Translations under genes and position numbers: made by a program | Part shown: positions 1 through 64,000 of the stretch, in pieces | Layout of the letters: every line of letters starts with the position of its first letter | How positions within the stretch are numbered: the first letter of the stretch is position 1 | Assembly (NCBI GenBank): GCA_965198225.1 | Contig: CBDAOY010000005.1 | Coordinates: 352,001-416,000, forward strand | Reading direction: 5' to 3' | From: Terriglobia bacterium | GTDB taxonomy: Bacteria > Acidobacteriota > Terriglobia > 20CM-2-55-15 | Length of the DNA stretch: 64,000 nucleotides | The notes under the pieces: model-generated | Told to the model about the DNA's origin: nothing | The model's database searches: none | The model's input: only the letters and a program-made list of their open reading frames with translations

Positions 1-574
1 AGGAGTGCGCATGCTCGGAGGTATAGAGGCGCAATCTGGGTGCTCCGGGACCAGAGATCCCTTCTTCGCTCACGTCTCGCTCTCCGATCGCCTGCCTTGC
101 CGCTGCAAATGCGTGGAATGTGGAAATCGAGGCGGTATCGTAGACGACACCCATGAAGTCTTCCGGAAGTCCCAGCATCTGGCGGAGCCAATCCAGGACA
201 AGCTCCTCGAGTTCCGTCGCCGAAGGCGAGGTCTTCCACAACATGGCGTTCACGTTGAATGCCGCCGTGAGGAGTTCGCCGAGTATTCCGGGACCGGACC
301 CTGTTATCGCGAAGTACGCAAAGAAATCCGGATGATTCCAATGGGTTATCCCGGGAACAATGACGCGCTCCAGGTCAGCGAAGATCGTTTCCATCTCCTC
401 TCCCGCGTCCGGCGGTGAAGCCGGCAACTGGTCGCGGATCGCCCCGGGTTCAACCTGTGTTAGGACCGGATACTTCTCCGGGTCGGCCAGGTAGTCCGCA
501 ATCCAATCGATCGCGTAGTGTCCCCAGCGACGAAAATCTTCCGGGCTCATGTCCGACAGAACTGGATCACTCAT
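1..574 (-). CDS. PLP-dependent aromatic-L-amino-acid decarboxylase family protein (5' part; runs off window start)
   Basis: Manual minus-strand translation MSDPVLSDMSPEDFRRWGHYAIDWIADYL...IVPGITHWNHPDFFAYF (group II decarboxylase HW-HP-FFAYF motif); GAGGAAG RBS before ATG at 574; missing from ORF track because it has no stop in the window. Confidence 0.9.
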   Translation of the reverse strand, partial: MSDPVLSDMSPEDFRRWGHYAIDWIADYLADPEKYPVLTQVEPGAIRDQLPASPPDAGEEMETIFADLERVIVPGITHWNHPDFFAYFAITGSGPGILGELLTAAFNVNAMLWKTSPSATELEELVLDWLRQMLGLPEDFMGVVYDTASISTFHAFAAARQAIGERDVSEEGISGPGAPRLRLYTSEHAHS

Positions 575-869
575 GATTACTTCCTCTCAACTTCACAAGG
601 CTGCCGAAAGATTCTTGAATCTTTCCAGCGGCGATCAGCCATCGGCTCAATCGGATGGTTCCGAGGTAGCTGATGGCGGACTGCTGACAGCACGCTTGAT
701 CCCCACATCTGGGAGCAGATCTTCCAACTCAATGATCAAGCGTCTTACGATCTCGCGTGAGGTCGCGAAAACAAATACCATCTTCGAAGAACCGATGGAA
801 GGGCTTCCCATATCTTCTACGGGCGGCAACGATGGCGTTCCCCCGCCGGTACCCCTGACGTATCGCGCC

Positions 870-899
870 TTGACGGTCCACGACTCAAACCCGTAAAAT
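870..899 (+). promoter_or_regulatory. sigma70-like promoter for carD
   Basis: TTGACG-N18-TAAAAT, 23 bp before the carD ATG. Confidence 0.55.
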
Positions 900-922
900 G
901 TTATTCATACTCGGCAGGTTAT

Positions 923-1432
923 ATGGAAGAGTTTGAAATCGGCGACCAAGTGGTTTACCCAAACCACGGTGTCGGAATTATCGAAAAAATCTCGAATCGC
1001 CTGGTCCAAGGTAAATTTGAAAGGTTCTATCTTCTAAGAATCTGCTCCAACGACATCCTCGTCATGGTTCCCACGGCCAACGCCAGCGACGTCGGTCTCC
1101 GTCGAACGATCGATGTGAAAGACGTCGACCGCCTTTTCTCGTTCCTCTCCAACGGTGAGTTCTTCTCCCAACGCGACTGGAAAGACCGTTTCAAAGAGAA
1201 TTCCGAAAAGATGCGATCGGGTTCGATTTCCCATGTCGCCGAGGTCTACAAGAACCTGGTCTACCTCAACAAGATCAAGCCGCTCTCGTTCCGAGAAAAG
1301 CGCATGCAGGATCGGGCCCGTTTCCTGCTGGTTTCCGAACTGGCCTCCGTCATGGGCGTAGCCGAAGACGAGATTGAAACTCGAGTCGACAAGACAGTCA
1401 ACAAGGCCTGCGCAAGAGTTCCCGTCGCCTAA
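923..1432 (+). CDS. carD: CarD/CdnL family transcription factor
   Basis: FEIGDQVVYPNHGVGII, VPTANASDVGLR, WKDRFKEN motifs. Confidence 0.93.
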   Translation: MEEFEIGDQVVYPNHGVGIIEKISNRLVQGKFERFYLLRICSNDILVMVPTANASDVGLRRTIDVKDVDRLFSFLSNGEFFSQRDWKDRFKENSEKMRSGSISHVAEVYKNLVYLNKIKPLSFREKRMQDRARFLLVSELASVMGVAEDEIETRVDKTVNKACARVPVA

Positions 1433-1444
1433 CCCGGGCGCCCC

Positions 1445-2734
1445 ATGTCTTCCTTCCTTCTAATATCTATCCTTCTTTTATTCCTCTTCATGTCAGGATT
1501 CTTCTCCCTGTCGGAAACGGCGGTGTTGTCGAGTAACCGTTATCGCATCCGACACCTCGCGTCAAAGGGGAACAAGAACGCGGGGAAGCTCGCTGGTTGG
1601 TTGGACGCACCCCAGAAACTCCTTGCGACGATCCTGCTCGGCAACAACTTTGCGAACATCGGGGCCGCGACCGTGGCGGCAGCGCTCGTCACGCGCACCT
1701 TCCAGGAGCAGCAGCGGGACCTCTACCTGGCGCTGGAAACGATCGTGCTGACGCTTGTTGTTCTGTTGTTCTGCGAACTGGGGCCTAAGGCGTTCGCGAC
1801 GCGAACGCCCGAAAGGATCAGTCTCCGCCTCGTCGTCCCGATCGAGGTGTGGATGCGGGTCGTCTATCCCGTGGCCCGACTGGCAATCAGGTTTGCGGGT
1901 CTTTTCTACCGTAGTGTTCGCGAGAATCACCAGACGCTTGCGGCGTCGATATCAGACGTGGAACTCAAGTCGATCATCAACAGCTACACGCAGGATCGCA
2001 GGAAGATGCTCGAGCGGGTGCTCGAATTTTCGGAACGGCAAGTGCGAGATGTGATGGTGCCGCGGATGGAAACCGTATCACTCGCGATCTCGACGCCGCT
2101 GGAAGACGTCCTGCAAGTGGTAGAGACAACACGTTTCACGCGTTTCCCGGTATACCACGGCAGCATGGACAACGTGCTGGGCATCTTACACGGCAAGGAT
2201 CTGATGCCCTACCTGCACCAAAAGAAGACGTTCCGCATTTCGAACTTGCTCCGTAAACCGATCTTCATTCCCGATACTGCGCGGCTGAACAATGCCGTGA
2301 GTGTCCTGCAGACGGCACAGACTCACATGGGAATCGTCGTCGACGAGCATGGTGGTGTGGAGGGCATCGTCACCCTCGAAGACCTCATCGAAGAGATCGT
2401 CGGCGAGATTCAGGACGAACATGACGTTGAGGTTGACGAGATCGTCCCGCAGGCGAATGGGAATTACCTGATCGACGCCGGCATATCTGTCCGAGAACTG
2501 AACGAGCGATTGGGCTTGGAAGTGCCCGAAGAAGGACAATACGTCACGCTCGCCGGTTTCATCCTGATGAAGACGGGCCGACTGCCGACCGAAGGCGATG
2601 AGATCGAGTTCGAAGGAGACAAGTACCGGATCGATCAAATGGTCGGTCGCAGGATCATGCGCGTGCGGCTGAACCGGATGCTCCCTTCGTCCGACGTCAA
2701 GGAAGAAACGATCGACCTGAAAGAAAAGGCATAG
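1445..2734 (+). CDS. HlyC/CorC (CNNM-CBS-CorC) family membrane protein
   Basis: FFSLSETA, LLGNNFANI, VRDVMVPR, VVDEHGGVEGIVTLEDLIEEIVGEIQDEHD. Confidence 0.92.
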   Translation: MSSFLLISILLLFLFMSGFFSLSETAVLSSNRYRIRHLASKGNKNAGKLAGWLDAPQKLLATILLGNNFANIGAATVAAALVTRTFQEQQRDLYLALETIVLTLVVLLFCELGPKAFATRTPERISLRLVVPIEVWMRVVYPVARLAIRFAGLFYRSVRENHQTLAASISDVELKSIINSYTQDRRKMLERVLEFSERQVRDVMVPRMETVSLAISTPLEDVLQVVETTRFTRFPVYHGSMDNVLGILHGKDLMPYLHQKKTFRISNLLRKPIFIPDTARLNNAVSVLQTAQTHMGIVVDEHGGVEGIVTLEDLIEEIVGEIQDEHDVEVDEIVPQANGNYLIDAGISVRELNERLGLEVPEEGQYVTLAGFILMKTGRLPTEGDEIEFEGDKYRIDQMVGRRIMRVRLNRMLPSSDVKEETIDLKEKA

Positions 2735-2885
2735 CCACGGATCACACAGACAGGAACAGGCAAGCCACGGATTACATGGATTCCACGGACAGGAAGAAAC
2801 CTGTGGTCTGCGCTCCGAAAAGGCCACTCCTAATCCGCTAAATCCGTGTAATCCGTGGCTGAATTCCTCCGTGCAATCCGTGACA
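2733..2885. repeat. Imperfect inverted repeat of ~9-nt units (CCACGGATTACATGGAT...ATCCGTGTAATCCGTGG) between convergent genes
   Basis: Nested arms read directly from sequence; same design as 5156-5230 and 63269-63386. Confidence 0.75.
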
Positions 2886-2891
2886 GTCCGG

Positions 2892-4184
2892 TCATCGTTG
2901 GGCCAGCTCCTCCAATACTTCAAAGAAGCCGGGAAAAGAAATCTCGACGCAATCGGGGTCCCGGATGCGCACACCCGACCGGGAAAGCAGACCCGCGACT
3001 GCAAACGCCATCGCTATTCGGTGGTCCCCGTGTGAAGAAACCGTGCCCCCCTCAATCGTCTGAGGACCGTCCACAGACAGGCCGTCGGGAAACTCCTCGA
3101 CGGAGACGCCAACGCTCTGGAGGTTGCGAACGATCGCGGCGATTCGATCACTCTCCTTTACCCGCAGCTCGGCAGCTCCCCGTACGTGCACCCCCCCGCG
3201 ACACCGGCTGCCCAGGACCGCCAGAACCGGCAACTCGTCGATCAGGCTCGGAACCGCGGCCGGATGAACGTCGATGCGACCCAAAGTCGACGACCTTACC
3301 GTAACGTCGGCTACCGGCTCGCCGCTTTCGCTTCTGAGCAATGCAAACGAAACGATTCCCCCGATACGCTCGAGCAGGGACAGGTAACCGGAACGAGTCG
3401 GATTGACCCCAACCTCCAACAAGCGCAATTCGGAATCGGCAAGGGCCAACGCGGCCACGACGAGGAAGGCGGCGGAGGAGGTGTCTCCGGGGATTCGTAT
3501 TGATCGCGCTCCAAGCTTCCCCCCACCTTCCAAATCAATTCGTGAGCCGTCGGAGAATATCTTTGCCCCGCATCCGCCGAGGGCGATCTCGGTGTGATCC
3601 CGTGTCGCGAACGTCTCGCGTAGAGAAGTGACCCCGGAGGCGTAAAGCCCGGCGAGAAGAACGGCAGATTTGACCTGCGCGCTCGCGACGGGCAGCGCGT
3701 AGTCGATCGCCTGAAGGGAACCTCCCCGGATCCGGAGCGGAAGCCGCTCGCCCTCGGCCGCCTCTATGTGAGCCCCGAAGCGTCGGAGTGGATCGATCAC
3801 GCGCCTCATCGGTCTTTCGCACAGCGAAGGGTCTCCGGACAGCGTCGATGAAAACGGCTGGCCCGCTAGAATTCCCAACAAGAGGCGGGCAGTAGTACCG
3901 GAGTTCCCCGCGTCGAGTACTTCCCGCGGCTCCTGCAAACCACGGAGACCTTGACCCTCGACACGGAGTCGGTGACTCTCGAGCCCGACGTCCACCCCGA
4001 GCGCGCGCAAGCAAGCAAGCGTGCTGAGACAGTCCGCGCCGAGGGGAAAGTTCTCCGCTTCGGTCGTGCCTTCGGAGATCGCTCCGATCAGTGCGACACG
4101 ATGACTGATCGACTTGTCCCCAGGCAAACGGACGTCCCCGCGAAACGACTTTGCCGGCTGGATTTCCCGTATGTTTGCAGTCAT
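2892..4184 (-). CDS. aroA: 3-phosphoshikimate 1-carboxyvinyltransferase (EPSP synthase)
   Basis: LPGDKSISHR, DAGNSGTT, SAQVKSA, RVKESDR, DHRIAM motifs; start trimmed to MTANIRE. Confidence 0.96.
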   Translation of the reverse strand: MTANIREIQPAKSFRGDVRLPGDKSISHRVALIGAISEGTTEAENFPLGADCLSTLACLRALGVDVGLESHRLRVEGQGLRGLQEPREVLDAGNSGTTARLLLGILAGQPFSSTLSGDPSLCERPMRRVIDPLRRFGAHIEAAEGERLPLRIRGGSLQAIDYALPVASAQVKSAVLLAGLYASGVTSLRETFATRDHTEIALGGCGAKIFSDGSRIDLEGGGKLGARSIRIPGDTSSAAFLVVAALALADSELRLLEVGVNPTRSGYLSLLERIGGIVSFALLRSESGEPVADVTVRSSTLGRIDVHPAAVPSLIDELPVLAVLGSRCRGGVHVRGAAELRVKESDRIAAIVRNLQSVGVSVEEFPDGLSVDGPQTIEGGTVSSHGDHRIAMAFAVAGLLSRSGVRIRDPDCVEISFPGFFEVLEELAQR

Positions 4185-4333
4185 CGGTCCAACCCCGCCG
4201 ATGCTCAGACCGCGCATCAGACGGAACCTGGTGAGCGGCTCAGCATAGCACGCTCTGCGTGCACGCTTGTTGGAGCGGTTTCGAGCGGAATCACTCATTG
4301 ATTTTTCAAAAACCGTATGTTACTTCTCGACCG

Positions 4334-4774
4334 ATGGGTCAAAGTGATTCTTCGGTCTTCGAGCTCACAGTTCCAAGCCGCATGGAGGAGCTCACCTCCG
4401 TACAGAAGCTCGTTGAGAAGGCCAGCCGGGCGTTCGGCCTGAGTGAGGAGCTGGCACACTGGATAGAGCTGACCGTCAGCGAGTCAACGATCAACGCGAT
4501 TGAACACGGCAACGGCGGAGATCCTTCCAAGAGTGTCTTCCTCAGCATTTCTTCAAACGGTGAGAACATCGAAGTCATCGTCGAGGACCAGGGCACGGGC
4601 TTCGAGCTGGCCGAGATACCGGACCCGACCGATGTCGAGAACCTTCTGAAACCGGGAGGTCGTGGCATCCTTATCATCCGCTCCTTCATGGACAAGGTTG
4701 AAGTTACCGAGCGTAAGGGTGGTGGAAGTCGTCTGAGAATGGTCAAAAACCTACAGGACTCTCAACCGGCATGA
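4334..4774 (+). CDS. RsbW/SpoIIAB-like anti-sigma factor kinase (HATPase)
   Basis: SESTINAIEHGN, VEDQGTGF, GGRGILII. Confidence 0.88.
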   Translation: MGQSDSSVFELTVPSRMEELTSVQKLVEKASRAFGLSEELAHWIELTVSESTINAIEHGNGGDPSKSVFLSISSNGENIEVIVEDQGTGFELAEIPDPTDVENLLKPGGRGILIIRSFMDKVEVTERKGGGSRLRMVKNLQDSQPA

Positions 4775-5115
4775 GCATGGCAATCAGCGCGCGGCGCCTG
4801 GACGACGTCGAAATCCTGGATCTCGCCGGACGCATCACGATCGGTGAGGGCACCCTTATGCTCCGCGCCAAGATCCAGAATATGCTCGACGCCGGTGAAA
4901 CGAAGTTCCTGTTGAACCTCGCCGACGTCGACTACATCGACAGCTCCGGGCTCGGTGAACTCGTTTCGTCCTTCACCACGGTGAAGAATCAAGGCGGCGT
5001 GTTGAAACTGCTGGGCCTGACCCACCGCGTCCGTGACCTCATGCAGATCACCAAGCTCCTCACCGTTTTCGACGTCTACGATGACGAGCCGGAAGCCCTC
5101 AAGAGCTTCAGGTAG
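4771..5115 (+). CDS. STAS-domain anti-anti-sigma factor (RsbV/SpoIIAA-like)
   Basis: LNLADVDYIDSSGLGELV motif; ATGA overlap with the upstream kinase gene. Confidence 0.92.
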   Translation: MSMAISARRLDDVEILDLAGRITIGEGTLMLRAKIQNMLDAGETKFLLNLADVDYIDSSGLGELVSSFTTVKNQGGVLKLLGLTHRVRDLMQITKLLTVFDVYDDEPEALKSFR

Positions 5116-5155
5116 ATCAACCCCTGCCTGCGACTTCACACATGCTCAGGTCTCT

Positions 5156-5230
5156 TTCAACACGAAGGCACGAAGGTCTCGAAGAAAAGAATTAGTTTTC
5201 TTCGTGTGTTCTTCGCTTCTTCGTGTTGAA
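5156..5230. repeat. Imperfect inverted repeat TTCAACACGAAGGCACGAAG...CTTCTTCGTGTTGAA
   Basis: Terminal 12-bp perfect arms with internal ACGAAG sub-repeats. Confidence 0.7.
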
Positions 5231-5237
5231 GAGACTC

Positions 5238-5514
5238 TTAGCAGCCCGTGGCAGAACTCTGCAGGGTCGCGCGCAGGGGTCTTCGGGTTGCAGGCGCGAA
5301 CAGAGGAGCGGAGCGATGATCATTCATCGTGACCGACGAGGGACAAAGCCTGCGGCCCGAACCCCCCTGCGCCCTTCGGGTTACGGCGAAACGGGGCCGT
5401 CTTCGTTGTCGCCGACTCCTCCCAATGAATGAGCATTGTTTCGTCCTCGCCTCCTAGAATCCGGCCCCGTTTGGCCGTAACGCGGCCCTGCAGAGTTCTG
5501 CCACCGGCTGCTAG
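5238..5514. mobile_element. ~277-bp MITE-like element with ~29-bp terminal inverted repeats and structured core
   Basis: TTAGCAGCCCGTGGCAGAACTCTGCAGGG ... CCCTGCAGAGTTCTGCCACCGGCTGCTAG; no coding capacity; core homologous to 31685-31959. Confidence 0.8.
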
Positions 5515-6108
5515 CGTTCGACGACGACGTTTGAGTCGGGCAGGACCAGGCGCAGGAGGCGGCCGTTGGAGTCGGTCGTAGCCTGTAGCTTCAAGTTGCT
5601 GCTGTCGAGTTCATAGGTCAGAGGTCAGATATCCGGTAGGACGAACCCGGACGCTGCCCAATTGCATCGCGCTGGGAACGAAAACCGGCAACTCCCCTCC
5701 CTCATTGCCGACTTTGTACAGCAGGAGCAGGTAATGGTGGAAGAAGTTGTTGTCCACGATCATGCCGTTCGTCGGAATACGAACGTCGTATGGAGTGCGT
5801 TGACCCTCGACGGTGTATTCGACTTCACTCACCGGGCTGGCAAGTCGAACACGAATCAGAGTGTCTTCGGACCGGTACTCATAAAAGGTCGGGTTGAGGT
5901 CTTTATCGAGCTCCATCCGGCTCCGAACGTCAACACTACTACCCTCGATCCTCAGCCTGGTGTGACCGCGTGCGATGAAACCGCTGCCGTCCTTCGAAAC
6001 GGAGAACTCTTCGGTTCCGACCCGTTCGCCGTCGACGCGCACCGTGAACCGCGCACTCTCGAGCTGGACTGGAAGAAGGAGCAAGAAGAGTAGCGACAGG
6101 GTGTTCAT
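5511..6108 (-). pseudogene. Secreted beta-rich hypothetical protein, frameshifted by a 7-bp tandem duplication
   Basis: Signal peptide MNTLSLLFLLLLPVQ; AGGTCAG duplicated at 5615-5628; removing one copy restores LTYELDSSNLKLQATTDSNGRLLRLVLPDSNVVVER ending at TAG 5511-5513. Confidence 0.75.
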
Positions 6109-6605
6109 GAATCTTCGATTGCCCGGACAATTTCCCGCACGACCTCGTCTGGTGCGAGGGGGTCGGTATCGATCCGTACCCGTGCCATTCTATACGATGG
6201 GCGTCGCCGCTCGAAGAGTTCCTCCACCCTCGAAGCGTCGGAAAAGAGTGGCCGGGTGCCGTCATCGGAGATGCGTGATCGAATCTGCGTCAGAGAAGCT
6301 TCCAGGTAGACAGACAGGCCATGAGATTCGACGAAGGTGCGGTTGTCGGGATCCACGTACGTTCCCCCGCCCAGGGCGATGACGCATTGCTCCTCTCCGG
6401 AAACCGTCCGGAGGAACCGGCTTTCGATCTCCCTGAAATACGGCTCACCGGATTCTTCGAAAATCCGTGTGATCGGACGAGCTTCCCAACGCACGAGCTC
6501 CTCGTCCAGATCCAGGAACTGCCATCCCAGTTCCCCGGCGACGAGCCGCCCCACTGTGCTCTTGCCCGAGCCCATGAAGCCGACCATGTACACTCTCGGT
6601 ACCAT
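6105..6605 (-). CDS. aroK: Shikimate kinase
   Basis: VGFMGSGKSTVG P-loop, FLDLD, GEPYFREIE, IALGGG. Confidence 0.95.
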   Translation of the reverse strand: MVPRVYMVGFMGSGKSTVGRLVAGELGWQFLDLDEELVRWEARPITRIFEESGEPYFREIESRFLRTVSGEEQCVIALGGGTYVDPDNRTFVESHGLSVYLEASLTQIRSRISDDGTRPLFSDASRVEELFERRRPSYRMARVRIDTDPLAPDEVVREIVRAIEDS

Positions 6606-6668
6606 CAAGCCGAGGTTATCCTGCCCTCGTGTCGCTGTCCAGAGCCGCTGATTCAGGCGCAAGAAACC

Positions 6669-6724
6669 AAAAAACGCGGAGAGAACGTCTCCCCGAAACG
6701 GGGAGGAGAACGTCTTCCCGCGTC
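6669..6724 (-). terminator. Probable intrinsic terminator at the end of the ECF/zinc-ribbon gene run
   Basis: Long GC stem (ACGCGG...CTCCCCG/CGGGGAG...CCGCGT) followed by T6 on the minus strand. Confidence 0.55.
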
Positions 6725-6776
6725 TTCGTGGTGGCAGATTGTCGAAGCTGAACGCTGACGGCTGGATCGCCGGCAG

Positions 6777-7286
6777 CTAGGCCGCGCTCAGAGCCGAACG
6801 GATCCTGTAGTGCTCTCGACCTTCAGCCGACAACAAAACCCAGAAGGCATAGATGCCGATCGCTGTCCCAACCGGGAACTTGAAAAGCATGAACACGGCG
6901 GCAATGATCGCGATCACACGACCCCACGTCTGATAGTACAGGAGGCCCACGCCGGCAGCCGCCGTCAGGCCCGACACCACCACCATCGAGATCGCCACGA
7001 GCGAGATGATGGATGTCAGGAACACCCCGAGATCCATGTCGACTCCTGTGAAACCGAAATCGACAAACTCCAGGATCCGACCGGCGAGAAGAACCATCGT
7101 TGACAGCATGCCCATGAGTACGCCCGACCCGACGAGGAGCCAGGCCAGGATCTTTACATGGAGCTGCATGCTTTCGGGCGTTCGTACCCTCTTGGCAGGC
7201 GCCCCCGCCTCCGGTTGAGCTGCCCCGCAGCTACCGCAGAATCTGTGTTGAGGTTGGACCTGGGTTCCGCATTGTGGGCAATACAT
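6777..7286 (-). CDS. Zinc-ribbon membrane protein
   Basis: N-terminal CPQCG...FCGSCG, then 3-4 TM helices (FPVGTAIGIYAFWVL); AGGAGG RBS. Confidence 0.85.
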   Translation of the reverse strand: MYCPQCGTQVQPQHRFCGSCGAAQPEAGAPAKRVRTPESMQLHVKILAWLLVGSGVLMGMLSTMVLLAGRILEFVDFGFTGVDMDLGVFLTSIISLVAISMVVVSGLTAAAGVGLLYYQTWGRVIAIIAAVFMLFKFPVGTAIGIYAFWVLLSAEGREHYRIRSALSAA

Positions 7287-7306
7287 GGGTGTTGCCTCCT
7301 GTGGAA

Positions 7307-7630
7307 GAAGTAGGCCGTAGGCCGTTGTCCGTTGGGCCCTCCGGGCCCCAGTCCGTTGGCCCTTGTCCGTTAGGGGTTAGTGTAAGAAAAAGAAAAACCC
7401 GCAACAGATCAACAAAGCGGCTCCGAGGGCCAGCAGACCGGTGTCCATCCGCTCCTCCGAGCGTCGCACCGCCTCAGCGCTATGTCCCAGTCCGTTTCCG
7501 CAGGCGGCACAAAAGCGATGGTGCGCCAGTACCGTCGAATCACATTTCGGACAATTCATTAATTTCTCCTGACGAGGAATGTCTGGCTTCGCCGACAACG
7601 GCCTACGGACAACGGCCTACGACCTACTTC
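7307..7630. repeat. Inverted ~28-bp heptamer-built repeats (GAAGTAGGYCGTAGGCCGTTGTCCGTWGG) bracketing a 60-aa gene
   Basis: Left arm at 7307-7335, right arm reverse complement at ~7602-7630; related arms at ~36210 and ~47740. Confidence 0.7.
7377..7559 (-). CDS. Small zinc-ribbon protein with C-terminal TM helix (60 aa)
   Basis: MNCPKCDS...FCAACG; AGGAG RBS; hydrophobic C-terminus. Confidence 0.75.
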   Translation of the reverse strand: MNCPKCDSTVLAHHRFCAACGNGLGHSAEAVRRSEERMDTGLLALGAALLICCGFFFFLH

Positions 7631-7631
7631 C

Positions 7632-9002
7632 CTACCCCCTCTCTATCAACCTTATGTCCCCCCGACTGGTTTGAATCGTGATGCGGGGTCCGCCTTCGCC
7701 AAGTTCTCCAACGACCCTCTGGTCGCGTCCCGACGACACGCGGTCGATTCCTTCGAAATCCGAATCGAATGAGCCGGAGCGGGTCTGGGCATCGAGCGAA
7801 AAGTTCGAGGCCGCGGGCATCTCGATCCGGATGTCGGTATAGTCGCCGGTCAAGGAGATGTCGTTCTGCGGTGGCACCTCAAACAGGAGTCGAATGCCGC
7901 CGTGCCGGTTGGCGAGGTCGATCTCTCCGGTCGCGTTTCGTACAATGATGTCCTTGTAGGAACTCTCCACTTCGACCCGACCCGTCACATCCTCCAGGTC
8001 GACCGAGTTGTTACGCCCTTCGATCTGAACCCGGCCTCCGACTCTCTCGACGCTGACCAGGGAGTACTTGTTGTCGATCGTTGCGTCTCCCACGACTCCC
8101 GCCACGTGGACGCTTCCGTACTTGTTCTCGACGACAGCGTCACCGCCGATTTCGGTGACGGTTACGCTACCGTACTTGTTGACGATCCCGACGCTCCCCG
8201 AGATGTTCTCCGTGACGACAGGACCGTAGCCGTCCTCGATCCGGACACTGCCGGTGACGCCTCGTATCGTGGTGCCGCCGTGGCGATTCTCGACCGCCTG
8301 GTCCCCCCTCAGGCCCGTGACGCGAACCAGGCCGTACTTGTTGTTGACCGTGAGTGACGATTCGGCGGGTACTTGGATCGTGAGGCTGGTCTTGAAGCGC
8401 CGTCGGACCGATGAGCGAAGGTCGTCGCGATTCGACTGGACCACGTAGGAGTCACCCCGATCGGTGATCGTAAAGTACATTTCCGGCTCGAGGCGTTCGG
8501 CCTGCTCACGGCTTGTTGCCCGTACGGTCTTTTCGATGTTGACGATGATCCTGTCGCCCTCTCCAGGTTCGACCTCCACCGAACCGTAGATATTGTGGAT
8601 CTCGACGCTCCGTCCGGGCACGGCTTCAGCCTCGAGGTTGGCTGAGAATTCGTAGTTGTCCCCAAGGAGGTCAAACAGATCGAAATCTTCGCCCAGGTTG
8701 ATGTCGATGAACCCCAGGTCGGAAGTGAGGTGAGCGGCGGCAGTCAGAGCGCTGCCGACGAAGAGAACCAACACCAGCAGGGCGACCTCACCCCCGGAAA
8801 ACAGTCGTCGATTCTCGCCCTTCAATCGGTAGTAATCCACGACCTTCAGCATCCCCCAGGCGATGATCAGGACCGGCCAGTACAGGGCCAGTCCCTGCCA
8901 GATCGGGATGTCATAGCCGAGGTTTCGGAGCAACAGCACCACTCCGACGGCGATCAATATGATCGCCCAGAAGATGGTGCCCAGGCCACGACGCGGACTC
9001 AT
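7632..9002 (-). CDS. DUF5668/LiaF-like TM domain plus DUF4097 beta-repeat protein
   Basis: WAIILIAVGVVLLL...YWPVLII, then repeated NKYGSV/NRHGG beta-strand units. Confidence 0.85.
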   Translation of the reverse strand: MSPRRGLGTIFWAIILIAVGVVLLLRNLGYDIPIWQGLALYWPVLIIAWGMLKVVDYYRLKGENRRLFSGGEVALLVLVLFVGSALTAAAHLTSDLGFIDINLGEDFDLFDLLGDNYEFSANLEAEAVPGRSVEIHNIYGSVEVEPGEGDRIIVNIEKTVRATSREQAERLEPEMYFTITDRGDSYVVQSNRDDLRSSVRRRFKTSLTIQVPAESSLTVNNKYGLVRVTGLRGDQAVENRHGGTTIRGVTGSVRIEDGYGPVVTENISGSVGIVNKYGSVTVTEIGGDAVVENKYGSVHVAGVVGDATIDNKYSLVSVERVGGRVQIEGRNNSVDLEDVTGRVEVESSYKDIIVRNATGEIDLANRHGGIRLLFEVPPQNDISLTGDYTDIRIEMPAASNFSLDAQTRSGSFDSDFEGIDRVSSGRDQRVVGELGEGGPRITIQTSRGDIRLIERG

Positions 9003-9003
9003 C

Positions 9004-9396
9004 TCAATCCTCCTTTCCCGGGACCGATGACGAGCTTCCTTCAGCGTCCTTCGATTCCGGGTCCGCCTTCTCGACAGGCTTTGAAGCTTCGCTTCCCCTA
9101 CCGCCGTAGCCTGCCGACTGACGAGGTGCGTTGGTCTGAACGGGCTGGCCAGGTCCCGAAGACGGTACTGCCGATGCCGGTTTCGGAGCCGACGGCGGGG
9201 AGGACGGCGGCAGCGGTGATTTGGCAGCCGTTGGGCCTTGTACCGGGGACGGGCGCTGGAGGTAGTCGACGATCTTGACGACGCCGATGACGATCAGAAT
9301 AACCGGCCACATCCGCCCGAACTCCAACCGTGTCGGGTAGAGGTTGTTCATCAGGAGCAGAACACCCAGGGTGATCAACACGAATGCGCCGGTCAT
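9004..9396 (-). CDS. DUF5668/LiaI-like small membrane protein with Pro/Ser-rich tail
   Basis: GAFVLITLGVLLLMNN...MWPVILIVIG. Confidence 0.8.
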   Translation of the reverse strand: MTGAFVLITLGVLLLMNNLYPTRLEFGRMWPVILIVIGVVKIVDYLQRPSPVQGPTAAKSPLPPSSPPSAPKPASAVPSSGPGQPVQTNAPRQSAGYGGRGSEASKPVEKADPESKDAEGSSSSVPGKED

Positions 9397-10061
9397 CTGT
9401 CTGCCTGCCCTTCATCCGGAGTCTTTGTTTCGCCCTTCTCCTGCTTGCTCCAAATCAGCCACACACCGATTGCGATCAACGCCACGGGCCAGAATTCGAA
9501 GACCTGACGCAGTTGAAAGAACCGGAAGTTGTCCATCAGGAACAACGCGCCTAGAACGACGAGGGCTACGCCACCCCAAAGCTCCTTATTCTCGACGCCG
9601 GAGACCTGTTCGTGAAGGCGATCGATCGGCGTTTCCAACTGTATGCCTTGAGTTTCCAGGCGTCTCTTCTTGGCCGTATAGTACGCTTCGAACGGCATGT
9701 AGATGTAGAACCCGGTGATCAACAGGCCGAACAGGGGCTCAAGCGAACGGGCCGAATCTACGATGCTGATCAAAACTCCGAAAATGATGATGTGAACGGC
9801 GGCTTTGAAGAATTCCCCGTTGTAGATGGCTCCAACTCCCGGGATCAGGCCGAGAGCAAATGCGGCTCCCGGGCTCTCCCCGCCGACACTGGACGGCGGT
9901 GCCGGCGGGCGGGCGGCCGGTCCCCCTCTCATCCTCTCCCCAAGACAGGTCTCGCAGTAGACACTCCCCTGCACATCTCGTTTGCACGAGGGACAGAGGG
10001 CTCGGCCGCATGTAACACAGAAAGCCACACTCTCAGCGTCAGCGTGGTAAGCGCAATTCAT
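9393..10061 (-). CDS. B-box-like zinc finger plus TM/DUF5668 membrane protein
   Basis: CAYH...CVTCGRALCPSC...YCETC; LGLIPGVGAIYNG; FWPVALIAIG. Confidence 0.85.
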   Translation of the reverse strand: MNCAYHADAESVAFCVTCGRALCPSCKRDVQGSVYCETCLGERMRGGPAARPPAPPSSVGGESPGAAFALGLIPGVGAIYNGEFFKAAVHIIIFGVLISIVDSARSLEPLFGLLITGFYIYMPFEAYYTAKKRRLETQGIQLETPIDRLHEQVSGVENKELWGGVALVVLGALFLMDNFRFFQLRQVFEFWPVALIAIGVWLIWSKQEKGETKTPDEGQADR

Positions 10062-10561
10062 CAAGAACTCTCCCTCAACCGCTCGATCTGGGACTGAATC
10101 TGCGTGACCAGCGGAGCGCGGTAATAAAGCCGAACAGCCCCGTCGTATGCATCGTTGACGAGATCACCAGCACTCCGATAGATCGCTGCCGGGCTCCGCA
10201 AGTCGGCCAGGCTGGGAGCTATTCCGACGGTGTTGGAAATCCAACCCAGCACCATCATTGAGGTGAAAACGGCCATCGCGGTTCTGGTATCCAGGACCCA
10301 ACGTCCGAGTGCCCCCAGCGTGTCCCTCCAGGTTTCGCGTTCCTTCCGCGGGGTGTTTGCCAGAATTCTGGTCACGAGCCACTCGGGAGCTTCGAAAACG
10401 GGGAAACTCCGGCCCCAATCGAGGACCTCCTCCATGCTCTCGTGGAGTCGCCGACACCTATCACACGAAGCGAGATGAGCTTCGAAGGAATGGTGCTCGC
10501 CGGGCGGGAGCAGTCGGTCCAGATAGTCGGAAAGCCTGGCTTCGAGAGTCGCGCAATTCAT
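10061..10561 (-). CDS. Zinc-binding (zf-HC2) transmembrane anti-sigma factor
   Basis: C-x-LSDYLD...HLASCDRC ZAS motif, single TM; overlaps the sigma stop codon. Confidence 0.88.
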   Translation of the reverse strand: MNCATLEARLSDYLDRLLPPGEHHSFEAHLASCDRCRRLHESMEEVLDWGRSFPVFEAPEWLVTRILANTPRKERETWRDTLGALGRWVLDTRTAMAVFTSMMVLGWISNTVGIAPSLADLRSPAAIYRSAGDLVNDAYDGAVRLYYRAPLVTQIQSQIERLRESS

Positions 10562-11130
10562 AACTGATCCCTCAATCGCCCCAGGACCAGAGCGAGTTCG
10601 CCGCGGCCTCGATTGATTCGTGACTTGACCGTCCCGATCGGGACATCCAATAAGCCGGACATTTCATCATAAGTAAAACCCTCCAGATCCCTCAGGATCA
10701 CGGCTTCTCTCAAGTCCTGGCTCAGCCGGAGCAATCCCTGGTGGACCAGGTCGGAAAGCTCCCGCTTCCGAAGAGCCTCCCCAGGGCTGTCATAGCGGGC
10801 CGGGTTTTCCTCGACCCGCTCGAACTCGGCATCGATCGCGTCGGTCCTGGAACGCTCGGTCTTGAACTTCCGGTAGTGGTCGATGATATGGTTTCGACCA
10901 ACTCGTATCAACCATGTAACCAGGGCTCCGGATTCCGGCCGGTAGGAGGCCAAAGTGCGGTAGACCTTGAGGAAGATCTCCTGAGCCAGGTCTTCTGCCT
11001 CATCGAACCGTCCCGTGTAGCGGTACGCCAGGTTGTAGATCCGCTGGTGATGCTGCCGTACTATGGACTCCCAGGCGCCATGCTCACCCTCCAGGCATTG
11101 CCTCACCAGTTCGGCTTCCGGTCGGTCCAA
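10558..11130 (-). CDS. ECF RNA polymerase sigma factor
   Basis: EAEDLAQEIFLKVY, WLIRVGRNHIID, VPIGTVKSRINRGR; TTG start. Confidence 0.95.
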   Translation of the reverse strand: MDRPEAELVRQCLEGEHGAWESIVRQHHQRIYNLAYRYTGRFDEAEDLAQEIFLKVYRTLASYRPESGALVTWLIRVGRNHIIDHYRKFKTERSRTDAIDAEFERVEENPARYDSPGEALRKRELSDLVHQGLLRLSQDLREAVILRDLEGFTYDEMSGLLDVPIGTVKSRINRGRGELALVLGRLRDQL

Positions 11131-11170
11131 CTAGGGGCTCCATCCGCTTCGCCGGCACTCACAATGGGTT

Positions 11171-11197
11171 AACGTAGTCACCCGAAGAAATGTTTCA
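11171..11197 (-). promoter_or_regulatory. ECF-type autoregulatory promoter
   Basis: TGAAAC-N17-CGTT on the minus strand, 40 bp upstream of the sigma start; resembles SigW/SigM-type consensus. Confidence 0.65.
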
Positions 11198-11233
11198 GGA
11201 ACGTTAAACCTTTTTGAGATAATTCCTACCGAC

Positions 11234-12196
11234 ATGGGCCGGAAACTATTGGTTTTTTTGACCTTGGCGGCTTTTGCGGTGGCTCTGTACTTGCTGTTCC
11301 GCCGGGACTTCGATTCGCAGCTTTTTCTCGAGAGTGTCACGAACGTTCGACCCATATGGCTGGCCGCTTCGACCGTGCTGACTTTCGTCGGTTACGTCGT
11401 CCGTGCTCTTCGCTGGCAGATCTTGCTCATTTCAATGAAGTTAATCAAAATGACGTCCCTCCTCAGCGCTACAATTCTCGGTTTCAGCGTGATCTACCTG
11501 CTGGGCAGGGCCGGAGAATTCGCCCGACCGGTTTGGATTGCGCGCCGCGAAGGCGTCGCCATGGCCGGGTCTTTCGCGACTATCGCCGTCGAGCGCGTCT
11601 TCGACACCCTGATGCTGATCGTGTTCTTTGCCGCAACCGTCGGCGTCGTTCGGGTGGAAACTGGAGCGATCGCCCTGCTGACGACGTCCGTCTGGCTGCT
11701 TCTGGCTCTGTCCTCAGTCGCGCTTCTCGTGTTCATCCTGTTCCGCGCGCACGTCTCGTCAATCGCGAAGCGCCTCCCGTTCGAGCGGCTGGCGGCCACG
11801 CTCGAACGGTTTGCGGACGGCCTGGCCATCACGGGCAGCTGGCGAAACCTGGGACTTGCAACAGTATACTCGCTGCTGCTGTGGCTGGGGATTGCGCTAC
11901 AATTCTGGCTGATGCTGTTCGGGCTGAACCTGGAGTTCACCTTCCGGGCGGCGACGCTGGTACTGGTCGCCTCCGCAATCGGATCGATCGCACAGGTACC
12001 GGGGATCGGTGGAGGCTTCCAGGTCGGATTCATTTTCTGCCTGACAACATTTTTCCTGGTGCCACTGGAAACCGCGGTTGGGGCCTCATTGGTGGCCTGG
12101 TTCTTTACCTACGTTCCGACTATTGTCGTCGCAGCAATCTACATGACGTGGAAAGGCGTATCGGCGCGGGACCTGATCACACCAGAGCCGGCCTGA
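11234..12196 (+). CDS. Lysylphosphatidylglycerol synthase TM (UPF0104, flippase-like) domain protein
   Basis: RALRWQILL, GRAGEFARP, ERVFD, PGIGGGFQ; ~8 TM. Confidence 0.88.
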   Translation: MGRKLLVFLTLAAFAVALYLLFRRDFDSQLFLESVTNVRPIWLAASTVLTFVGYVVRALRWQILLISMKLIKMTSLLSATILGFSVIYLLGRAGEFARPVWIARREGVAMAGSFATIAVERVFDTLMLIVFFAATVGVVRVETGAIALLTTSVWLLLALSSVALLVFILFRAHVSSIAKRLPFERLAATLERFADGLAITGSWRNLGLATVYSLLLWLGIALQFWLMLFGLNLEFTFRAATLVLVASAIGSIAQVPGIGGGFQVGFIFCLTTFFLVPLETAVGASLVAWFFTYVPTIVVAAIYMTWKGVSARDLITPEPA

Positions 12197-12210
12197 CAGT
12201 TCCATAAGCT

Positions 12211-12669
12211 ATGAAATGCCCTTTTTGCGGCCACTTGAGAGACAAAGTGGTCGATTCACGCGAAAGTAAGGAAGGCGATGCGATCCGGCGGCGCCGGCAG
12301 TGTCTGGAATGCAGCCGTCGCTTCACCAGCTACGAAAGAATCGACGAGATCCCCTACATGGTCATCAAGAAGGACGGGCGCCGCGAACGCTTCGAACGCC
12401 AGAAGGTGTTATCGGGCATACTGAAAGCGTGTGAGCGCCGGCCGGTCTCGATGGTTCAGCTCGAGGCTATCGCGGACAAAGTCGAGCTCCTTGCCCAGGA
12501 ATCACCCGTCCGCGAGGTTTCTACCGGGACGGTCGGAGAGACGATCATGACGGACCTGAAGGATCTCGACAAGGTGGCCTACGTCCGGTTCGCGTCCGTA
12601 TACCTCGACTTCAAGGACGTTCAGGAATTCATGGCGGAGTTGAAAGACCTCCTCAAGAGCCGGGACTAG
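12211..12669 (+). CDS. nrdR: Transcriptional repressor NrdR
   Basis: [32 protein letters not shown]. Confidence 0.98.
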
Positions 12670-12677
12670 GCACAGGC

Positions 12678-13049
12678 ATGGTCTACTTCCAGTTCGAGCC
12701 CGAAGAGCGTTTTCAATCCACCTGGTCTCCGATCGTCGACGTCTTCGAGCGGCCGGCCGCAATCATAGTTCGGGTGGAGCTGCCCGGAGTGGAAAAGAAC
12801 GACATCAAGCTGAGCTGGCGTGACGGAGTTCTTACGATCGCCGGCACCAAGCGGCGCCCGACCGCCGAACAGGGGAGTTGCCGATACCTGTGCATGGAGC
12901 GGAACTACGGCCACTTCCGGCGAGACATCGCGATCGGCAGCGAAGTTGATTATTCGAAATCCTCGGCGGAATTACGGGACGGGCTCTTGAATATTCAGCT
13001 CCCCAAACTGATGGAGCGGGACGGGGAGACGGTTATTCCGATCGAGTGA
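12678..13049 (+). CDS. Hsp20/alpha-crystallin small heat-shock protein
   Basis: VELPGV, ERNYGHFRR, AELRDGLLNIQLPK. Confidence 0.92.
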   Translation: MVYFQFEPEERFQSTWSPIVDVFERPAAIIVRVELPGVEKNDIKLSWRDGVLTIAGTKRRPTAEQGSCRYLCMERNYGHFRRDIAIGSEVDYSKSSAELRDGLLNIQLPKLMERDGETVIPIE

Positions 13050-13053
13050 ACGG

Positions 13054-13120
13054 TGTAGGTGCGGTCTATGACCGCACGTTGTGCTGTTTGTAAGATGTGC
13101 GCTCATAGAGCGCCCCTACA
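13054..13120. repeat. GTAG-type REP doublet (REPIN), copy 1
   Basis: TGTAGGTGCGGTCTATGACCGCAC-spacer-GTGCGCTCATAGAGCGCCCCTACA. Confidence 0.92.
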
Positions 13121-13140
13121 GTTGCCACTTCTTGAAGACA

Positions 13141-15657
13141 ATGGAAATTATCAGCAACGAACCAGAAGAGACGCAGGAAGACCAACAGGTTTCCATACCC
13201 GAGACGCTGCCGGTTTTACCGCTGCCGGACGTTGTTGTCTTCCCATACATGATCGTCCCGCTCTTCGTGAACCGGGAGCAGTCCATCCAGGCTGTCGATC
13301 AATCGCTCGCCGAGAACCGGATGGTGCTGGTGGTGTCTCAAAAGACACCGGACGTCGAGGAGCCCACCGCGGACGACCTCTACCCATTCGGAACCGTATC
13401 GCTGATCATGCGCATGCTGAAGCTTCCCGACGGTCGAGTGCGGATCCTCGTCCAGGGCTTCGCGCGGGCGAGTGTCGAGTACCTGTCCGGCCCGGAACCC
13501 TTCCTCCAGGCCAAAGTGTTCCCGGAGGCCGAATTCACGCCTAGACAGGAGTCCCTGGAACTGGAAGCGTTGATACGGAGCGTCAAGTCGGCGCTGGAGC
13601 GGGCGATTTCTCTGGGCAAGAACATCTCCCAGGACATCGTCATCATCGCTGCAAACCTCGAAGACCCCGGTCGATTGGCCGACCTGATCGCCTCGAACAT
13701 GGAGCTGCGCATCGAAGAGGCCCAGAATGTCCTGGAAATCACCGATCCGGTTGATCGACTCCGGCAGATCAACACAATGCTGGCAAAGGAGCTGGAAGTC
13801 CTCCAGATTCAGCACGACATCACGACACAGGCAAAGGGCGAGATCGACCGGACTCAGCGGGAGTACTACCTCCGCCAACAGATGAAGGCGATACAGCAGG
13901 AACTGGGTGAAGGCAACGAACTGCTCGAGGAGATCGAACAGTACCGGGAAAAAGTTCGCGAGGCGAAGATGCCCGAAGAGGCAGCCGAAGAAACCGAGCG
14001 CCAGATCGGAAGGTTGGAGCGGATGCACCCCGATTCGGCCGAGACTGCCACCTTGCGCAATTACCTGGACTGGATGGTCGGCCTACCCTGGTCCACCTCA
14101 ACCCCAGACAACCTCGACCTGAAGAAGGCACAGAAGATACTCGACGAGGACCACTATGGCCTCGAGAAGATCAAAGAGAGGATCGTCGAGCACCTCGCCG
14201 TACGCAAACTGAAAAAGAAAACCAAGGGGCCCATCCTCTGCTTTGTGGGCCCCCCCGGGGTCGGCAAGACGTCGCTGGGCCGGTCGATCGCCCGGGCGCT
14301 GGGCCGCAAGTTCGTCCGGCTCAGTCTCGGCGGCGTCCACGACGAAGCTGAGATTCGGGGACACCGGCGCACTTACGTGGGAGCGATGCCGGGTCGGGTC
14401 GTCCAGAGCATCCATCAAGCGGGCACGAAAAACCCGGTGTTCATCATGGACGAAGTCGACAAGATCGGGGCTGATTTCCGGGGAGATCCGTCCTCCGCCC
14501 TGCTCGAAGTACTGGACCCGGAACAGAATTCTTCTTTCCGCGACAACTACCTCGGCGTCCCATTCGATCTGTCGGACGTGATGTTCATCACGACCGCAAA
14601 CACGCTCGACCCGATCCAGCCGGCATTCCGGGACCGAATGGAAACCATACGTTTGAGTGGTTACACAGAAGAAGAAAAGATCGAAATCGCCGAACGGCAT
14701 CTGATCCCGAAACAACTGGACGAGCACGGGCTGACGAAAAAACATCTCGAGTTCAGTGAGTCGGCCCTGCGGGCCGTGATCAGCGGGTATACGCAGGAAG
14801 CCGGTCTGAGAAACCTGGAACGAGAGATCGCGAGCGTCTGCAGAAAGGTTGCGCGCCAGGTCGCGATGGGCCAAACACGCTCACGCAGGCTGAATCCGAA
14901 GCAGGTCGACAAGTATCTTGGACGCCCGAAGGTTTTCCAGGACGAGCTCTTGAAGAACGACGAGATAGGCGTCGCGACCGGCCTGGCGTGGACCGCAACG
15001 GGCGGGGACATTCTCTTTGTGGAAGCCACGGCCATGAAGGGCAAGGGTGGGCTGGCTCTGACGGGACAACTCGGCGACGTAATGAAAGAGTCCGCCCACG
15101 CGGCGATGAGCTACGCGCGCTCCCATGCGACAGACTTCGGAATCGACGAGGACTTCTTCGCCGGCAACGACATCCACGTCCATGTACCCGAGGGGGCAAT
15201 TCCGAAGGACGGACCGTCGGCCGGTGTGACGATGGCAACGGCGATGATCTCGATGCTCGTCGGGAAGCCGGTTCACCGGAACATCGCGATGACCGGAGAG
15301 ATCACTTTGCGCGGAGAGGTTCTTCCGGTCGGAGGCATCAAGGAGAAAGTTCTCGCCGCAAGGCGAGCCAAGATCCGTTCGGTCATCCTCCCCGCACTGA
15401 ACGAGCGTGACCTTGAAGACGTCAACGAAGAACTGCGGCGGGAAATGCGGTTCGTCTTTGTCGGCCGTATCCACGAAGTGTTCGCCGAGGCCATCATCAC
15501 CGAGCCTAAGCCCCTCCCCAAGCGGAGCACTACGCGCAGGAAAACCGCAAAGAAACAGCCGACAAAGAAGACGACGAAGAAGAAAGCCGCAAAGCGGTCG
15601 ACGACGGCGTCAAAGAAATCTGCCACGAAGCGGGCAACGAAAAAGAGACGCCGCTAG
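13141..15657 (+). CDS. lon: ATP-dependent Lon protease with Lys/Arg-rich C-terminal tail
   Basis: GPPGVGKTS Walker [15 protein letters not shown] catalytic Ser; start MEIISNE. Confidence 0.98.
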
Positions 15658-15678
15658 TGGCCTGTAACAGGTCACTAG
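15654..15678. mobile_element. 25-bp empty/fused-end form of the 31685-31959 element
   Basis: CTAGTGGCC-TGTAACA-GGTCACTAG; supplies the lon stop codon; reverse copy at 41379-41403. Confidence 0.7.
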
Positions 15679-15744
15679 GATGACGGCTCAGGGGACTGCG
15701 TGACGTGGTCCTCGGCACTCTTTACTGACTACTGGGTCCCCCCC

Positions 15745-16683
15745 ATGTACCCCGAAGACGAGTTGATCGACATGATCCGGAAAAGGTTCGCCGACACGTC
15801 GGCGCGAGTCGGGATCGGCGACGCGTCAGTGCGTGTCGGGATCGGCGATGATGCGGCCGTCATCGATCTCTCGTCGGGCTTCTCTACCCTGGTCTGCTCG
15901 GACCTGCTTGCCGAGAACACCCATTTCCGACGCGAAACCCATCCTCCGGACTCCGTGGGATTCAAGGCCGTGGCGGTCAATGTCAGCGACATCGGGGCGA
16001 TGGGAGGAATCCCGGATTTTTGTCTGTTGTCTGTGGCCCTGCCCCGGGATCTGGAACGATCATGGATCGACGCTTTCCTGGATGGTGTAGCAGCGGCGTG
16101 CCGTGAATTCGAGATAAGCCTTGTCGGGGGCGATTCTTCGGCTGCAGATCGAGTGTTCGTCGACGTGTCGGTCATCGGACAGGTTCGGCGAGGCAGCGCG
16201 GTACTTCGATCGGGCGCCCGTTCGGGGAACAACGTTTACATCACGGGCAGTCTTGGAGGGTCCGCAATGGGCCTCGAGTTGCTCGAGGAAGGTCGGAGGG
16301 ACCATCCAGCGGTCCGCCGTAGTCTTTACCCGGAACCCCGACACCGGATCGGCTCAAGAGTCGCGGACCGGGCGACCGCGATGATCGACATCAGCGACGG
16401 GCTTTCCGCCGACCTCACACACATTCTGGAAGCTTCATCTGTCTCCGCGCGGATCACCAGCGAGTCGATTCCACTCCACCCCGGTGCGGATGTTTCACGA
16501 GCCCTGCACAGCGGTGAGGAATACGAACTGATCGTGACGGCTGAAGATCTGCCGAGGGAGATCGACGGCGTACCGATAACATGCATCGGTCAAATCGTGC
16601 CTTCGGGCGAGAAGCCGCAGATTCTGCTGATCGAAGGGCTGAGGGAACAGGTGCTGGATCCGAAGGGGTGGAAACACTTCTGA
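15745..16683 (+). CDS. thiL: Thiamine-monophosphate kinase
   Basis: GIGDDAAV, KAVAVNVSDIGAMGG, LVGGD, AMIDISDGL, SGEEYEL. Confidence 0.95.
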   Translation: MYPEDELIDMIRKRFADTSARVGIGDASVRVGIGDDAAVIDLSSGFSTLVCSDLLAENTHFRRETHPPDSVGFKAVAVNVSDIGAMGGIPDFCLLSVALPRDLERSWIDAFLDGVAAACREFEISLVGGDSSAADRVFVDVSVIGQVRRGSAVLRSGARSGNNVYITGSLGGSAMGLELLEEGRRDHPAVRRSLYPEPRHRIGSRVADRATAMIDISDGLSADLTHILEASSVSARITSESIPLHPGADVSRALHSGEEYELIVTAEDLPREIDGVPITCIGQIVPSGEKPQILLIEGLREQVLDPKGWKHF

Positions 16684-16735
16684 TGTGCCAGTTCTGGCTC
16701 CTTCGGACTCTTGGACTCTATGCTATCCTCAGACC

Positions 16736-17278
16736 ATGTCGAACCCGGACCTCCTGAACCAGGCGGACAAGATCCTCCGACCGGTATTACGCAAACTGAC
16801 AAACGTACCCTGGATGAAGGTGACGGCCTGCTGTGCGGGGCACGAACCGGAAGACAGCGTGTGGATCGAGGTGCATGTACGGGGATCTTCCGGTTTGAGT
16901 AGATTGATGGAGCTGCTCAGGGTGCTGGAGGGAAAGCTGGCCGGTACTGACTGCCGGGCGGACTGCCTCGTAAACTACGGAACAGATGCGGAGGCGGTTC
17001 GCATTCAGCACGGATGGTTCCCGATCGTCGTCGAGGTCTTCTGGGGGTCGAAGGACGACTGGAGGCGCGGGCAGGCGCTGATTGTCGAAGCGCTGCTGTC
17101 TTCGGTCGAAGAATTCGGGGACCGTATCGACGACGCGACACAGCCTGAAGGCGCGATCGTCTATTGCCCGTACTGCTCCTCCTCGTTCATCAAGCTGGAG
17201 GGGTTCGAACCCTCAGGGCATCGGTACCTCTGCGGCGATTGTGAAACTCCGTGGACGATGATCGATCCTTCCATGTAG
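16736..17278 (+). CDS. Hypothetical protein with TACCAGH motif and C-terminal zinc ribbon
   Basis: Fills the gap with typical codon usage; CPYC...CGDC. Confidence 0.7.
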
Positions 17279-17457
17279 TTCGACACCACGCCCCCAACCT
17301 CCATTCCGGTATATATCCGAAGCGTCCTTGCGCGGGGCGCCTGCGTCGTGGAGCGTTCCACCCACGCCCCCTGACGGATAGACGCCGACGGTCGTGCGCG
17401 TTCCAACTCGAAACCGGTTCATGGTATAAAGCTCGGTTACGTTTTCACGGAGGAAGC

Positions 17458-18600
17458 ATGGAGTTCAGCCAGTCGGACGAGCTGCAAGAGATTCGGCGCA
17501 CTGTCCGGGAGTTCGCCGAAAATGAAATTCGTCCACAGATGATGGAGTGGGATGAGAAACAGATCTTCCCCCGGGAAGTCATCGACAAGCTCGGAGAACT
17601 CGGGTTTATGGGGGTCCTCATCCCGGCCGAATACGGCGGGGCCGGGCTCGGATACCAGGAATACATCACACTCGTTGAGGAACTGTCGCGGGTTGACGGT
17701 TCCGTCGGGATCTGCATTGCTGCCCACAACTCGCTGTGTACCGGACACATCTTCCTCGCGGGAACGGAAGAACAACGTCGCAAATTCGTCACACCGCTCG
17801 CGAAGGGTGAGAAGCTGGGGGCCTGGAGCTTGACCGAGCCTGAAGCCGGCAGCGACGCCGCTGGCACACAGACCGTCGCGACGAAGGATGGTGATTCCTG
17901 GGTCCTCAAGGGTCAGAAAACATTCACGACCAACGGTACCTACGGCGACGTCTGTATCGCCATGGCAGTGACAGATCCGACGAAGGGGCACGACGGGATT
18001 TCCGCCTTCATCATCGAGAAGGGGACGCCCGGCTTTCATCCCGGCCATAAGGAAAACAAGCTCGGTCTCCGAGCCAGCGATACCTCGACCGTCATCTTCG
18101 AAGACTGCCGGATACCGGCCGAGAACCTCCTGGGTGAGGAAGGGGGCGGTTTCCGTGATTCCATGAGAGTGCTCGACGGCGGGCGGATCTCGATAGCGGC
18201 GTTGGCTGTCGGCATGGCTCAGGGGGCCTATGAAGCAGCGCTCAGCTACTCCAAAGAACGCAAGCAGTTCGGCAAGTCCATTTCTGAATTCCAGGCCATC
18301 CAGTTCAAACTTGCGGACATGGCGACGGAAATCGACGCCGCACGTCTCCTGATGTTCCGGGCAGCATGGATGAAAGACAAAGGCATGATGACGACCTTGG
18401 AGTCGTCGATGGCCAAGCTCTACGCGGGCGAAGTGGGGGTCCGCGTCGCCAACGAGAGTGTCCAGATCCACGGCGGCTACGGCTTCATCAAGGACTATCC
18501 TGCTGAGAAGTTCTACAGGGACGTCAAGCTCTGCACGATCGGTGAAGGCACGAGCGAAATCCAACGCATGGTGATCGCCAGACAGATCCTGCGGGATTAG
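17458..18600 (+). CDS. Acyl-CoA dehydrogenase
   Basis: [37 protein letters not shown]; GGAGG RBS. Confidence 0.96.
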
Positions 18601-18630
18601 CGCCTCGCTCCCACCAACTTCAGCGACCCT

Positions 18631-19596
18631 ATGAATGACCTCTTAGAGCGTTTCTCGAAAGGTGATGTACGAGCGCTGGCAAGGGTCATTACAACAGTCG
18701 AGAACCGCGCTGACGGCAGCCTCGCGCTGTTGCGGAAAATTTTTCCGCAGAGCGGCAGGGCCCGGATCCTCGGCGTAACAGGCAGCCCGGGTTCGGGCAA
18801 GAGCACTCTGGTCGACAAGCTGGCCCTTTCTTACCGTCAGGCGGGCGATCCGGTCGGGATCGTCGCGGTCGATCCAAGCAGCCCGTACACAGGCGGCGCT
18901 ATTCTCGGCGACAGGATCCGGATGCACGCGCTGGAGACAGATCCCGGGGTGTACATCCGCAGCATGGCCACGCGGGGTAACCTGGGCGGATTGGCCGCGG
19001 CGACAACCGATGTTGTGACAGTCCTGGATGCTGCCGGCAAGAATCCCGTGATTGTTGAAACCGTGGGGGTCGGTCAGGACGAAGTCGACATCGTGAGACT
19101 GGCTGATGTGTCGATCGTCGTGCTCGTCCCGGGTATGGGCGACGACATCCAGGCATTGAAGGCGGGAATCATGGAGATCGGCGATATTTTCGTCATCAAC
19201 AAGTGCGACCGGCCGGGCGTAGAGAAGATGGAGCGGGCGATTCAGGCGATGCTGTCGCTGGCGCCACACACGAGGGATTGGGAGCCGCCCATTGTGCGAG
19301 TAACGGCAACGGATGGCGACGGGATCGAGGAGTTGTCGCGCACGATCGCGGATTGCCACCGCGTCTTCGGGAGCCAGCCGATCGAGGCGGAACGTCGACG
19401 CCAGGCCACACGGGACCGGCTGGTCAAGTTGATGCAAGAGAGACTCGTCGGCAGGGTGATGGAGAGGGCGTTCCCCGGGGGTGAGCTCGAGCGAGTCGTC
19501 GATGCCATTTCCAGGCGCGAGATCGATCCATACTCGGTTGTCGAAGAATTGATCGAACGTCTGAGCTTTGAAGGTCTCGAGGGGTCCCAGTCATGA
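18631..19596 (+). CDS. meaB: Methylmalonyl-CoA mutase-associated GTPase MeaB
   Basis: GSPGSGKST, AVDPSSPYTGGAILGDRIRM, VETVGVGQ, NKCD. Confidence 0.95.
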   Translation: MNDLLERFSKGDVRALARVITTVENRADGSLALLRKIFPQSGRARILGVTGSPGSGKSTLVDKLALSYRQAGDPVGIVAVDPSSPYTGGAILGDRIRMHALETDPGVYIRSMATRGNLGGLAAATTDVVTVLDAAGKNPVIVETVGVGQDEVDIVRLADVSIVVLVPGMGDDIQALKAGIMEIGDIFVINKCDRPGVEKMERAIQAMLSLAPHTRDWEPPIVRVTATDGDGIEELSRTIADCHRVFGSQPIEAERRRQATRDRLVKLMQERLVGRVMERAFPGGELERVVDAISRREIDPYSVVEELIERLSFEGLEGSQS

Positions 19597-19991
19597 TCAT
19601 CGAACACATCGGAATCGCGGTCAGGTCGCTCGAAGAGGCGACGAAAACATACGAAGAGTGTCTCGGCTTGGAGCTCGAGGGAGTCGACCACGTGGAAGAC
19701 CAGGGTGTGCGGGTCGCCATGCTTCCGATCGGGGAAAGCCGCATCGAGCTGTTGGAGCCGGTCACAGCGGAGTCGCCGATCGAGAAGTTCCTGGCCAAGC
19801 GCGGCCCCGGAATCCATCACATCGCGGTACGGGTCGACGACATCGAGGAATCTCTCGAAAGGATGAAGGCGGCGGGTGCCCGGTTGATCGATGAATCGCC
19901 GCGCGCCGGCGCCCACAACACGCGGATCGCGTTCGTCCATCCATCGTCCACTCACGGAGTTCTGTTGGAGCTAGTCGAACATGGCAAATGA
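19593..19991 (+). CDS. mce: Methylmalonyl-CoA epimerase
   Basis: [25 protein letters not shown]...GVLLELVE; follows meaB. Confidence 0.92.
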
Positions 19992-20844
19992 TATCAAGAT
20001 CGGAATCATCGGAGGCAGCGGCCTCTATGAAATGGACGGGCTGACCGATGTCCAGGACATGTCTGTCGAAACGCCATTCGGCTCTCCGTCAGACGCCTAC
20101 CGCGTCGGCACCCTGGAGGACCGCCGGGTCGCCTTTCTCGCCCGGCACGGGCGCGGCCACACGATCATGCCTTCAGAACTGAACTTCAGGGCAAACATCT
20201 ACGGCTTCAAGAAACTCGGTGTGGAGCGAATCCTTTCCGCGAGCGCAGTCGGTTCCCTCAAGGAGGAGCATGCCCCCCTGGACATCCTGCTTCCGGACCA
20301 GTTTTTCGACCGGACCCGGACGAGAGTTTCGACTTTCTTCGGTGACGGGCTGGTCGCACACGTCAGCTTCGGAGATCCGATCTGTCCGGATCTGGCCGAC
20401 GTCATCGAGAGCGCGGCCGCAGACGCCGGTATTTCGATCGAGCGCGGAGGGACCTACATCTGTATGGAAGGCCCGCAATTTTCGACCAAGGCGGAATCGA
20501 ACACATACCGCAGCTGGGGCATGGATGTCATCGGCATGACGAACCTGCAGGAAGCCAAGCTCGCCAGAGAGGCTGAAATCTGCTACACGACGATGGCACT
20601 CGTCACCGACTATGACTGCTGGCACCCGGATCACGATTCGGTGACCGTCAGTGAAATCATCGAGAACCTCCAGAAGAACAGCGCCAGCGCGCAAAAGATC
20701 ATCCGTGCCGCCGTCCCCCGTCTGCCCGAGAGTCGGGACTGCGCCTGCAAGGACGCTCTCAAGTACGCTTTGATCACCGATCCAGCGAGAGTACCGGCAG
20801 AGACGCGGAAACGTCTGGACTTGCTGGTGGGGAAGTATTTGTAG
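19981..20844 (+). CDS. mtnP: S-methyl-5'-thioadenosine phosphorylase
   Basis: [35 protein letters not shown]. Confidence 0.95.
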
Positions 20845-20907
20845 GTGCGGTCTATGACCGCACATTCTCCGAACCGAGACAACGTGCGCTCATAGAGCGC
20901 ACCTACA
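20840..20907. repeat. GTAG-type REPIN, copy 2 (supplies the mtnP TAG stop)
   Basis: TGTAGGTGCGGTCTATGACCGCAC...GTGCGCTCATAGAGCGCACCTACA. Confidence 0.92.
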
Positions 20908-20926
20908 CTGGCCGTCAGATTCAGAA

Positions 20927-21877
20927 ATGTCCGTCTTCTTCAACGAATCGAGCGAACTCCGATCCGGCTGGAAGTTTGCAATCTATCTCTTGATCTTCGG
21001 CCTCTTTCTGTTCGCCGCAGGCGCCTTGATCTCGGCCCTACTGGATCCTTCTTTGGCCGAGATCGAGGTCGGCTTGCTGGGTCTCAATGCGCTCGCCCTG
21101 CTGATCCCGGCGGTCGGTGCCCTGCTGTTCATGGTTCGATTTGTCGATCGCATCCCGGTTTCCACCTACGGCGTCGCGATGCACGAGAAGTGGGGGCGGG
21201 ATCTCGTGCTGGGTCTGCTGATTGCCCTGGCAATGTTGATGCTTTTCGACCTCGTTGGCGCCGTCGTCGAAAACCTCGGCGTAGAAACCGCTGCACATGG
21301 CGACGGCTTCTGGTTGAACTTCCTGCTGATCCTCGTGATGCTCGGCGTTTCCGCCGCCAACGAAGAACTCGTCTTCAGGGGTTACCCCTTGCAGGTATTG
21401 ATGGCCGGTATCGGCGCGTGGCCGGCGATGATTCTTCTGTCGGGGCTTTTCGGCTTGCTGCACCACTTGAACCCGGGGGCGACGTGGCTGGGGACGACGA
21501 ACACGTTTCTGGCCGGGATGCTCCTGTCGCTGGCGTACCTGCGAACCCGATCGCTCTGGTTTCCGTTCGGCATTCACATCGGCTGGAACGTCGCGATCGG
21601 ACCCATTTCGGGGTATGCCGTCTCGGGCATCCAGATCAGTTCCATCTGGACGACCGAAATGTCGGGCGCGGACTGGTTTACCGGGGGTGTGTACGGACCG
21701 GAAGGAGGCGCCCTCGGCACCGTGGTCATGACCACCGCAATCGGCGCCGTGCTAATGACCCGGAGGGTCGAAATCAGCCCGACCCTCCGCAAACTTCTAC
21801 TGGATCATTCGACAAAGGTGTACACGAAAGACATCGTGGGTTCGTTGACGGACACTTCCGGACCGTCGCAATCATGA
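20927..21877 (+). CDS. CPBP (CAAX protease-like) intramembrane glutamic protease
   Basis: EELVFRG, FGLLH, HIGWN, GPEG motifs. Confidence 0.9.
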   Translation: MSVFFNESSELRSGWKFAIYLLIFGLFLFAAGALISALLDPSLAEIEVGLLGLNALALLIPAVGALLFMVRFVDRIPVSTYGVAMHEKWGRDLVLGLLIALAMLMLFDLVGAVVENLGVETAAHGDGFWLNFLLILVMLGVSAANEELVFRGYPLQVLMAGIGAWPAMILLSGLFGLLHHLNPGATWLGTTNTFLAGMLLSLAYLRTRSLWFPFGIHIGWNVAIGPISGYAVSGIQISSIWTTEMSGADWFTGGVYGPEGGALGTVVMTTAIGAVLMTRRVEISPTLRKLLLDHSTKVYTKDIVGSLTDTSGPSQS

Positions 21878-21914
21878 TTGGTAGGCTATCTTCTTACACT
21901 TTTCAAGGAGCGCG

Positions 21915-22829
21915 ATGAAATCCACGATACTGGTTGTCGGTTCTGTGGCGCTGGATTCGGTGAAGACGCCTTTCGGCGAAGTCGACGACGCACTGGGCGG
22001 ATCGGCAACCTATTTTTCTGTGGCCGCCAGCTTCTTCTCCCCGGTCCGCGTCGTCGCGGTCGTCGGAGACGACTTCAGCGAGGACCACTCCGCGATCTTC
22101 AAGCGCCATAACATCGACACCGACGGTCTGGTGCGGGCCGACGGGCTAACCTTCCGATGGAAGGGGGAATACAGCTACGATCTCAACGAGGCACGAACAC
22201 TCGACACACAACTCAACGTCTTCGAGGCGTTCAAGCCCGAGATACCAGCATCCTACAGGGCTTCGGAGTACGTGTTTCTGGGCAACATCGACCCCGAACT
22301 CCAGTGCCAGGTTCTGGAACAAATCGAACACCCGAAACTTGTCGCCTGCGACACGATGAATTTCTGGATTGACGGCAAGCTGGACGAACTGAAGCGTACT
22401 CTCGGCAAGGTCAACATCCTTATCATCAATGACGGGGAGGCCCGTATGCTCGCCGGGGAGTCCAATCTCGTCCGGGCGGCGAGCAAGATCAGGGCAATGG
22501 GCCCGCGAATCCTGATCGTGAAACGCGGGGAGTACGGAGTGCTGATGTTCAGCGAAGGCTCGGTATTCGGGGCACCGGCCTTCCCCCTGGAGGAAGTCTA
22601 CGATCCGACCGGGGCGGGAGATTCGTTCGCCGGGGGGTTCGTAGGCTATCTCGCACAGGCCGGAGAAGTGACCGATGAAGTGTTCCGCCGATCGATCATA
22701 TTCGGCTCGGTCATGGCTTCTTTCAACGTGGAACAGTTCAGTCTCGACGGTCTATCCAAGCTCACGCGCACAGACATCGATTTCCGCTTTAGACAGTTTA
22801 AAAAGCTGACACACTTCGAAACACTTTAG
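21915..22829 (+). CDS. PfkB family carbohydrate/nucleoside kinase
   Basis: GGSATY, INDGEA, DPTGAGDSFAGG. Confidence 0.92.
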   Translation: MKSTILVVGSVALDSVKTPFGEVDDALGGSATYFSVAASFFSPVRVVAVVGDDFSEDHSAIFKRHNIDTDGLVRADGLTFRWKGEYSYDLNEARTLDTQLNVFEAFKPEIPASYRASEYVFLGNIDPELQCQVLEQIEHPKLVACDTMNFWIDGKLDELKRTLGKVNILIINDGEARMLAGESNLVRAASKIRAMGPRILIVKRGEYGVLMFSEGSVFGAPAFPLEEVYDPTGAGDSFAGGFVGYLAQAGEVTDEVFRRSIIFGSVMASFNVEQFSLDGLSKLTRTDIDFRFRQFKKLTHFETL

Positions 22830-22831
22830 CC

Positions 22832-23653
22832 ATGATCCCCTTCATAAAGACAAACGCACTGGGAAACGACTTCATCCTGGTCGCGCACAGCGAGTTGAGC
22901 GGCGACGCTTCAAACCTGGCAACACGGATATGCGATCGCCACTTCGGCGTCGGCGCGGACGGCCTGATCGTATGGAAGCCGGGCGACGAAGGCGCTGATA
23001 TTCGGATCTTCAACATGGACGGCAGCGAAGCGGAGTGCTCCGGGAACGGTTTGCGGTGCGCCGCGGTCTACCTGATGGGCCTGGAACAGTTCGACGACGC
23101 GCAGATCGAGCTCAGGACGGTTTCAGGCAGCTACCCGATTCGACGGGTCGGCACCGCGTTCGAAACGGCCATGGGCGAACCCGGGCTGAAACCGGAGGAG
23201 ATACCGTTCACGGACGCAGATGGGCTCGAACGCATCGTCGACTACGCACTGGACGTCGACGGAAGCCCGGTTCGCATCACCGCGTGCTCGACAGGCAATC
23301 CACACTGTTCCCTGTTTGTCGACTCGATCGAACCCGGCATGATCGAGAGCCTGGGGCCGAAGCTGGAGAATCATCCGGCCTTCCCGAACCGGACGAACGT
23401 GGAGTTCGTGCACCTGAGAAACCGGCATGAAATCGAAGTCGCGTTCTGGGAACGAGGGGTCGGCCTGACGTTCGCATCGGGAACAGGATCTTGCGGTGCG
23501 ACAGTGGCTTCGATCTTGAACGGCAGGACCGAACGGCAGGTCCGGGTTCACACCCGAGCTGGACAGCTCGACGTAGAGTGGGCCAAAGACGGCAAACTGA
23601 AGCTGACGTCGACGGCGGAAGTCGTCGCCGAAGGCCGGTACATGAATTCCTGA
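22832..23653 (+). CDS. dapF: Diaminopimelate epimerase
   Basis: GNDF, GVGADG, NMDGSEAECSGNG, GNPH, ERGVG...SGTG. Confidence 0.9.
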   Translation: MIPFIKTNALGNDFILVAHSELSGDASNLATRICDRHFGVGADGLIVWKPGDEGADIRIFNMDGSEAECSGNGLRCAAVYLMGLEQFDDAQIELRTVSGSYPIRRVGTAFETAMGEPGLKPEEIPFTDADGLERIVDYALDVDGSPVRITACSTGNPHCSLFVDSIEPGMIESLGPKLENHPAFPNRTNVEFVHLRNRHEIEVAFWERGVGLTFASGTGSCGATVASILNGRTERQVRVHTRAGQLDVEWAKDGKLKLTSTAEVVAEGRYMNS

Positions 23654-23664
23654 ACGAACTCGCC

Positions 23665-24627
23665 ATGAACAAGGTACTTGACGCAATCATCATCGGCGCC
23701 GGCCCGACCGGCCTGGCCGCGGGGATCGAGGCAAAGAGATACGGCCTCGATTACCTGATCATCGAAAAAGGCTGTGTCACAAATTCGATTTTTCACTTCC
23801 CGACGCAGATGGTGTTCTTCACGACGCCGGAACTGCTCGAGATCGGGAACATGCCCCTGGTGTGCGAACGCGAGAAGCCGAACCGGAACGAGGCACTCAA
23901 GTACTACCGGAAGGTGGTCGGAGCCACCGATCTCCTGGTTCACCAATACGAGGAGGTGCGAAGCGTAGGGCGTGACGAGGAGACATTTGCCGTTGAAACT
24001 TCGGCCGCGAACTACCAAGCCCGGACGCTCGTCCTCGCGACCGGATACTACGACAACCCGAACCCGCTGGAGATTCCCGGGGAGGACCTCCCTCATGTGT
24101 CGCACTACTACACCGAGGCCCATCCTTTCTTCGATCGGGACGTCGTCGTCATCGGCGGGAAGAACTCGGCAGCCGAGGCCGCACTCGAGCTCTTTCGCAC
24201 CGGTGCCAGAGTCACGCTGATTCACCGGGGAAGCGAATTGGGGGCGTCGATCAAGTATTGGGTCCGGCCGGACATGCAGAATCGGATCGACCGCAAGCAG
24301 ATTCAAGCCTATTTCGACACGACGGTGGAGCAGATCCTGCCGGACCGGGTTCTCGTCCGGAGGAATTCACACACGTTCGAGATCGAAGCGCAGCAGGTCT
24401 TCGCGCTGACCGGCTACCGTCCCTCCACGGAGTTCTTCAAACAACTGGGGGTCCGATTCGACACCGAGATCCTGGAACCCGAGTACGATCCCGACACCTA
24501 CGAAACGAACGTGCCCGGTGTCTTTCTGGCGGGGTCGATAGTGGCGGGAACGAAGAACCGCGAGATATTCATCGAGAACGGGCGCGTCGTCATGAAGACG
24601 ATAGCGGAACGCCTCGGCAAGACATAG
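23665..24627 (+). CDS. ypdA: YpdA family putative bacillithiol disulfide reductase
   Basis: IIGAGPTG, FFTTPELLEIG, ATGYYD, HYYTEAHP, KYWVRPD, IFIENGR. Confidence 0.88.
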   Translation: MNKVLDAIIIGAGPTGLAAGIEAKRYGLDYLIIEKGCVTNSIFHFPTQMVFFTTPELLEIGNMPLVCEREKPNRNEALKYYRKVVGATDLLVHQYEEVRSVGRDEETFAVETSAANYQARTLVLATGYYDNPNPLEIPGEDLPHVSHYYTEAHPFFDRDVVVIGGKNSAAEAALELFRTGARVTLIHRGSELGASIKYWVRPDMQNRIDRKQIQAYFDTTVEQILPDRVLVRRNSHTFEIEAQQVFALTGYRPSTEFFKQLGVRFDTEILEPEYDPDTYETNVPGVFLAGSIVAGTKNREIFIENGRVVMKTIAERLGKT

Positions 24628-24732
24628 CTAGCCTGACGAAGCTGTTCGGGCTTACGAAGAACGTCTGAAGACGATTCACAAGAACTGACGAAGCTTTCTT
24701 GTCTTTCGAACTTTTCTGCTCAGCAACCACCC

Positions 24733-24756
24733 GGGGACAGGGCTAGCCCTGTCCCC
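24733..24756. repeat. Perfect 24-bp palindrome GGGGACAGGGCTAGCCCTGTCCCC
   Basis: Self-complementary, centred on CTAG. Confidence 0.8.
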
Positions 24757-24828
24757 CTCACATTCGCTCTCTCACGGAACACCTGGCGGGCCATACAAAA
24801 CTCCGCGTCGGGCCGTCGTTTACAAACC

Positions 24829-24854
24829 AAAAGGCGGCCGGTTGGCCGCCTTTT
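24829..24854. terminator. Bidirectional intrinsic terminator
   Basis: AAAAGGCGGCC-GGTT-GGCCGCCTTTT between convergent ypdA and ferredoxin. Confidence 0.8.
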
Positions 24855-24881
24855 CTTCCCGTGCTGGGGTTTCGAGTCAGG

Positions 24882-25274
24882 CTAGTCGCCCGCGACTCCT
24901 TCGTAGGCCTCGACGGCTTCGTCGTACTTATCGTGGAGCTGGATGCCGAAGTATTCTTCGACTTGGGACGTCGGATACATGGCGATAGCATCCCAAGCCA
25001 TTCGCTCGCACACGTTCACACATATCTTGCATCCGATGCACTCGTCGAAGCGGACCTGCACGGGCTCGATGATGACACGCACGTTATCGGAGACGTCGCG
25101 CGGAACATGCTCGATGCAGTCCACCGGGCAGAACGGGATACAGGCTTCACAGCCGGTGCAGTTGTCGGGGTTGACCACTGCAAGGATCTTGGGCTTCTTT
25201 TTCTTCCGGGTGATCTTCCCCGGAGCTTCCGGGATGATTGCAGTCGGATTCGCTTTCTTCTTATTGACGGCCAT
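24882..25274 (-). CDS. 2x[4Fe-4S] ferredoxin
   Basis: CTGCEACIPFCP and CIGCKICVNVC. Confidence 0.9.
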   Translation of the reverse strand: MAVNKKKANPTAIIPEAPGKITRKKKKPKILAVVNPDNCTGCEACIPFCPVDCIEHVPRDVSDNVRVIIEPVQVRFDECIGCKICVNVCERMAWDAIAMYPTSQVEEYFGIQLHDKYDEAVEAYEGVAGD

Positions 25275-26472
25275 CTATCAAGTCCTTCAATCGATTAAGC
25301 CCCATTGTATCTCGAAAACCGACGATGCGCTCGACCGCTTCCCCGATTTGACTATTCGGTGTGGACGCCCCTGACGTCAACCCGATCGTCTGAGGTCCAT
25401 CGGCAAGCCAGTGGCGAGTCGTTGTCTCCTCCATCCGCCCCGTCACCTTGTGCTGAATCTCCTCGACGTCGAGTATCGACCGGGCGTCCTCGATGTGGAA
25501 GACCCGCGTAAACTCCGATGCGATCCGAGCCAGATTGTTGGTGTTTGAACTGTTGTAGCCGCCGATGACGATCATCAGGTCGATCGGTTCTCTGCGGAGC
25601 GCCTTCATCGCGTCCTGCCGATCCTGAGTCGCGCTACAGATCGTGTCGAAGGAAACGTAACGCTGATCCAGCCCCTCCTTCCCATGTTTACGGATCAGCG
25701 CAAGGCGCAACATCTCTGCGATCTCGAGCGATTCGGAACTCAGCATAGTCGTCTGATTGGCCAACCCGACACGCTTCAGGTGATGGTCCGGATCGAACCC
25801 GTCGGATGCAGCCTTCCGAAACTTGTCAAGGAATGCCTTCCGACTGCCGCCTCGCTCGATGTAGTCGCAAACGTCGGCGGCCTCGTCCTTGTTTCGCACG
25901 ATCAGGTAATGGGCACCGGGATGCAGGGAGGTCCTGGAAAACGTCGCACGCGTCTCTTCGTGCTCGAACTTCCCATGGATGATCGACGTGATCCCGTCGG
26001 CCGCGTAACGCTCGACGTTCTTCCAGACGTTGAGAACTGAACCGCAGGTGGTGTCGACGACGACACAGCCCTTTTCGGCCAGCACATCCAACTCGCTGCC
26101 GGGGACTCCGAAGGCGGGCACGATGACGACGTCTTCCGCAGTTACAGGACTGTACTTGTCCGGATCAGTCAGGAACTCGATTCCGGACTCTTTCAGTTCG
26201 TTGTTTACGAAAGGATTGTGGATGATCTCGCCGGTCAGAAAGATGCGGCGGTTGGGAAACTTGGCAACCGTCTCGTAGGCGTATTCGACGGCCCGCTCGA
26301 CGCCGTAACAGAACCCGAATTCGTTCGCCAGCCGGAACGTGAGGTCACCGACCTCGAGCCGGAAACCCTGCGCTCTCATCAGGTCGACGATCTGGCTGCG
26401 GTAGTTTTCCTGGAGTTGAGGACGGACCTGAGAACGTAGTCCAAACCCCTTTTGGAAGTACGTCTGGCCCAT
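25261..26472 (-). CDS. ispH: 4-hydroxy-3-methylbut-2-enyl diphosphate reductase
   Basis: FGFCYGVERA, IIHN, DTTC, QTT, DTICSATQDRQ, SSN, SGASTP. Confidence 0.95.
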   Translation of the reverse strand: MGQTYFQKGFGLRSQVRPQLQENYRSQIVDLMRAQGFRLEVGDLTFRLANEFGFCYGVERAVEYAYETVAKFPNRRIFLTGEIIHNPFVNNELKESGIEFLTDPDKYSPVTAEDVVIVPAFGVPGSELDVLAEKGCVVVDTTCGSVLNVWKNVERYAADGITSIIHGKFEHEETRATFSRTSLHPGAHYLIVRNKDEAADVCDYIERGGSRKAFLDKFRKAASDGFDPDHHLKRVGLANQTTMLSSESLEIAEMLRLALIRKHGKEGLDQRYVSFDTICSATQDRQDAMKALRREPIDLMIVIGGYNSSNTNNLARIASEFTRVFHIEDARSILDVEEIQHKVTGRMEETTTRHWLADGPQTIGLTSGASTPNSQIGEAVERIVGFRDTMGLNRLKDLIDGRQ

Positions 26473-26565
26473 AAGTCAACGATTGTAACACACCACTGAT
26501 TGTGCTAATTTCGGGCTTCTCCTGCCTTTGAGGAGCCCCGTTTTTAAGGTTCGAGGGACCCCAGT

Positions 26566-27558
26566 TTGGCGAAGAAACACGCTGCGATCACATCCGTCTC
26601 ACACTTTCTGCCCGAAGGCCGACTCACCAATCAGGACCTGGAAAAGATGGTCGACACGACCGACCAGTGGATCCTGGATCGGACCGGTATCAGCGAACGA
26701 CGAATCGTCGCAAAAGGACAGGCAACCAGCGACCTGGCCGCGGGAGCCGCTCGCCAGATTCTCATGGACCGGGGGATTGGGCCCGAAGAAATCGATCTGA
26801 TCATCGTGGCGACTGTGACGCCGGACATGTTCTTTCCGTCTACAGCCTGCGTCATGCAGGAAAAGATCGGCGCCACAAACGCCTGGGGTTTCGATCTGCT
26901 CGGGGCTTGTTCCGGGTTTCTCTATGCGCTGACCACCGGCGCGCAGTTCATCGCGAACGGAAGCCACGAGAAGGTGCTGATCGTGGGCGCCGACGTCATG
27001 AGTTCGATCATCGACTTCGAGGACCGGGCAACCTGTGTGCTCTTCGGCGACGGGGCGGGTGCGGTACTGCTGGAACCGTCCGATAGCCCCAACGGCGTGC
27101 TCGACTGGATTCTCCGCAGCGACGGCGGCGGCGGACAGTTTCTCTACATGCCCGGCGGGGGGAGCCTGAATCCGTCGACCACCGAAACGGTCGGTAAGAA
27201 AATGCACTATGTCCACCAGAACGGCCGTAACGTGTTCAAGTATGCGGTAAAGGGCATGGTCGAAGTCTCACAGGCAATCCTCGAACGGAACAACCTGAAG
27301 ATGGAAGACCTGAAGCTGTATGTCCCGCACCAGGCCAACCTCCGAATCATCAAGGCCGCCGCGGACAAACTTCAACTGGACGAATCGCAGGTGGCGATCA
27401 ACATCGACCGCTATGCGAACACGACGGCCGGAACCATACCGATCTGTCTGTCCGAAGCCGTTGACGACGGCCTGGTCCTGGACGGCGACATACTCTTGCT
27501 GGCGAGCTTCGGCGCAGGATTTACCTGGGGCAGTTTGCTCCTCCGCTGGGGGGCTTGA
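26566..27558 (+). CDS. fabH: 3-oxoacyl-ACP synthase III
   Basis: [48 protein letters not shown]. Confidence 0.96.
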
Positions 27559-27749
27559 TAGGCGATCAGCCGTCGGCGATCAGCTGTCAGCTCAATACGA
27601 TGGAACTATCGTTCGTTTCCGAAGGAGCTGACGGTGAGCGCCGAGGGCGCGCCTGATCCCCTCCTTCAGAGAGCACGATCCTCAAGCATGAGGATCAAGC
27701 GCCTAAAGTTATTTCAAAGAAAAACCGAAATAATACTGAATGACGTATT

Positions 27750-27781
27750 TTTGACAGCCCTGTCAAATCTATTGTTATGTA
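27750..27781 (+). promoter_or_regulatory. Promoter with operator palindrome overlapping the -35
   Basis: TTTGACAG-CC-CTGTCAAA contains TTGACA; AT-rich UP-like tract upstream; -10 only approximate (TTATGT). Confidence 0.55.
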
Positions 27782-27784
27782 AGG

Positions 27785-27916
27785 CGGCATTAGAAAACGC
27801 AGCCGAGCTTTGATCTAAAAAGAGATACTTTTCCGATACCGTCCCTGGCTGAGAAAAGCAATCATAGATCGCAAAGCTTGGCACCAAAGCCCTCGCACAG
27901 CGAGGGCTTTTTATTT
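27785..27916 (+). ncRNA. Candidate structured sRNA with intrinsic terminator
   Basis: Rod hairpin GCCGAGCTTTG-ATCTA...TAGAT-CG-CAAAGCTTGGC, then AAAGCCCTCGC-ACA-GCGAGGGCTTT-TTATTT; no credible ORF. Confidence 0.5.
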
Positions 27917-28076
27917 GTCCGAGTATCGAACTCCAGGACAAGATACCCGCTCTTTCCCTTCAACTCCGTCAACTCACGGCCTGCTGCTACCGCTATACAG
28001 CCAATTCCTCTGTCAACATATTGTCACTCGGGAGGCACGCGACGGGTGCGGATGAAACCTGCAAATCGAATGGAAT

Positions 28077-28301
28077 CTATACCTTGGACTCTGACAGCCA
28101 GGATCCGAACTGCCAGACATCCTTCAACACCGCCGACAATGGAGGTCGATGGTGGCCATAGGCAGTCTGGAAACGCCATGCCAGGTACTTTCGCGTTGGA
28201 ACGGGCAGGAACGGGAAACGTCGGTACCAATCGCCAGGTACGATCCGGAAGTAGAAGCCAACGAGCGCTCGGGCGATCGTCAAATGCCGCACAAGGCGCA
28301 T
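28077..28301 (-). CDS. Small hypothetical protein (74 aa)
   Basis: WYRRFPFLPVP...YLAWRFQTAYG pattern resembles a small conserved protein family (from recall, unverified). Confidence 0.6.
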   Translation of the reverse strand: MRLVRHLTIARALVGFYFRIVPGDWYRRFPFLPVPTRKYLAWRFQTAYGHHRPPLSAVLKDVWQFGSWLSESKV

Positions 28302-28315
28302 GCTATCATAAACTC

Positions 28316-28711
28316 ATGAAAATATTCGGCATCCTGCTGTCGATGTTCATCGTGATCCCGCTGGTGGAGTTCGCACTTCTAATCGAAATCGGATCTCGTT
28401 TGGGGACCGTGCGGACGCTGATGCTCATCTTCGGGACCGGCGTCGTGGGCGCTTACCTCGCTCGACTCGAGGGACTGCGGATTCTTTACCGCATCCAACG
28501 GGAATTCCAACGGGGATCAATGCCGAGCGAGCAGCTTTTTGACGGTATTCTCGTCCTGCTCGCCGGAGTCGTTCTGATCACTCCCGGACTGCTGACCGAC
28601 ATCGGCGGCTTGATCCTGCTGATTCCCGTGACCCGATACCCGATCAAGGCCTTCATCAAGCGTCGCGCGCAGTCCTGGCTCTCCGGCAGCCACGTTCGTA
28701 TCTCCATGTAG
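28316..28711 (+). CDS. fxsA: FxsA family membrane protein
   Basis: IPLVEFALLIEIG, EGL, LLAGVVLITPGLLTDIGG. Confidence 0.9.
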   Translation: MKIFGILLSMFIVIPLVEFALLIEIGSRLGTVRTLMLIFGTGVVGAYLARLEGLRILYRIQREFQRGSMPSEQLFDGILVLLAGVVLITPGLLTDIGGLILLIPVTRYPIKAFIKRRAQSWLSGSHVRISM

Positions 28712-28810
28712 TTGAGCCACTCGCCGGCGCCAGTTTGACGATTCCCACCCGGTTCCTATAACATCCAGCCGTTTCGTCCCCACTTCAATAACACAGATGA
28801 GGAGCAACCC

Positions 28811-30412
28811 ATGGCTTCCAAACGACCGTTTCTCCTGACCGAGCTCGGCGCCGCATTTGCGGTCCTCTCGCTGGTAGCTCTCTGTTTGCCGCTGCTGGGG
28901 CAGACATCTCCGTTCACGGTCTCTCACGTCAAGGAAGCATCGATCGCCGATGTCCACGCCGCAATGACCGCGGGTGAACTGACGGCCCAGGATCTGGTGC
29001 AGATGTACCTGGATCGAATCGAGGCGTACGACAAGCAGGGGCCGGCCATCAACGCGATCATCATGATCAACCCGAGGGCCATGGACCGCGCCGCAGAATT
29101 GGACGCGAAGTTCGCCGAGTCAGGCTTCGTGGGTCCGTTGCACGGGATTCCCGTCATCATCAAGGACAACTACGACACCCACGACATGCCCACGACGAAC
29201 GGAACGCTCGCACTCAAGGATTCCATACCTCCCGATGACGCCTACCAGGTCCGAAAACTGCGAGAGGCCGGAGCGATCATCCTGGCCAAATCCAACATGG
29301 CGGAGTTCGCGATGAGCGGTGGTTTCTCGGTCAGCTCCATCCTGGCCGGGTACACGCGGAACCCCTACGACACGAGTCGGGCGACGGCCGGCTCCAGTGG
29401 CGGCACTGCCGCAGCGATTGCTGCGAATTTCGCGACCGTCGGCCTGGGCACCGACACCGGTAGTTCGATCCGAGGTCCCGCCTCGCATCAGAGTCTGGTC
29501 GGGTTCCGATCGACGGTAGGGCTCACGAGCCGCGACGGCATCATCCCACTCAATGCCGCACGCGATGTGGGAGGGCCGATCGCTCGCAGCGTTACCGACG
29601 CGGTGGTCGTTTTCGAACTGATCGCGGGGCACGATCCGGCGGATCCGATAACGGCCGCAAGCGAGGGAAAGGTGCCCGACAACTACAGCCAGTTTCTCGT
29701 CGAGGACGGTCTGAAGGGAGCTCGCCTCGGGGCTTTCCGGCAGCTATTCCCGGAAGACGACACGGACCCCGAGGTCTTGCGGCTCATGGACCAGGCCCTG
29801 GAAGACATGAAAGCCGCGGGCGCCATCATCATCGACCCGGTCCGGATACCGGACCTCGAAGAGATGCGAGAGTCGTTCAAGGAGGGAACCAGCCGAATGA
29901 AGTACGACTTCGAACGGTATCTCGCCACGCTGGGACCCGACGCGCCCTTCAAGACCCTGGACGAGATCGTCGAAACGGGCGACTTCCACCCCTTCTTGAG
30001 AAGGAATCTGAACCGCGCCCTGGAACGGGCCAAGGAGAATCCCGGTCCCCCCGAAGAGAATCCGGACTACCAGCACAACATGGAGGTCGAAAAGCAGCTT
30101 CGGGAAGCCGTTCTCAAAGCGATGGAGGACAACTCGGTCGAAGCGCTGATCTACCCGACGTTCCGGTATCCCCCGCGACTCATCGGTGACGAAAACACGA
30201 CGCCGCTGGGCGCGAACAGCAATCCACTCTCGCCTCCGACGGGCTTCCCCGCCTTCTCCGTCCCGATGGGCTTCACCGTCAACGGCCTGCCGGTGGGCTT
30301 GCAGTTGCTGGGGCGCGCCTTCGACGAAGGGACCCTGATTCGGCTGTCCTACGCCTACGAACAGGCCACGAAACATCGCCGCGCTCCCCGGAGCACGCCG
30401 CCTCTCTGGTAG
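28811..30412 (+). CDS. Secreted amidase-signature family amidase
   Basis: GPLHGIPVIIKDN, GSSGG, GTDTGSSIRGPA; N-terminal signal peptide. Confidence 0.93.
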   Translation: MASKRPFLLTELGAAFAVLSLVALCLPLLGQTSPFTVSHVKEASIADVHAAMTAGELTAQDLVQMYLDRIEAYDKQGPAINAIIMINPRAMDRAAELDAKFAESGFVGPLHGIPVIIKDNYDTHDMPTTNGTLALKDSIPPDDAYQVRKLREAGAIILAKSNMAEFAMSGGFSVSSILAGYTRNPYDTSRATAGSSGGTAAAIAANFATVGLGTDTGSSIRGPASHQSLVGFRSTVGLTSRDGIIPLNAARDVGGPIARSVTDAVVVFELIAGHDPADPITAASEGKVPDNYSQFLVEDGLKGARLGAFRQLFPEDDTDPEVLRLMDQALEDMKAAGAIIIDPVRIPDLEEMRESFKEGTSRMKYDFERYLATLGPDAPFKTLDEIVETGDFHPFLRRNLNRALERAKENPGPPEENPDYQHNMEVEKQLREAVLKAMEDNSVEALIYPTFRYPPRLIGDENTTPLGANSNPLSPPTGFPAFSVPMGFTVNGLPVGLQLLGRAFDEGTLIRLSYAYEQATKHRRAPRSTPPLW

Positions 30413-30635
30413 CCGATGAGAAAACCTCGGCCGGACGTGTGAAGTTCAAGAGCTGTCACACGTCCGGCCGGCGGTCCCGTCATACGCCGCCACCTTCAGA
30501 TCAGCCCCGAAATCCAGCAGGCGGACCGACCAAGAGTCGGTTGATCGACTCACTTCAGCTTTGACTGTTGGAATCGGTATCATTTTCGTCATGGCGCTTT
30601 GCGTGCGTCTCGACATGGAACGAGGAGCGGATTCT

Positions 30636-31688
30636 GTGAGCACTACCCCGTACTTCTCACCCGACTACAACACGGCACGCGATCGGTTTCGCAAGGCGGT
30701 CGAGCGGGAGGGAGGACGGCTCGATGCGCTCGAACTAGATGCCGAAGGACCAGAGGGAACGGATCTGACGATCGACATTGCCTGGTTCGGGTCGGTGAAC
30801 CCCAAACGCGCCCTCGTCCACTCGTCCGGACTGCACGGGGTGGAGGGATTCGCGGGCTCCGCCATCCAACTGCGGCTCCTCGACCAAATGCCCGCCATTG
30901 CTGAAGGTGACGCGATCGCTATAGTCCACATTCTGAATCCCTACGGTATGGCCTGGCTCCGCCGCTTCAACGAGAACAGCGTGGACCTGAACCGTAATTT
31001 TCTAGGCGAAGACGAGCGCTACAGCGGGACGCCTGAGGCATACCCCGGGCTGAACTCGTTCCTGAATCCGGCCAGCCCGCCTTCGCTGGACCTGTTTTCG
31101 CTTCGCGTCGCATGGCTCATCGCACGGCACGGCCTGGCCGCGATGAAAGAAGCAATCGTCAGCGGCCAATACGAGTACCCGAAGGGACTTTTCTTCGGCG
31201 GAAAGCGGCTGGAACAGGGGGCGCAATTGTACCTCGAATGGGTGCGAAAGCATCTGTCGACGACGGAGCGTGTCCTTGCGGTGGATATTCACACGGGTCT
31301 CGGAAAATCCGGCGAAGACACCCTGCTCGTAGACCGCAACGTGCACGCACGGGCACGTCGTCTGTTCGGCAGACGGGTCGCTCCCCTCGATGCGGATCGC
31401 AGCGTCGCCTACGAGACCCGCGGTGGTCTCGACATGAGGGTTACTGATCTGCTACCCAATGTCGACTTCGTCGGCCAGGAATTCGGGACATACGGCCCGA
31501 TTCATGTCCTCCACGCTCTTCGTGAGGAAAACCGCTGGCACCACTACGGCGGGGGCGGCATCGATCATCCGGTCAAGATAGGGTTGAAGGAAGCCTTCTG
31601 CCGGGACCAGGAGTCCTGGAGGCAGAAAGTGCTGACCCGTGGATGTGAGATGTTTGAGCAGGCAGTCGGTGTGGTGTTCGGATCCTAG
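30636..31688 (+). CDS. DUF2817 / M14-like zinc carboxypeptidase
   Basis: SGLHGVEG, NPYGMAWLRRFNENSVDLNRN, DIHTGLG, EFGT. Confidence 0.85.
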   Translation: MSTTPYFSPDYNTARDRFRKAVEREGGRLDALELDAEGPEGTDLTIDIAWFGSVNPKRALVHSSGLHGVEGFAGSAIQLRLLDQMPAIAEGDAIAIVHILNPYGMAWLRRFNENSVDLNRNFLGEDERYSGTPEAYPGLNSFLNPASPPSLDLFSLRVAWLIARHGLAAMKEAIVSGQYEYPKGLFFGGKRLEQGAQLYLEWVRKHLSTTERVLAVDIHTGLGKSGEDTLLVDRNVHARARRLFGRRVAPLDADRSVAYETRGGLDMRVTDLLPNVDFVGQEFGTYGPIHVLHALREENRWHHYGGGGIDHPVKIGLKEAFCRDQESWRQKVLTRGCEMFEQAVGVVFGS

Positions 31689-31959
31689 TGGCCTGGAACA
31701 ATGCTATCGGTACCATCGCCGATGGGTCTTGCGGGCGAGGTGGAGGAGGGAGACGGAAAGCGATGCTCTTTCATCGGTGACGGCTTCCGACAAAGAGATC
31801 GCCCACAACCCCCATCGGCCCGAAGGGTTCGGCCCAACGGCGCCGTCTTCGGTGTCGTAACGCCCTCGCAATGAAACAGCATTGGCTCGAGCGTCACTCC
31901 TAGAATCCGACGCCGTTCCGCCGAACGCTGGTACCGATAGCACTGTTACAGGTCACTAA
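31685..31959. mobile_element. 275-bp MITE-like element with ~30-bp terminal inverted repeats and structured core
   Basis: CTAGTGGCCTGGAACAATGCTATCGGTACC ... GGTACCGATAGCACTGTTACAGGTCACTAA; supplies the upstream TAG stop. Confidence 0.8.
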
Positions 31960-32044
31960 TCGATGCGGCGTCAGCCAGCGGTATCACAACGGTTAATCTG
32001 CTAAACTGGAGCTCGCCCTTTCCTTATCCCCCAGGACACAATCC

Positions 32045-33523
32045 ATGCTCTTCAAGACCCGTACCGGTGCGGTCTACGGTATCGAGGCTCGTCCCGTCGA
32101 GGTAGAAGTCAATATCTCCCCAGGCGGAAACGGCGACTTCAAAATCGTCGGTCTCCCGGATTCCGCCATTCGAGAGTCCCGCCCGCGGATCCGGGCGGCG
32201 GTCCGCAATTCCGGATTCGAGTTCCCTGTTCAATACATCACGATAAACCTGGCTCCCGCAAACCTCAGGAAGGAAGGTTCGGCGTTCGACCTCTCGATGG
32301 CCGTCGGCATACTGGGCGGCACGAGGCTGATTCACAATGACGTGTCCAACTGCTTGTTCATCGGCGAGCTCTCATTGGACGGACGACTGCGCCCCGTCCG
32401 GGGCGCGCTGTCGATGGCGATGCTCGCTCGAGACTCCGCTATCGAGCGGCTGATCCTGCCGGAAGCCAACGCGAAGGAAGCCGCCGTGGTCGAAGGTGTT
32501 TCCGTCTACCCGGTGAGGACACTCGCCGAGGTCGTCGATCTCGTAAATGGGAACGGCCCCACCAAGCCCTTCCGAGTCTCGGTCACCGACCACTGCGACC
32601 CCTCGCATTCGATCGAGGTCGCCGGCGCCGGCGGACACAACATCCTGATGATGGGTCCCCCCGGTTCCGGCAAGACGATGCTCGCCAGACGAATCCCGTC
32701 GGTGATCCCCCCAATGACGTTTGAAGAGAGCCTGGAAACGACGCGGATCCATTCCAATGCCAGTCTGCTTCCCAACGGCAACGGCCTGGTGGAGGAACGG
32801 CCGTTCCGGGCGCCGCATCACAGTGTTTCGGCCGCCGGCCTGATCGGAGGTGGATCGATTCCCCGCCCCGGCGAGGTCAGCCTGGCCCATAGCGGCGTCT
32901 TGTTTCTGGACGAGCTGCCGGAGTTCCCGCGGCACGTCCTCGAAGTGTTGCGCCAGCCCCTCGAAGACCAGAGCATCACGATCGCACGCACCCAGATGAC
33001 GCTCTCGTTTCCCTCGTCTTTCGTCCTTGTCGCTGCGATGAACCCCTGTCCGTGCGGCTACGCGGGCGACCCGCAGCGCGAGTGTCTGTGCACCCCTGCC
33101 CAGATCCAGCGGTACATGTCCAGGATCTCCGGTCCGTTGCTGGACCGAATCGACATCCAGGTTGCGGTACCCCGCGTTCAGTATCGTGAACTGAGGGAGG
33201 AGACGCCGGTCGAAAGTTCGGCTTCCATTCGAGAGCGAATCGTTCGTGTTCGTGAACGTCAGCGATCCCGACTTGGTAACGACGGCGTACTGGTCAACGC
33301 GCGGATGTCCCCCCGCCAGGTGGAGCGACATTGCCGACTGGAACCGGAATGCAGCCGGCTTCTCGAGAGAGCGGTAAATCGATTGGGCCTGTCAGCGAGA
33401 GGATGGAATAGGGTGCTCAAAGTGTCGCGCACGATCGCCGACCTCGAAGGAATCGAAACGATCCAGACCAGACATGTTGCCGAGGCGATCCAGTACCGGA
33501 GTCTCGATCGCGATCAGAGATAA
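32045..33523 (+). CDS. comM: YifB/ComM Mg-chelatase-like AAA+ ATPase (apparent short in-frame deletion)
   Basis: IVGLPD, NLAPANLRKEG, GPPGSGKT, FRAPHH, LFLDELPEF, NPCPCG. Confidence 0.93.
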   Translation: MLFKTRTGAVYGIEARPVEVEVNISPGGNGDFKIVGLPDSAIRESRPRIRAAVRNSGFEFPVQYITINLAPANLRKEGSAFDLSMAVGILGGTRLIHNDVSNCLFIGELSLDGRLRPVRGALSMAMLARDSAIERLILPEANAKEAAVVEGVSVYPVRTLAEVVDLVNGNGPTKPFRVSVTDHCDPSHSIEVAGAGGHNILMMGPPGSGKTMLARRIPSVIPPMTFEESLETTRIHSNASLLPNGNGLVEERPFRAPHHSVSAAGLIGGGSIPRPGEVSLAHSGVLFLDELPEFPRHVLEVLRQPLEDQSITIARTQMTLSFPSSFVLVAAMNPCPCGYAGDPQRECLCTPAQIQRYMSRISGPLLDRIDIQVAVPRVQYRELREETPVESSASIRERIVRVRERQRSRLGNDGVLVNARMSPRQVERHCRLEPECSRLLERAVNRLGLSARGWNRVLKVSRTIADLEGIETIQTRHVAEAIQYRSLDRDQR

Positions 33524-33875
33524 CGTTGAACCGTCATCAAGGCCACCTGCCACCGCGTCGTGGGCGTCCATTCCCGGCATTGTGCAAGCGGCTGTTTTCT
33601 ACCGAATCAGGGAAAGCGTCACCTCTGCTCAACCCGCAGGACTGGTAACCGCCGACCGACGACGACAGTCTTCTATTAAGTGGGCCGCGCCACGGTGTTC
33701 GTTATTGGGACGCCTGGTCGTGGATGCGGACAACCCACCGGTTGATCGGTCGCCCTCGTACGCTACAACCGACTGAATGTAAACGTGTTGACGGGTGTTC
33801 AACTTTGGACGACGACGTGCCTTTGAAGGGTGACTGGGAATCGACGTGCGAATAGACGAATCAGGATCGGCCTTC

Positions 33876-35070
33876 ATGCTATCGAAACAGAAATAGTCAG
33901 GCCCGGGCCGCAGGCCAAGGCACGCGATCGCCCGACGCGAGTCTTGCTCGCGGATGACCAGGCCGACGTGCTCACCGCCCTGCGACTGATGTTGAAAGCC
34001 GAGGGTTTCGAAGCGGAGGCGATCTCGGCGCCAGAGGAAATACTTCTGGCGGTGGAGAACGGAGACTTCGACTTGATCCTGATGGACATGAACTACACGC
34101 GAGACACCACGTCCGGCCTGGAAGGGCTGGAACTGCTGGCGCGGTTACAGACCCTCCCGCAGACGCCGCCGGTGGTCGTGATGACGGCATGGGGCAGCAT
34201 CGATCTGGCAGTCGAGGCGATGCGCCGCGGCGCCAGAGATTTTGTCCTCAAGCCCTGGGACAACCAGCGCCTTCTCGCCACGGTCCGGGAACATGCCCGG
34301 GGCGTAGAGCCGATTTCCAAGGACGCACGCGATCGGCAGCAGGGCGCCCGACTGGAGCGGGATCTCAAGATTGCCCGGAAGGTCCAGGGCCAATTGTTCC
34401 CCCGCAACGCACCGCCGCTGGACACTCTCGACTACAGCGCCGAATGCCGCCAGGCTGGAGCTGTCGGAGGCGACTACTACGACTTCCTGGATCTGGGGGA
34501 AGGACGGATGGCCCTGGTCCTGGCCGATGTGTCGGGCAAGGGCGTTGCCGGAGCATTGCTGATGGCCAACCTGCAGGCAACCCTGCGGAGCCAGTCGTCC
34601 AGGGGGCTCGAGGATCTCGGCGGGCTGTCGACGAAGTCAACCGCCTCTTTTACGACACGACCGCGCCCGAGCATTACGCCACGCTGGTCGTGGCGGCCTA
34701 CAACGACCGCACGCGCTCGGTTCGCTACGTCAACTGCGGTCACAATCCGCCCATGATTCTCCGCCGGAACGGTCAACTGGATCGCCTGCCCCCGACAACC
34801 ACGGTTCTTGGTCTGTTTCCGGACTTGGATGGTGACGTCGGCGAGATCACCCTCGATTCGGGAGACACCATGATCGCGTTTTCCGACGGCGTCACCGACG
34901 CGGAAAACGAGAGCGGTCAGCCCTTCGGCGAGGCGCGTTTGCTCGAACTGCTCGAAGAACACGCGCGGGAAGACATCTCTGTTCTGCCATCCCGAATCGC
35001 CGATGCGATTGAGGCCTCCGAGTTCCGCCAGGACGACGACTTGACGGTCGTCGCAGCGCGGGGCCGTTAG
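33876..35070 (+). pseudogene. Receiver + PP2C/SpoIIE (RsbU-like) phosphatase with two apparent 1-bp deletions
   Basis: LLADD...LMDMNY...KPW receiver; GGDYYD, ADVSGKG, NCGH, SDG, DDLT split over two frames at ~34627; ATG 33876 needs +1 base to give MAIETEIV. Confidence 0.8.
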
Positions 35071-35174
35071 CGGTCTCCAAAGAGTTCCCTTTCAATCGAA
35101 TTGCCATCTCGCCCAGCACCCTTTTCCCATGGGAATTCAGGTTCTTGAATGGCTGCCGAAAATTCCTCCAAATC

Positions 35175-35320
35175 TATTGCAAATTGGTCATCGGACGAAT
35201 CCACATTGGAAGTTGGAGATCGGAGGTTGCTCAATTTCCTATTGGTCGGATCTGAAATGAAGCAATTTCCAATGAGCAACCTGCAATGCGGACTATTCAA
35301 TATCGCGATTTGCAAATTGG
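35175..35320. repeat. AT-rich imperfect hairpin repeat; right arm recurs inverted at 46510-46581
   Basis: GAAATGAAGCAATTTCCAATGAGCAACCTGCAATGCGGA...TCGCGATTTGCAA. Confidence 0.75.
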
Positions 35321-35383
35321 GCCCAGCAGGTTTCAAAGAAAGCCGTTTTTGTTTGTTCAGCGAGCCTGCGGAGCGGTAGAGTC

Positions 35384-36214
35384 GTGCCCATGCGCCGCTC
35401 CCGAACCCGGATCTGGTCGAGTGTATTCCTGACCGTTCTGTTAACTGCCCCCTGGGCCGCTGCCTTCGGACAAAGTGTCCGGTTCCAGGGGGAGCAGATC
35501 GAGCGTTTCCTGGCTGGAGCACTGATCACGGATATGGAGAGCTCCCTTCAAGGCGTGACCCGGCCACGTAAGGCGACATTGGAGCTCGACGGGACGACCC
35601 ACAACGCAGTCTTCAAGAACATCGACGTCTTCAGGCCGGGCGTGACGACTCTGGGGGGAGGGACGGTCGAGATCGACTTTCAGGACAGCTGGAAAACGGA
35701 AGTCGCCGCATATGAACTCGACAAGCTGATCGGGCTGGGCATGGTGCCGGCGACCGTTTCGAGGGTTTACTCTCGACAGCGCGGATCCATGCAATGGTGG
35801 GTCGACAGCATAATGACCGAGTACGATCGAGTGAGCCAGGGCGTGCCGGTTCCGAACGGCGAAGCCTGGAACCGGCAACTCTACAAAGTTCGGCTCTTCG
35901 ACAACCTGATCTACAACGTCGACCGGCACCTGGGCAACGTGCTGATCACAGAAGACTGGCGGGTCTGCCTGATCGATCACTCCAGGACGTTTCGCCGGCG
36001 GACCGAGTTGCGTGCGCCGGACGATCTCAAGCGGTTCTCGAGATCGTTGCTTAGGGCGATCGAGCTCCTGGACGAAGACATATTGAGGGAAACGCTCGGC
36101 GCCTACCTCACCGGCACACAGATCCGGGCGATGCTCGAAAGGCGCGACAAGATACTCGCTCTGGCAAAGGAGAGGGTGCAGGAACAGGGGCAGGAGAGAA
36201 CACTTTATCCGTAG
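35384..36214 (+). CDS. Secreted PI3K/PI4K- or Fam20-like atypical kinase (paralog 1)
   Basis: Signal peptide (..LLTAPWAAAFG/Q); GVT loop, VFK, EVAAY, DRHLGN catalytic loop, LIDH. Confidence 0.85.
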   Translation: MPMRRSRTRIWSSVFLTVLLTAPWAAAFGQSVRFQGEQIERFLAGALITDMESSLQGVTRPRKATLELDGTTHNAVFKNIDVFRPGVTTLGGGTVEIDFQDSWKTEVAAYELDKLIGLGMVPATVSRVYSRQRGSMQWWVDSIMTEYDRVSQGVPVPNGEAWNRQLYKVRLFDNLIYNVDRHLGNVLITEDWRVCLIDHSRTFRRRTELRAPDDLKRFSRSLLRAIELLDEDILRETLGAYLTGTQIRAMLERRDKILALAKERVQEQGQERTLYP

Positions 36215-36355
36215 GCCGTTGTCCGTAGGCCGTTGTCGTGGTCAGTGGTCAGCCTAAAGAAGTGCACCTCTTGCTTGCTACTCGTTAGTCGTCACTTGTC
36301 ACTCGTCACTTGTCCCTCGCCACTGACCACTTCTTCGATCTTGTCAGCCGCCACT

Positions 36356-36904
36356 CTAGCTCTTTCTCCACAAACTCGCTTCCCACCGGTCCAGGGGGGT
36401 AAACAGTACGTTTCAGGTGGCCTCGGCGGCCTGGCGGTTCAGCGCGGACCCCATCACGTGGGGTATCGAACGCATCTCTCACCCCGGGGTGGCAAACGCC
36501 GCGGCCACGATGAAGGAAACACCGAGGTGGCCCAGAATGTAGACCATCAGCGATAGAACGAGCGCCCCGAAAGGCGGTCCCCACCAATCCCAGTAGGCGA
36601 TCAGATCGAATCCCACCGCCAGGAGGGCGAGAACCAGAAGAATGATCTGGCCGCGCTGGGCCGATTCCAGTCCGAAACCCCTCCGGAAGACCGCTCCGAA
36701 GAAGAAGAAGGAAAGGACCATGCCGACCAGAAGGCTGACGGGCAGTTCCGAACCTTTCCGTAATGCGAAGAATCCTTCCCAATTCCCGAGCGTGTTCAGG
36801 AGCAGGCTCAGCACGGCCAGGCCCATCGCGAGCCGGACTCCGCGCCCGATCGGTCCGGGCCGCGGCAGCGTCCCCGCCTCGACGGTTTCGGTGACGGCCA
36901 TCAC
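36356..36904 (-). CDS. Membrane protein with two in-frame TGA codons: candidate two-Sec selenoprotein (182 aa)
   Basis: ...AAAFATPG-TGA(36479-81)-EMRSIPHVMGSALNRQAAEAT-TGA(36413-15)-NVLFTPLDRWEASLWRKS-TAG(36356-58); hairpin after each TGA. Confidence 0.7.
36372..36412 (-). promoter_or_regulatory. Putative bacterial SECIS hairpin after the second UGA
   Basis: ACU-GUUU-A-CCCCCCUG-GAC-CGGUGGG-AAGC-G-AGU; G-containing apical loop ~20 nt after UGA. Confidence 0.5.
36442..36478 (-). promoter_or_regulatory. Putative bacterial SECIS hairpin after the first UGA
   Basis: ACCCCA-CGUGA-UGGGGU; loop starts 20 nt after UGA with G at loop position 2. Confidence 0.55.
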
Positions 36905-37122
36905 TGTCTCGCCAGGTCGGTTTGTGTGCCCGAGGTCCTCTTCTCTCCGTCATCGGCGCCGGGCAATACACACCAGAACCCAGGCCGACCTCGCGCGATG
37001 CCGATCCCCCAAATGATAAGAAGCAATGGCCAGATGTAATCCCAGGCTTCGTAGGGCAACATCCCCAGATTACTCAACAGGAACACGACGCCGATGAACG
37101 CGATCAAGTAGCCGCACCACAT
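36901..37122 (-). CDS. Small DUF5668/LiaI-like membrane protein
   Basis: GYLIAFIGVVFLLSNLG...IWPLLLIIWG; GAGGAGG RBS; stop overlaps the next start. Confidence 0.8.
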   Translation of the reverse strand: MWCGYLIAFIGVVFLLSNLGMLPYEAWDYIWPLLLIIWGIGIARGRPGFWCVLPGADDGEKRTSGTQTDLARQ

Positions 37123-37180
37123 TTAAAACCTCCTCGAGAGCCGTTCGTGACCCTCGAGAACATCATAGATGGACTATTCG

Positions 37181-37251
37181 GGTGCGGGCAAAGCGCGTCG
37201 AGTGAGCGGTCGGGAAAACGATCCGAATGGAGAAAATCCGGCCCTCAACGG
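37181..37251 (-). promoter_or_regulatory. LytTR-type direct repeats
   Basis: CCGTTGA / CCATTCG / CCGCTCA / CCGCACC at 21, 21 and 22 bp spacing on the minus strand. Confidence 0.6.
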
Positions 37252-37269
37252 ATCGGTGATTGGTGTCAG

Positions 37270-38025
37270 TCAGGCCCCTTCCAGCTTCTGCAGCAGTTCC
37301 TTGAGTCGTCGCCGACTCACTTCAAGCTTTGTGCCGTCCTTCAGGGTGACCTGCCCGTAGCCGCCGACGAGCGGCACGACCTCGTGCACGGCATCCAGAT
37401 TCACGATGGCCGAACGAGAGATTCTGAAAAAACTGGACGGGTCCAGCCGCCGTTCCAGGTCGAGGAGAGTCGGCTGCATCCAGAACTCGTCCTTGGAGGT
37501 ACACAGTTTCGTGAGACCTTCGTCGGAGCTGAAGTAAAAGACGTCGACGGCGGCAACCACTCGATACTTTGTGGCCCGCCTGGCCAGGAACCGCACGGCT
37601 CGCCCGGCCGGTTCGCGCGTCAGGTCTTCGACAATACGATCCGCTTCCTCCGGTGCAGCATCGCGGACCCGCTCGACGGCGCGTACGAGACGCGCCTTCG
37701 TCACGGGCTTGAGCAGGTAGTCGACAGCATGAAGATCAAACGCATCGATCGCGTACTGGTCGTAGGCCGTACAGAAGATGATCTTGGGCGCGGGCGAGGT
37801 CAGGGAGGCGGCAACCTCCAGGCCGCTCGAAACCGGCATCTGGATGTCGAGCAGGACGAGATCCGGCGTCAATTCATAGATCTTTTCCAGGGCCTCCTGC
37901 CCGTCTTCGGCCTCTCCGACGATGTCGATTCCTTCGATCGATTCCAGGAGCTGGCGCAGGCGTGCGCGGGCCGGTTGCTCGTCGTCGACGATGAGCGTGC
38001 GTGTGGCTGTCTTTGTTGACGACAC
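37270..38025 (-). CDS. LytTR family response regulator
   Basis: IVDDE, LLDIQMP, TAYDQYA, DYLLKP, FFRISRSAIVN, VSRRR. Confidence 0.95.
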   Translation of the reverse strand: MSSTKTATRTLIVDDEQPARARLRQLLESIEGIDIVGEAEDGQEALEKIYELTPDLVLLDIQMPVSSGLEVAASLTSPAPKIIFCTAYDQYAIDAFDLHAVDYLLKPVTKARLVRAVERVRDAAPEEADRIVEDLTREPAGRAVRFLARRATKYRVVAAVDVFYFSSDEGLTKLCTSKDEFWMQPTLLDLERRLDPSSFFRISRSAIVNLDAVHEVVPLVGGYGQVTLKDGTKLEVSRRRLKELLQKLEGA

Positions 38026-38026
38026 G

Positions 38027-39910
38027 TCAGGCTGTCCGAACCACCCGCTTGACGGGCATCTCAACCGAAACCACTGTCAGACCGGTGGTGGTATCGGAAC
38101 GTGCGCGAAGCAGGGCGGTGTCACCAAAGTACCCACTGAGTCGTTTCCGGATGTTGAGGAGACCATAGCCGGGGGCTGAGGACTCATCTCGTTCGGAGGG
38201 TATTTCGAAACCGGGACCATTGTCCCGAACATCGATCTGCAAACGGTCTTCCCTGAGACGCGCAGCGACCTCGATCCTGCCCGGGCCCCGGACGGCCGCA
38301 ACCCCGTGTTTGATAGCGTTCTCGACGAGCGTCTGGACGATCATCGTCGGCACCCGCGCATCCCGCACGTCGTCATCCATCTCGATCGTGAACTCGAGCC
38401 GCGGTCCGAACCGGGCCTGCTCCACTTCCAGGTAGGCTCGAAGAAACTCCATCTCGTCTTCGAGCCGGGCCCATTCCTTGTCGGAACGGCTCAAGGTGTA
38501 CCTGAAGATATCGGCGAGTCCTTCGACCGTCTCTTCAGCGCGAGCGGGATCTTTGGGAATCAACCCGGCAATCGCGTTCAGCGCGTTGAACAGGAAGTGG
38601 GGATTGATCTGGGCGCGCAGCGCCTTCAACTCGGAGCGACTGGCCTGGAGGCTCAGCTCCCGCCCGCGTCGATCTTGCTCCTGTCTGGCTTCCTGCAGGT
38701 GGACATTGTCCAGCATGGACGAAAAGACGTTGGCAAGCGAACCGAGCAGCGTCATGTCCCGCTCGAAGTACGGAATGTCGTTTCGACGCGATCCCATTCG
38801 AATCCGGCCGGCGATGCCGCCCTCCGACTCGAAGGAAACTTCTTCGACCGCTTCAAAGCTGTCCGCGGAGCGGGATTCCATCTCGACCCGGGCAGGCGCC
38901 TCGAAGACGACACCAAGCCTCTGCTGGGCCCGTTCAATGAGATCCCTCTCCGTCGTCGCTTCCTGCAGCCCTGCCAGAAAGAACTGAACGGCCTCCACGG
39001 GCTGATATCGCCGCCCCAGCCAGGCATGGTCGAGCCATTCGCCCAGCCGTTTGTGGATCCATGGCGCCGCCAGAGCCACCGGCAGGAGCGTGAGCGCATA
39101 CACCCAGACCGCGGCCCAACCCAGTTGGAGCCTTTCCACGCTCGGGAACACAAGGGCGAAATAAGAGACCAGCAGCCCGAGCACGATGAAGAGAAAGCCG
39201 CCGCGTTTGACGAAGACATCGAAGAACCCGAACCGCGAATGGTAGTACTGGCTGGCAAACAGAAAGTAGAGAGGGCAGGAACGGAGGAACACGTCCCCCT
39301 GAGAACCAAAGACATTCCAGCCGAGCACCTCGGCGACGATCAGGAGAAAGATCACCGACATCAAACCTGTAAACCACTTTCGGCTCATGCCCTCCCGACC
39401 ACCCTCTCGACCTCTGCGCGAACGACGGCTGAGATAGATCAGGAACCCGATCGCGATCATGAACTGCAGGTTCAGGATGAGTATGAGCGGCTGCATCAGC
39501 CCGCCGAGCGGGGCGCCGAAGAGCTGGAGCGAAATACCGAAGGCGAGGACGATCGCAACCAGGCTGACGACGTACACCGCACTGATGCCGTGTTTCCAGA
39601 AACCGGCGACCGTGGCTTCGTTTCCGACGTAGAGGTTGTGCATCATCGTCGGTGGGAAGAGAAAAGCGACGATCAGCAGCATCAGGTCGACCACCGGCGC
39701 GGGGCGTCCCCCCTGCTCGGCGAGGATCTCCAGAAAATTCAGACCGAACCACGCGGCACAGACCAGCAGGAAGACTCCGCCGACAAGATGTTCTGAACCG
39801 GAACAATAGGAGTGCGTATGTCGTTTCTGATGACGTTCGCTCAGCCAGAAGACAAAGAACGACAGGAAAGCCAGCGCACCGAATGTGTAGAGCAAGGTCC
39901 CGACCAGCAA
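38027..39910 (-). CDS. LytS-family multi-TM sensor histidine kinase
   Basis: LRAQINPHFLFNALN, EQARFG, VENAIKHG, DNGPG, GYGLLNI; ~9 TM helices. Confidence 0.93.
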   Translation of the reverse strand: MLVGTLLYTFGALAFLSFFVFWLSERHQKRHTHSYCSGSEHLVGGVFLLVCAAWFGLNFLEILAEQGGRPAPVVDLMLLIVAFLFPPTMMHNLYVGNEATVAGFWKHGISAVYVVSLVAIVLAFGISLQLFGAPLGGLMQPLILILNLQFMIAIGFLIYLSRRSRRGREGGREGMSRKWFTGLMSVIFLLIVAEVLGWNVFGSQGDVFLRSCPLYFLFASQYYHSRFGFFDVFVKRGGFLFIVLGLLVSYFALVFPSVERLQLGWAAVWVYALTLLPVALAAPWIHKRLGEWLDHAWLGRRYQPVEAVQFFLAGLQEATTERDLIERAQQRLGVVFEAPARVEMESRSADSFEAVEEVSFESEGGIAGRIRMGSRRNDIPYFERDMTLLGSLANVFSSMLDNVHLQEARQEQDRRGRELSLQASRSELKALRAQINPHFLFNALNAIAGLIPKDPARAEETVEGLADIFRYTLSRSDKEWARLEDEMEFLRAYLEVEQARFGPRLEFTIEMDDDVRDARVPTMIVQTLVENAIKHGVAAVRGPGRIEVAARLREDRLQIDVRDNGPGFEIPSERDESSAPGYGLLNIRKRLSGYFGDTALLRARSDTTTGLTVVSVEMPVKRVVRTA

Positions 39911-39973
39911 GTGGCACCTCTCGATGGGGAAAGTCTAGCCCAGCCGCGGGGTAGCGACCCTCCGAGTTTCGGG

Positions 39974-40022
39974 CGAGCGGCGCAATCGAGGGTTTGAGCG
40001 GCGGGATCGAACGGCCGAGCGG
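39974..40022 (-). promoter_or_regulatory. LytTR-type direct repeats upstream of the sensor kinase
   Basis: CCGCTCG / CCGCTCA / CCGCTCG at exact 21-bp period. Confidence 0.7.
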
Positions 40023-40055
40023 GGGATGTCCGTCAGGACACCCCACCAGGGTTCC

Positions 40056-41342
40056 TCACGCCCGGATTTCCGAAGCAAGGATATCGATCGCCTTGTCCAG
40101 TTGACGCGGCATGATGTAGTAGGGACACGAAAAACGGATCGAAGCCTGCTCTCCGTCTCTGCCGTCGGAAATATTGAACCAGACTCGGTGCTCCTTCCAT
40201 ATTGCCTCGCCGCGAGCTCTGAGCTTCTCGATCGGTATCCGCACCTTGACCATCGCGGCCGCCAGGTCCGGCGGTGGACCGCTCATGAATGAAACGTCAC
40301 CCACTTCGTGGATCTTTCGACGGACGTAATTGGCCAGGTATTGATGCCTCTGGTGGATCGTTTCCGGACCGAGCTGTTCGGCAAACTCGATCGCGGTTTC
40401 AAGACCGGCCAGGACGGTCGTGTTCGAGGTTCCGATCGTGCTCAATCGTTCGACGCCGAGTTCGGGCCTGTCCCAATTGCTGGAGACGGTGTGTCCCCAG
40501 AGTCGGTCGGCCATTCCCTGGCGGCAATACAGAAACCCGGTACCTTTGGGAGCGAACAACCATTTGTGCGGGCTGCTGGCGTAGAAATCACAGCCGAGTG
40601 AGTGCATGTCCAGCGGCAACTGTCCCATGGCATGGGCGCCATCGATCACACTGATGATGCCGCGGTCGCGGGCCAGGCGGGATATCTCACGAACCGGCAG
40701 CATCCCCCCCGTCGACGTCGTGATGTGGCTGATGCTGATCACTTTCGTGCGGGGGGTGATCGCGTCCTCGACGGCCTGCAGGATCTCGGCGGGACTCTCA
40801 GGAGGTACAGGTATCTTGAAATAGCGCACCGCGATACCGTAGCGCTTCTCGCGCTGCAGCCACGGACTGCGCCCCCCGGGATGTTCCTGGTCGCTGAGGA
40901 GCACTTCGTCTCCGGCTTCGAGTTCCAAACCAGTCCCGACCGTGTTCATCCCCTCCGTGGCGTTCCGCGTCAGAGCGATTTCGTCGGGATCCGCACCCAC
41001 GAACGCTGCAATCTTGGTGCGCGTATTCAGCGTCGTGTTGGCATACCCCCACCACGGGTAGGTATTGAATTCGCGATCCTCGAAGCTCTCCGTGTCGTGC
41101 AGATGGCGAATCATACGATCGACGACCGGACGCGGCGATATTCCCAGGCTTCCGTTGTTGAGGTAGATCACGTCTTCGGGGTGTGAGAACTGCCCTCGCA
41201 CGACCTCCCAGAATCGCTCGTCCTGCGGCAGCGCACCGGGACGAGGCGTCGCTCCGAGCGGCTCTCCCAGTGCGCCGAGCGCTGTCGTCGCTGGGAGCGC
41301 AGTCGTCGCTCCCACCAGAGACAAAAAGTGTCGACGGTCCAT
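40056..41342 (-). CDS. Tat-exported class V PLP aminotransferase-fold protein (isopenicillin-N-epimerase-like)
   Basis: MDRRHFL Tat motif; YLNNG, NATEG, DGAH, SPHKW (PLP Lys). Confidence 0.88.
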   Translation of the reverse strand: MDRRHFLSLVGATTALPATTALGALGEPLGATPRPGALPQDERFWEVVRGQFSHPEDVIYLNNGSLGISPRPVVDRMIRHLHDTESFEDREFNTYPWWGYANTTLNTRTKIAAFVGADPDEIALTRNATEGMNTVGTGLELEAGDEVLLSDQEHPGGRSPWLQREKRYGIAVRYFKIPVPPESPAEILQAVEDAITPRTKVISISHITTSTGGMLPVREISRLARDRGIISVIDGAHAMGQLPLDMHSLGCDFYASSPHKWLFAPKGTGFLYCRQGMADRLWGHTVSSNWDRPELGVERLSTIGTSNTTVLAGLETAIEFAEQLGPETIHQRHQYLANYVRRKIHEVGDVSFMSGPPPDLAAAMVKVRIPIEKLRARGEAIWKEHRVWFNISDGRDGEQASIRFSCPYYIMPRQLDKAIDILASEIRA

Positions 41343-41378
41343 ATTCCACCTCCGTTTTTTTTGGGAAAGCGCTGGGCG

Positions 41379-41403
41379 CTAGTGACCTGTTACAGGCCAC
41401 TCG
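41379..41403. mobile_element. 25-bp empty/fused-end form (reverse orientation)
   Basis: CTAGTGACCTGTTACAGGCCACTCG = reverse complement of 15654-15678 with one mismatch. Confidence 0.7.
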
Positions 41404-41527
41404 TTTGCGAGCGATTCTACCACCGAATCGATGCCGACTCTCCGCGCGGACAGGTCGAACGGAATCGACAAAATGGTACTGTTCCCCGGGTAAACTTCGC
41501 CCCTGTTGACATCCCACCATCTATCGC

Positions 41528-41556
41528 TTGACACCCTACCCCGCCCTCCCTACCAT
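41528..41556 (+). promoter_or_regulatory. sigma70 promoter for the kinase-phosphatase-NTT operon
   Basis: TTGACA-N17-TACCAT. Confidence 0.6.
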
Positions 41557-41626
41557 GCAGGCAACCGTATCTCAGTGACAGAAAAGGATGTACGGGTCGA
41601 TGTCGGCTCGCAAGGAGATCCCCTCC

Positions 41627-42448
41627 ATGAATAGTACGAACTGCCGCATGAGAACCCTACTGGCGCTTCTGGCGTTGGGCCCGATCGCCTCCTGGACCAG
41701 CGCCCAGGAGGGCGTGAAGTTCCAGGGGCCGGAGATCGAGCAGTTCATGGCCGAAGCCTCGATCACGGGGATGGTCGACATCGGAGAGGGCGTCACGCGA
41801 CCGCAGAAGGCGACGCTGGAACTTGACGGGGAAACGCAACACGGCGTTTTCAAAACCGTCGACATCTTCCGCGAAGGTATGACGAGGGTCGGCGACACCA
41901 TGGAGATGAACTTCCAGGATAGCTACAAGACCGAGATCGCGGCTTATGAAATCGATCGCCTGATCGGGCTCGGTATGGTGCCGACAACGCTGGAGAGGTC
42001 GTACCGCGGGGATATGGGATCTCTGCAATGGTGGGTCGAGAGCGAAATGTCGGAGGCCGACAGGGCACAGGGCCGCATCCTGCCGCCGGACCGCCAGAGC
42101 TGGGGTCGGATGATGTCGAAGGTCCGGCTCTTCGACAGCCTGATCTACAACACGGACCGCCATCAACGGAACATCCGGATCACGAAGGACTGGATCATCG
42201 TCCTGATCGATCATTCACGTGCCTTCCGTACCGAAAAGGAGTTGCGAGAGCCTGAGCGGATCACGCTATTCTCCAGGTCGTTGCTGGAGAATATTGCTAG
42301 ACTGGACGAAGATACGTTGAAGGACCGTGTCGGAAGGCACCTGACGATCTTTCAGATCCGAGCCGTGCTGGCCCGACGTGATCTTCTACTCGAACGAGCC
42401 AAAGAACTGGTCGCCGAACGGGGAGAGGAAAGGGTCCTTTTCCCCTGA
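41627..42448 (+). CDS. Secreted PI3K/PI4K- or Fam20-like atypical kinase (paralog 2)
   Basis: AAGGAG RBS; signal peptide MNSTNCRMRTLLALLALGPIASWTSA/Q; GEGVT, VFK, EIAAY, DRHQRN, LIDH. Confidence 0.85.
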   Translation: MNSTNCRMRTLLALLALGPIASWTSAQEGVKFQGPEIEQFMAEASITGMVDIGEGVTRPQKATLELDGETQHGVFKTVDIFREGMTRVGDTMEMNFQDSYKTEIAAYEIDRLIGLGMVPTTLERSYRGDMGSLQWWVESEMSEADRAQGRILPPDRQSWGRMMSKVRLFDSLIYNTDRHQRNIRITKDWIIVLIDHSRAFRTEKELREPERITLFSRSLLENIARLDEDTLKDRVGRHLTIFQIRAVLARRDLLLERAKELVAERGEERVLFP

Positions 42449-42465
42449 CGGAAGTCAAAGATTGA

Positions 42466-43725
42466 ATGGTTCTTAGATCCCTAACGAAACGCGATCTCGG
42501 CCGAACCCCGCTGGCGGTCCTGCTGCTTCTGGCACTGGCGTCGGTCGTCTTTTCCGGTGTCCTTGCCGGCGAACGCATCGTGTCGATGGCCGACATCCAC
42601 GGCAATTACGCTTCGGCAACCGCGCTTCTGCGAAAGACCGGCCTGATCGACGACGAAGCGCGGTGGGTCGGCGGCAAGACCACGTTTGTCCAGACCGGAG
42701 ACTATACCGACCGGGGTCCCGAGGTACGACGGGTGATGGACCTCCTGATGGATCTCGAAGAACAGGCGCAGAAGGCTGGTGGGCGAGCTGTCGTCCTGAT
42801 CGGCAACCACGAGATCATGAATATCATCGGCGAGTTGGTGGACGTCACAGAGGCCGACTACGCCAGCTTCGTCGACTCGCGATCCGAAGACCGACGGCAA
42901 GACGCTTATGAAGACTTCCTGAAGTTCGAGAAGCGCCGCGCGGAAAAGCTCGACCTGCCCTCACCAGCGCCCACGCCCGAAACCGAAGCCGCCTGGATGG
43001 CGGCGCATCCGCCGGGGTTCGTCGAACACCGCGAAGCATTCTCCTCGAAAGGCCGGTACGGGAAATGGTTGCGCGAACTTCCGGTCATTGCGAAAGAAGA
43101 AGACGTCATCTTCATGCATGCCGGCATCAACCCGCTTCTGTCCGAGATTTCGATCAAAGACCTCAACGCGCGAGTTCAGGAAGAACTCCGGGCTTTCGAC
43201 CAGTACAAGCAATACCTGGTCGATCGAGAACTGGCCCTCCCTTTCTTCACGCTGGGGGAACTGATCCGAGCGACGCAGGATGATCTCGAGAAGAGGCGAG
43301 CGCGCATCGCACGAGAGACGGCGGCGGAGGAGGAGGACGGGAAGACCTACTCTCCGCCCCGCGACGAGCAAAACCATATGAACGTGCTCGAAACCATCCT
43401 CGGGATGGGCAGCTGGCTGATCATCCATGAAGACGGCGTGCTCTGGTACCGGGGGTTTGCGCAGTGGAACGAAGTCGAGGGCGCCGCCGGTATCGAAAAA
43501 CTTCTCGACGCGTACGACGCCGATCATTTTGTCGTCGGACATACGCCGCAGGTTGGCGGACGCATACAGTCCCGCTTCGACGGCAAAATATTCCTGGCGG
43601 ATACCGGTATGCTGTCGAGCGTGTACCGCGGCGGCCAAGCCTCGGCGCTGGAATTCCAGGATGGCGCAATTCGGGCGATCTACCTGGATCGGGACCCCGT
43701 ACAGCTATATCCTTCCGCCCACTAG
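42466..43725 (+). CDS. Secreted calcineurin-like/PPP metallophosphoesterase (Shewanella-like phosphatase type)
   Basis: Signal peptide; DIHG, GDYTDRG, GNHE, HAG, GHT, ADTGM. Confidence 0.9.
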   Translation: MVLRSLTKRDLGRTPLAVLLLLALASVVFSGVLAGERIVSMADIHGNYASATALLRKTGLIDDEARWVGGKTTFVQTGDYTDRGPEVRRVMDLLMDLEEQAQKAGGRAVVLIGNHEIMNIIGELVDVTEADYASFVDSRSEDRRQDAYEDFLKFEKRRAEKLDLPSPAPTPETEAAWMAAHPPGFVEHREAFSSKGRYGKWLRELPVIAKEEDVIFMHAGINPLLSEISIKDLNARVQEELRAFDQYKQYLVDRELALPFFTLGELIRATQDDLEKRRARIARETAAEEEDGKTYSPPRDEQNHMNVLETILGMGSWLIIHEDGVLWYRGFAQWNEVEGAAGIEKLLDAYDADHFVVGHTPQVGGRIQSRFDGKIFLADTGMLSSVYRGGQASALEFQDGAIRAIYLDRDPVQLYPSAH

Positions 43726-43740
43726 CGTCCCCGATCATTC

Positions 43741-46503
43741 ATGTCGCACTGGGTTGAACGACTGTTGAACTTGCGCCGTGGCGACCTGGCCCGCGGCATC
43801 CTCTTCTTTGCCTATTACTTCCTGATCGTCGCGAGCTACGTGGTCGGCAAGATCGGCCGAGATGCTCTTTTTCTGGACCGGTTCGCGCCGGATCAGCTTC
43901 CCTACGTCGACATATCCATCGCCGTGTTGGTGGGCTTCGTCATCGCAGCCTACATCCGTGCCGGCCACCGGGTCGGAATGCACAAACTGTTGACCGGAAG
44001 CTTGATCTCCTTCGCAGGCATCGCGGTCTTCTTCTGGTGGGCGTTCATCAGCTTCCGATGGGACTGGCTCTTCCCGGCGCTCTATATCTGGGTCGGTATC
44101 TTCGGTGTACTTGCCATCACGCAGGTGTGGACTCTGGCCAACTTCATGTTGACCACACGCGAGGCCAAGCGCCTGTTCGGCCTGGTCGGCAGCGGGGGGA
44201 TCCTCGGCGGTATTTTCGGGGGCTTCATATCGAACTCCACGGCGCGTAACCTCGGGACTGAGAGCCTGCTGCTGGTCCTGGCGCTGTTCCTCGGCATCTG
44301 CGTCGTCCTGGTGCTGCTGATCTGGCGACAACACCAGGCCGAGGTCCCGGAAGACGAGCCTCTGGTGCCGATCGCCGAAGGTCCGCGAAACTTGTTCGAG
44401 AGCTTTCGGTTGATGCTGTCCTCGCGGCACCTCACCTCGATCGCCGCTCTGATATGCGTGACGTCGATCGTCACGACCGCGGCCGGGTGGCAGTTCAAGG
44501 CCATAGCGAAGGAAACGATTGTCGAAACGGATGCGCTCGCCGCATTCTTCGGTTCGTTTCAGGGGTACGCCGGCGCTCTCTCGCTTGCAGCTCAGCTGTT
44601 GCTGACCTCGCGTATTCTCCAACGGTTCGGCGTGGGACTCGCACTGTTCATCCTGCCCGTGACGCTGACGCTGGGTTCAGCAGGTGTCCTCGTTTTTGGC
44701 GGCATCTGGGCGGCCACGTTCCTCAAGGGAAGCGACAATGTCCTGCGGTATTCGATCGACACTTCCGCCCTCCAACTGCTCTACCTGCCGGTTCCGTCGT
44801 CCGTCAAGATGCAGGTCAAATCGTTGATCGATACCGTCATCTGGAGGTTCGGGGACGGGTTCGCAGGTCTTACTCTGCTGGTGTTCGCGACCTTCCTGAA
44901 CTTCACGCCGAGTCAGATCAGCTGGGTCAACCTGGTTTTCCTCGGCCTCTGGTTTGTCCTCGCCGACATCGCACGCCGGCAATATGTCGCGACTCTTGGA
45001 GAACGGATCCAGGAGCATCGCATCGACGCCGAGAGCGCCGCCGCACCCGTCCTCGACAGATCGACTACGTCGATCATGGCTTCCAAGCTGGATTCGGCAG
45101 ACACCGAGGAGATCCTCTACGGATTGAGCCTGTTCGAAGTGGGGTACCACCAGACGTCCCATCCATCGATGCGAGGGCTCATCAAACACCCCTCGCCCGA
45201 AGTCCGTGCGAAGGCCCTGGCGATCTTGAACGCTGGGGGGGACCGATCGGTGGCTGACGACGTGGAAGAACTGCTGAGGGACGACGACCTCCAGGTCCGT
45301 ACCGAGGCCTTACTCTACCTCGCCCATCACTCGCACATCGACCCCGTCGCGCGCATTCAGGAGATCGTCGACTTTCCGGAGCACACGGTTCGTTCATCGA
45401 TCGCCGCGTTTCTGGCTCGCCCGGGAAATGCCCAGAACCTCGAAGTATCTCGGATGATGCTGGACATGATGATCGACGAAGCGGGACCCGACGGAAAACA
45501 GGTACGGCTGGAGGCGGCGCGGCTGATCGGGACGATGCCTGAGGATTTCGAAGAACAGCTGGCACGCTCGCTGCGCGACAAAGACCCGGAAATCGCCCGC
45601 GAAGCGATCCAGGCAGCCGGCCGACTCGGGAAACGTCGGTTCGTGCCGGACCTGCTCGAGCATTTGTCGGTTCCCGACTGTCGGGAATCGGCCACGGAAT
45701 CTCTGGCTGGGTTCGGCAATCGGATTCTCGGAACACTCCGGGACTACATGGCCGATGAAGAGATCCCGATAGAGGTCCGGCGCCAGATCCCAATGGTTAT
45801 GGTCGTCCTCGGCAGCGAAGAGGCCCAGGCTCTGCTGGTCGAAAACCTGTTCCAGGGTAACTCCGAGTTGCGATTCCGGATCATCTCCGCACTCAACAAG
45901 TTTCGAAACGGCCACCCCGAGATCAGGCTCGACACTCAGATGGTCGAGACGGTACTGGCGGCAGAGATCCTCGGACACTACCGGTCCTACCAGGGCCTGG
46001 GCGCGCTGGCCGGAAAACTCGATCGCGAAGACCCTGCCATGCGGGCGCTCGCGGAGTCGATCGACCAGGAGGTGGAACGAATCTTCCGGCTGCTCGGAAT
46101 ACTGTTCCCCAAACACGACCTCCACGCGGCGCATATCGGGCTTCGTGCCGGTGACTCCGTCGTTCACGACAACGTGCTGGAGTTCCTCGACAACACGCTG
46201 CGGCCCGAGTTGAGAGAGCTGTTGGTTCCGTTGGTCGACAGCGGAATTCGGCTCGAGGAACGTGTCCGTCGCGCCGACGCCCTGCTTGGCACCAGGGTGG
46301 AAACGTCCGAAGAGGCCGTCTCGATGCTGATCCACAGCGGCGATCCGTGGTTGCGTTCTTGCGCTGCATACGCGATTGGCGCCCTCGGACTCCGATCGAT
46401 GGAAGCGGAGTTGGAGGCCTGGGAAAATGACCCGGACCCGTTGCTGGTCGAAACGGTGCGGCAGGCCAGGGAAAAGCTGTCTACGGGCGCAGCGGGGGAC
46501 TAG
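43741..46503 (+). CDS. TLC/NTT (Npt1/Npt2-like) nucleotide translocase domain fused to HEAT repeats
   Basis: RDALFL, WTLAN...EAKRLFG, LRYSID...LLYLP...KSLID...RFGD over ~12 TM; HEAT-like VRAKAL, VRTEAL, DPWLRSCAAYAIG. Confidence 0.85.
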   Translation: MSHWVERLLNLRRGDLARGILFFAYYFLIVASYVVGKIGRDALFLDRFAPDQLPYVDISIAVLVGFVIAAYIRAGHRVGMHKLLTGSLISFAGIAVFFWWAFISFRWDWLFPALYIWVGIFGVLAITQVWTLANFMLTTREAKRLFGLVGSGGILGGIFGGFISNSTARNLGTESLLLVLALFLGICVVLVLLIWRQHQAEVPEDEPLVPIAEGPRNLFESFRLMLSSRHLTSIAALICVTSIVTTAAGWQFKAIAKETIVETDALAAFFGSFQGYAGALSLAAQLLLTSRILQRFGVGLALFILPVTLTLGSAGVLVFGGIWAATFLKGSDNVLRYSIDTSALQLLYLPVPSSVKMQVKSLIDTVIWRFGDGFAGLTLLVFATFLNFTPSQISWVNLVFLGLWFVLADIARRQYVATLGERIQEHRIDAESAAAPVLDRSTTSIMASKLDSADTEEILYGLSLFEVGYHQTSHPSMRGLIKHPSPEVRAKALAILNAGGDRSVADDVEELLRDDDLQVRTEALLYLAHHSHIDPVARIQEIVDFPEHTVRSSIAAFLARPGNAQNLEVSRMMLDMMIDEAGPDGKQVRLEAARLIGTMPEDFEEQLARSLRDKDPEIAREAIQAAGRLGKRRFVPDLLEHLSVPDCRESATESLAGFGNRILGTLRDYMADEEIPIEVRRQIPMVMVVLGSEEAQALLVENLFQGNSELRFRIISALNKFRNGHPEIRLDTQMVETVLAAEILGHYRSYQGLGALAGKLDREDPAMRALAESIDQEVERIFRLLGILFPKHDLHAAHIGLRAGDSVVHDNVLEFLDNTLRPELRELLVPLVDSGIRLEERVRRADALLGTRVETSEEAVSMLIHSGDPWLRSCAAYAIGALGLRSMEAELEAWENDPDPLLVETVRQAREKLSTGAAGD

Positions 46504-46509
46504 GTAAGT

Positions 46510-46581
46510 CCGATTGCAAATCGCGATATTTGAGTAATCCGCATTGCAGGTTGCTCATTGGAGATTGCTTCATTTCAAATC
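46510..46581. repeat. Inverted copy of the 35249-35320 arm
   Basis: TTGCAAATCGCGATATT...CCGCATTGCAGGTTGCTCATTGG.ATTGCTTCATTTCA. Confidence 0.8.
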
Positions 46582-46622
46582 TTTGAGAACCAGTTTCGCC
46601 CAGATGGCGTAAGGAGGAACTC

Positions 46623-47591
46623 ATGCGATGCCGATTGTTTCTGATCACGCTGACCGTGCTGGTCGCCCTCAGCCTCGTGATCACCCCCGCGTCGAGAGGC
46701 CAGATGGGCCACATGAACAAGGTGGTCGACCTGCTCGAAAGCGGTCAGTCGATTTTTGGATCCTTCTCGGGATCACACGACGCGGCGGGCGCGGCGCAGA
46801 CGATCCAGAACCGGGATCTGGACTTCGTCTTCTACTCGATGGAAGCTCTCGGGCAGTACAACATCCCCAACCTCCGGGCGTTCATCCAGTTCATGAACGT
46901 GGCGGGCGTGATGGAGAACCGGTACGACATCCGCACGGAGTATCCGCTGCTGGTTCGGATTCCGCCGCTCGAGGACGACCGCGCGGCAGGTCCGCGGCGG
47001 GTGGGAGAGGTTCTCAACGCGGGGGCGCACGGCGTCGTCTTCCCACAGCTCAACTCCCCGGAAGATGCGAAGCTGGCGATCGATTCGATGAGGTACTCGG
47101 AGCTGCGCCAGACGCCGCAGGCTCGAGGACGCGGGGGTCGAGGCCGCGGAGGTCGAGGCGGACGTGGCGGGCGGGGAGCGGTCGCGCCGACGCCGATTCC
47201 AGCGGCTTCCTACTGGGGAATGTCCCAGGAAGAATACAGGGAACGCGCCGACGTCTGGCCCATCAACCCCAACGGTGAGTTGGTAAACATGTTTCTCATC
47301 GAAAACCAGGAGGGCATCGGGCACGCGAGGGAGATCGTTCGGACGCCGGGTGTCAGCATCGCTGTTCCCGGTCCAGGCGACCTCCGCCAGGCATACGAGG
47401 GCGACATGGAAGCGGTCGAGAATGCCATCCAGACGGTACTGGCAGCCTGCAAGGAGTTCGACGTCGCGTGCGGCATCACGGCGAATACGAATGACATCGA
47501 ACGGCGCCTATCTGAAGGTTTCCGGGTGATCATCGCCAACGCGGAAGCGAACCGCCTCGGGATGCGGGCGGCGGGACGACGAGACGACTAG
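46623..47591 (+). CDS. Signal-peptide HpcH/HpaI aldolase-fold protein with RGG-rich insert
   Basis: LLVRIP, GAHGVVFP, LIE...I...PGV...GPGDL; AAGGAGG RBS. Confidence 0.8.
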   Translation: MRCRLFLITLTVLVALSLVITPASRGQMGHMNKVVDLLESGQSIFGSFSGSHDAAGAAQTIQNRDLDFVFYSMEALGQYNIPNLRAFIQFMNVAGVMENRYDIRTEYPLLVRIPPLEDDRAAGPRRVGEVLNAGAHGVVFPQLNSPEDAKLAIDSMRYSELRQTPQARGRGGRGRGGRGGRGGRGAVAPTPIPAASYWGMSQEEYRERADVWPINPNGELVNMFLIENQEGIGHAREIVRTPGVSIAVPGPGDLRQAYEGDMEAVENAIQTVLAACKEFDVACGITANTNDIERRLSEGFRVIIANAEANRLGMRAAGRRDD

Positions 47592-47608
47592 CGTCGTCCC
47601 TTCGTCGG

Positions 47609-47676
47609 TGTAGGGGCGCTCTATGAGCGCACATGGTTTCGGCTCCACCAATGTGCGGTCACAGACCGCACCTACA
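47609..47676. repeat. GTAG-type REPIN, copy 3
   Basis: TGTAGGGGCGCTCTATGAGCGCAC...GTGCGGTCACAGACCGCACCTACA. Confidence 0.9.
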
Positions 47677-47683
47677 CTCTTAG

Positions 47684-47763
47684 CTCCCCTCCTTGGTCAT
47701 CAAGGAGGGGTGGCGCGAAGCGCCGGGGTGGTTCGACCAACGGACAACCAACAACGGCCTACG
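47684..47763. repeat. Additional hairpin (CTCCCCTCCTTG...CAAGGAGGGG-TGGCGCGAAGCGCC) plus heptamer arm (CAACGGCCTACG)
   Basis: Hairpins read directly; arm matches the 7307-7630 family. Confidence 0.65.
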
Positions 47764-47765
47764 TC

Positions 47766-50635
47766 CTAACGCTCCCTCGCCAGATCCGCCTCCGCCGCGA
47801 TGAAGCCGAACGCGGCCCATTGTGAACCCTTAACGATCGTCTCCAGGACTTCCTGCGCGCGTTCGGGCTGCCCGTTGGCCCGGTACCAGCTCGCGACGGC
47901 GTAGCCGTAGGTTGCACTCGCCAGACCGCCGGCAGTCGTGGCGAGCAGGTCCGATGCTTCCTTCTCGCCCTTGTAGACCAGCAGTCGATCCAGGTATGCG
48001 GTATTTTCGATGACCTGGATGTCGGCGTGGATCGGACGCAGGATCTGCTCCGCGTCCTCGCTGCGGCCGAGCGCGTCAGTGCCAGGTAGAGCCAGTCCGT
48101 CGACGCGACCAGCCTGTCGTTGCTCCCGAGTCCGGAGAACTTCAGACACTCGCGAAAGCTCCGTTCAGCTTCCTGGAAGTCACCTTGGAAGTAGTAGGCC
48201 AAACCCAGGTGATACCAGATGTTGAAATGAGACGTGCTCACCGGTGTGTTCTCGGCGTTCGGCAACCCATCGGGCTCGACCTCGTCGGGCACGCCGGCGA
48301 TCAGCGTGGTCGCGAGTTCCAGGTCCGCAGCGGCTTTGTCGAACTGACGTGTCGTCAGGTAGCGGTGCCCGCGATGCCGCAGCAGTTTGTAACTGTCGGG
48401 ATGCTTATCGATCCCGCGCGAATAGACAGCGATGGCATCCCGATAACGGCCCAGGTAGGCCATGCGCCGTCCGACCCAGATGATCCTCTCTTCGTCCTCC
48501 GGATCCAGCGCAAACTCCGCGGTCGCGGCATTGAGGTTGTCTTCGAATCTCTTTCGGGTATCGACGTCCAGGACGACCGGAAAGAGAGGTACGCCGAGCA
48601 ACGATGTGGCCTCTGGGGTTCTTCCCTTCTCCTCGTTCGAGGTCACCTTCTCCGGCCGCAAAAACCGGTCGTACCACGCGATGTACCGGTTGTAGCGGTC
48701 CACCTGGTAGCTGGGCTTCCGGATACCGTGATTCTGACCGGGATAGATCACCAACTCGGTTTCCCGGCCGAGTCTCCGCAACGCCTGGTACATCTGCTCG
48801 GAGTTCAGAGTCGGCACGTTCATGTCTTCCGCACCGCCCATCAACAGGGTCGGCGTCACGATCTCGTCGACCCGGAACCATGGCGAGATCTTCATCCAGA
48901 GATCGGTGTTCCGCCACGGAAGACCGAGTTCGGCTTCCCACTGGCGCTGGTAGTGGTCGGTCCCGTAGTTCGACAGGTAGTTCACCTCGCTTGCACCCGA
49001 GATCGCGGCCTTGAAACGAGCGGTTTGCGTGATGACATAGTTGGTGAGGATGCCGCCGTAACTCCACCCCCCGACACCCAGGCGATCCGGATCCCCAACG
49101 CCCATTTCGATCGCTCGGTCGAGGGCCGACATCACATCCTGGAAGTCCTTGTTGCCCCAATCGGCCCAGATGGCGTAGCTGAAGTCGCGGCCGTAGCCGG
49201 AGGATCCCCGCGGGTTGGCGGCCACCACGGCATACCCCTGGGCGGCGAGGATCTGCCATTCCACATTGAACGCCGGGGTGAACTGCGAAACCGGACCGCC
49301 GTGAATGCGCAGAAGCAGCGGAAGCCTCTCTCCCTCGGGCGCGTCCGCCGGCCGCGTCAGGAAGGCATCGATCATGGTTCCGTCGGCGCTTCTGGCACGA
49401 ATCCGTTCAACGTCACCGAGTTGGATACCTTCCAGGAACTGGTCGTTCGCACGAGAGATCCGCTCGAGCAAACCGTCTTCGACGCGAGAAACTTCATAGG
49501 GCTGGTGGGGCTGGCTCTGGAGGACAATCGTTTCCCCTCCTGCGGCCATGTCGAACTGACGGATGCTCAACTCGCCGTCGATGACTCGTTCGACATCGCC
49601 GCCTGCGACCGGGACTCGTGCGAGATGGTTGTTCCCGCCGTCCTCCAGCAGAAAGTAGATCCATTCGCCCGATGGATCGAACCGAGGGCGGCGCCCGTTT
49701 CGATCCAGTTCCAGCGTCAACGCCCTGCTGGACGAGCCGTCCAAAGAGACGACGGCCAGGTGGCTGACCGCGTACCAGATGTCTTCCGGGGCCCCTCCGG
49801 CAACGTAGACAATGGATTGACCGTCGGGGCTGAACGCGGGTGACGAATCGGTGCCCGGCGATGTGGTCAGCGCGCGGGGGGGCTGGCCGGGGACGGCACG
49901 CACGATGAAGATGTCGTTGTTGGCGTTGGAATCCGGCTCCTCTGTGCGGTTGCTGACAAAGGCCACCCATTCTCCGTCGGGCGACCAGACGGGACTGGAG
50001 TCGTCATAGGGTCCGTCGGTAATCTGCGTGGGTTCCTTTTCTTCGATGTCGAAGACGTAGATGTGGCGACGACGCTCGTCAAGATACCCCTGTCCATCCC
50101 GCTTGAACTGCAACCGGCGGACGACGATGGGGTCCTCGGCTTTGTCCTCCTCCTCCTCCTCCTCGTCGGCGGCATCCGGATCCTCGTCGCGGATGATCAG
50201 CGCCAGACGGCCGCCGTCGGGCGACCAGGTGAAGCCGGAAACACCGGGCTTGATGTCGGTGAGCTTCTTCGCCTCCCCTCCACGTCGGTCCAGCAGCCAT
50301 ACCTGATTGGTGTCGCCTTCCCGACCGGACAGAAACGCCAGGTATCGGCCGTCGGGGCTCCATCGCGGAGAATTCTCGCTCTTCGGGCTCGATGTCACCT
50401 GAAGCGTGTCCTCGCCGTCGAGCGACACCATGTAGATGTCGGTGTCCGAGTTGTCTTCCTGGGAATTCATCTGTGAGACCGTGTAGGCGACCCACCGGGC
50501 GTCGGGGCTGATACGCGGGTCGCCGACCGTCTTCAGCTCGAAGATGTCGTCGACCGACATCAGTCGTCTCTCCTGAGCCCCAAGAGCGGTCGCCAGCAGC
50601 AGCGCGAAGGTCACGGACAGGGCACTTCGTTTCAT
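47766..50635 (-). CDS. Secreted S9 (prolyl oligopeptidase/acylaminoacyl) peptidase fused to a TPR domain; apparent 1-bp frameshift at ~48071
   Basis: Signal peptide, PD40-like WSPDG repeats, IHGGP, GWSYGG, D...HG; TPR tail continues LGRSEDA...LARER in the alternate frame. Confidence 0.88.
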
Positions 50636-50803
50636 GCTCACCTCTGGTAGAAAAAGCGGTTCAGCCCTGAAACCTAGCGTGTTTCCAGCCAGGAAGCCAA
50701 CGTTTTCCGACCGTTTCAGAGTTGTGATAATCTCCCGTTTGAGCACCACGATGCCGGCGGAGATCGACGCAACAGGCAGGACACACCGAGGGGGTACATC
50801 GTA

Positions 50804-52438
50804 ATGAACGCACGGGCAAACTTTCGAATTCTGACGAGCGAAATGGTCGTTCTGTGTCTGATGGCCGTGACGGCTTCATCGGCTTCGGCACAGGATTCCG
50901 GTCTCCGTTTCGAAATATCCGTGCCGGCCGACGTGCGACCGGAACCGACGACGGGTCGGGTCTACCTGATGATCTCGCGCACAGACGAGCCCGCGCCGTA
51001 CTTGCAGATCGGACGCACGGGCACACCCTTTTTCGGCCGCGACATCGAGGCGCTGCCCGCGGGCGAAGCAGGCATCATCGACGCCACCGACCTGGGAACG
51101 CCCGTGCCCAGCCTGAGCGAGATCCCGCCCGGCGAGTATTTCGTCCAGGGGTTCGTGAACATCTACTCGGAGTTCAAACGGGCTGACGGCCACGTGGTGT
51201 GGATGCACGACGACCAGTGGGAGGGCCAGCACTGGAACCGATCGCCGGGGAACCTCTACAGCGACGCCCAACGAGTCCGCATCGCCCCAGCTTCCGACGA
51301 CGTCATCCGGCTGGAAGCGAAGAACGTCATCCCGCCCGTGGTGATACCACCCGATACCCAGTGGGTCCGGCGGTTCCGTTTCCAGAGCGACATGCTTTCG
51401 GAATTCTGGGGACGCCCTGTCTACCTGGGGGCAACGGTTCTGCTCCCGAGGGATTACGATCGCACCACGTTCGATTACCCGGTCATCTACGAGCAGGGCC
51501 ACTTCTCGCTCCGGGCCCCGATGCGCTTCACCGTGGGCGGCGACCTCTACGACGACTGGGTGCAGGACAACTTCCCGAGGATGATCGTCGTCACGTTCCA
51601 GCACCCGAACCCCTACTTCGACGACTCCTACGCCGTCAACTCGGTCAACGTCGGACCGTACGGCGACGCGATCCTGCAGGAGTTGATACCCGAGATCGAG
51701 GCCCGCTATCGGGTCATCGATCAACCGTGGGCCCGCGCGCTCACGGGGGGATCAACCGGAGGATGGGAGGCTCTCGCCCTGCAGGTATTCCACCCCGATT
51801 TCTTCGGCGGCACGTGGTCGTACTGCCCCGACCCGGTTACCTTCTACGACGTCGAAGGCATCAACGTCTACGAAGACGGGAACGCCTTCTACAAGCAGCA
51901 CGAATGGCGAAGGGTTCCCACGCCCAACACCCGCGAAACCAACGGCGAGATCCGACTGACCTCACAGCAGCGGAACCACTTCGAGCTGGTGAACGGAACG
52001 AAAGGCCGTTCGGGTCAGCAACTCGACATCTGGTCGGCCGTAAACGGTCCTCTGGGAGATGACGGTTACTTCAAGCCGCTATTCGACAAGTTCACCGGCG
52101 AGATCGATCCCGAGGTCGCCCGGTACTGGAAGGACAACTTCGACCTGATGCATTACCTCGAAAGGAACTGGTCCCAGATCGGGTACAAGCTCATCGACAA
52201 GATTCACGTCTACACGGGAACAATGGACAACTTCTACCTGAACAACTCGACGAAGATGCTCGAGGAATGGATGAAGACGACGAGCGACCCGCACTACGAG
52301 GGGTTCTTCCTGTACGGAGACGGCGAGGGACACTGCTGGAGCGGACCGGTGACCCAGGGAGAGCGGCTGAAGGAAATCGGCCAGCACATGCTGAACAAGA
52401 TGCCGGACGGCACGACAACGTCGTGGTGGAGGTACTGA
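50804..52438 (+). CDS. Secreted alpha/beta-hydrolase (esterase family) protein
   Basis: Signal peptide; SEFWGRP...VLLP, ELIPEIE, GGSTGG nucleophile elbow. Confidence 0.8.
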   Translation: MNARANFRILTSEMVVLCLMAVTASSASAQDSGLRFEISVPADVRPEPTTGRVYLMISRTDEPAPYLQIGRTGTPFFGRDIEALPAGEAGIIDATDLGTPVPSLSEIPPGEYFVQGFVNIYSEFKRADGHVVWMHDDQWEGQHWNRSPGNLYSDAQRVRIAPASDDVIRLEAKNVIPPVVIPPDTQWVRRFRFQSDMLSEFWGRPVYLGATVLLPRDYDRTTFDYPVIYEQGHFSLRAPMRFTVGGDLYDDWVQDNFPRMIVVTFQHPNPYFDDSYAVNSVNVGPYGDAILQELIPEIEARYRVIDQPWARALTGGSTGGWEALALQVFHPDFFGGTWSYCPDPVTFYDVEGINVYEDGNAFYKQHEWRRVPTPNTRETNGEIRLTSQQRNHFELVNGTKGRSGQQLDIWSAVNGPLGDDGYFKPLFDKFTGEIDPEVARYWKDNFDLMHYLERNWSQIGYKLIDKIHVYTGTMDNFYLNNSTKMLEEWMKTTSDPHYEGFFLYGDGEGHCWSGPVTQGERLKEIGQHMLNKMPDGTTTSWWRY

Positions 52439-52457
52439 GGGGACGTAGGCCGTTTTG

Positions 52458-52525
52458 TGTAGGTGCGGTCTATGACCGCACATCCTTCGAACCGGGACGC
52501 TTTGCGCTCATAGAGCGCCCCTACA
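52458..52525. repeat. GTAG-type REPIN, copy 4 (supplies the terC stop)
   Basis: Same two REP arms. Confidence 0.9.
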
Positions 52526-53540
52526 CTTCTTCGGACCCGACCTTGGGCCAAATCAGGGAAACGACGACCGAGACGGCCAGGACTGTCAGGATAAATCCGA
52601 GCGAAACACCGATCGGAAAGTGTCCGTCGTAGAGGTCGTTGAGCCACACCATCTTCAAGCCGACAAAAATGAGGACGATCGCAAGCCCGTACTTGAGCAG
52701 GTGGAACTTGTCCATCGCCCCTGCCAACAGGAAGTAGATGGACCGGAGGCCCAGTATCGCCGCCAGGTTGGACGTGAACACGATGAGCGGCTCGGAAGTG
52801 ATCGCGAACACGGCCGGGACGGAGTCGACGGCAAAAACGATGTCGGTCGCTTCCAGGAACAAAAGCGCAACAACCAGCGGCGTGCCGTACATCACGCCGT
52901 CGAGTCGCACGAAGAAGCGCTGGCCGTGCAGCGAGGTGGTGACTGGGACGAACCTCCGGAACAGCTTGATGAGCGGGTTTTTCTCCGGTTCGACTTTGTC
53001 TTCCGGCGCGTACATCAGCCGGACGCCGGTGAAGATGAGAAAGGCGCCGAACAGGAGGACCACGAAGTGGTACTGGATCAGCACGGCTCCCACGACTATG
53101 AAGATGGTCCGGAACACGAAGGCGCCGAGGATGCCGTAGAACAGAACACGGTGCTGGTAGCGGGAAGGGATGCCGAAGTAGGTAAAGACAACCACGAAAA
53201 CGAAGATGTTGTCGACGGACAACGATTCCTCGACAACGTAGCCGGTGAAGAACTCCAGTGCCACTCGCCATGCCTCGGTCGCGGCATCGAAGCCCGGAAT
53301 CGCCTGCAGGCGCGGGTCGTGTGCGAACTTCCACAGTGAGTAGCGCCAGAGACCGAAGTTGAACAGCAGGGCCAGCGACACCCAGATCGAAACCCAGACA
53401 CCGGCCTCCTTGATCGAGACTTCGTGGGCCTCGCGATGGAACACACCCAGGTCGATCGCGAGCAGCAGCGCGACGCCGCCGACGAACGAAACGTACAGCC
53501 ACCAGTACTCGGCAAACGGAAATAACTGGACGTCTTCCAT
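52521..53540 (-). CDS. terC: TerC/Alx family metal (Mn) transporter
   Basis: DLGVFHR, EESLSVDNIFVF, QHRVLFYGILGA, DIVFAVDSVPA, SNLAAILGLR. Confidence 0.95.
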   Translation of the reverse strand: MEDVQLFPFAEYWWLYVSFVGGVALLLAIDLGVFHREAHEVSIKEAGVWVSIWVSLALLFNFGLWRYSLWKFAHDPRLQAIPGFDAATEAWRVALEFFTGYVVEESLSVDNIFVFVVVFTYFGIPSRYQHRVLFYGILGAFVFRTIFIVVGAVLIQYHFVVLLFGAFLIFTGVRLMYAPEDKVEPEKNPLIKLFRRFVPVTTSLHGQRFFVRLDGVMYGTPLVVALLFLEATDIVFAVDSVPAVFAITSEPLIVFTSNLAAILGLRSIYFLLAGAMDKFHLLKYGLAIVLIFVGLKMVWLNDLYDGHFPIGVSLGFILTVLAVSVVVSLIWPKVGSEEV

Positions 53541-53561
53541 ATCGATTCTCAGCCCTGGGCC

Positions 53562-53705
53562 AAAAAAAAGACCCTCTGCGGCACCTCCGCAAAAGGTCTG
53601 GATCCGCGGCGGATACCTCGCACGCCGCGCCAGCAAGCCGGATCGTCGGTTGCTCCGATGACCGTATTGACGACCTGCCGGATCTTGATCTACTCCCCTC
53701 CAGCT
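53562..53705 (-). ncRNA. yybP-ykoY (Mn2+) riboswitch with terminator
   Basis: Minus strand AGGGGAGTAG...CGTCAATACG...AGACC, then terminator AGACCTTTTGCGG...CCGCAGAGGGTCT-T8 directly upstream of terC. Confidence 0.88.
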
Positions 53706-53784
53706 AAGACAAACGCTACACGAGTCCAGGGTCTAGATCAATCCGGAAAGTGACAAGTGACAAGCAGGAATGTGACAGGTCGGT

Positions 53785-53966
53785 TGTAGGTGCGCTCTAT
53801 GAGCGGACACTGTTCCGGCTTGAGGGAGGCGTGGGGGGACCGGACCAGCTGTCTTTCTCCACACACCCGCGCACTGCGATGCATACTCGAACGCTCAAGT
53901 TTTCGTATGGGGGGGGACGGTGGGCCCGCCGCTAATGAGTGGTTCCGGTCATAGACCGCACCTACA
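53785..53966. repeat. GTAG-type REPIN, copy 5, with expanded ~130-bp spacer
   Basis: TGTAGGTGCGCTCTATGAGCG ... CGGTCATAGACCGCACCTACA. Confidence 0.8.
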
Positions 53967-53974
53967 CCAACTGG

Positions 53975-56458
53975 CTACTGGCTGATGTCGAACTTGATTC
54001 CGGCCGTCATCGTGCGGGGCAGGCCGGGGCGAACACCCGCGGGACGGCGAGCCGCGACATAGGTGGCATCCGTCAGGTTCTGGATACCGACGAACAGCCG
54101 GGCGGACTCGGCGACCCGGTAATCCCCCGTCAGGTTTACCAGGAATCGCGAATCGGTCGCATCCTCGGGCGCGATCGGGCCGCTCCCGGCTTCCACCCGC
54201 ATCCGGCTCATGTAGCCGGCCGACACGCCGAGGCTCCAGCGCGGTTTCTCCAGCGTCACACCGGCATGGAGGTTATGGGCGGGCAGGTAGGGCACCTTGT
54301 CTCCACGACGAACATCACCCCAGGGTCCGAAGTCGCTGTCGAAGTCGCTCTGGAACCGGGCATCCGTGAAGGTATAGGCCATACGCACCGGCAGGCTGAA
54401 GTCGGTGCCGATGGCCGCCGCCGGGTTGAATCCAGCTGAAGCCTCCAGGCCGATCACCCGTGCTCCGCCGCCATTGAACAGTTCTCCTGTACCCTCTCCG
54501 CCGGTCGAGAGCGTGTCTCTCCCCAACAGGTTGCTGTAGTCGTTGTAGAATCCCACGAGCTCAACCCGTGCGGCGCGGCGCGTCCAGCGAAAGCCGCCTT
54601 CATAGTTGATACTCTCCTCGGCCTCGGTGTCTTCGGACGATCCCGGGCCCGGCGGACCGAAACCTTTGTTCAGCCCTGCAAACACCCCTATTGCCCCATT
54701 CAGATCAAACGTGATTCCGACTCCCGGCACGAACACGTCGAGGGCATTCCGACGCACTCGAGTGGGCGCGGAACGATTCGGGTCGGCCTTGGAATAGTCG
54801 GTCCGGATCAGCTCGATGTGCTCGTAGCGGAAACCCGGCCGCAGCGTCCACGGACCCCACTTAAGCTCATCCTCCGCGAAAAAGGCCCAGCTGCGCCCCT
54901 TGCTGATCCGGTTGGACTGACTACCGGGGGCACCGGCGCTCGTCAGAGTCATCCGGCCCTCAGCCATCTGGAAGCCATCCTCGTGCTGAAAGCGGTCCTC
55001 CTCGTCACGGTGATAACGAAAGCCAAACTCAAAACTCTGGTCGATGCGTTTCGAATTCGTGCGTACACCCACCACCGATTGCACTCCGGAGGAAACGTAG
55101 GCGCGATTGTTCGCACGCAGACGTAGAGTGTCGACGCCGCTGTCTGCGCCTTTCGCGATACGCAGTTCCTCGGCGTAGGACACGGGGTCTCCCAGGACAT
55201 TGGCGATGCTCACTCCGGAAATGCTCTGAAGCTTGTACCAGTTCCGGGCAAAGTTGTTCCGGTAGGCCGTTACGGTCAGATCGATATTGGGGGCCAGACC
55301 CGCGAAGTATCGCGCCTGGTACTGTTCGTGGTCACCATAGAAGACGTCCTTTTGTGAGGCGGCATATCGTCTGGTCGGGTGTCGGGCGAAGTCGTCGTCA
55401 GTCACACCGAGATAGGTTTCGTTAGAGGTCTGGTTCGTCTTTCCCAGCTTGATCTCGATGGCCTGGTAGAGGTCGGCTCCGGGTCCGGAGTTAAAGCGGA
55501 ACTTACCGACGTAATCGTTTATCTTGAATCCCGTGTCGCCGCCATCGTCGAGCTGCTTGAAACCCTTCGTGTCGATCTGGTACGTCTCGAAAAGCCAGCC
55601 GAATCGATCGCGGGAGTCTCCGAACCGGACGTATCCCTTCGCGGTCCCGTGCGCCCCACCGCTGATCGTCCCGGCTGCTCTAAGGGAATCGGGTATCGAA
55701 GAGGAAATCAGGTTCAGCGCTCCACCGTTGGTCTGTGGACCGAACTTGATCTGGCTCGACCCCTTTCGGACCTCGATGGCTTCCATGCGTCCAGGAACCG
55801 GGAAGTAATAAGCCGACGGAGCGGCATAGGGCGCCGGTGCGATCAGGACGCCGTCCTCCATGACCGTGATCTTCGCGCTCCGTTCGACACCCGTCCCACG
55901 CATACCGATGTTTGGCCTCAGGCCGAAGCCTTCTTCCTCCTGGATGTTGACGCCGGGGACCGGGGCGAGCAACTTGTGGATGTCATCGAAGGAGATCTTC
56001 TGTTTCTCCAGCTGTTCGCCGGCGACGTAGTGCGCGGAACCTGGAATCATGGTGGCCTCAGACGGGCTGGCAACCACCATCATGCGCTCCTGAATGATCA
56101 GGCCGGGGTCCAGTTCGAGACTCCGGTTAACAATGCGGTGCTCTCCTCTACCGACTATGACGGTTTCCAGATCGGTGCGAAAATCAGACGCTTCGACGCG
56201 CAGCTCGTATGCCGCGGCTGCAAGTCCCTCGAACCGGAAGGCGCCGACATCGTCGCTGGTCATCACGCGAGTTGAACCGTCCGGTGAAATCAGGAGCACC
56301 GAAGCTCCCGGAATCACCGCCCCCGATGGATCGAGTACTCTTCCCGACAACGAAGCGCCAGCGTCTTGCGCCCGACCGTGCACAGGCGATTGACAAAGGA
56401 GCAGTAGGGGTATGAAGACAGCGAATGAGCGAAAACAGGCGCGCGAACCGAAAATCAT
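53975..56458 (-). CDS. TonB-dependent receptor (FecA-like) with N-terminal carboxypeptidase-regulatory-like domain
   Basis: Signal peptide; [28 protein letters not shown]...PGLPRT; GGAGG RBS. Confidence 0.92.
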
Positions 56459-56670
56459 GGTCCTCCGTAAGCCCAGCTTGCGAAGCTGTAGCGACGAGCA
56501 GCGGATGAGCGGAGTTGATTGCCGTTCGAAGGATGGGCGCGGCCAAACTGGTATAATGGCCCCGCGCGTTTTTACCTGTTTGACAACCGCGCTACCGAAG
56601 GGATGTGCTGCCACCAACAGTGCATCCCTTTTCCCCTTGTTGGGTGTTTCTCAACCCGCCAACCGGTACC

Positions 56671-56725
56671 ATTATCGAGCAGGAGCCACGGACGGTCAAC
56701 GTGAAAATGAAAACCATTCTCATTT
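56671..56725 (-). promoter_or_regulatory. sigma70 promoter with adjacent Fur-box-like site
   Basis: Minus strand AAATGAGAATGGTTTTCATTT (56705-25), then TTGACC-N17-GATAAT. Confidence 0.7.
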
Positions 56726-56807
56726 AGAGGCGGGCTCCCCACCACGGCTCTTCGCAAATTCCGGTATAATTCGCTTCTTCTTTGAACCCTGTGATGTGAG
56801 AGAGGGA

Positions 56808-57791
56808 ATGAGTTCGACGCTAGAAACGACGTTGACCGGACCGCTGCGCTACGACTGGAGCCGCGACGAGGTGCGGGGGATCTTCAACCAGCCGCTATTG
56901 ACCCTGATCGCTCACGCGCAGCGACTTCACCTGCAGCACCACAAGGCACGGGAGGTGCAACTCTGCCAGCTGATATCGATCAAGACCGGCGGCTGCCCCG
57001 AAGACTGTGCCTACTGTCCGCAGAGCGCCCACTACGAAACCAATGTGGATAACGAAGGATTACTCGACGTCCTCCACGTCCTCGAGGTTGCGTCAAAGGC
57101 TCGAGAGCAAGGTGTGAGCCGGTTCTGTATGGGTGCCGCATGGCGCGAGATCAAAGATGGTCCGGAGTTCGACAAGGTGCTGGAGATGGTCCGCGGTGTC
57201 TCATCGATGGGTATGGAGGTCTGCTGCACGCTCGGTATGCTGACCGACTCGCAAGCTCGGCGACTGGCGGATGCTGGTCTTCACGCCTACAACCACAACC
57301 TGGACACGTCACCGGAATACTACGAGAAGATCATCACGACGCGCAGCTACCAGGATCGGCTGCAGACTCTGAAATCGGTTCGAAGAGCCGGCATCACCGT
57401 ATGCTGCGGCGGAATCATCGGCATGGGCGAATCCGACGAAGACCGAACCGGACTCCTCCACCAGCTTTCAATCCAGGAACCGCACCCTGAGAGCGTTCCC
57501 ATCAACGTTCTCGTGCAAGTCGAAGGAACCCCTGTGACCCCGACCGAGCCGGTGGACCCGTTCGTTCTCGTGCGCATGATCGCAACCGCACGCATCCTCA
57601 TGCCGGTATCCCGGGTCCGCCTCAGCGCCGGGCGGCGCTCACTCAGCAGGGAATGCGTGACGCTTTGCTTCATAGCCGGTGCCAACTCGATCTTCGTCGG
57701 GGACAAGCTGCTCACCACACCGAACCCACAACGATCCGAAGACGACCAGCTGCTGGAAGACCTCGACCTCATCCCCCTCAGCAATGATTGA
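56808..57791 (+). CDS. bioB: Biotin synthase
   Basis: [34 protein letters not shown]. Confidence 0.97.
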
Positions 57792-58926
57792 TCGGGCGTC
57801 TGAACGCCTCGCCGCCGAGCTTGATTTGCTCCGGTCCCGTTCCGAGTTCCGCCGCCTGGAATCGATGGGAGCGGCGAACTTCTGCTCGAACGACTACCTG
57901 GGACTGGCCAGGCATCCCGAATTGGGCCGCGCCGTCTCGGAAGCGATCGCCCAGTGCGGGCGCGTGGCGTCCACCGGTTCTCGTCTGTTGTCGGGACACG
58001 TCCCCGCATGGGAAGCGCTCGAGGCGGAGTTCGCGTCCTGGATCGGCTCCGATGCTGCCCTTTTCTTCAGTTCGGGCTACGCCGCAAACACGGGTCTGCT
58101 CGGCTCGATCCTGCGAGACAGTGATGTCGTCTTCTCCGACAGCGCCAACCACGCGAGCCTCATCGACGGCCTGCGTCTTTCGAAAGCACGCCGCGTGATT
58201 GTGCCTCACCTGGATCTGAATGCCCTGGAGGAAGCTCTGAAGAACGAGAACGACCTCCTGGGTGAGCGGTTCATCGTCGTCGAGAGCATATTCAGCATGG
58301 ACGGGGACCGCTCTTCGATCGCGGATCTCTCCATGCTTGCCGACCGGTACGACGCCCACCTGATCGTCGACGAGGCCCATGCCACCGGAGTGTCGGGTCC
58401 CGAGGGTCGCGGAGAAGTCGCCGCCGCCCGGCGGCCCGGAAATGTGTTTGCGACCATCCACACCTGTGGAAAGGCCCTGGCGTCGGCCGGGGCTTTCGTC
58501 GCGGGTTCCGAAACCCTGAAGGACTTCCTGATCAACCGCGCCCGCACCTTCATATTCAGCACGGCTCTCCCCCCTTACATGGCGTCCCAGATCCACACGG
58601 CGATGCGGCTGGCCCGAGGGGCCGGTGACAAACGAACCTTGTTGTCGAGGATGGCCGACGGACTCCGGACTCGGCTCCGTGACGGGGGCCTGGACTGCGG
58701 CAGGAGCGATTCACAGATCATACCCGTGCTGCTCGGAACCAACCAGGAAGCTCTAAGGGTATCCGACATACTGCAGCGCAGGGGCCTCCTCGTGCGGGCG
58801 ATCCGGCCTCCGACTGTGCCGGAGGGCACTTCCCGGCTGCGACTCTCGCTCAACACGACGATTCCACCACAGGTGATCGACGAGCTCGTCGACGTTCTTC
58901 GTGCGATTCCGGCTGAGGCGAAATGA
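57784..58926 (+). CDS. bioF: 8-amino-7-oxononanoate synthase
   Basis: [41 protein letters not shown]. Confidence 0.95.
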
Positions 58927-59558
58927 AGGACCTGTTCGTAACCGGGACGGATACGGAGGTTGGTAAGACGGTCCTCGCTGCCACGCTGACAGCGGCACTG
59001 GACGCCATCTACTGGAAACCCATCCAGACAGGAGTGCAGGGAGGCGCGACGCCGAGCGATCGGGATGCGGTGGCCCGGTTCGCCGAGCTTCCCGATGACC
59101 GACTGCTGCCGGAGGCTTACGTCTTCGATCCTCCCGTGTCGCCGCACCTGGCGGCCGAACGATGCGGAAAGACAATCGACCTCGCAGAGATACGCAAGCC
59201 GTCCCCGGATGGACGGCGCCTCGTGATCGAGGGGGCCGGCGGTGTCATGGTTCCGATCAACGCCGAAGACCTGATGTTGGATCTTGCCCGTCATCTGGAT
59301 ACTTCCCTGATCGTCGCCGCCCGAACGACGCTCGGTACGATCAACCACACCTTGCTGACGGTGAAGGCGATCCGCGAGAGCGGGCTGCACTTGCTGGGAG
59401 TCGTGTTGATCGGCGAAAAGAACACCGACAATCGAAGCGCGATCGAACGCTATGGAAAGGTACCGGTCGTGGGCTGGATACCGTTGTTGGAAACCCTCAA
59501 CCGCGCCAGCCTGCTGGAAGTGTTTGGTGCGCATTTCGACCGGGGTTGCTTCGATTGA
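58923..59558 (+). CDS. bioD: Dethiobiotin synthetase
   Basis: FVTGTDTEVGKT, KPIQTG, EGAGG, LGTINHT. Confidence 0.96.
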   Translation: MKDLFVTGTDTEVGKTVLAATLTAALDAIYWKPIQTGVQGGATPSDRDAVARFAELPDDRLLPEAYVFDPPVSPHLAAERCGKTIDLAEIRKPSPDGRRLVIEGAGGVMVPINAEDLMLDLARHLDTSLIVAARTTLGTINHTLLTVKAIRESGLHLLGVVLIGEKNTDNRSAIERYGKVPVVGWIPLLETLNRASLLEVFGAHFDRGCFD

Positions 59559-60874
59559 TGGCCCAGGATCTTCACATCTGGAAGCCCTACACGCAACAGG
59601 CGCTCGATCCTCCGCCGATTCCCATCGAGCGGGCCGAAGGAGTCTACCTGCACACGAAAGACGGTCGGCGTCTGATCGACGGTATCTCCTCGTGGTGGGT
59701 CAACATCCACGGGCACGCACATCCCCGCATCGCGGCTGCTATCGCCCGGCAGGCCGAACAGCTCGAGCACGTCATCTTCGCGGGGTTCACGCACGAGCCG
59801 GCCGAACGACTCGCCTGCAAGCTGAAACAGGTGGTTCCGCGCGCCATGTCTCACGTTTTCTTTTCCGACAACGGTTCCACGGCTGTCGAGGTGGCCTTGA
59901 AGATGGCTGTCCAGTACTGGCAGAACACCGGGCACCCGGAACGGCGCAAGGTCATCGCGCTGGAGCACGCCTACCACGGCGACACGGTGGGAGCGATGTC
60001 CCTCAGCGAAGCGTCGGCGTTCACCGACGCCTTCAAGGACATGCTCTTTCCGGTCCTGCGCTCACACTCTGCTTACTGCTACCGATGTCCGGTGGGCATG
60101 GAGCGAAGCACATGCCACATCGAGTGTCTGGACAAGCTCCAAGGACTTCTCGAGGAACAGGGTGGTGAAGTCGCGGCCATGATCGTCGAACCGCTGATCC
60201 AGGGGGCGGGTGGAATGATCATGCACCCCCCGGATTTCCTGAAACGGACGCGCGAACTGTGTAGCCGCCACGGCGTCCTGCTGATCGCCGACGAGGTTTT
60301 TACCGGGTTCGGACGAACCGGCACCATGTTTGCCTGCGATGGGGTCGACGTGATTCCCGACATCATGTGCGTTTCGAAGGGCCTCACCGGTGGATTCCTT
60401 CCGTTCGCGGCCACACTGTGCTCGGATGAGATCTATTACCCGTTCCACGTACGAGACCGGCTGAAGACGCTTTTCCATGGCCACTCCTACGCCGGAAACC
60501 CTCTCGGCTGCGCCGCCGCGATCGCCAGCCTGGAGGTGTTCGAGACCGAACCGGTGTTCGATCGGATCCGAACCGTCGAACGCATCCACGCCGAGCGGCT
60601 CCCGCTGCTGGAGGAGAACTCGCTGGTGGGCGACGCACGCATGGTCGGCACAGTGGCCGCGATAGAACTGATAGCCGACGATGCGGGCTACCTTTCCGAC
60701 TTGAAACCGAAGCTGTACGATTTCTTCCTGAGCAAGGGCGTGCTGCTTCGCCCACTCGGCAACGTCGTCTACATCCTGCCGCCCTACGTCATTCAGCCCG
60801 ACGAGTTGCACCATATCTATGATGTCGTAACCGAAGCGATCGGATCCCTTTCCGAGAGCCATCCCGGCTCTTGA
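59558..60874 (+). CDS. bioA: Adenosylmethionine-8-amino-7-oxononanoate aminotransferase
   Basis: SSWWVNIHGH, GSTAVEVALKMA, YHGDT, DEVFTGFGRTG, SKGLTGG. Confidence 0.96.
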   Translation: MAQDLHIWKPYTQQALDPPPIPIERAEGVYLHTKDGRRLIDGISSWWVNIHGHAHPRIAAAIARQAEQLEHVIFAGFTHEPAERLACKLKQVVPRAMSHVFFSDNGSTAVEVALKMAVQYWQNTGHPERRKVIALEHAYHGDTVGAMSLSEASAFTDAFKDMLFPVLRSHSAYCYRCPVGMERSTCHIECLDKLQGLLEEQGGEVAAMIVEPLIQGAGGMIMHPPDFLKRTRELCSRHGVLLIADEVFTGFGRTGTMFACDGVDVIPDIMCVSKGLTGGFLPFAATLCSDEIYYPFHVRDRLKTLFHGHSYAGNPLGCAAAIASLEVFETEPVFDRIRTVERIHAERLPLLEENSLVGDARMVGTVAAIELIADDAGYLSDLKPKLYDFFLSKGVLLRPLGNVVYILPPYVIQPDELHHIYDVVTEAIGSLSESHPGS

Positions 60875-60912
60875 CATCCCCCCTGCGACCACGTACTTTG
60901 ACGCAACATTTG

Positions 60913-61015
60913 TGTAGGCGCGCTCTATGACTGCACAAGTGTGATTGTGTAGGTGCGCTCTATGAGCGCACGTTGTTGCGGCTCGAAGAATGTGCGGTCA
61001 TAGACCGCACCTACA
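60913..61015. repeat. GTAG-type REPIN, copy 6, preceded by an extra degenerate REP
   Basis: Half REP at 60913-60936; full doublet at 60948-61015. Confidence 0.88.
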
Positions 61016-61026
61016 CCTCGTTGGCC

Positions 61027-61256
61027 ATGAAATACGATCTGCACACCCACTACTACCCGGGCTCGTTCTTTGAAATGATTCGCGACCTGTCGTCAGAGTT
61101 CTCTTTCGACAAAGATCCGACGGGCCGGACGATCATCAAGTTTCGAGGAGCCCGATTCTTCGGGATTACCCCGCCGATGTCGGACCCGGCAAAGCGACTG
61201 GAAGACATGGATCGGGTCGGCATCGAGGTGGAAGTCCTGTCTCTGTCGACGCCCAA
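61027..61256 (+). pseudogene. N-terminal fragment of an amidohydrolase-2 (ACMSD/decarboxylase-like) protein
   Basis: DLHTH metal motif, RLEDMDRVGIEVEVLSLSTP, then abrupt loss of similarity. Confidence 0.8.
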
Positions 61257-61865
61257 ACCGACAAGCAACGTATCCTCAAAATGGGGATGATCGATCTCGG
61301 GGTCGGCTACGGGCTCTCGATGGCGCTGGCCGTCATGTTTATCTCGCTCGGAGCCAACCTGCTGCAGCCACGCGGCCTCACGCCGGATGGAATCGAAGTG
61401 GCGCTGACGCTTTCAACCATCTATACCGAGTTGCTGGGATCGTGGATCTACCCTCTATTCATGCTGGCGTTTTTCGCGGCGATATTCTCCACGACCTACG
61501 CCGTCATGGATGGGTTCCCGCGGGCGTTCTCGACGATCCTTCGCAGGCTGTTTCCCGGCAGTGAGTTCGTCTCACGAGACAGCAACCCGACCTACTGGAT
61601 CTTCATCGCGGTGATATTCGCGTTCGCAGTCGTCGCGAATACTTTGCTACCAAACCCCGTACTGATGGTCAGCCTGGTCGGCGTGCTCAGTCTCCTGCTG
61701 GCTCCGGTACTCTTCAGCCTGAACTATTTCTGCGTGACCCGCCTGATCGACGACCCATTGTTCCGGTCGGGCTCTTTGATGCGCGTGTGGGCGTTGCTGG
61801 GGATCGTGTGCATGGCGCTCGCCGGTGCGTTCTACGTCTACACCGAATTGAAATACATACGATGA
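61257..61865 (+). pseudogene. C-terminal fragment of an Nramp/APC-like transporter
   Basis: DLGVGY...FISLGA, AFFAAIFSTTYAVMDGFPR; N-terminal half absent. Confidence 0.7.
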
Positions 61866-62377
61866 AGGTCGAGGTAACGACATATCACCTCGAAATGAAC
61901 CGGCCCGCGGATCTACAGCCCAAAGTGGCGGACATCGATGGGCTTAGAATCGAACGGGTCGGCATCCCCTCCCCTGAACTGAACCGATTCCTCTACGTCA
62001 CAGTCGGACACCGATGGCATTGGATCGATCGGCTGGTCTGGACGGAAAAGGAGTGGACCGATTGGGTGGAACGGGATGAACTCCAGACCTGGGTCGCTTA
62101 TGTCAAAGGGGCTCCCGCGGGTTATTTCGAGCTGGAGTTCCAGAACGGCAACGTCGAGATCGCCTTCTTCGGCCTCCTTCCCCGTTTCATCGGAGCGGGC
62201 CTGGGCGGCCATCTCCTGACCGAAGCCACTCGCCGGGCCTGGGACATGGACGCGACCCGCGTATGGGTCCACACCTGCACGCTAGACCATCCCAACGCGC
62301 TGGGGAATTACAAAGCCCGTGGGTTCCGGATCTTTCGGGAAGAGACGCATATGCAGGAGGTGGCCGACGGAGCTTAA
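61862..62377 (+). CDS. GNAT acetyltransferase
   Basis: FFGLLPRFIGAGLGG, WVHTCTLDHPNALGNY. Confidence 0.9.
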   Translation: MKVEVTTYHLEMNRPADLQPKVADIDGLRIERVGIPSPELNRFLYVTVGHRWHWIDRLVWTEKEWTDWVERDELQTWVAYVKGAPAGYFELEFQNGNVEIAFFGLLPRFIGAGLGGHLLTEATRRAWDMDATRVWVHTCTLDHPNALGNYKARGFRIFREETHMQEVADGA

Positions 62378-62389
62378 CGTGATGAAAGG

Positions 62390-62457
62390 TGTAGGTGCGC
62401 TCTATGAGCGCACATGGCCGCTTAGAGAAAAATGTGCGGTCATAGACCGCACCTACA
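62390..62457. repeat. GTAG-type REPIN, copy 7
   Basis: Same two REP arms. Confidence 0.92.
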
Positions 62458-62466
62458 CTTAAACCC

Positions 62467-63228
62467 ATGCGTGTTACTACATGGAACGTTAACTCGATTC
62501 GGAGAAGATTCGACGGCGTCCTCCGATGGCTCGAGCGGGAGCGTACGGACGTCCTCTGTCTCCAGGAAACCAAGTGTAGGGACGACGTATTCCCTTGGAT
62601 CGGCTTCAAAGGCCTGGGCTACGAGCTCTCCTACACGGGCCAGCGAAACTACAACGGTGTTGCGATCGTATCCCGATCCGAGCAGACCGATATCGACTTA
62701 CACCCCGTATGGTCAGAGGATCCAGAGAGACGCTCCATCGCAGCGACGATCGACGGGATCCGGATCGTCAACGTCTACGTGCCCTACGGCGAAAAGGTCG
62801 GGACGGAGAAGTTCGCCCGAAAACTTCGATGGTTGGACCGGCTCGGGAAAGTGCTGGGCGAGGTAGGAGACGAACCGACCCTCGTCAGCGGGGACTTCAA
62901 CGTCGCACCCGACGACCGGGATGTCTACGACCCCCGAATGCGGCGGGAGAAACTGATCTGCAGCACCCCGGAACGCGAACTCTTCCACGCTCTACTGGAA
63001 ACGGGATTCGTGGATGCGCTACGCCAATGCACCGATCAATCGGGCCTGTACACCTGGTGGAGCCATCGCGTCGGCGCCGTCGAACGCAATCGCGGACTGC
63101 GGGTCGACCACCACCTGGTGCACCCATCCCTCCGGGCACGCATCCAATCGGTCGACATCGACGTCGAGGAACGGAAACGCCCCAACGCCTCCGACCACAC
63201 CCCCGTCACCCTGACCCTGAAGCCTTGA
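62467..63228 (+). CDS. xth: Exodeoxyribonuclease III
   Basis: TWNVNS, LQETK, YNGVA, NVYVP, GDFN, SDH. Confidence 0.95.
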   Translation: MRVTTWNVNSIRRRFDGVLRWLERERTDVLCLQETKCRDDVFPWIGFKGLGYELSYTGQRNYNGVAIVSRSEQTDIDLHPVWSEDPERRSIAATIDGIRIVNVYVPYGEKVGTEKFARKLRWLDRLGKVLGEVGDEPTLVSGDFNVAPDDRDVYDPRMRREKLICSTPERELFHALLETGFVDALRQCTDQSGLYTWWSHRVGAVERNRGLRVDHHLVHPSLRARIQSVDIDVEERKRPNASDHTPVTLTLKP

Positions 63229-63268
63229 ACCTGCTGGACCTGGAACATCCTCCGGCTGACACATGCTT

Positions 63269-63386
63269 TTAACCACGGAGGCACAGAGGGCGCGGAGGTT
63301 TATTGGTCATGCTGTACGGGTCAAGCGGACGCGCCCTGGTACGCAAAGAACGAAAGGCCTCAGTGCCTCCGAGCCTCCGTGGTTAA
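63269..63386. repeat. Imperfect inverted repeat TTAACCACGGAGGCACAGAG...CTCCGAGCCTCCGTGGTTAA
   Basis: 14-bp perfect terminal arms, ~9-nt sub-repeats; between convergent genes. Confidence 0.75.
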
Positions 63387-63422
63387 TCCACCAGTCCTTA
63401 TGCGGCCAGTTTCAGGGCTAGG

Positions 63423-64000
63423 CTAGTCTGCGGAAACCGGGGGTTCCAGGGCTGGTTCAACGGCCGCAGCGTAGCCACGGAAACCCAGGGCTTGCTTGAT
63501 GTCGTCCAGGATCAGGTACAGCGACGGGACCAGAGCCAGCGTGATGAGAGTCGCGAACAGGACACCGAACGCCAGGGAGACCGCCATCGGGATGAGAAAC
63601 TGGGCCTGTATGCTGGATTCGAGCATCAGCGGCGTAACGCCCGCCGCAGTGGTCAATGAAGTCAGGAGGATCGGCCGGAAGCGGGCGGCGCCTGCGTCAC
63701 GCACGGCGTCCTTCAGCGACTCGCTTTCTTTGCGGTTCCGGTTTATGAAATGCACGAGTACCAGGCTGTCGTTGACGACCACGCCGGCAACCGCGACCAT
63801 GCCCATCATCGACATGAAGTTCATCGTCATTCCCAGGATCGCGTGCCCGGCGACGGCCCCGACCAGTCCGAACGGGACGGCGGACATGACGATCAAGGGC
63901 TGGGAATACGACTTGAACGGGATCGCCATCAAGGCGAAAACCACGAACAACGCAATGAAGAAACCCCGGAACAAACCCTCCATGAACTCTCCCTGCATCC
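63423..64000 (-). CDS. RND efflux permease (AcrB-like), C-terminal part
   Basis: PFGLVGA, GVVVNDSLV, RFRPILLTSLTT, PMAVSLAFG. Confidence 0.93.
   Translation of the reverse strand, partial: MQGEFMEGLFRGFFIALFVVFALMAIPFKSYSQPLIVMSAVPFGLVGAVAGHAILGMTMNFMSMMGMVAVAGVVVNDSLVLVHFINRNRKESESLKDAVRDAGAARFRPILLTSLTTAAGVTPLMLESSIQAQFLIPMAVSLAFGVLFATLITLALVPSLYLILDDIKQALGFRGYAAAVEPALEPPVSAD

Follow-up and report, generated by a model that had tools for sequence, protein, structure and literature searches.

A candidate double-selenocysteine membrane protein from a Terriglobia bacterium with cysteine-containing homologues in mer-type operons

The locus and its reading frame

The window analysed here is a 64 000-nucleotide stretch of a Terriglobia bacterium assembly (contig CBDAOY010000005.1, positions 352 001 to 416 000). 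The following features were assigned, all on the minus strand.

36356..36904, minus strand: coding sequence of the putative two-Sec membrane protein, 182 codons plus TAG, with four predicted transmembrane (TM) helices and a predicted cytoplasmic C-terminal tail
36479..36481, minus strand: candidate selenocysteine (Sec) codon 1, UGA, residue 142 (TPG-U-EMR), at the end of TM4; aligns with an invariant Cys142
36413..36415, minus strand: candidate Sec codon 2, UGA, residue 164; aligns with an invariant Cys164
36447..36465, minus strand: SECIS-like hairpin 1, stem ACCCCA/UGGGGU, loop CGUGA, codons of IPHVMG; conserved pairing and fixed synonymous sites
36370..36411, minus strand: SECIS-like hairpin 2, upper stem 36399..36394 with 36387..36382, loop UGGACC, codons of TPLDRWE and beyond; conserved pairing
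36901..37122, minus strand: LiaI/LiaF-like TM protein, 73 aa, with its TGA stop overlapping a GTG start; PF18917, 37.3 bits (cut-off 27)
37131..37191, minus strand: promoter-like site and then a 12-bp hairpin that overlaps the LiaF-like gene's ribosome-binding site, both from a consensus scan only
37270..38064, minus strand: LytTR-type response regulator (PF00072 and PF04397)
38027..39910, minus strand: LytS-type membrane histidine kinase (PF06580 and PF02518)

The minus-strand open reading frame 36904..36479 ends in ...AAAFATPG followed by TGA at 36481..36479. As described in the initial annotation, in which a hidden two-UGA selenoprotein was proposed, the frame stays open through a second TGA to a TAG: beyond the first TGA (TGA1) it reads EMRSIPHVMGSALNRQAAEAT, TGA (36415..36413), NVLFTPLDRWEASLWRKS and TAG (36358..36356). 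The start codon is GTG (36904..36902), with ATG (36901..36899) as an alternative, and the start region overlaps the TGA stop of the upstream reading frame (GTGA). Read through, the protein has 182 residues, with the TGAs at codons 142 and 164, 22 codons apart; the predicted product would carry the peptide SIPHVMGSALNR between the two UGAs and WEASLWR downstream of the second. TGA is an ordinary stop elsewhere in the window, as had also been stated, and terminates five of the nine neighbouring reading frames examined, seven of these nine having Pfam or NCBIfam matches.

Lysine plus arginine is enriched in the N-terminus (3.4), loop 2 (2.4) and the C-terminal tail (6.7), compared with 0.9 and 0.1 for loops 1 and 3. 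By the positive-inside rule this suggests four TM helices with the N- and C-terminus both in the cytoplasm. Sec142 would be situated where TM4 leaves the membrane, and Sec164 22 residues further on in a conserved tail (U-EMR...U...LDRWE).

Conservation of the UGA codons and their hairpins

Homologues were found to run on past TPG instead of ending there. They read TPGCEMR...EHxCP...LDRWE, which bears out the motif given in the initial annotation (TPGCEMRAIP...C...LDxWE), and cysteine occupies both TGA columns, as expected there, in all 42 full-length homologues aligned (C142 and C164). Full-length genes with both TGAs number 11 including that of the window, the other ten coming from eight related genomes and two metagenome contigs. 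A search of 400 genomes of the class gave eight full-length matches, and all eight have both codons; a two-TGA gene was also found in a genome from another class of the phylum (G423) and in metagenome contigs L131 and L133. The spacing of 22 codons is constant in the ten Sec-form genes tabulated (eight full-length genes and two IS-borne fragments) and is kept in 79 of 80 Cys forms. Mixed Cys...UGA forms were found in genome G038 and in proteins P0235, P0247 and P0241. Contigs from four runs belonging to four studies carry TGA at both sites and differ at neither; no TGC or TGT, which the initial annotation had considered as what the reads might hold, was seen in these assemblies, and assembly error is not the source of the TGAs.

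A quick tree (142 columns; 76 of 183 inner branches unresolved) brings together, in a single subtree of 30 rows with weak support, all ten Sec-Sec genes used, 12 of the 14 forms truncated at site 1 and both Cys-Sec forms, along with six Cys-Cys forms; the tree is too weakly resolved for switches between Cys and Sec to be counted. The Sec forms have relatives among themselves, so that statistics across them overstate their independence.

A hairpin with a G-containing loop about 20 nt past each TGA had been noted in the initial annotation and was located as described, with loops at nt 23–28 holding GU or GG. The core of hairpin 1 lies at 36464..36448, its loop comprising nt 24–28 counted from the U of UGA1. 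Hairpin 2 has the stem CCCCCC/GGUGGG with one C.U mismatch at 36399..36382, a loop at nt 23–28 and a lower stem in the flanks, the register of which differs between single-sequence folds. Both hairpins are conserved in 11/11 Sec-form sequences: for hairpin 1 92.2% of cells are paired across the 11 sequences (34–66% in slid controls) and for hairpin 2 93.9% (39–58%). Three synonymous sites of hairpin 1 are fixed in the Sec forms (CCC 10/10, CAC 10/10, GGG 11/11), the same codons being used in the Cys forms in 15/70, 18/43 and 8/28 cases, respectively. Synonymous-site constraint on the hairpins is thus confined to the Sec forms. Mean local folding energies were −9.5 and −11.0 kcal/mol in nine Sec forms, compared with −4.8 and −5.8 kcal/mol in 80 Cys forms of similar G+C content (Mann–Whitney p ~3e-5 for each hairpin).

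In the sequence of the window alone the hairpins were not significantly more stable than shuffled sequences (z-scores +1.13 and −0.40). Of 969 ordinary TGA-terminated long frames on contigs C5 and C6, 45 are followed by a hairpin that satisfies a strict rule; TGA1 passes this rule, and TGA2 fails it because of the C.U mismatch. Equal or better local folding energies were obtained after 14.5% (for the segment folded after TGA1) and 19.5% (for that after TGA2) of 600 sampled control TGAs. An Rfam search over 36300–36560 gave no SECIS or other credible family, the best match reaching 11.7 bits where the gathering score is 34. It is only through comparison with other sequences that the observation goes beyond chance. 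Since the stems are almost invariant, there is very little covariation: changes on both sides of a pair are seen once in hairpin 1 and nowhere in hairpin 2, for which the shuffle controls are not exceeded. Part of the conservation is protein-driven, since the hairpins overlap the codons of conserved residues (LDRWE).

The selenocysteine machinery, the presence of which the initial annotation had proposed to check, is encoded in the genome: SelA (440 bits), the SelB wing domain (70.8 bits), SelD (372.6 bits, with its own in-frame TGA within GUAGK) and tRNA-Sec (72.9 bits, anticodon TCA). SelA was also found in 8/8 other Sec-form genomes. No selenocysteine-type formate dehydrogenase was found in the genome of the window. 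UGA142 and UGA164 would be decoded as selenocysteine by SelA, SelB, SelD and tRNA-Sec, each under the direction of a separate short hairpin that lies within the coding sequence, about 20 nt further on. The cysteine columns, the Sec machinery and the recurrence of the same TGAs in four studies support the two-Sec membrane protein that had been postulated, and a new double-Sec membrane selenoprotein with both UGAs decoded as Sec is strongly supported by the sequence comparisons.

Other fates of the UGA codons were weighed against the same data. Standard gene callers truncate the protein, as had been foreseen: the ten closest database proteins are 116–141 aa long and span 63–77% of the read-through protein, 7/7 of the closest ones that were retrieved end in ...PG, and among the 150 best-scoring family clusters at least 13 stop immediately in front of the first Cys/Sec column and three just in front of the second. 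Every public gene call ends at UGA1, and this, together with the unremarkable single-sequence hairpin statistics, is what would be expected if UGA1 were mainly a stop and the functional product were a 141-residue four-helix protein, the downstream part being made rarely or never. We consider this very unlikely. The tail is conserved at least as well as the body (27/35 residues identical to G002, compared with 64.5% identity over the first 141 residues), and dN/dS after UGA1 is 0.14 (G000 versus G002) and 0.11 (G000 versus G012). The codon-position differences were 479/374/626 (all pairs summed), and the comparisons indicate that the tail past TGA1 is under purifying selection. The invariant residues of the family fall in this tail (C142, E143, M144, R145, C164, D172, W174 and E175), and a second in-frame TGA stands exactly at the second Cys column and has been kept in 11 genes.

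Insertion of Cys, Trp or another standard residue at the UGAs, by near-cognate suppression or through Cys carried on tRNA-Sec, would suit a position that requires a Cys-like residue. It is given an equally small chance, as the genome has a complete Sec system in which SelD itself is a selenoprotein, and conserved hairpins lie at SECIS distance past both UGAs and are missing in the Cys forms; there is no genome-wide reassignment of UGA, because TGA is the normal stop of five of the nine neighbouring reading frames. Pseudogene decay, with chance mutation of two Cys codons to TGA, has a negligible probability. The change from TGC or TGT to TGA does involve a single base, and broken copies occur in relatives (an IS disrupts the copy of G020, G001 retains a remnant, and in the copy of G464 a TGG has become TGA), but these true pseudogene copies are of a different nature, being truncated or having TGA at a Trp codon. 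The same two TGAs stand in 11 full-length genes that are only 38–66% identical, none of which is frameshifted or has a further stop and which are under purifying selection.

The protein family and its gene neighbourhoods

The initial annotation had called the protein DUF6410-like. This label found no support because the family is without a Pfam or NCBIfam model: no Pfam-A model meaningfully matches any of 43 members. The Pfam-A scan of the protein itself gave nothing at E <= 1 beyond chance-level matches to DUF1275, XK-related and FA_desaturase, and that of the 43 aligned members at E <= 0.01 gave chance-level matches to MFS_1 (two members) and DUF389 (one member); the NCBIfam scan of the 43 members returned 0 matches. 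Fused forms of 313–317 aa likewise carry no Pfam or NCBIfam domain. No family member matches the Pfam or NCBIfam models of MerT, MerC, MerF or MerE, and no similarity to a characterised transporter was detected in Pfam, NCBIfam or PDB sequences, a profile search of the latter giving chance-level matches (E = 0.062 and 0.21). A query of the ESM Atlas with P0014, a natural Cys homologue, gave only unnamed clusters with scores <= 0.87, and a tblastn search with P0053 against 72 556 plasmids gave no match. The family comprises 498 clusters at 50% identity, which are unannotated and the majority of which are Cys-Cys forms. No four-helix membrane C-X21-C family appears in Table 1 of a 2026 inventory of 119 selenoprotein families (PMC13188914), the few cd and PTHR entries of which were set apart by their names (soluble folds) rather than scanned. 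No papers were found on DUF6410 or GDCCVxC. The family was undescribed in the literature retrieved on selenoproteins with MerT or mercury, on new selenoprotein families and on mer operons in Gemmatimonadota; the deep-Sep and BSepDB supplementary tables could list it.

The family would add to the selenoproteins one that is missing from Pfam, NCBIfam and Table 1 of the 2026 inventory, and it would combine three oddities: an integral membrane protein, two well separated Sec residues and an in-frame hairpin of its own for each of them. Its recognition would also correct a systematic annotation error by which proteins of the family are cut before the Cys/Sec columns.

Mer-type neighbours (MerR-type, MerT-like, MerB, MerA, GDCCVxC and DF-family) were found beside 52 of 80 Cys-form loci. 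MerR-type genes are present at 44 loci, MerT-like genes (a single-linkage cluster represented by one MerT match) at 29, a GDCCVxC (seleno)protein at 18, a DF-family (seleno)protein at 15 and MerB at eight, with two or more of these categories at 38 loci. The neighbours are mostly on the same strand, and stop and start codons often overlap. A MerA-type cluster occurs at five loci, and two of its members were scanned. That of L078, which immediately precedes the family gene in the same orientation, exceeds the two curated cut-offs for MerA; the second, a shorter reading frame, stays below the cut-off. The Sec-Sec gene of L133 is followed by an HMA/MerA-N-terminal reading frame. Of the two roles offered in the initial annotation, redox or metal binding, the genes around the Cys forms favour the latter, with mercury as the metal, and they expose what would be a component of mer-type operons that is widespread among uncultured bacteria of sediments and the sea but has no name.

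In the lineage of the window the surroundings are of another kind. The LiaF-like gene adjoins the Sec-form gene also in G002, G003, G012 and G020, and the LytS-type kinase and LytTR regulator are linked to it in G002, G003 and G012 as well as in G000. From this gene neighbourhood the gene is probably co-expressed with the LiaF-like membrane protein, and we infer regulation by the LytS/LytTR system. No mer genes lie near the gene, which at this locus is not a member of a mer operon. MerT (Pfam) was not found in the 97%-complete genome, and the best MerA match in it scores 406 bits, under the cut-off of 454. GDCCVxC was unmatched in the genome, in a search that is uninformative as its control matched nowhere. 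At one Cys-form locus, L053, a regulator-like neighbour resembles the LytTR regulator of the window.

Proposed function and comparison with known systems

The gene with high probability encodes a 182-residue inner-membrane selenoprotein in which both UGAs are read as Sec, binding of Hg(II) or a soft metal by the Sec pair being the best guess at its function. As the gene neighbourhood suggests, Hg(II) or another soft metal may be bound by the Sec/Cys pair on the cytoplasmic side of the membrane, with chances put at about even. In such a role the protein could serve as a membrane-anchored metal trap or, in the manner of MerT and MerC, as a small transporter for uptake or hand-over, and the selenolates would bind the metal more tightly than thiolates.

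A genuine two-Sec selenoprotein with a redox or signalling role, for example a selenol/diselenide switch that together with the LiaF-like protein feeds or executes the output of the LytS/LytTR system, is possible but somewhat unlikely. A diselenide would be hard to reduce in the cytoplasm, there is no signal of a thioredoxin-like fold and no CxxC or UxxC, and the two residues are 22 apart; the dominant association of the family, moreover, is with mer-type genes (52/80 loci), MerA-type genes among them. The linkage to the LytS-type kinase, the LytTR regulator and the LiaF-like protein in G000, G002, G003 and G012, the lack of mer genes nearby in this lineage and the LytTR-like neighbour at L053 speak for such a role, as does the predominance of redox proteins among known bacterial selenoproteins that is reported in PMC13188914.

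Metal binding could be taken further to an unlikely, though more specific, proposal: that this is the first integral-membrane double-selenocysteine family, in which Hg(II) or methylmercury is captured by a cytoplasm-facing diselenol where a four-helix bundle opens, and is bound far more tightly than by the dithiol of the mer-operon relatives. In this lineage the protein would have been uncoupled from MerA and MerR and would act, together with the LiaF-like protein, under the control of a LytS/LytTR system for envelope stress. If true, it would amount to a selenium-based defence against, or sensor of, mercury or soft metals outside the classical mer pathway. Binding by the Sec pair would tie the use of selenium to the handling of mercury or soft metals; a link between selenium and mercury resistance is described as unknown in a preprint (Haft and Gwadz, 2022; 10.1101/2022.07.06.499078). 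The natural orthologous Cys/Sec pair would provide a clean test of the contribution of selenium to metal binding.

MerT (PF02411), MerC, MerF and MerE are small inner-membrane proteins of mer operons, the cysteine pairs of which pass Hg(II) to the cytoplasmic side. The Cys forms of the present family resemble them in belonging to such operons, where they share a strand with adjacent MerR-type, MerT-like, MerB and MerA genes. They differ in having no sequence similarity to these transporters and in having four helices and a 45-residue tail, a C-X21-C arrangement and the motifs EMR, EH and LDRWE. The gene order of kinase, LytTR regulator and two small membrane proteins is like that of lytSR-lrgAB, in which lrgAB is the unit under LytSR control; in the window, however, the membrane proteins are a LiaF-like TM protein and the putative selenoprotein in place of LrgA and LrgB.

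Sec in place of a metal-ligand Cys is a feature shared with known selenoproteins of heavy-metal systems, some of which have two Sec residues, as given in Table 1 of PMC13188914 and by NCBIfam names. Those proteins have a CU or UxxU motif, whereas the protein described here would be membrane-integral, with its Sec residues 22 apart and a separate SECIS for each, and has no NCBIfam match. The existence of both Cys and Sec versions is likewise common to this family and to the little-characterised Cys-rich proteins GDCCVxC (NF041374) and DF-family (NF049942); these two are not homologues but neighbours of its Cys forms, at 18 and 15 of the 80 loci, respectively.

Reading frame and relatives across the two TGA codons

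The gene under study lies on the minus strand and is predicted to encode a read-through product of 182 residues. Its features, with the hairpins discussed below, are the following.

36904..36902 (-), GTG start codon, overlapping the TGA stop of a 73-codon ORF upstream
36901..36899 (-), alternative ATG start, directly after the GTG
36481..36479 (-), TGA1, directly after ...AAAFATPG
36464..36448 (-), hairpin 1, ACCCCA-CGUGA-UGGGGU, after TGA1
36415..36413 (-), TGA2, after EMRSIPHVMGSALNRQAAEAT
36399..36382 (-), hairpin 2, CCCCCC-UGGACC-GGUGGG, with one C.U mismatch plus a lower stem, after TGA2
36358..36356 (-), TAG end of the read-through frame, after NVLFTPLDRWEASLWRKS

The GTG is followed to ...AAAFATPG by an ORF of 141 codons, beyond which the frame is open through EMRSIPHVMGSALNRQAAEAT, between TGA1 and TGA2, and then through NVLFTPLDRWEASLWRKS up to the TAG. 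The coordinates, peptide strings and 22-codon TGA spacing of the initial annotation, which had proposed a two-UGA selenoprotein, were exact on re-reading of the sequence. Its statement that TGA is an ordinary stop nearby also holds: five of nine neighbouring ORFs examined end in TGA, so that TGA is not generally a sense codon in this genome.

With the read-through protein as query, 217 of 1012 candidates proved to be relatives at E ≤ 0.001. The ten closest, at 52-99% identity, measure 116-141 residues and cover just 63-77% of the query; remoter relatives (28-42% identical) mostly have 175-195 residues and a coverage of 91-100%. Truncation by gene callers at TGA1 had been anticipated, and all seven close relatives fetched end in ...PG. 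A full HMMER search gave a family of 498 clusters at E ≤ 0.001 (327 at E ≤ 1e-10); profile position 141 is the last in 13 of the best 150 (12 were fetched, all ending in ...PG), and three others stop immediately ahead of the second Cys column. The full-length relatives do not end at TPG and are instead conserved across both TGA columns. Alignment of the read-through protein with 42 of them bore out the proposed Cys residues, which are invariant at both TGA columns (C142 and C164, sites 1 and 2); T139, G141, E143, M144, R145, D172, W174 and E175 are likewise invariant, and E161, H162 and P165 nearly so. Cys-form genes retrieved from named genomes keep the 22-codon spacing of the two Cys in 79 of 80 cases.

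In the window's class, 400 genomes were searched: 12 had a match at E ≤ 1e-5, and all eight full-length matches (38-66% identical; G000, the window's own genome, with G002, G003, G012, G244, G083, G036 and G250) carry exactly two in-frame TGAs at the Cys columns. Six of 401 genomes of the phylum had a match, four with Cys at both sites and two (G000 and G423) with two TGAs. Further genes came from a metagenome scan: L131 and L133, both Sec-Sec, and one of Cys-Cys type. Cys at site 1 combined with a stop at site 2 is seen in G038 and in three database clusters. From UGA1 through LDRWE, a span of 35 codons, G000 is identical to G002 at 27 (dN/dS 0.14) and to G012 at 28 (dN/dS 0.11), and the differences summed over all pairs are 479/374/626 at codon positions 1/2/3. 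No frameshift, TAA or TAG precedes the family's normal end in any Sec-form gene.

Several irregular copies were observed. The Cys-Cys genome G464 has two near-identical copies (L141 and L137), in one of which a TGA replaces a Trp codon TGG (WTWW to WTW-stop); since it lies at a Trp codon, it is a nonsense mutation or sequencing error and not a Sec site. An identical 3' fragment, which comprises the final ~55 codons including the two TGAs and their hairpins, is present three times in G056 (L021, L025 and L026) and twice in G064 (L121 and L122). At L111 in G056, the sole fragment copy whose surroundings were examined, it lies ~200 nt downstream of a 464-residue transposase-like ORF; the fragment is apparently carried along by an insertion element. 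In G020 a broken copy (L116) retains the LiaF-like gene together with the first 36 codons, after which comes a transposase-like ORF, and in G001 (L115), of the same genus, just the last ~20 codons are recognisable. The intergenic stretch 36215-36355, between convergent genes, holds short tandem-like repeats noted by eye (CCGTAGGCCGTTGT twice, GGTCAGT twice and GTCACTTGTCACTCGTCACTTGTCC-like units).

Hairpins, selenocysteine machinery and sequence accuracy

A hairpin is present after each TGA, as first noted. Its apical loop begins 22-23 nt from the U of UGA and in every case includes GU for hairpin 1 and GG for hairpin 2. Calculated from the window's sequence alone, the fold z-scores are +1.13 and -0.40, respectively. 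A strict hairpin rule accepted TGA1, rejected TGA2 and accepted 45 of 969 ordinary TGA-terminated long frames from two contigs of the window's genome. Local energies at least as good were seen after 14.5% (TGA1) and 19.5% (TGA2) of 600 sampled control TGAs. Judged from the window's sequence alone, the hairpins are thus not beyond chance, and it is comparison with other sequences that makes the case. No Rfam model matched them.

Both upper stems are kept in 11 aligned sequences, with 92.2% (hairpin 1) and 93.9% (hairpin 2) of cells paired, against 34-66% and 39-58% in slid-partner controls. The stems are so nearly constant that they show hardly any covariation; one pair of hairpin 1 is UA in three sequences, GC in two, AU in one and unpaired in five, and one position of hairpin 2 is G.U in five, A-U in two and C.U in four. 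The contrast between Sec and Cys forms is the stronger evidence. Mean fold energies of the 30-34 nt windows were -9.5 and -11.0 kcal/mol in nine Sec forms versus -4.8 and -5.8 kcal/mol in 80 Cys forms (Mann-Whitney p ~3e-5 each, values that overstate independence because the Sec forms are related to one another), at similar G+C (0.58 versus 0.56 and 0.61 versus 0.58). Synonymous sites within hairpin 1 are fixed in Sec forms only: Pro is CCC in 10/10 versus 15/70 Cys forms, His is CAC in 10/10 versus 18/43 and Gly is GGG in 11/11 versus 8/28; Val GUG replaces Leu in 10/11 Sec forms.

The genome (97% complete) was checked for Sec machinery, and SelA (440 bits), the SelB wing domain (70.8 bits), tRNA-Sec (72.9 bits; anticodon TCA by ARAGORN) and SelD (G000, contig C9, 419380-420303, L011; 372.6 bits) were all found. 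This SelD is a selenoprotein itself, with an in-frame TGA in GUAGK followed by an 8-bp hairpin; a Sec-type formate dehydrogenase was not found in the window's genome. SelA was detected in all eight other Sec-form genomes tested and also in both Cys-form genomes of the phylum, so that its presence is consistent and not discriminating. Contigs of four runs from four studies, covering 36300-36950, have neither TGC nor TGT in place of either TGA. Three are identical to the window over this range, one of them possibly the window's own source; the fourth represents another strain, for which 21 differences were counted: both TGAs are unchanged, and 15 of the differences fall on third codon positions of the read-through frame (own count).

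Hydrophobicity indicates four helices. K+R counts over 43 sequences (N-terminus 3.4, loop 1 0.9, loop 2 2.4, loop 3 0.1, C-tail 6.7) would, by the positive-inside rule, put both termini and the Cys/Sec pair on the cytoplasmic side and the first Cys/Sec where TM4 ends. Sequence comparison strongly supports a four-helix membrane protein in which both UGAs encode Sec and each is followed by a hairpin of its own; a real two-Sec selenoprotein is very probable.

Genomic neighbourhoods and possible function

The family matched no Pfam-A or NCBIfam model, and the label 'DUF6410-like' is therefore unsupported. No solved-structure relative by sequence, named ESM Atlas cluster or plasmid copy was found; where source names are given, relatives are called 'hypothetical protein' except for a single JGI transporter-permease label. 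Three members (P0075, P0083 and P0108; e.g. loci L048 and L051) have 313-317 residues, with an additional C-terminal membrane domain rich in Cys/His (C...HC...C) that matched no Pfam or NCBIfam model.

A pattern scan gave 198 Cys-form relatives in named genomes, of which 80 loci were kept and ORFs within 3 kb clustered. The hosts include Gemmatimonadota, Vicinamibacterales, Thermoanaerobaculia, Woeseiaceae and other Proteobacteria.

Neighbours of Cys-form genes (lower bounds, because many loci are cut by contig ends)
MerR-type metal regulator: 44/80 loci; best match TIGR02051, below its cut-off
MerT-represented single-linkage cluster: 29/80 loci; representative matches PF02411 (44.7 bits, cut-off 32.9); also includes HMA-domain ORFs
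GDCCVxC (seleno)protein NF041374: 18/80 loci
DF-family (seleno)protein NF049942: 15/80 loci; representative below its cut-off
MerB: 8/80 loci; Pfam, above cut-off
Thioredoxin/HMA proteins: 8/80 loci
Distant paralogue: 6/80 loci

At least one of the first five occurs in 52/80 loci and at least two in 38/80; a typical order, as at L027, is merR, GDCCVxC, family gene, merB, merT-like. MerA-type genes form another neighbour cluster of five loci, two members of which were scanned: that of L078, directly upstream of the family gene on the same strand, is a bona fide MerA (569.8 bits, cut-off 454; 796.8 bits, cut-off 600), and that of L090, a shorter ORF, reaches neither cut-off. The distant paralogue (L085, 1987-2469, and five other loci) has ~160 residues with RPIGR...GCEVMAFP...C...D..EE, lies within the same mer-type clusters and matched no family model.

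The Sec-form gene of the window is preceded on the minus strand by genes for a class-V aminotransferase, a LytS-type kinase and a LytTR regulator, a promoter-like site with a 12-bp hairpin and a gene for a LiaI/LiaF-like membrane protein of 73 residues. G002 and G003 share this order; G012 has the four genes in another arrangement, still adjacent to one another, and the Sec-form genes of G036 and G038 have unrelated neighbours. At L133 an ORF of the HMA/MerA-N-terminal type, cut by the contig end, is next downstream. Neither MerT, GDCCVxC nor a MerA above cut-off was found in the window's genome. The aminotransferase (40056-41342, minus strand), directly upstream of the kinase as in G002 and G003, is cysteine desulfurase/selenocysteine lyase-like, with all NCBIfam matches below cut-off; a tie to selenium supply is speculation. 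The promoter-like site and hairpin lie at 37131-37191 (minus strand). The 3' arm of the hairpin overlaps the LiaF-like gene's ribosome-binding site, and the two features, placed between the gene of the LytTR regulator and those of the two membrane proteins, may have a regulatory function. The operon is flanked by paralogous proteins of 276 and 286 residues (35384-36214 and 41588-42448, both plus strand; 55% identical), their sole family signal being a weak SCO1664-family match (TIGR03843, below cut-off). At 33830-35070 (plus strand) a response-regulator receiver and SpoIIE/PP2C phosphatase are split over overlapping frames (33830..34756 and 34189..35070); the matching ORF of G002 and G003 spans ~412 codons (1239 nt), and the split is an apparent frameshift or assembly error.

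Metal handling has roughly an even chance of being the function. The cytoplasmic Cys/Sec pair, with conserved Glu, His and Asp nearby, could bind Hg(II) or another thiophilic metal, and the protein would then either import the metal or hand it over, as a small protein of the MerT/MerC kind, or hold it as a trap anchored in the membrane; with Sec in place of Cys the affinity for the metal would be higher. A redox or signalling role for the two-Sec protein is rather unlikely. In the window's lineage the gene may be an output of the LytS/LytTR system, an analogy for which lytSR-lrgAB is the model.

No description of the family was found in the literature texts searched. A 2026 review of the prokaryotic selenoproteome (PMC13188914) tabulates 119 entries at family or subfamily level and gives a domain accession for almost every one; the family has no counterpart among them, and the protein matched none of the Pfam/NCBIfam models cited. 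A bacterial selenoprotein with Cys homologues is of a well-known kind; this one gains interest from being a membrane protein, from the separation of its two Sec residues and from the link to mercury.

Follow-up and report, generated by a model that had tools for sequence, protein, structure and literature searches.

The window analysed here, a 64,000-nucleotide stretch of a Terriglobia bacterium contig to which all positions refer, carries three genes on the plus strand, with open reading frames at 41588..42448 (286 aa), 42466..43725 (419 aa) and 43741..46503 (920 aa). They encode, in this order, an atypical kinase, a PPP phosphatase and a nucleotide translocase (NTT) with HEAT repeats. A preliminary description had proposed three tightly spaced genes behind one promoter. 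The ORF coordinates confirm the spacing, with intergenic gaps of 17 bp between kinase and phosphatase and 15 bp between phosphatase and transporter. The promoter stands only as a consensus match: the sigma-70-like TTGACA-17-TACCAT upstream of the operon (41528..41556, plus strand) agrees at 10 of 12 hexamer positions, but it counts for little, with 2 such sites in the region compared with 1.1 +/- 1.0 in shuffles (consensus scan). Three short RNA-library contigs agree with the kinase and phosphatase genes at 100% identity; none of them spans a gene junction, and DNA carry-over is possible.

For the kinase, ATG 41627 is a more likely start than 41588, since a Shine-Dalgarno-like AAGGAG read from the sequence (41612..41617, plus strand) lies 9 nt upstream of the former and the homologs are 271-274 aa long. 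The resulting protein of 273 aa (41627..42448, plus strand) is a predicted exported kinase of the Fam20/PI4K-II-like type, beginning with the putative signal peptide MNSTNCRMRTLLALLALGPIASWTSA / QE (41627..41704, plus strand; cleavage site read by eye). A hydrophobic core behind a basic N-terminus was found in 109 of 119 homologs and in 1 of 119 for an interior control. The motifs listed in the preliminary description (VFK, E-x-AAY, DRHxxN and LIDH) were all located in the 273-aa protein, as VFK 74-76, EIAAY 103-107, DRHQRN 177-182 and LIDHS 193-197. The catalytic loop DRHQRN (42155..42172, plus strand) aligns with 'NADRHHYE' of Fam20B and the metal-binding IDH (42206-42214, plus strand) with 'LDNAKSFG' of the same enzyme. 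The full catalytic set of Lys, Glu, Asp-x-x-x-x-Asn and metal-binding Asp is kept in 62-69 of 69 homologs (K76 in 66, E103 in 62, D177 and D195 in all 69).

The kinase scores below the curated cut-off of every Pfam kinase family, reaching 16.4 bits for Fam20 (PF06702; cut-off 26.8) and 17.8 bits for the PI3/PI4-kinases (PF00454; cut-off 27.1). In the structure comparison Fam20 and PI4K-II were the best fold matches, so that two of the three folds suggested beforehand were recovered; the third, CotH, was absent among the 50 matches listed. The protein thus has a Fam20-type atypical kinase fold and combines the DRHxxN catalytic loop with a PI4K-II-like fold. At E <= 1e-3 its family comprises 6169 representatives, and each of the 120 homologs listed is either unnamed or annotated as 'hypothetical protein'.

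The second gene (42466..43725, plus strand) encodes a phosphatase of 419 aa (Pfam Metallophos E 4e-12, above the cut-off) that is probably exported or anchored. Its N-terminal hydrophobic segment, residues 16-34 (42511..42567, plus strand), follows a basic N-terminus with K/R, reaches a 19-residue Kyte-Doolittle mean of 2.71, has an equivalent in the orthologs and may be a signal peptide or a signal anchor. The PPP metal motifs attributed to this protein were all found (DIHG 43-46, GDYTDRG 78-84, GNHE 113-116, HAG 218-220 and GHT 358-360) and are invariant across 28 orthologs, with the peculiarity that GDxHG has an A for its first G, giving ADIHG with D and H retained. The bacterial-type (I/L/V)D(S/T)G motif is present as ADTG 378-381, with D379 and G381 invariant and A in the place of I/L/V. 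Among solved structures, the best matches come from Shewanella (2z72, 1v73 and 2zbm, E 1e-26), followed by a Rhizobiales-like phosphatase at 2e-4, which places the protein with the Shewanella-type (Shelph) PPP phosphatases. The N-terminus also shows a weak similarity to the diadenosine tetraphosphatases ApaH/PrpE and to the phosphatase domain of bacterial Pnkp, in each case with a score far under the cut-off.

The third gene combines TLC and HEAT_2 in a single ORF of 920 aa, as had been read from the DNA at the outset. The membrane domain of about 12 helices (43741..44973, plus strand) matches Pfam TLC (E 1e-14, 54.7 bits; cut-off 21) and AtNTT1 9j3j (phmmer E 8e-15). The AF2 model of this domain (pLDDT 87.6) found its best Foldseek matches in AtNTT1 with ATP, 9j3l (TM 0.80, E 5e-12), and C. 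pneumoniae NTT1 (TM 0.78), while other MFS proteins reached at best E 3e-7 with TM 0.66-0.68. The modelled fold is therefore closer to the NTTs than to other MFS proteins. The C-terminal HEAT-repeat domain (44974..46503, plus strand; HEAT_2 E 7e-24, 84 bits) is probably cytoplasmic, since the N-terminus is basic, the helix count is even and paralogs carry cNMP-binding domains after or beside the HEAT part. According to the titles of the entries 9j3l and 9j3m, NTT1 has been solved with ATP and with ADP + Pi; hence both products of a kinase-phosphatase cycle are known counter-substrates. NTT plus C-terminal HEAT is a described architecture that occurs widely in free-living bacteria, and as of 2017 such proteins had yet to be characterised (PMC5381601).

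We found that the three genes occur together far beyond this locus. Among 251 phylum-sampled Acidobacteriota genomes, 57 have both kinase and phosphatase, 5 the kinase only, 1 the phosphatase only and 188 neither; for the kinase and any TLC gene the numbers are 60 for both, 2 for kinase only, 22 for TLC only and 167 for neither. A TLC-family transporter is thus present in 60 of 62 kinase genomes, the other two of which contain weak TLC matches, compared with 22 of 189 kinase-less genomes; in five separately tested kinase-less genomes there was none. Such counts overstate the independent support, because the compared genomes are relatives. Co-localisation, defined as genes <=3 kb apart, was seen for kinase and phosphatase in 28 genomes, for kinase and transporter in 16 and for phosphatase and transporter in 19. 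Overall, 23 genomes belonging to 15 families have the transporter within this distance of either enzyme. Different transporter subfamilies (25-75% identity) show the link, and gene order and orientation vary; divergent TLC genes also adjoin the enzymes, for example about 130 bp away in genome G222. In a tree of NTTs, the transporter of the window falls into a clade of 36, 30 of which are linked to the enzymes. Because the arrangement recurs in many genomes where the surrounding synteny is lost, it is well beyond chance. The preliminary description would have been refuted by a trio absent from other genomes; instead it co-occurs and co-localises across Acidobacteriota, where, judged by genome comparison, it is a real, conserved module.

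The association is not universal. Both enzymes are missing from the 6 kb around the transporter in 45 of the 80 loci that were centred on related transporters, and these 45 contain either a second, divergently transcribed NTT-HEAT gene (38) or nothing (7). The phosphatase stands alone in 7 of 20 loci centred on it, and in several genomes kinase and phosphatase are adjacent with the transporter elsewhere. The 22 kinase-less genomes with TLC genes indicate that the transporter family has other roles, and the remaining NTT-HEAT paralogs in this genome are associated with cyclic-nucleotide-binding proteins instead of kinases. Only one of the six kinase paralogs of this genome adjoins phosphatase and transporter, which, like the 45 loci, counts against a strict coupling. 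One could argue that kinase and phosphatase cooperate next to a co-inherited transporter of unrelated role, as the enzyme-less loci, the kinase-less TLC genomes and the separately located transporters would allow. The recurrence of the link across families, subfamilies, orders and orientations and the skewed distribution of TLC genes make this the least probable of the alternatives we weighed.

The two enzymes are also joined in single proteins. Among the 150 best kinase-family representatives, 24 proteins have at least 600 aa, and 22 of these are Metallophos-kinase fusions, all 22 with one N-terminal hydrophobic segment and one of them with a hydrophobic linker segment. A separate search for longer homologs found PF00149 on four of five. 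The export signals of the kinase homologs and of the fusions suggest that the enzymes act outside the cytoplasm; a cytoplasmic location had been named beforehand as an observation that would refute the proposal. The kinase reaches up to 10 matches per genome compared with 1-3 for the phosphatase, which, as far as gene counts can tell, is what a system with many writers but few erasers would show.

Atypical kinase folds perform other reactions too. In the representative P0213, the domain comes after a Hanks kinase and a stretch of moderate hydrophobicity (read by eye, below the hydropathy threshold) and thus takes the usual position of extracellular sensor domains, which also fits an export of the kinase domain. 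The kinase-like domain might accordingly be an extracytoplasmic sensor of nucleotides or other ligands, or use another chemistry or donor, such as AMPylation or phosphotransfer from a lipid or polyphosphate, with the transporter moving another nucleotide-like cofactor. S-adenosylmethionine and NAD are cargo of characterised TLC transporters, to go by reference titles in PMC5381601. We consider this unlikely, as the catalytic set is conserved and aligned with the motifs of active Fam20B; a pure binding domain would not need it.

We favour the reading that the three genes constitute a single functional module that serves extracytoplasmic phosphorylation. The kinase, with a minimal Fam20/PI4K-II-type fold, and the Shelph-type phosphatase would be exported via the Sec pathway and act on shared substrates, possibly a protein, glycan or lipid, in the periplasm or at the outer face of the inner membrane. 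NTT-HEAT would be an inner-membrane nucleotide antiporter of the ATP/ADP-translocator type that, given the high cytosolic ATP of a free-living cell, runs outwards, hands ATP to the kinase and retrieves the ADP and the phosphate released by kinase and phosphatase, respectively. Its gating or regulation may fall to the cytoplasmic HEAT domain. We infer that the transporter exports ATP for a periplasmic writer/eraser pair, and put the probability of such a phosphorylation/dephosphorylation cycle, fed by ATP/(ADP + Pi) exchange, at about one half. A broader statement, namely that the NTT-HEAT proteins found in free-living bacteria export ATP across the inner membrane in exchange for ADP + Pi, with one Acidobacteriota subfamily powering a periplasmic network of several secreted Fam20-like writers and one Shelph eraser, is more tentative.

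Kinase-phosphatase fusions are a hallmark of end-healing enzymes. The enzymes might remodel extracellular nucleotides or nucleic-acid breakdown products, for instance by converting 3'-phosphate to 5'-phosphate ends as in polynucleotide kinase-phosphatases, and NTT-HEAT would import the resulting nucleotides. Such a salvage role would fit the weak Pnkp and ApaH/PrpE resemblance of the phosphatase and the literature on NTTs, where all characterised members are described as importers (PMC5381601), which counts against ATP export. However, the kinase fold is Fam20/PI4K-II/HipA-like and no P-loop nucleotide kinase, and a periplasmic kinase would still require a phosphate donor, so that the ATP problem stays. 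No nuclease or 5'-nucleotidase recurs in the largest annotated neighbour clusters of the 80 loci, and up to 10 kinase paralogs with 1-3 phosphatases suit diverse macromolecular targets better than one metabolic step. We regard salvage as improbable, if the best placed of the alternatives.

The weak ApaH-type resemblance would also suit a role of the enzymes in the synthesis and breakdown, or the processing, of a small molecule exported for signalling or storage. This could be a dinucleoside polyphosphate or some other phosphorylated metabolite, and the transporter would carry it across the inner membrane. The coupling of NTT-HEAT paralogs to cyclic-nucleotide-binding domains, also described in PMC5381601, suggests signalling contexts. 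Against this speak the closest solved relative of the phosphatase, which is named a protein-tyrosine phosphatase, the description of the Shewanella enzyme as Tyr-specific (PMC535813) and the lack of a recurrent biosynthetic gene in the largest annotated neighbour clusters; we rate it as quite improbable, below the sensor and above the co-inherited transporter.

The periplasm is generally treated as having no ATP supply. According to a review, the route of ATP across the inner membrane is unclear, since E. coli has no ATP/ADP translocase (PMC7432876). Our literature searches did not find a description of a kinase, phosphatase and NTT-HEAT module. Through this module, one NTT-HEAT subfamily is linked to exported enzymes expected to need and recycle the very substrates known for NTTs. 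Two questions, the function of NTT-HEAT proteins and ATP-dependent phosphorylation outside the cytoplasm in diderm bacteria, hence become directly testable with three clonable genes. If the broader statement on NTT-HEAT exporters is true, bacteria would have an analogue of Golgi-lumen phosphorylation and a dedicated means of bringing ATP to the periplasm. Even if ATP export fails, a secreted kinase and phosphatase that are conserved as a pair and frequently fused would be new cell-envelope biology.

In the eukaryotic ER and Golgi, luminal ATP for Fam20 kinases is brought by a dedicated membrane antiporter. The kinase resembles Fam20C, Fam20B and Fam20A in its aligned Lys, Glu, DRH and metal-binding Asp motifs, in a predicted signal peptide and probable action outside the cytosol and in the proposed need for ATP through such an antiporter. 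It differs in its size (about 245 mature residues compared with 350-430), in an identity of 15-20%, in DRHxxN instead of DRHHYE, in a consensus of 69 sequences with no majority cysteine at any position, in a presumed ATP carrier of the NTT instead of the SLC35 type and in its pairing, often as a fusion, with a PPP phosphatase. PI4K-IIalpha and PI4K-IIbeta are cytosolic palmitoylated membrane enzymes of eukaryotes, whereas this kinase is far smaller and predicted to be exported. Helicobacter pylori CtkA, a host-directed effector, and the toxin-antitoxin toxins HipA/HipT are less similar to it than Fam20 and PI4K-II, and neither has a phosphatase or transporter partner.

The phosphatase shares the PPP signature and the bacterial D(S/T)G motif with the Shewanella cold-active protein-tyrosine phosphatase and the Shelph enzymes, but differs by an additional helical insert of about 85 residues (roughly 238-321) to which the Shewanella enzyme has no aligned counterpart, and by the A in GDxHG; the part of the Shelph literature consulted (PMC535813) makes no mention of a kinase and an NTT as linked or fused partners. 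The membrane domain is most similar in its modelled fold to AtNTT1 and Chlamydia NTT1, at about 17-18% identity to solved translocators. Unlike those of energy parasites and plastids, its host has a free-living-type genome of 6.4 Mb, and the proposed net direction is outward. It shares the NTT plus C-terminal HEAT architecture with the fusions of Major et al. 2017 (PMC5381601), but its subfamily has no cNMP-binding partner and is tied to secreted enzymes instead.

The best-supported reading of the three genes is an extracytoplasmic phosphorylation cycle, built from an exported Fam20-like kinase, an exported Shelph-type PPP phosphatase and an NTT-HEAT transporter, a member of the ATP/ADP-translocator family with C-terminal HEAT repeats. 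The genes follow each other on the forward strand, with the longest kinase frame at 41588..42448, the phosphatase at 42466..43725 and the transporter at 43741..46503, leaving gaps of 17 and 15 bp. Translation of the kinase most likely starts at ATG 41627, which is preceded by AAGGAG at a distance of 9 nt and gives a protein in line with the length of its homologs (271-274 aa). The promoter claimed in the preliminary description, at 41528-41556 upstream of the trio, amounts to a consensus match (TTGACA-17-TACCAT) and nothing beyond that; an excess of such matches in the region was not found (2 vs 1.1 +/- 1.0 in shuffles).

The kinase stays below the Pfam thresholds of PI3_PI4_kinase (17.8 bits), Fam20C (16.4) and HipA_2 (15.4). 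Its best solved relative by sequence is the Fam20B xylosylkinase (E 0.004), with which it aligns at the N-lobe motifs and the catalytic-loop motifs alike. The AlphaFold2 model, computed with 69 homologs (pLDDT 91, pTM 0.85), was compared by Foldseek, as had been proposed earlier, and Fam20B, Fam20C, Fam20A and PI4K-II came out first (E 3e-8 to 1e-6; TM to Fam20 0.62-0.65). D177, N182 and D195 are invariant, and K76 and E103 are kept in 66 and 62 of the 69 homologs. Because of the solved relative, the modelled fold and the kept catalytic residues, the protein is predicted to work like the Fam20/PI4K-II type, while lying outside both Pfam families by threshold. As a less likely rival reading, the kinase-like domain may serve non-kinase chemistry or sensing; the conserved catalytic residues speak against this. 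At E <= 1e-3, 1e-10 and 1e-30 the family comprises 6169, 2917 and 1046 representatives, respectively. Most of it is acidobacterial, a more distant cluster tagged as Fam20C occurs in Myxococcota, and all 120 homologs listed are unnamed or 'hypothetical'. The genome itself encodes six kinase paralogs, one of them truncated. A second paralog of 276 aa lies 5 kb upstream (35384-36214, forward strand); it shares about 55% identity, starts with a signal-peptide-like N-terminus and has neither phosphatase nor transporter beside it.

The phosphatase exceeds the Metallophos cut-off, and its best solved relatives are the cold-active protein-tyrosine phosphatases of Shewanella (E 1e-26). It carries the complete set of PPP metal motifs together with the bacterial D(S/T)G motif (cf. 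PMC535813), and the metal ligands are invariant among 28 orthologs. The gene is single-copy in this genome. Complex prediction for the mature phosphatase and mature kinase scored 0.00 against a mark of 0.32, which gives no verdict either way.

Both enzymes appear to be exported. The N-terminus of the kinase, MNSTNCRMRTLLALLALGPIASWTSA/QE, has the make-up of a Sec signal peptide. When the test for an export signal was a K/R followed, within the first 50 residues, by a 10-residue hydrophobic core, 109 of 119 kinase homologs passed, compared with 1 of 119 interior control stretches. Five of the six paralogs of this genome have a signal-peptide-like start, the sixth being the truncated one. In the phosphatase, a basic N-terminus precedes a hydrophobic segment of 19 residues, which is long for a cleaved signal and may therefore be a signal anchor. 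Anchored or cleaved alike, its catalytic domain would face outward by the positive-inside rule.

Natural fusions of the two enzymes bear on their location. A 724-aa phosphatase-kinase protein found at two loci (L047 and L084) has one hydrophobic segment, at its N-terminus, and a linker rich in Ser, Ala and Gly replaces the kinase's own signal peptide. Among the best 150 kinase-family representatives, 24 are of at least 600 aa; 22 of these have an N-terminal Metallophos domain, one is a tandem kinase, and one combines a Hanks kinase, a hydrophobic stretch and a Fam20-like kinase. An N-terminal hydrophobic segment occurs in all 22 Metallophos-kinase fusions and a hydrophobic segment in the linker in one of them. 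A separate search limited to longer kinase homologs found five, four of them with PF00149. Moreover, phosphatase and kinase matches of equal open-frame length occur in nine phylum-sample genomes, which we take to mean one uninterrupted phosphatase-kinase frame. Such fusions show that phosphatase and kinase should act on the same side of the membrane, close together. One kinase-phosphatase frame in reverse order (L045/L060) keeps an internal hydrophobic segment and was not counted as a clean fusion, since recent read-through or misassembly may account for it. The Hanks-type protein (P0213, 637 aa) has its Ser/Thr kinase domain at residues 71-326 and the Fam20-like domain at 373-631. The stretch between them is moderately hydrophobic, read by eye and under the hydropathy threshold; if it spans the membrane, a kinase would lie on either side.

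The third gene encodes a TLC domain (54.7 bits, cut-off 21) and HEAT repeats (HEAT_2, 84 bits). Sequence comparison relates its membrane domain to AtNTT1 (E 8e-15), and the model of this domain (pLDDT 87.6) is closest to ATP-bound AtNTT1 (TM 0.80, E 5e-12) and C. pneumoniae NTT1 (TM 0.78), with other MFS transporters far behind (E >= 3e-7). NTT-HEAT fusions are already known as monophyletic, widespread and uncharacterised (PMC5381601). We infer that the HEAT part is cytoplasmic from the basic N-terminus, the approximately 12 helices, and paralogs with a cNMP-binding domain after or fused to the HEAT part. Other NTT-HEAT paralogs of this genome (L142 and L143, at G000:C7:829698-832433 and G000:C8:1122959-1125562) sit with cNMP-binding proteins, which counts against the model of a phosphorylation cycle; a less likely rival reading is that the trio handles a small-molecule signal. 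One acidobacterial phylum-sample genome encodes a full-length TLC transporter of the canonical kind (G267:C54:24385-25833; PF03219, E 5e-173), in contrast to the divergent NTT-HEAT proteins.

The preliminary description had made its proposal depend on whether the trio recurs, and we found that it co-occurs and co-localises across Acidobacteriota genomes. Among 60 relatives, phosphatase and kinase were each found in 24, with both in 22 and each of them alone in two. Twenty phosphatase-centred 20-kb loci comprised ten with all three genes adjacent, three with kinase and phosphatase, and seven with the phosphatase alone. Outside the genus, synteny extends to no other gene of the window, and the order and orientation of the trio vary. 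Within 6 kb of the transporter in 80 transporter-centred loci, both enzymes were present in 29, the kinase only in four and the phosphatase only in two, the last both on cut contigs. Instead of the enzymes, 38 loci have a second, divergently transcribed NTT-HEAT paralog, and seven have none. In a tree of the membrane domain (quick method, midpoint root), the transporter of the window falls into a clade of 36, 30 of which are enzyme-linked; its sister clade of 29 consists of the unlinked transporters that come in pairs.

The head-to-head pairs (38 loci: L071, L083 and L090-L136; also G273:C2:1446528-1452064) occur in many Vicinamibacteria-type genomes. Their partners are 28-30% identical and belong to separate clades, which suggests a two-transporter unit. 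A conserved 331-aa neighbour of the paired transporters (L099:8808-9800) was considered as a hidden kinase and rejected, being a multi-pass membrane protein with an hhalign probability of 0.1. In the seven phylum-sample genomes with a transporter pair, the kinase is encoded elsewhere in all seven and the phosphatase in six.

Across 251 phylum-sampled genomes, 62 have the kinase and 58 the phosphatase; 57 have both, five the kinase alone, one the phosphatase alone and 188 neither. For kinase and NTT-HEAT (E <= 1e-60), the counts are 49 with both, 13 with the kinase only, 10 with the transporter only and 179 with neither; the transporter-only counts take in one unpublished genome (G105), on which no other claim rests. 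Ten of the 13 apparently transporter-less kinase genomes were checked for TLC; all ten gave matches, nine above the cut-off, and several of these genes adjoin the kinase or phosphatase. None of five separately checked kinase-less genomes had one. A family-wide TLC scan was positive in 75 of the 251 genomes, and both searches combined place a TLC gene in 60 of 62 kinase genomes compared with 22 of 189 kinase-less genomes. Within 3 kb, kinase and phosphatase are neighbours in at least 28 genomes, kinase and transporter in at least 16, and phosphatase and transporter in at least 19; the transporter lies near either enzyme in at least 23 genomes from 15 families. These are lower bounds, many assemblies being fragmented. 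As the genomes are related, we give no p-value for co-occurrence. Alternatively, though less probably, the transporter may merely be co-inherited with the two enzymes. Several counts speak against strict coupling: no partner lies nearby in 45 of the 80 loci of related transporters and in 7 of the 20 phosphatase-centred loci, only one of the six kinase paralogs of this genome is linked to transporter and phosphatase, and TLC genes occur in those 22 kinase-less genomes.

The genes flanking the trio are unrelated to it. Upstream are a LytS/LytTR-type two-component pair and a Tat-signal class-V aminotransferase (40056-41342, reverse strand), which has a twin-arginine-type N-terminus (MDRRHFLS...) and is similar to PvdN, a periplasmic enzyme of pyoverdine tailoring (E 4e-39, below cut-off). 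Downstream, an HpcH/HpaI aldolase-like protein (46623-47591, forward strand) begins with a signal-peptide-like segment and contains an insert rich in Gly and Arg, GRGGRGRGGRGGRGGRG; its synteny is confined to the genus. The following S9-peptidase/TPR frame (47759-50749, reverse strand) has an Arg-rich tail near 48070-48150 that seems out of frame, a relative aligns only to residue 893, and a 127-aa frame at 47766-48149 reads like the true C-terminus; a frameshift or assembly error is probable. In the spacer 3' of the transporter gene lies a repeat roughly 65 nt long (46513-46585), also found at about 35253-35315. It has 64 further matches genome-wide (86-98% identity among 39 inspected), and one copy immediately precedes the second kinase paralog. 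The repeat shows no noteworthy folding (z -1.85), and contigs of other runs match a 42-nt core only. An Rfam scan of 41000-47000 gave nothing but one sub-threshold match to a snoRNA model. PADLOC identified no known defence system in the trio, with weak partial matches to the catalytic loop and HEAT repeats only.

In Acidoferrales/Terriglobales-type loci, kinase genes are directly followed by one for a secreted DUF5666-like protein (about 120 aa) with the conserved C-terminal sequence ...ISKRLSHS (e.g. L073:3956-4315). There are 15 copies in 12 linked loci (e.g. L073, L075, L076, L077, L085 and L093) and none in unlinked loci, which makes it a candidate substrate or cofactor; a query from other lineages did not find it in this genome. 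Three short contigs from one RNA library (X14) match the trio with 100% identity, at 41888-42076 and 42168-42416 in the kinase gene and at 42496-42707 in the phosphatase gene. No gene junction is spanned, and DNA carry-over is possible. Three presumed RNA runs (X18-X20) gave no contig matching the trio genes, and uncovered parts are not read as meaningful.

An extracytoplasmic kinase would need a phosphate donor, and the transporter could be its supply, since the sole recurrent partner besides the phosphatase is an ATP/ADP translocator homolog. With high cytosolic ATP, exchange would run outward. Nucleotide salvage by the trio is a less likely rival reading; characterised NTTs are nucleotide importers (PMC5381601), which speaks for salvage and against outward exchange. 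In the phosphorylation cycle, kinase and phosphatase together would release ADP and Pi. Judging from the entry titles, NTT1 has been solved both in an ATP-bound state and in a second one with ADP plus Pi, so that the products of the cycle would be the ligands of the second state. This may be why linkage of the transporter to the phosphatase is at least as frequent as to the kinase (19 vs 16 genomes). The presence of several kinases and one to three phosphatases per genome fits many writers, few erasers and diverse targets.

A literature search on NTT-HEAT proteins, bacterial, periplasmic or secreted Fam20-type kinases, periplasmic ATP and Shewanella-like phosphatases found no description of this module. 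According to one review, it is not known how ATP gets into the periplasm (PMC7432876). In a 2026 preprint on bacterial kinase-like domains, whose available text does not mention Fam20 or PI4K, a cytosolic PIK-like kinase is described together with a PAP2 phosphatase.
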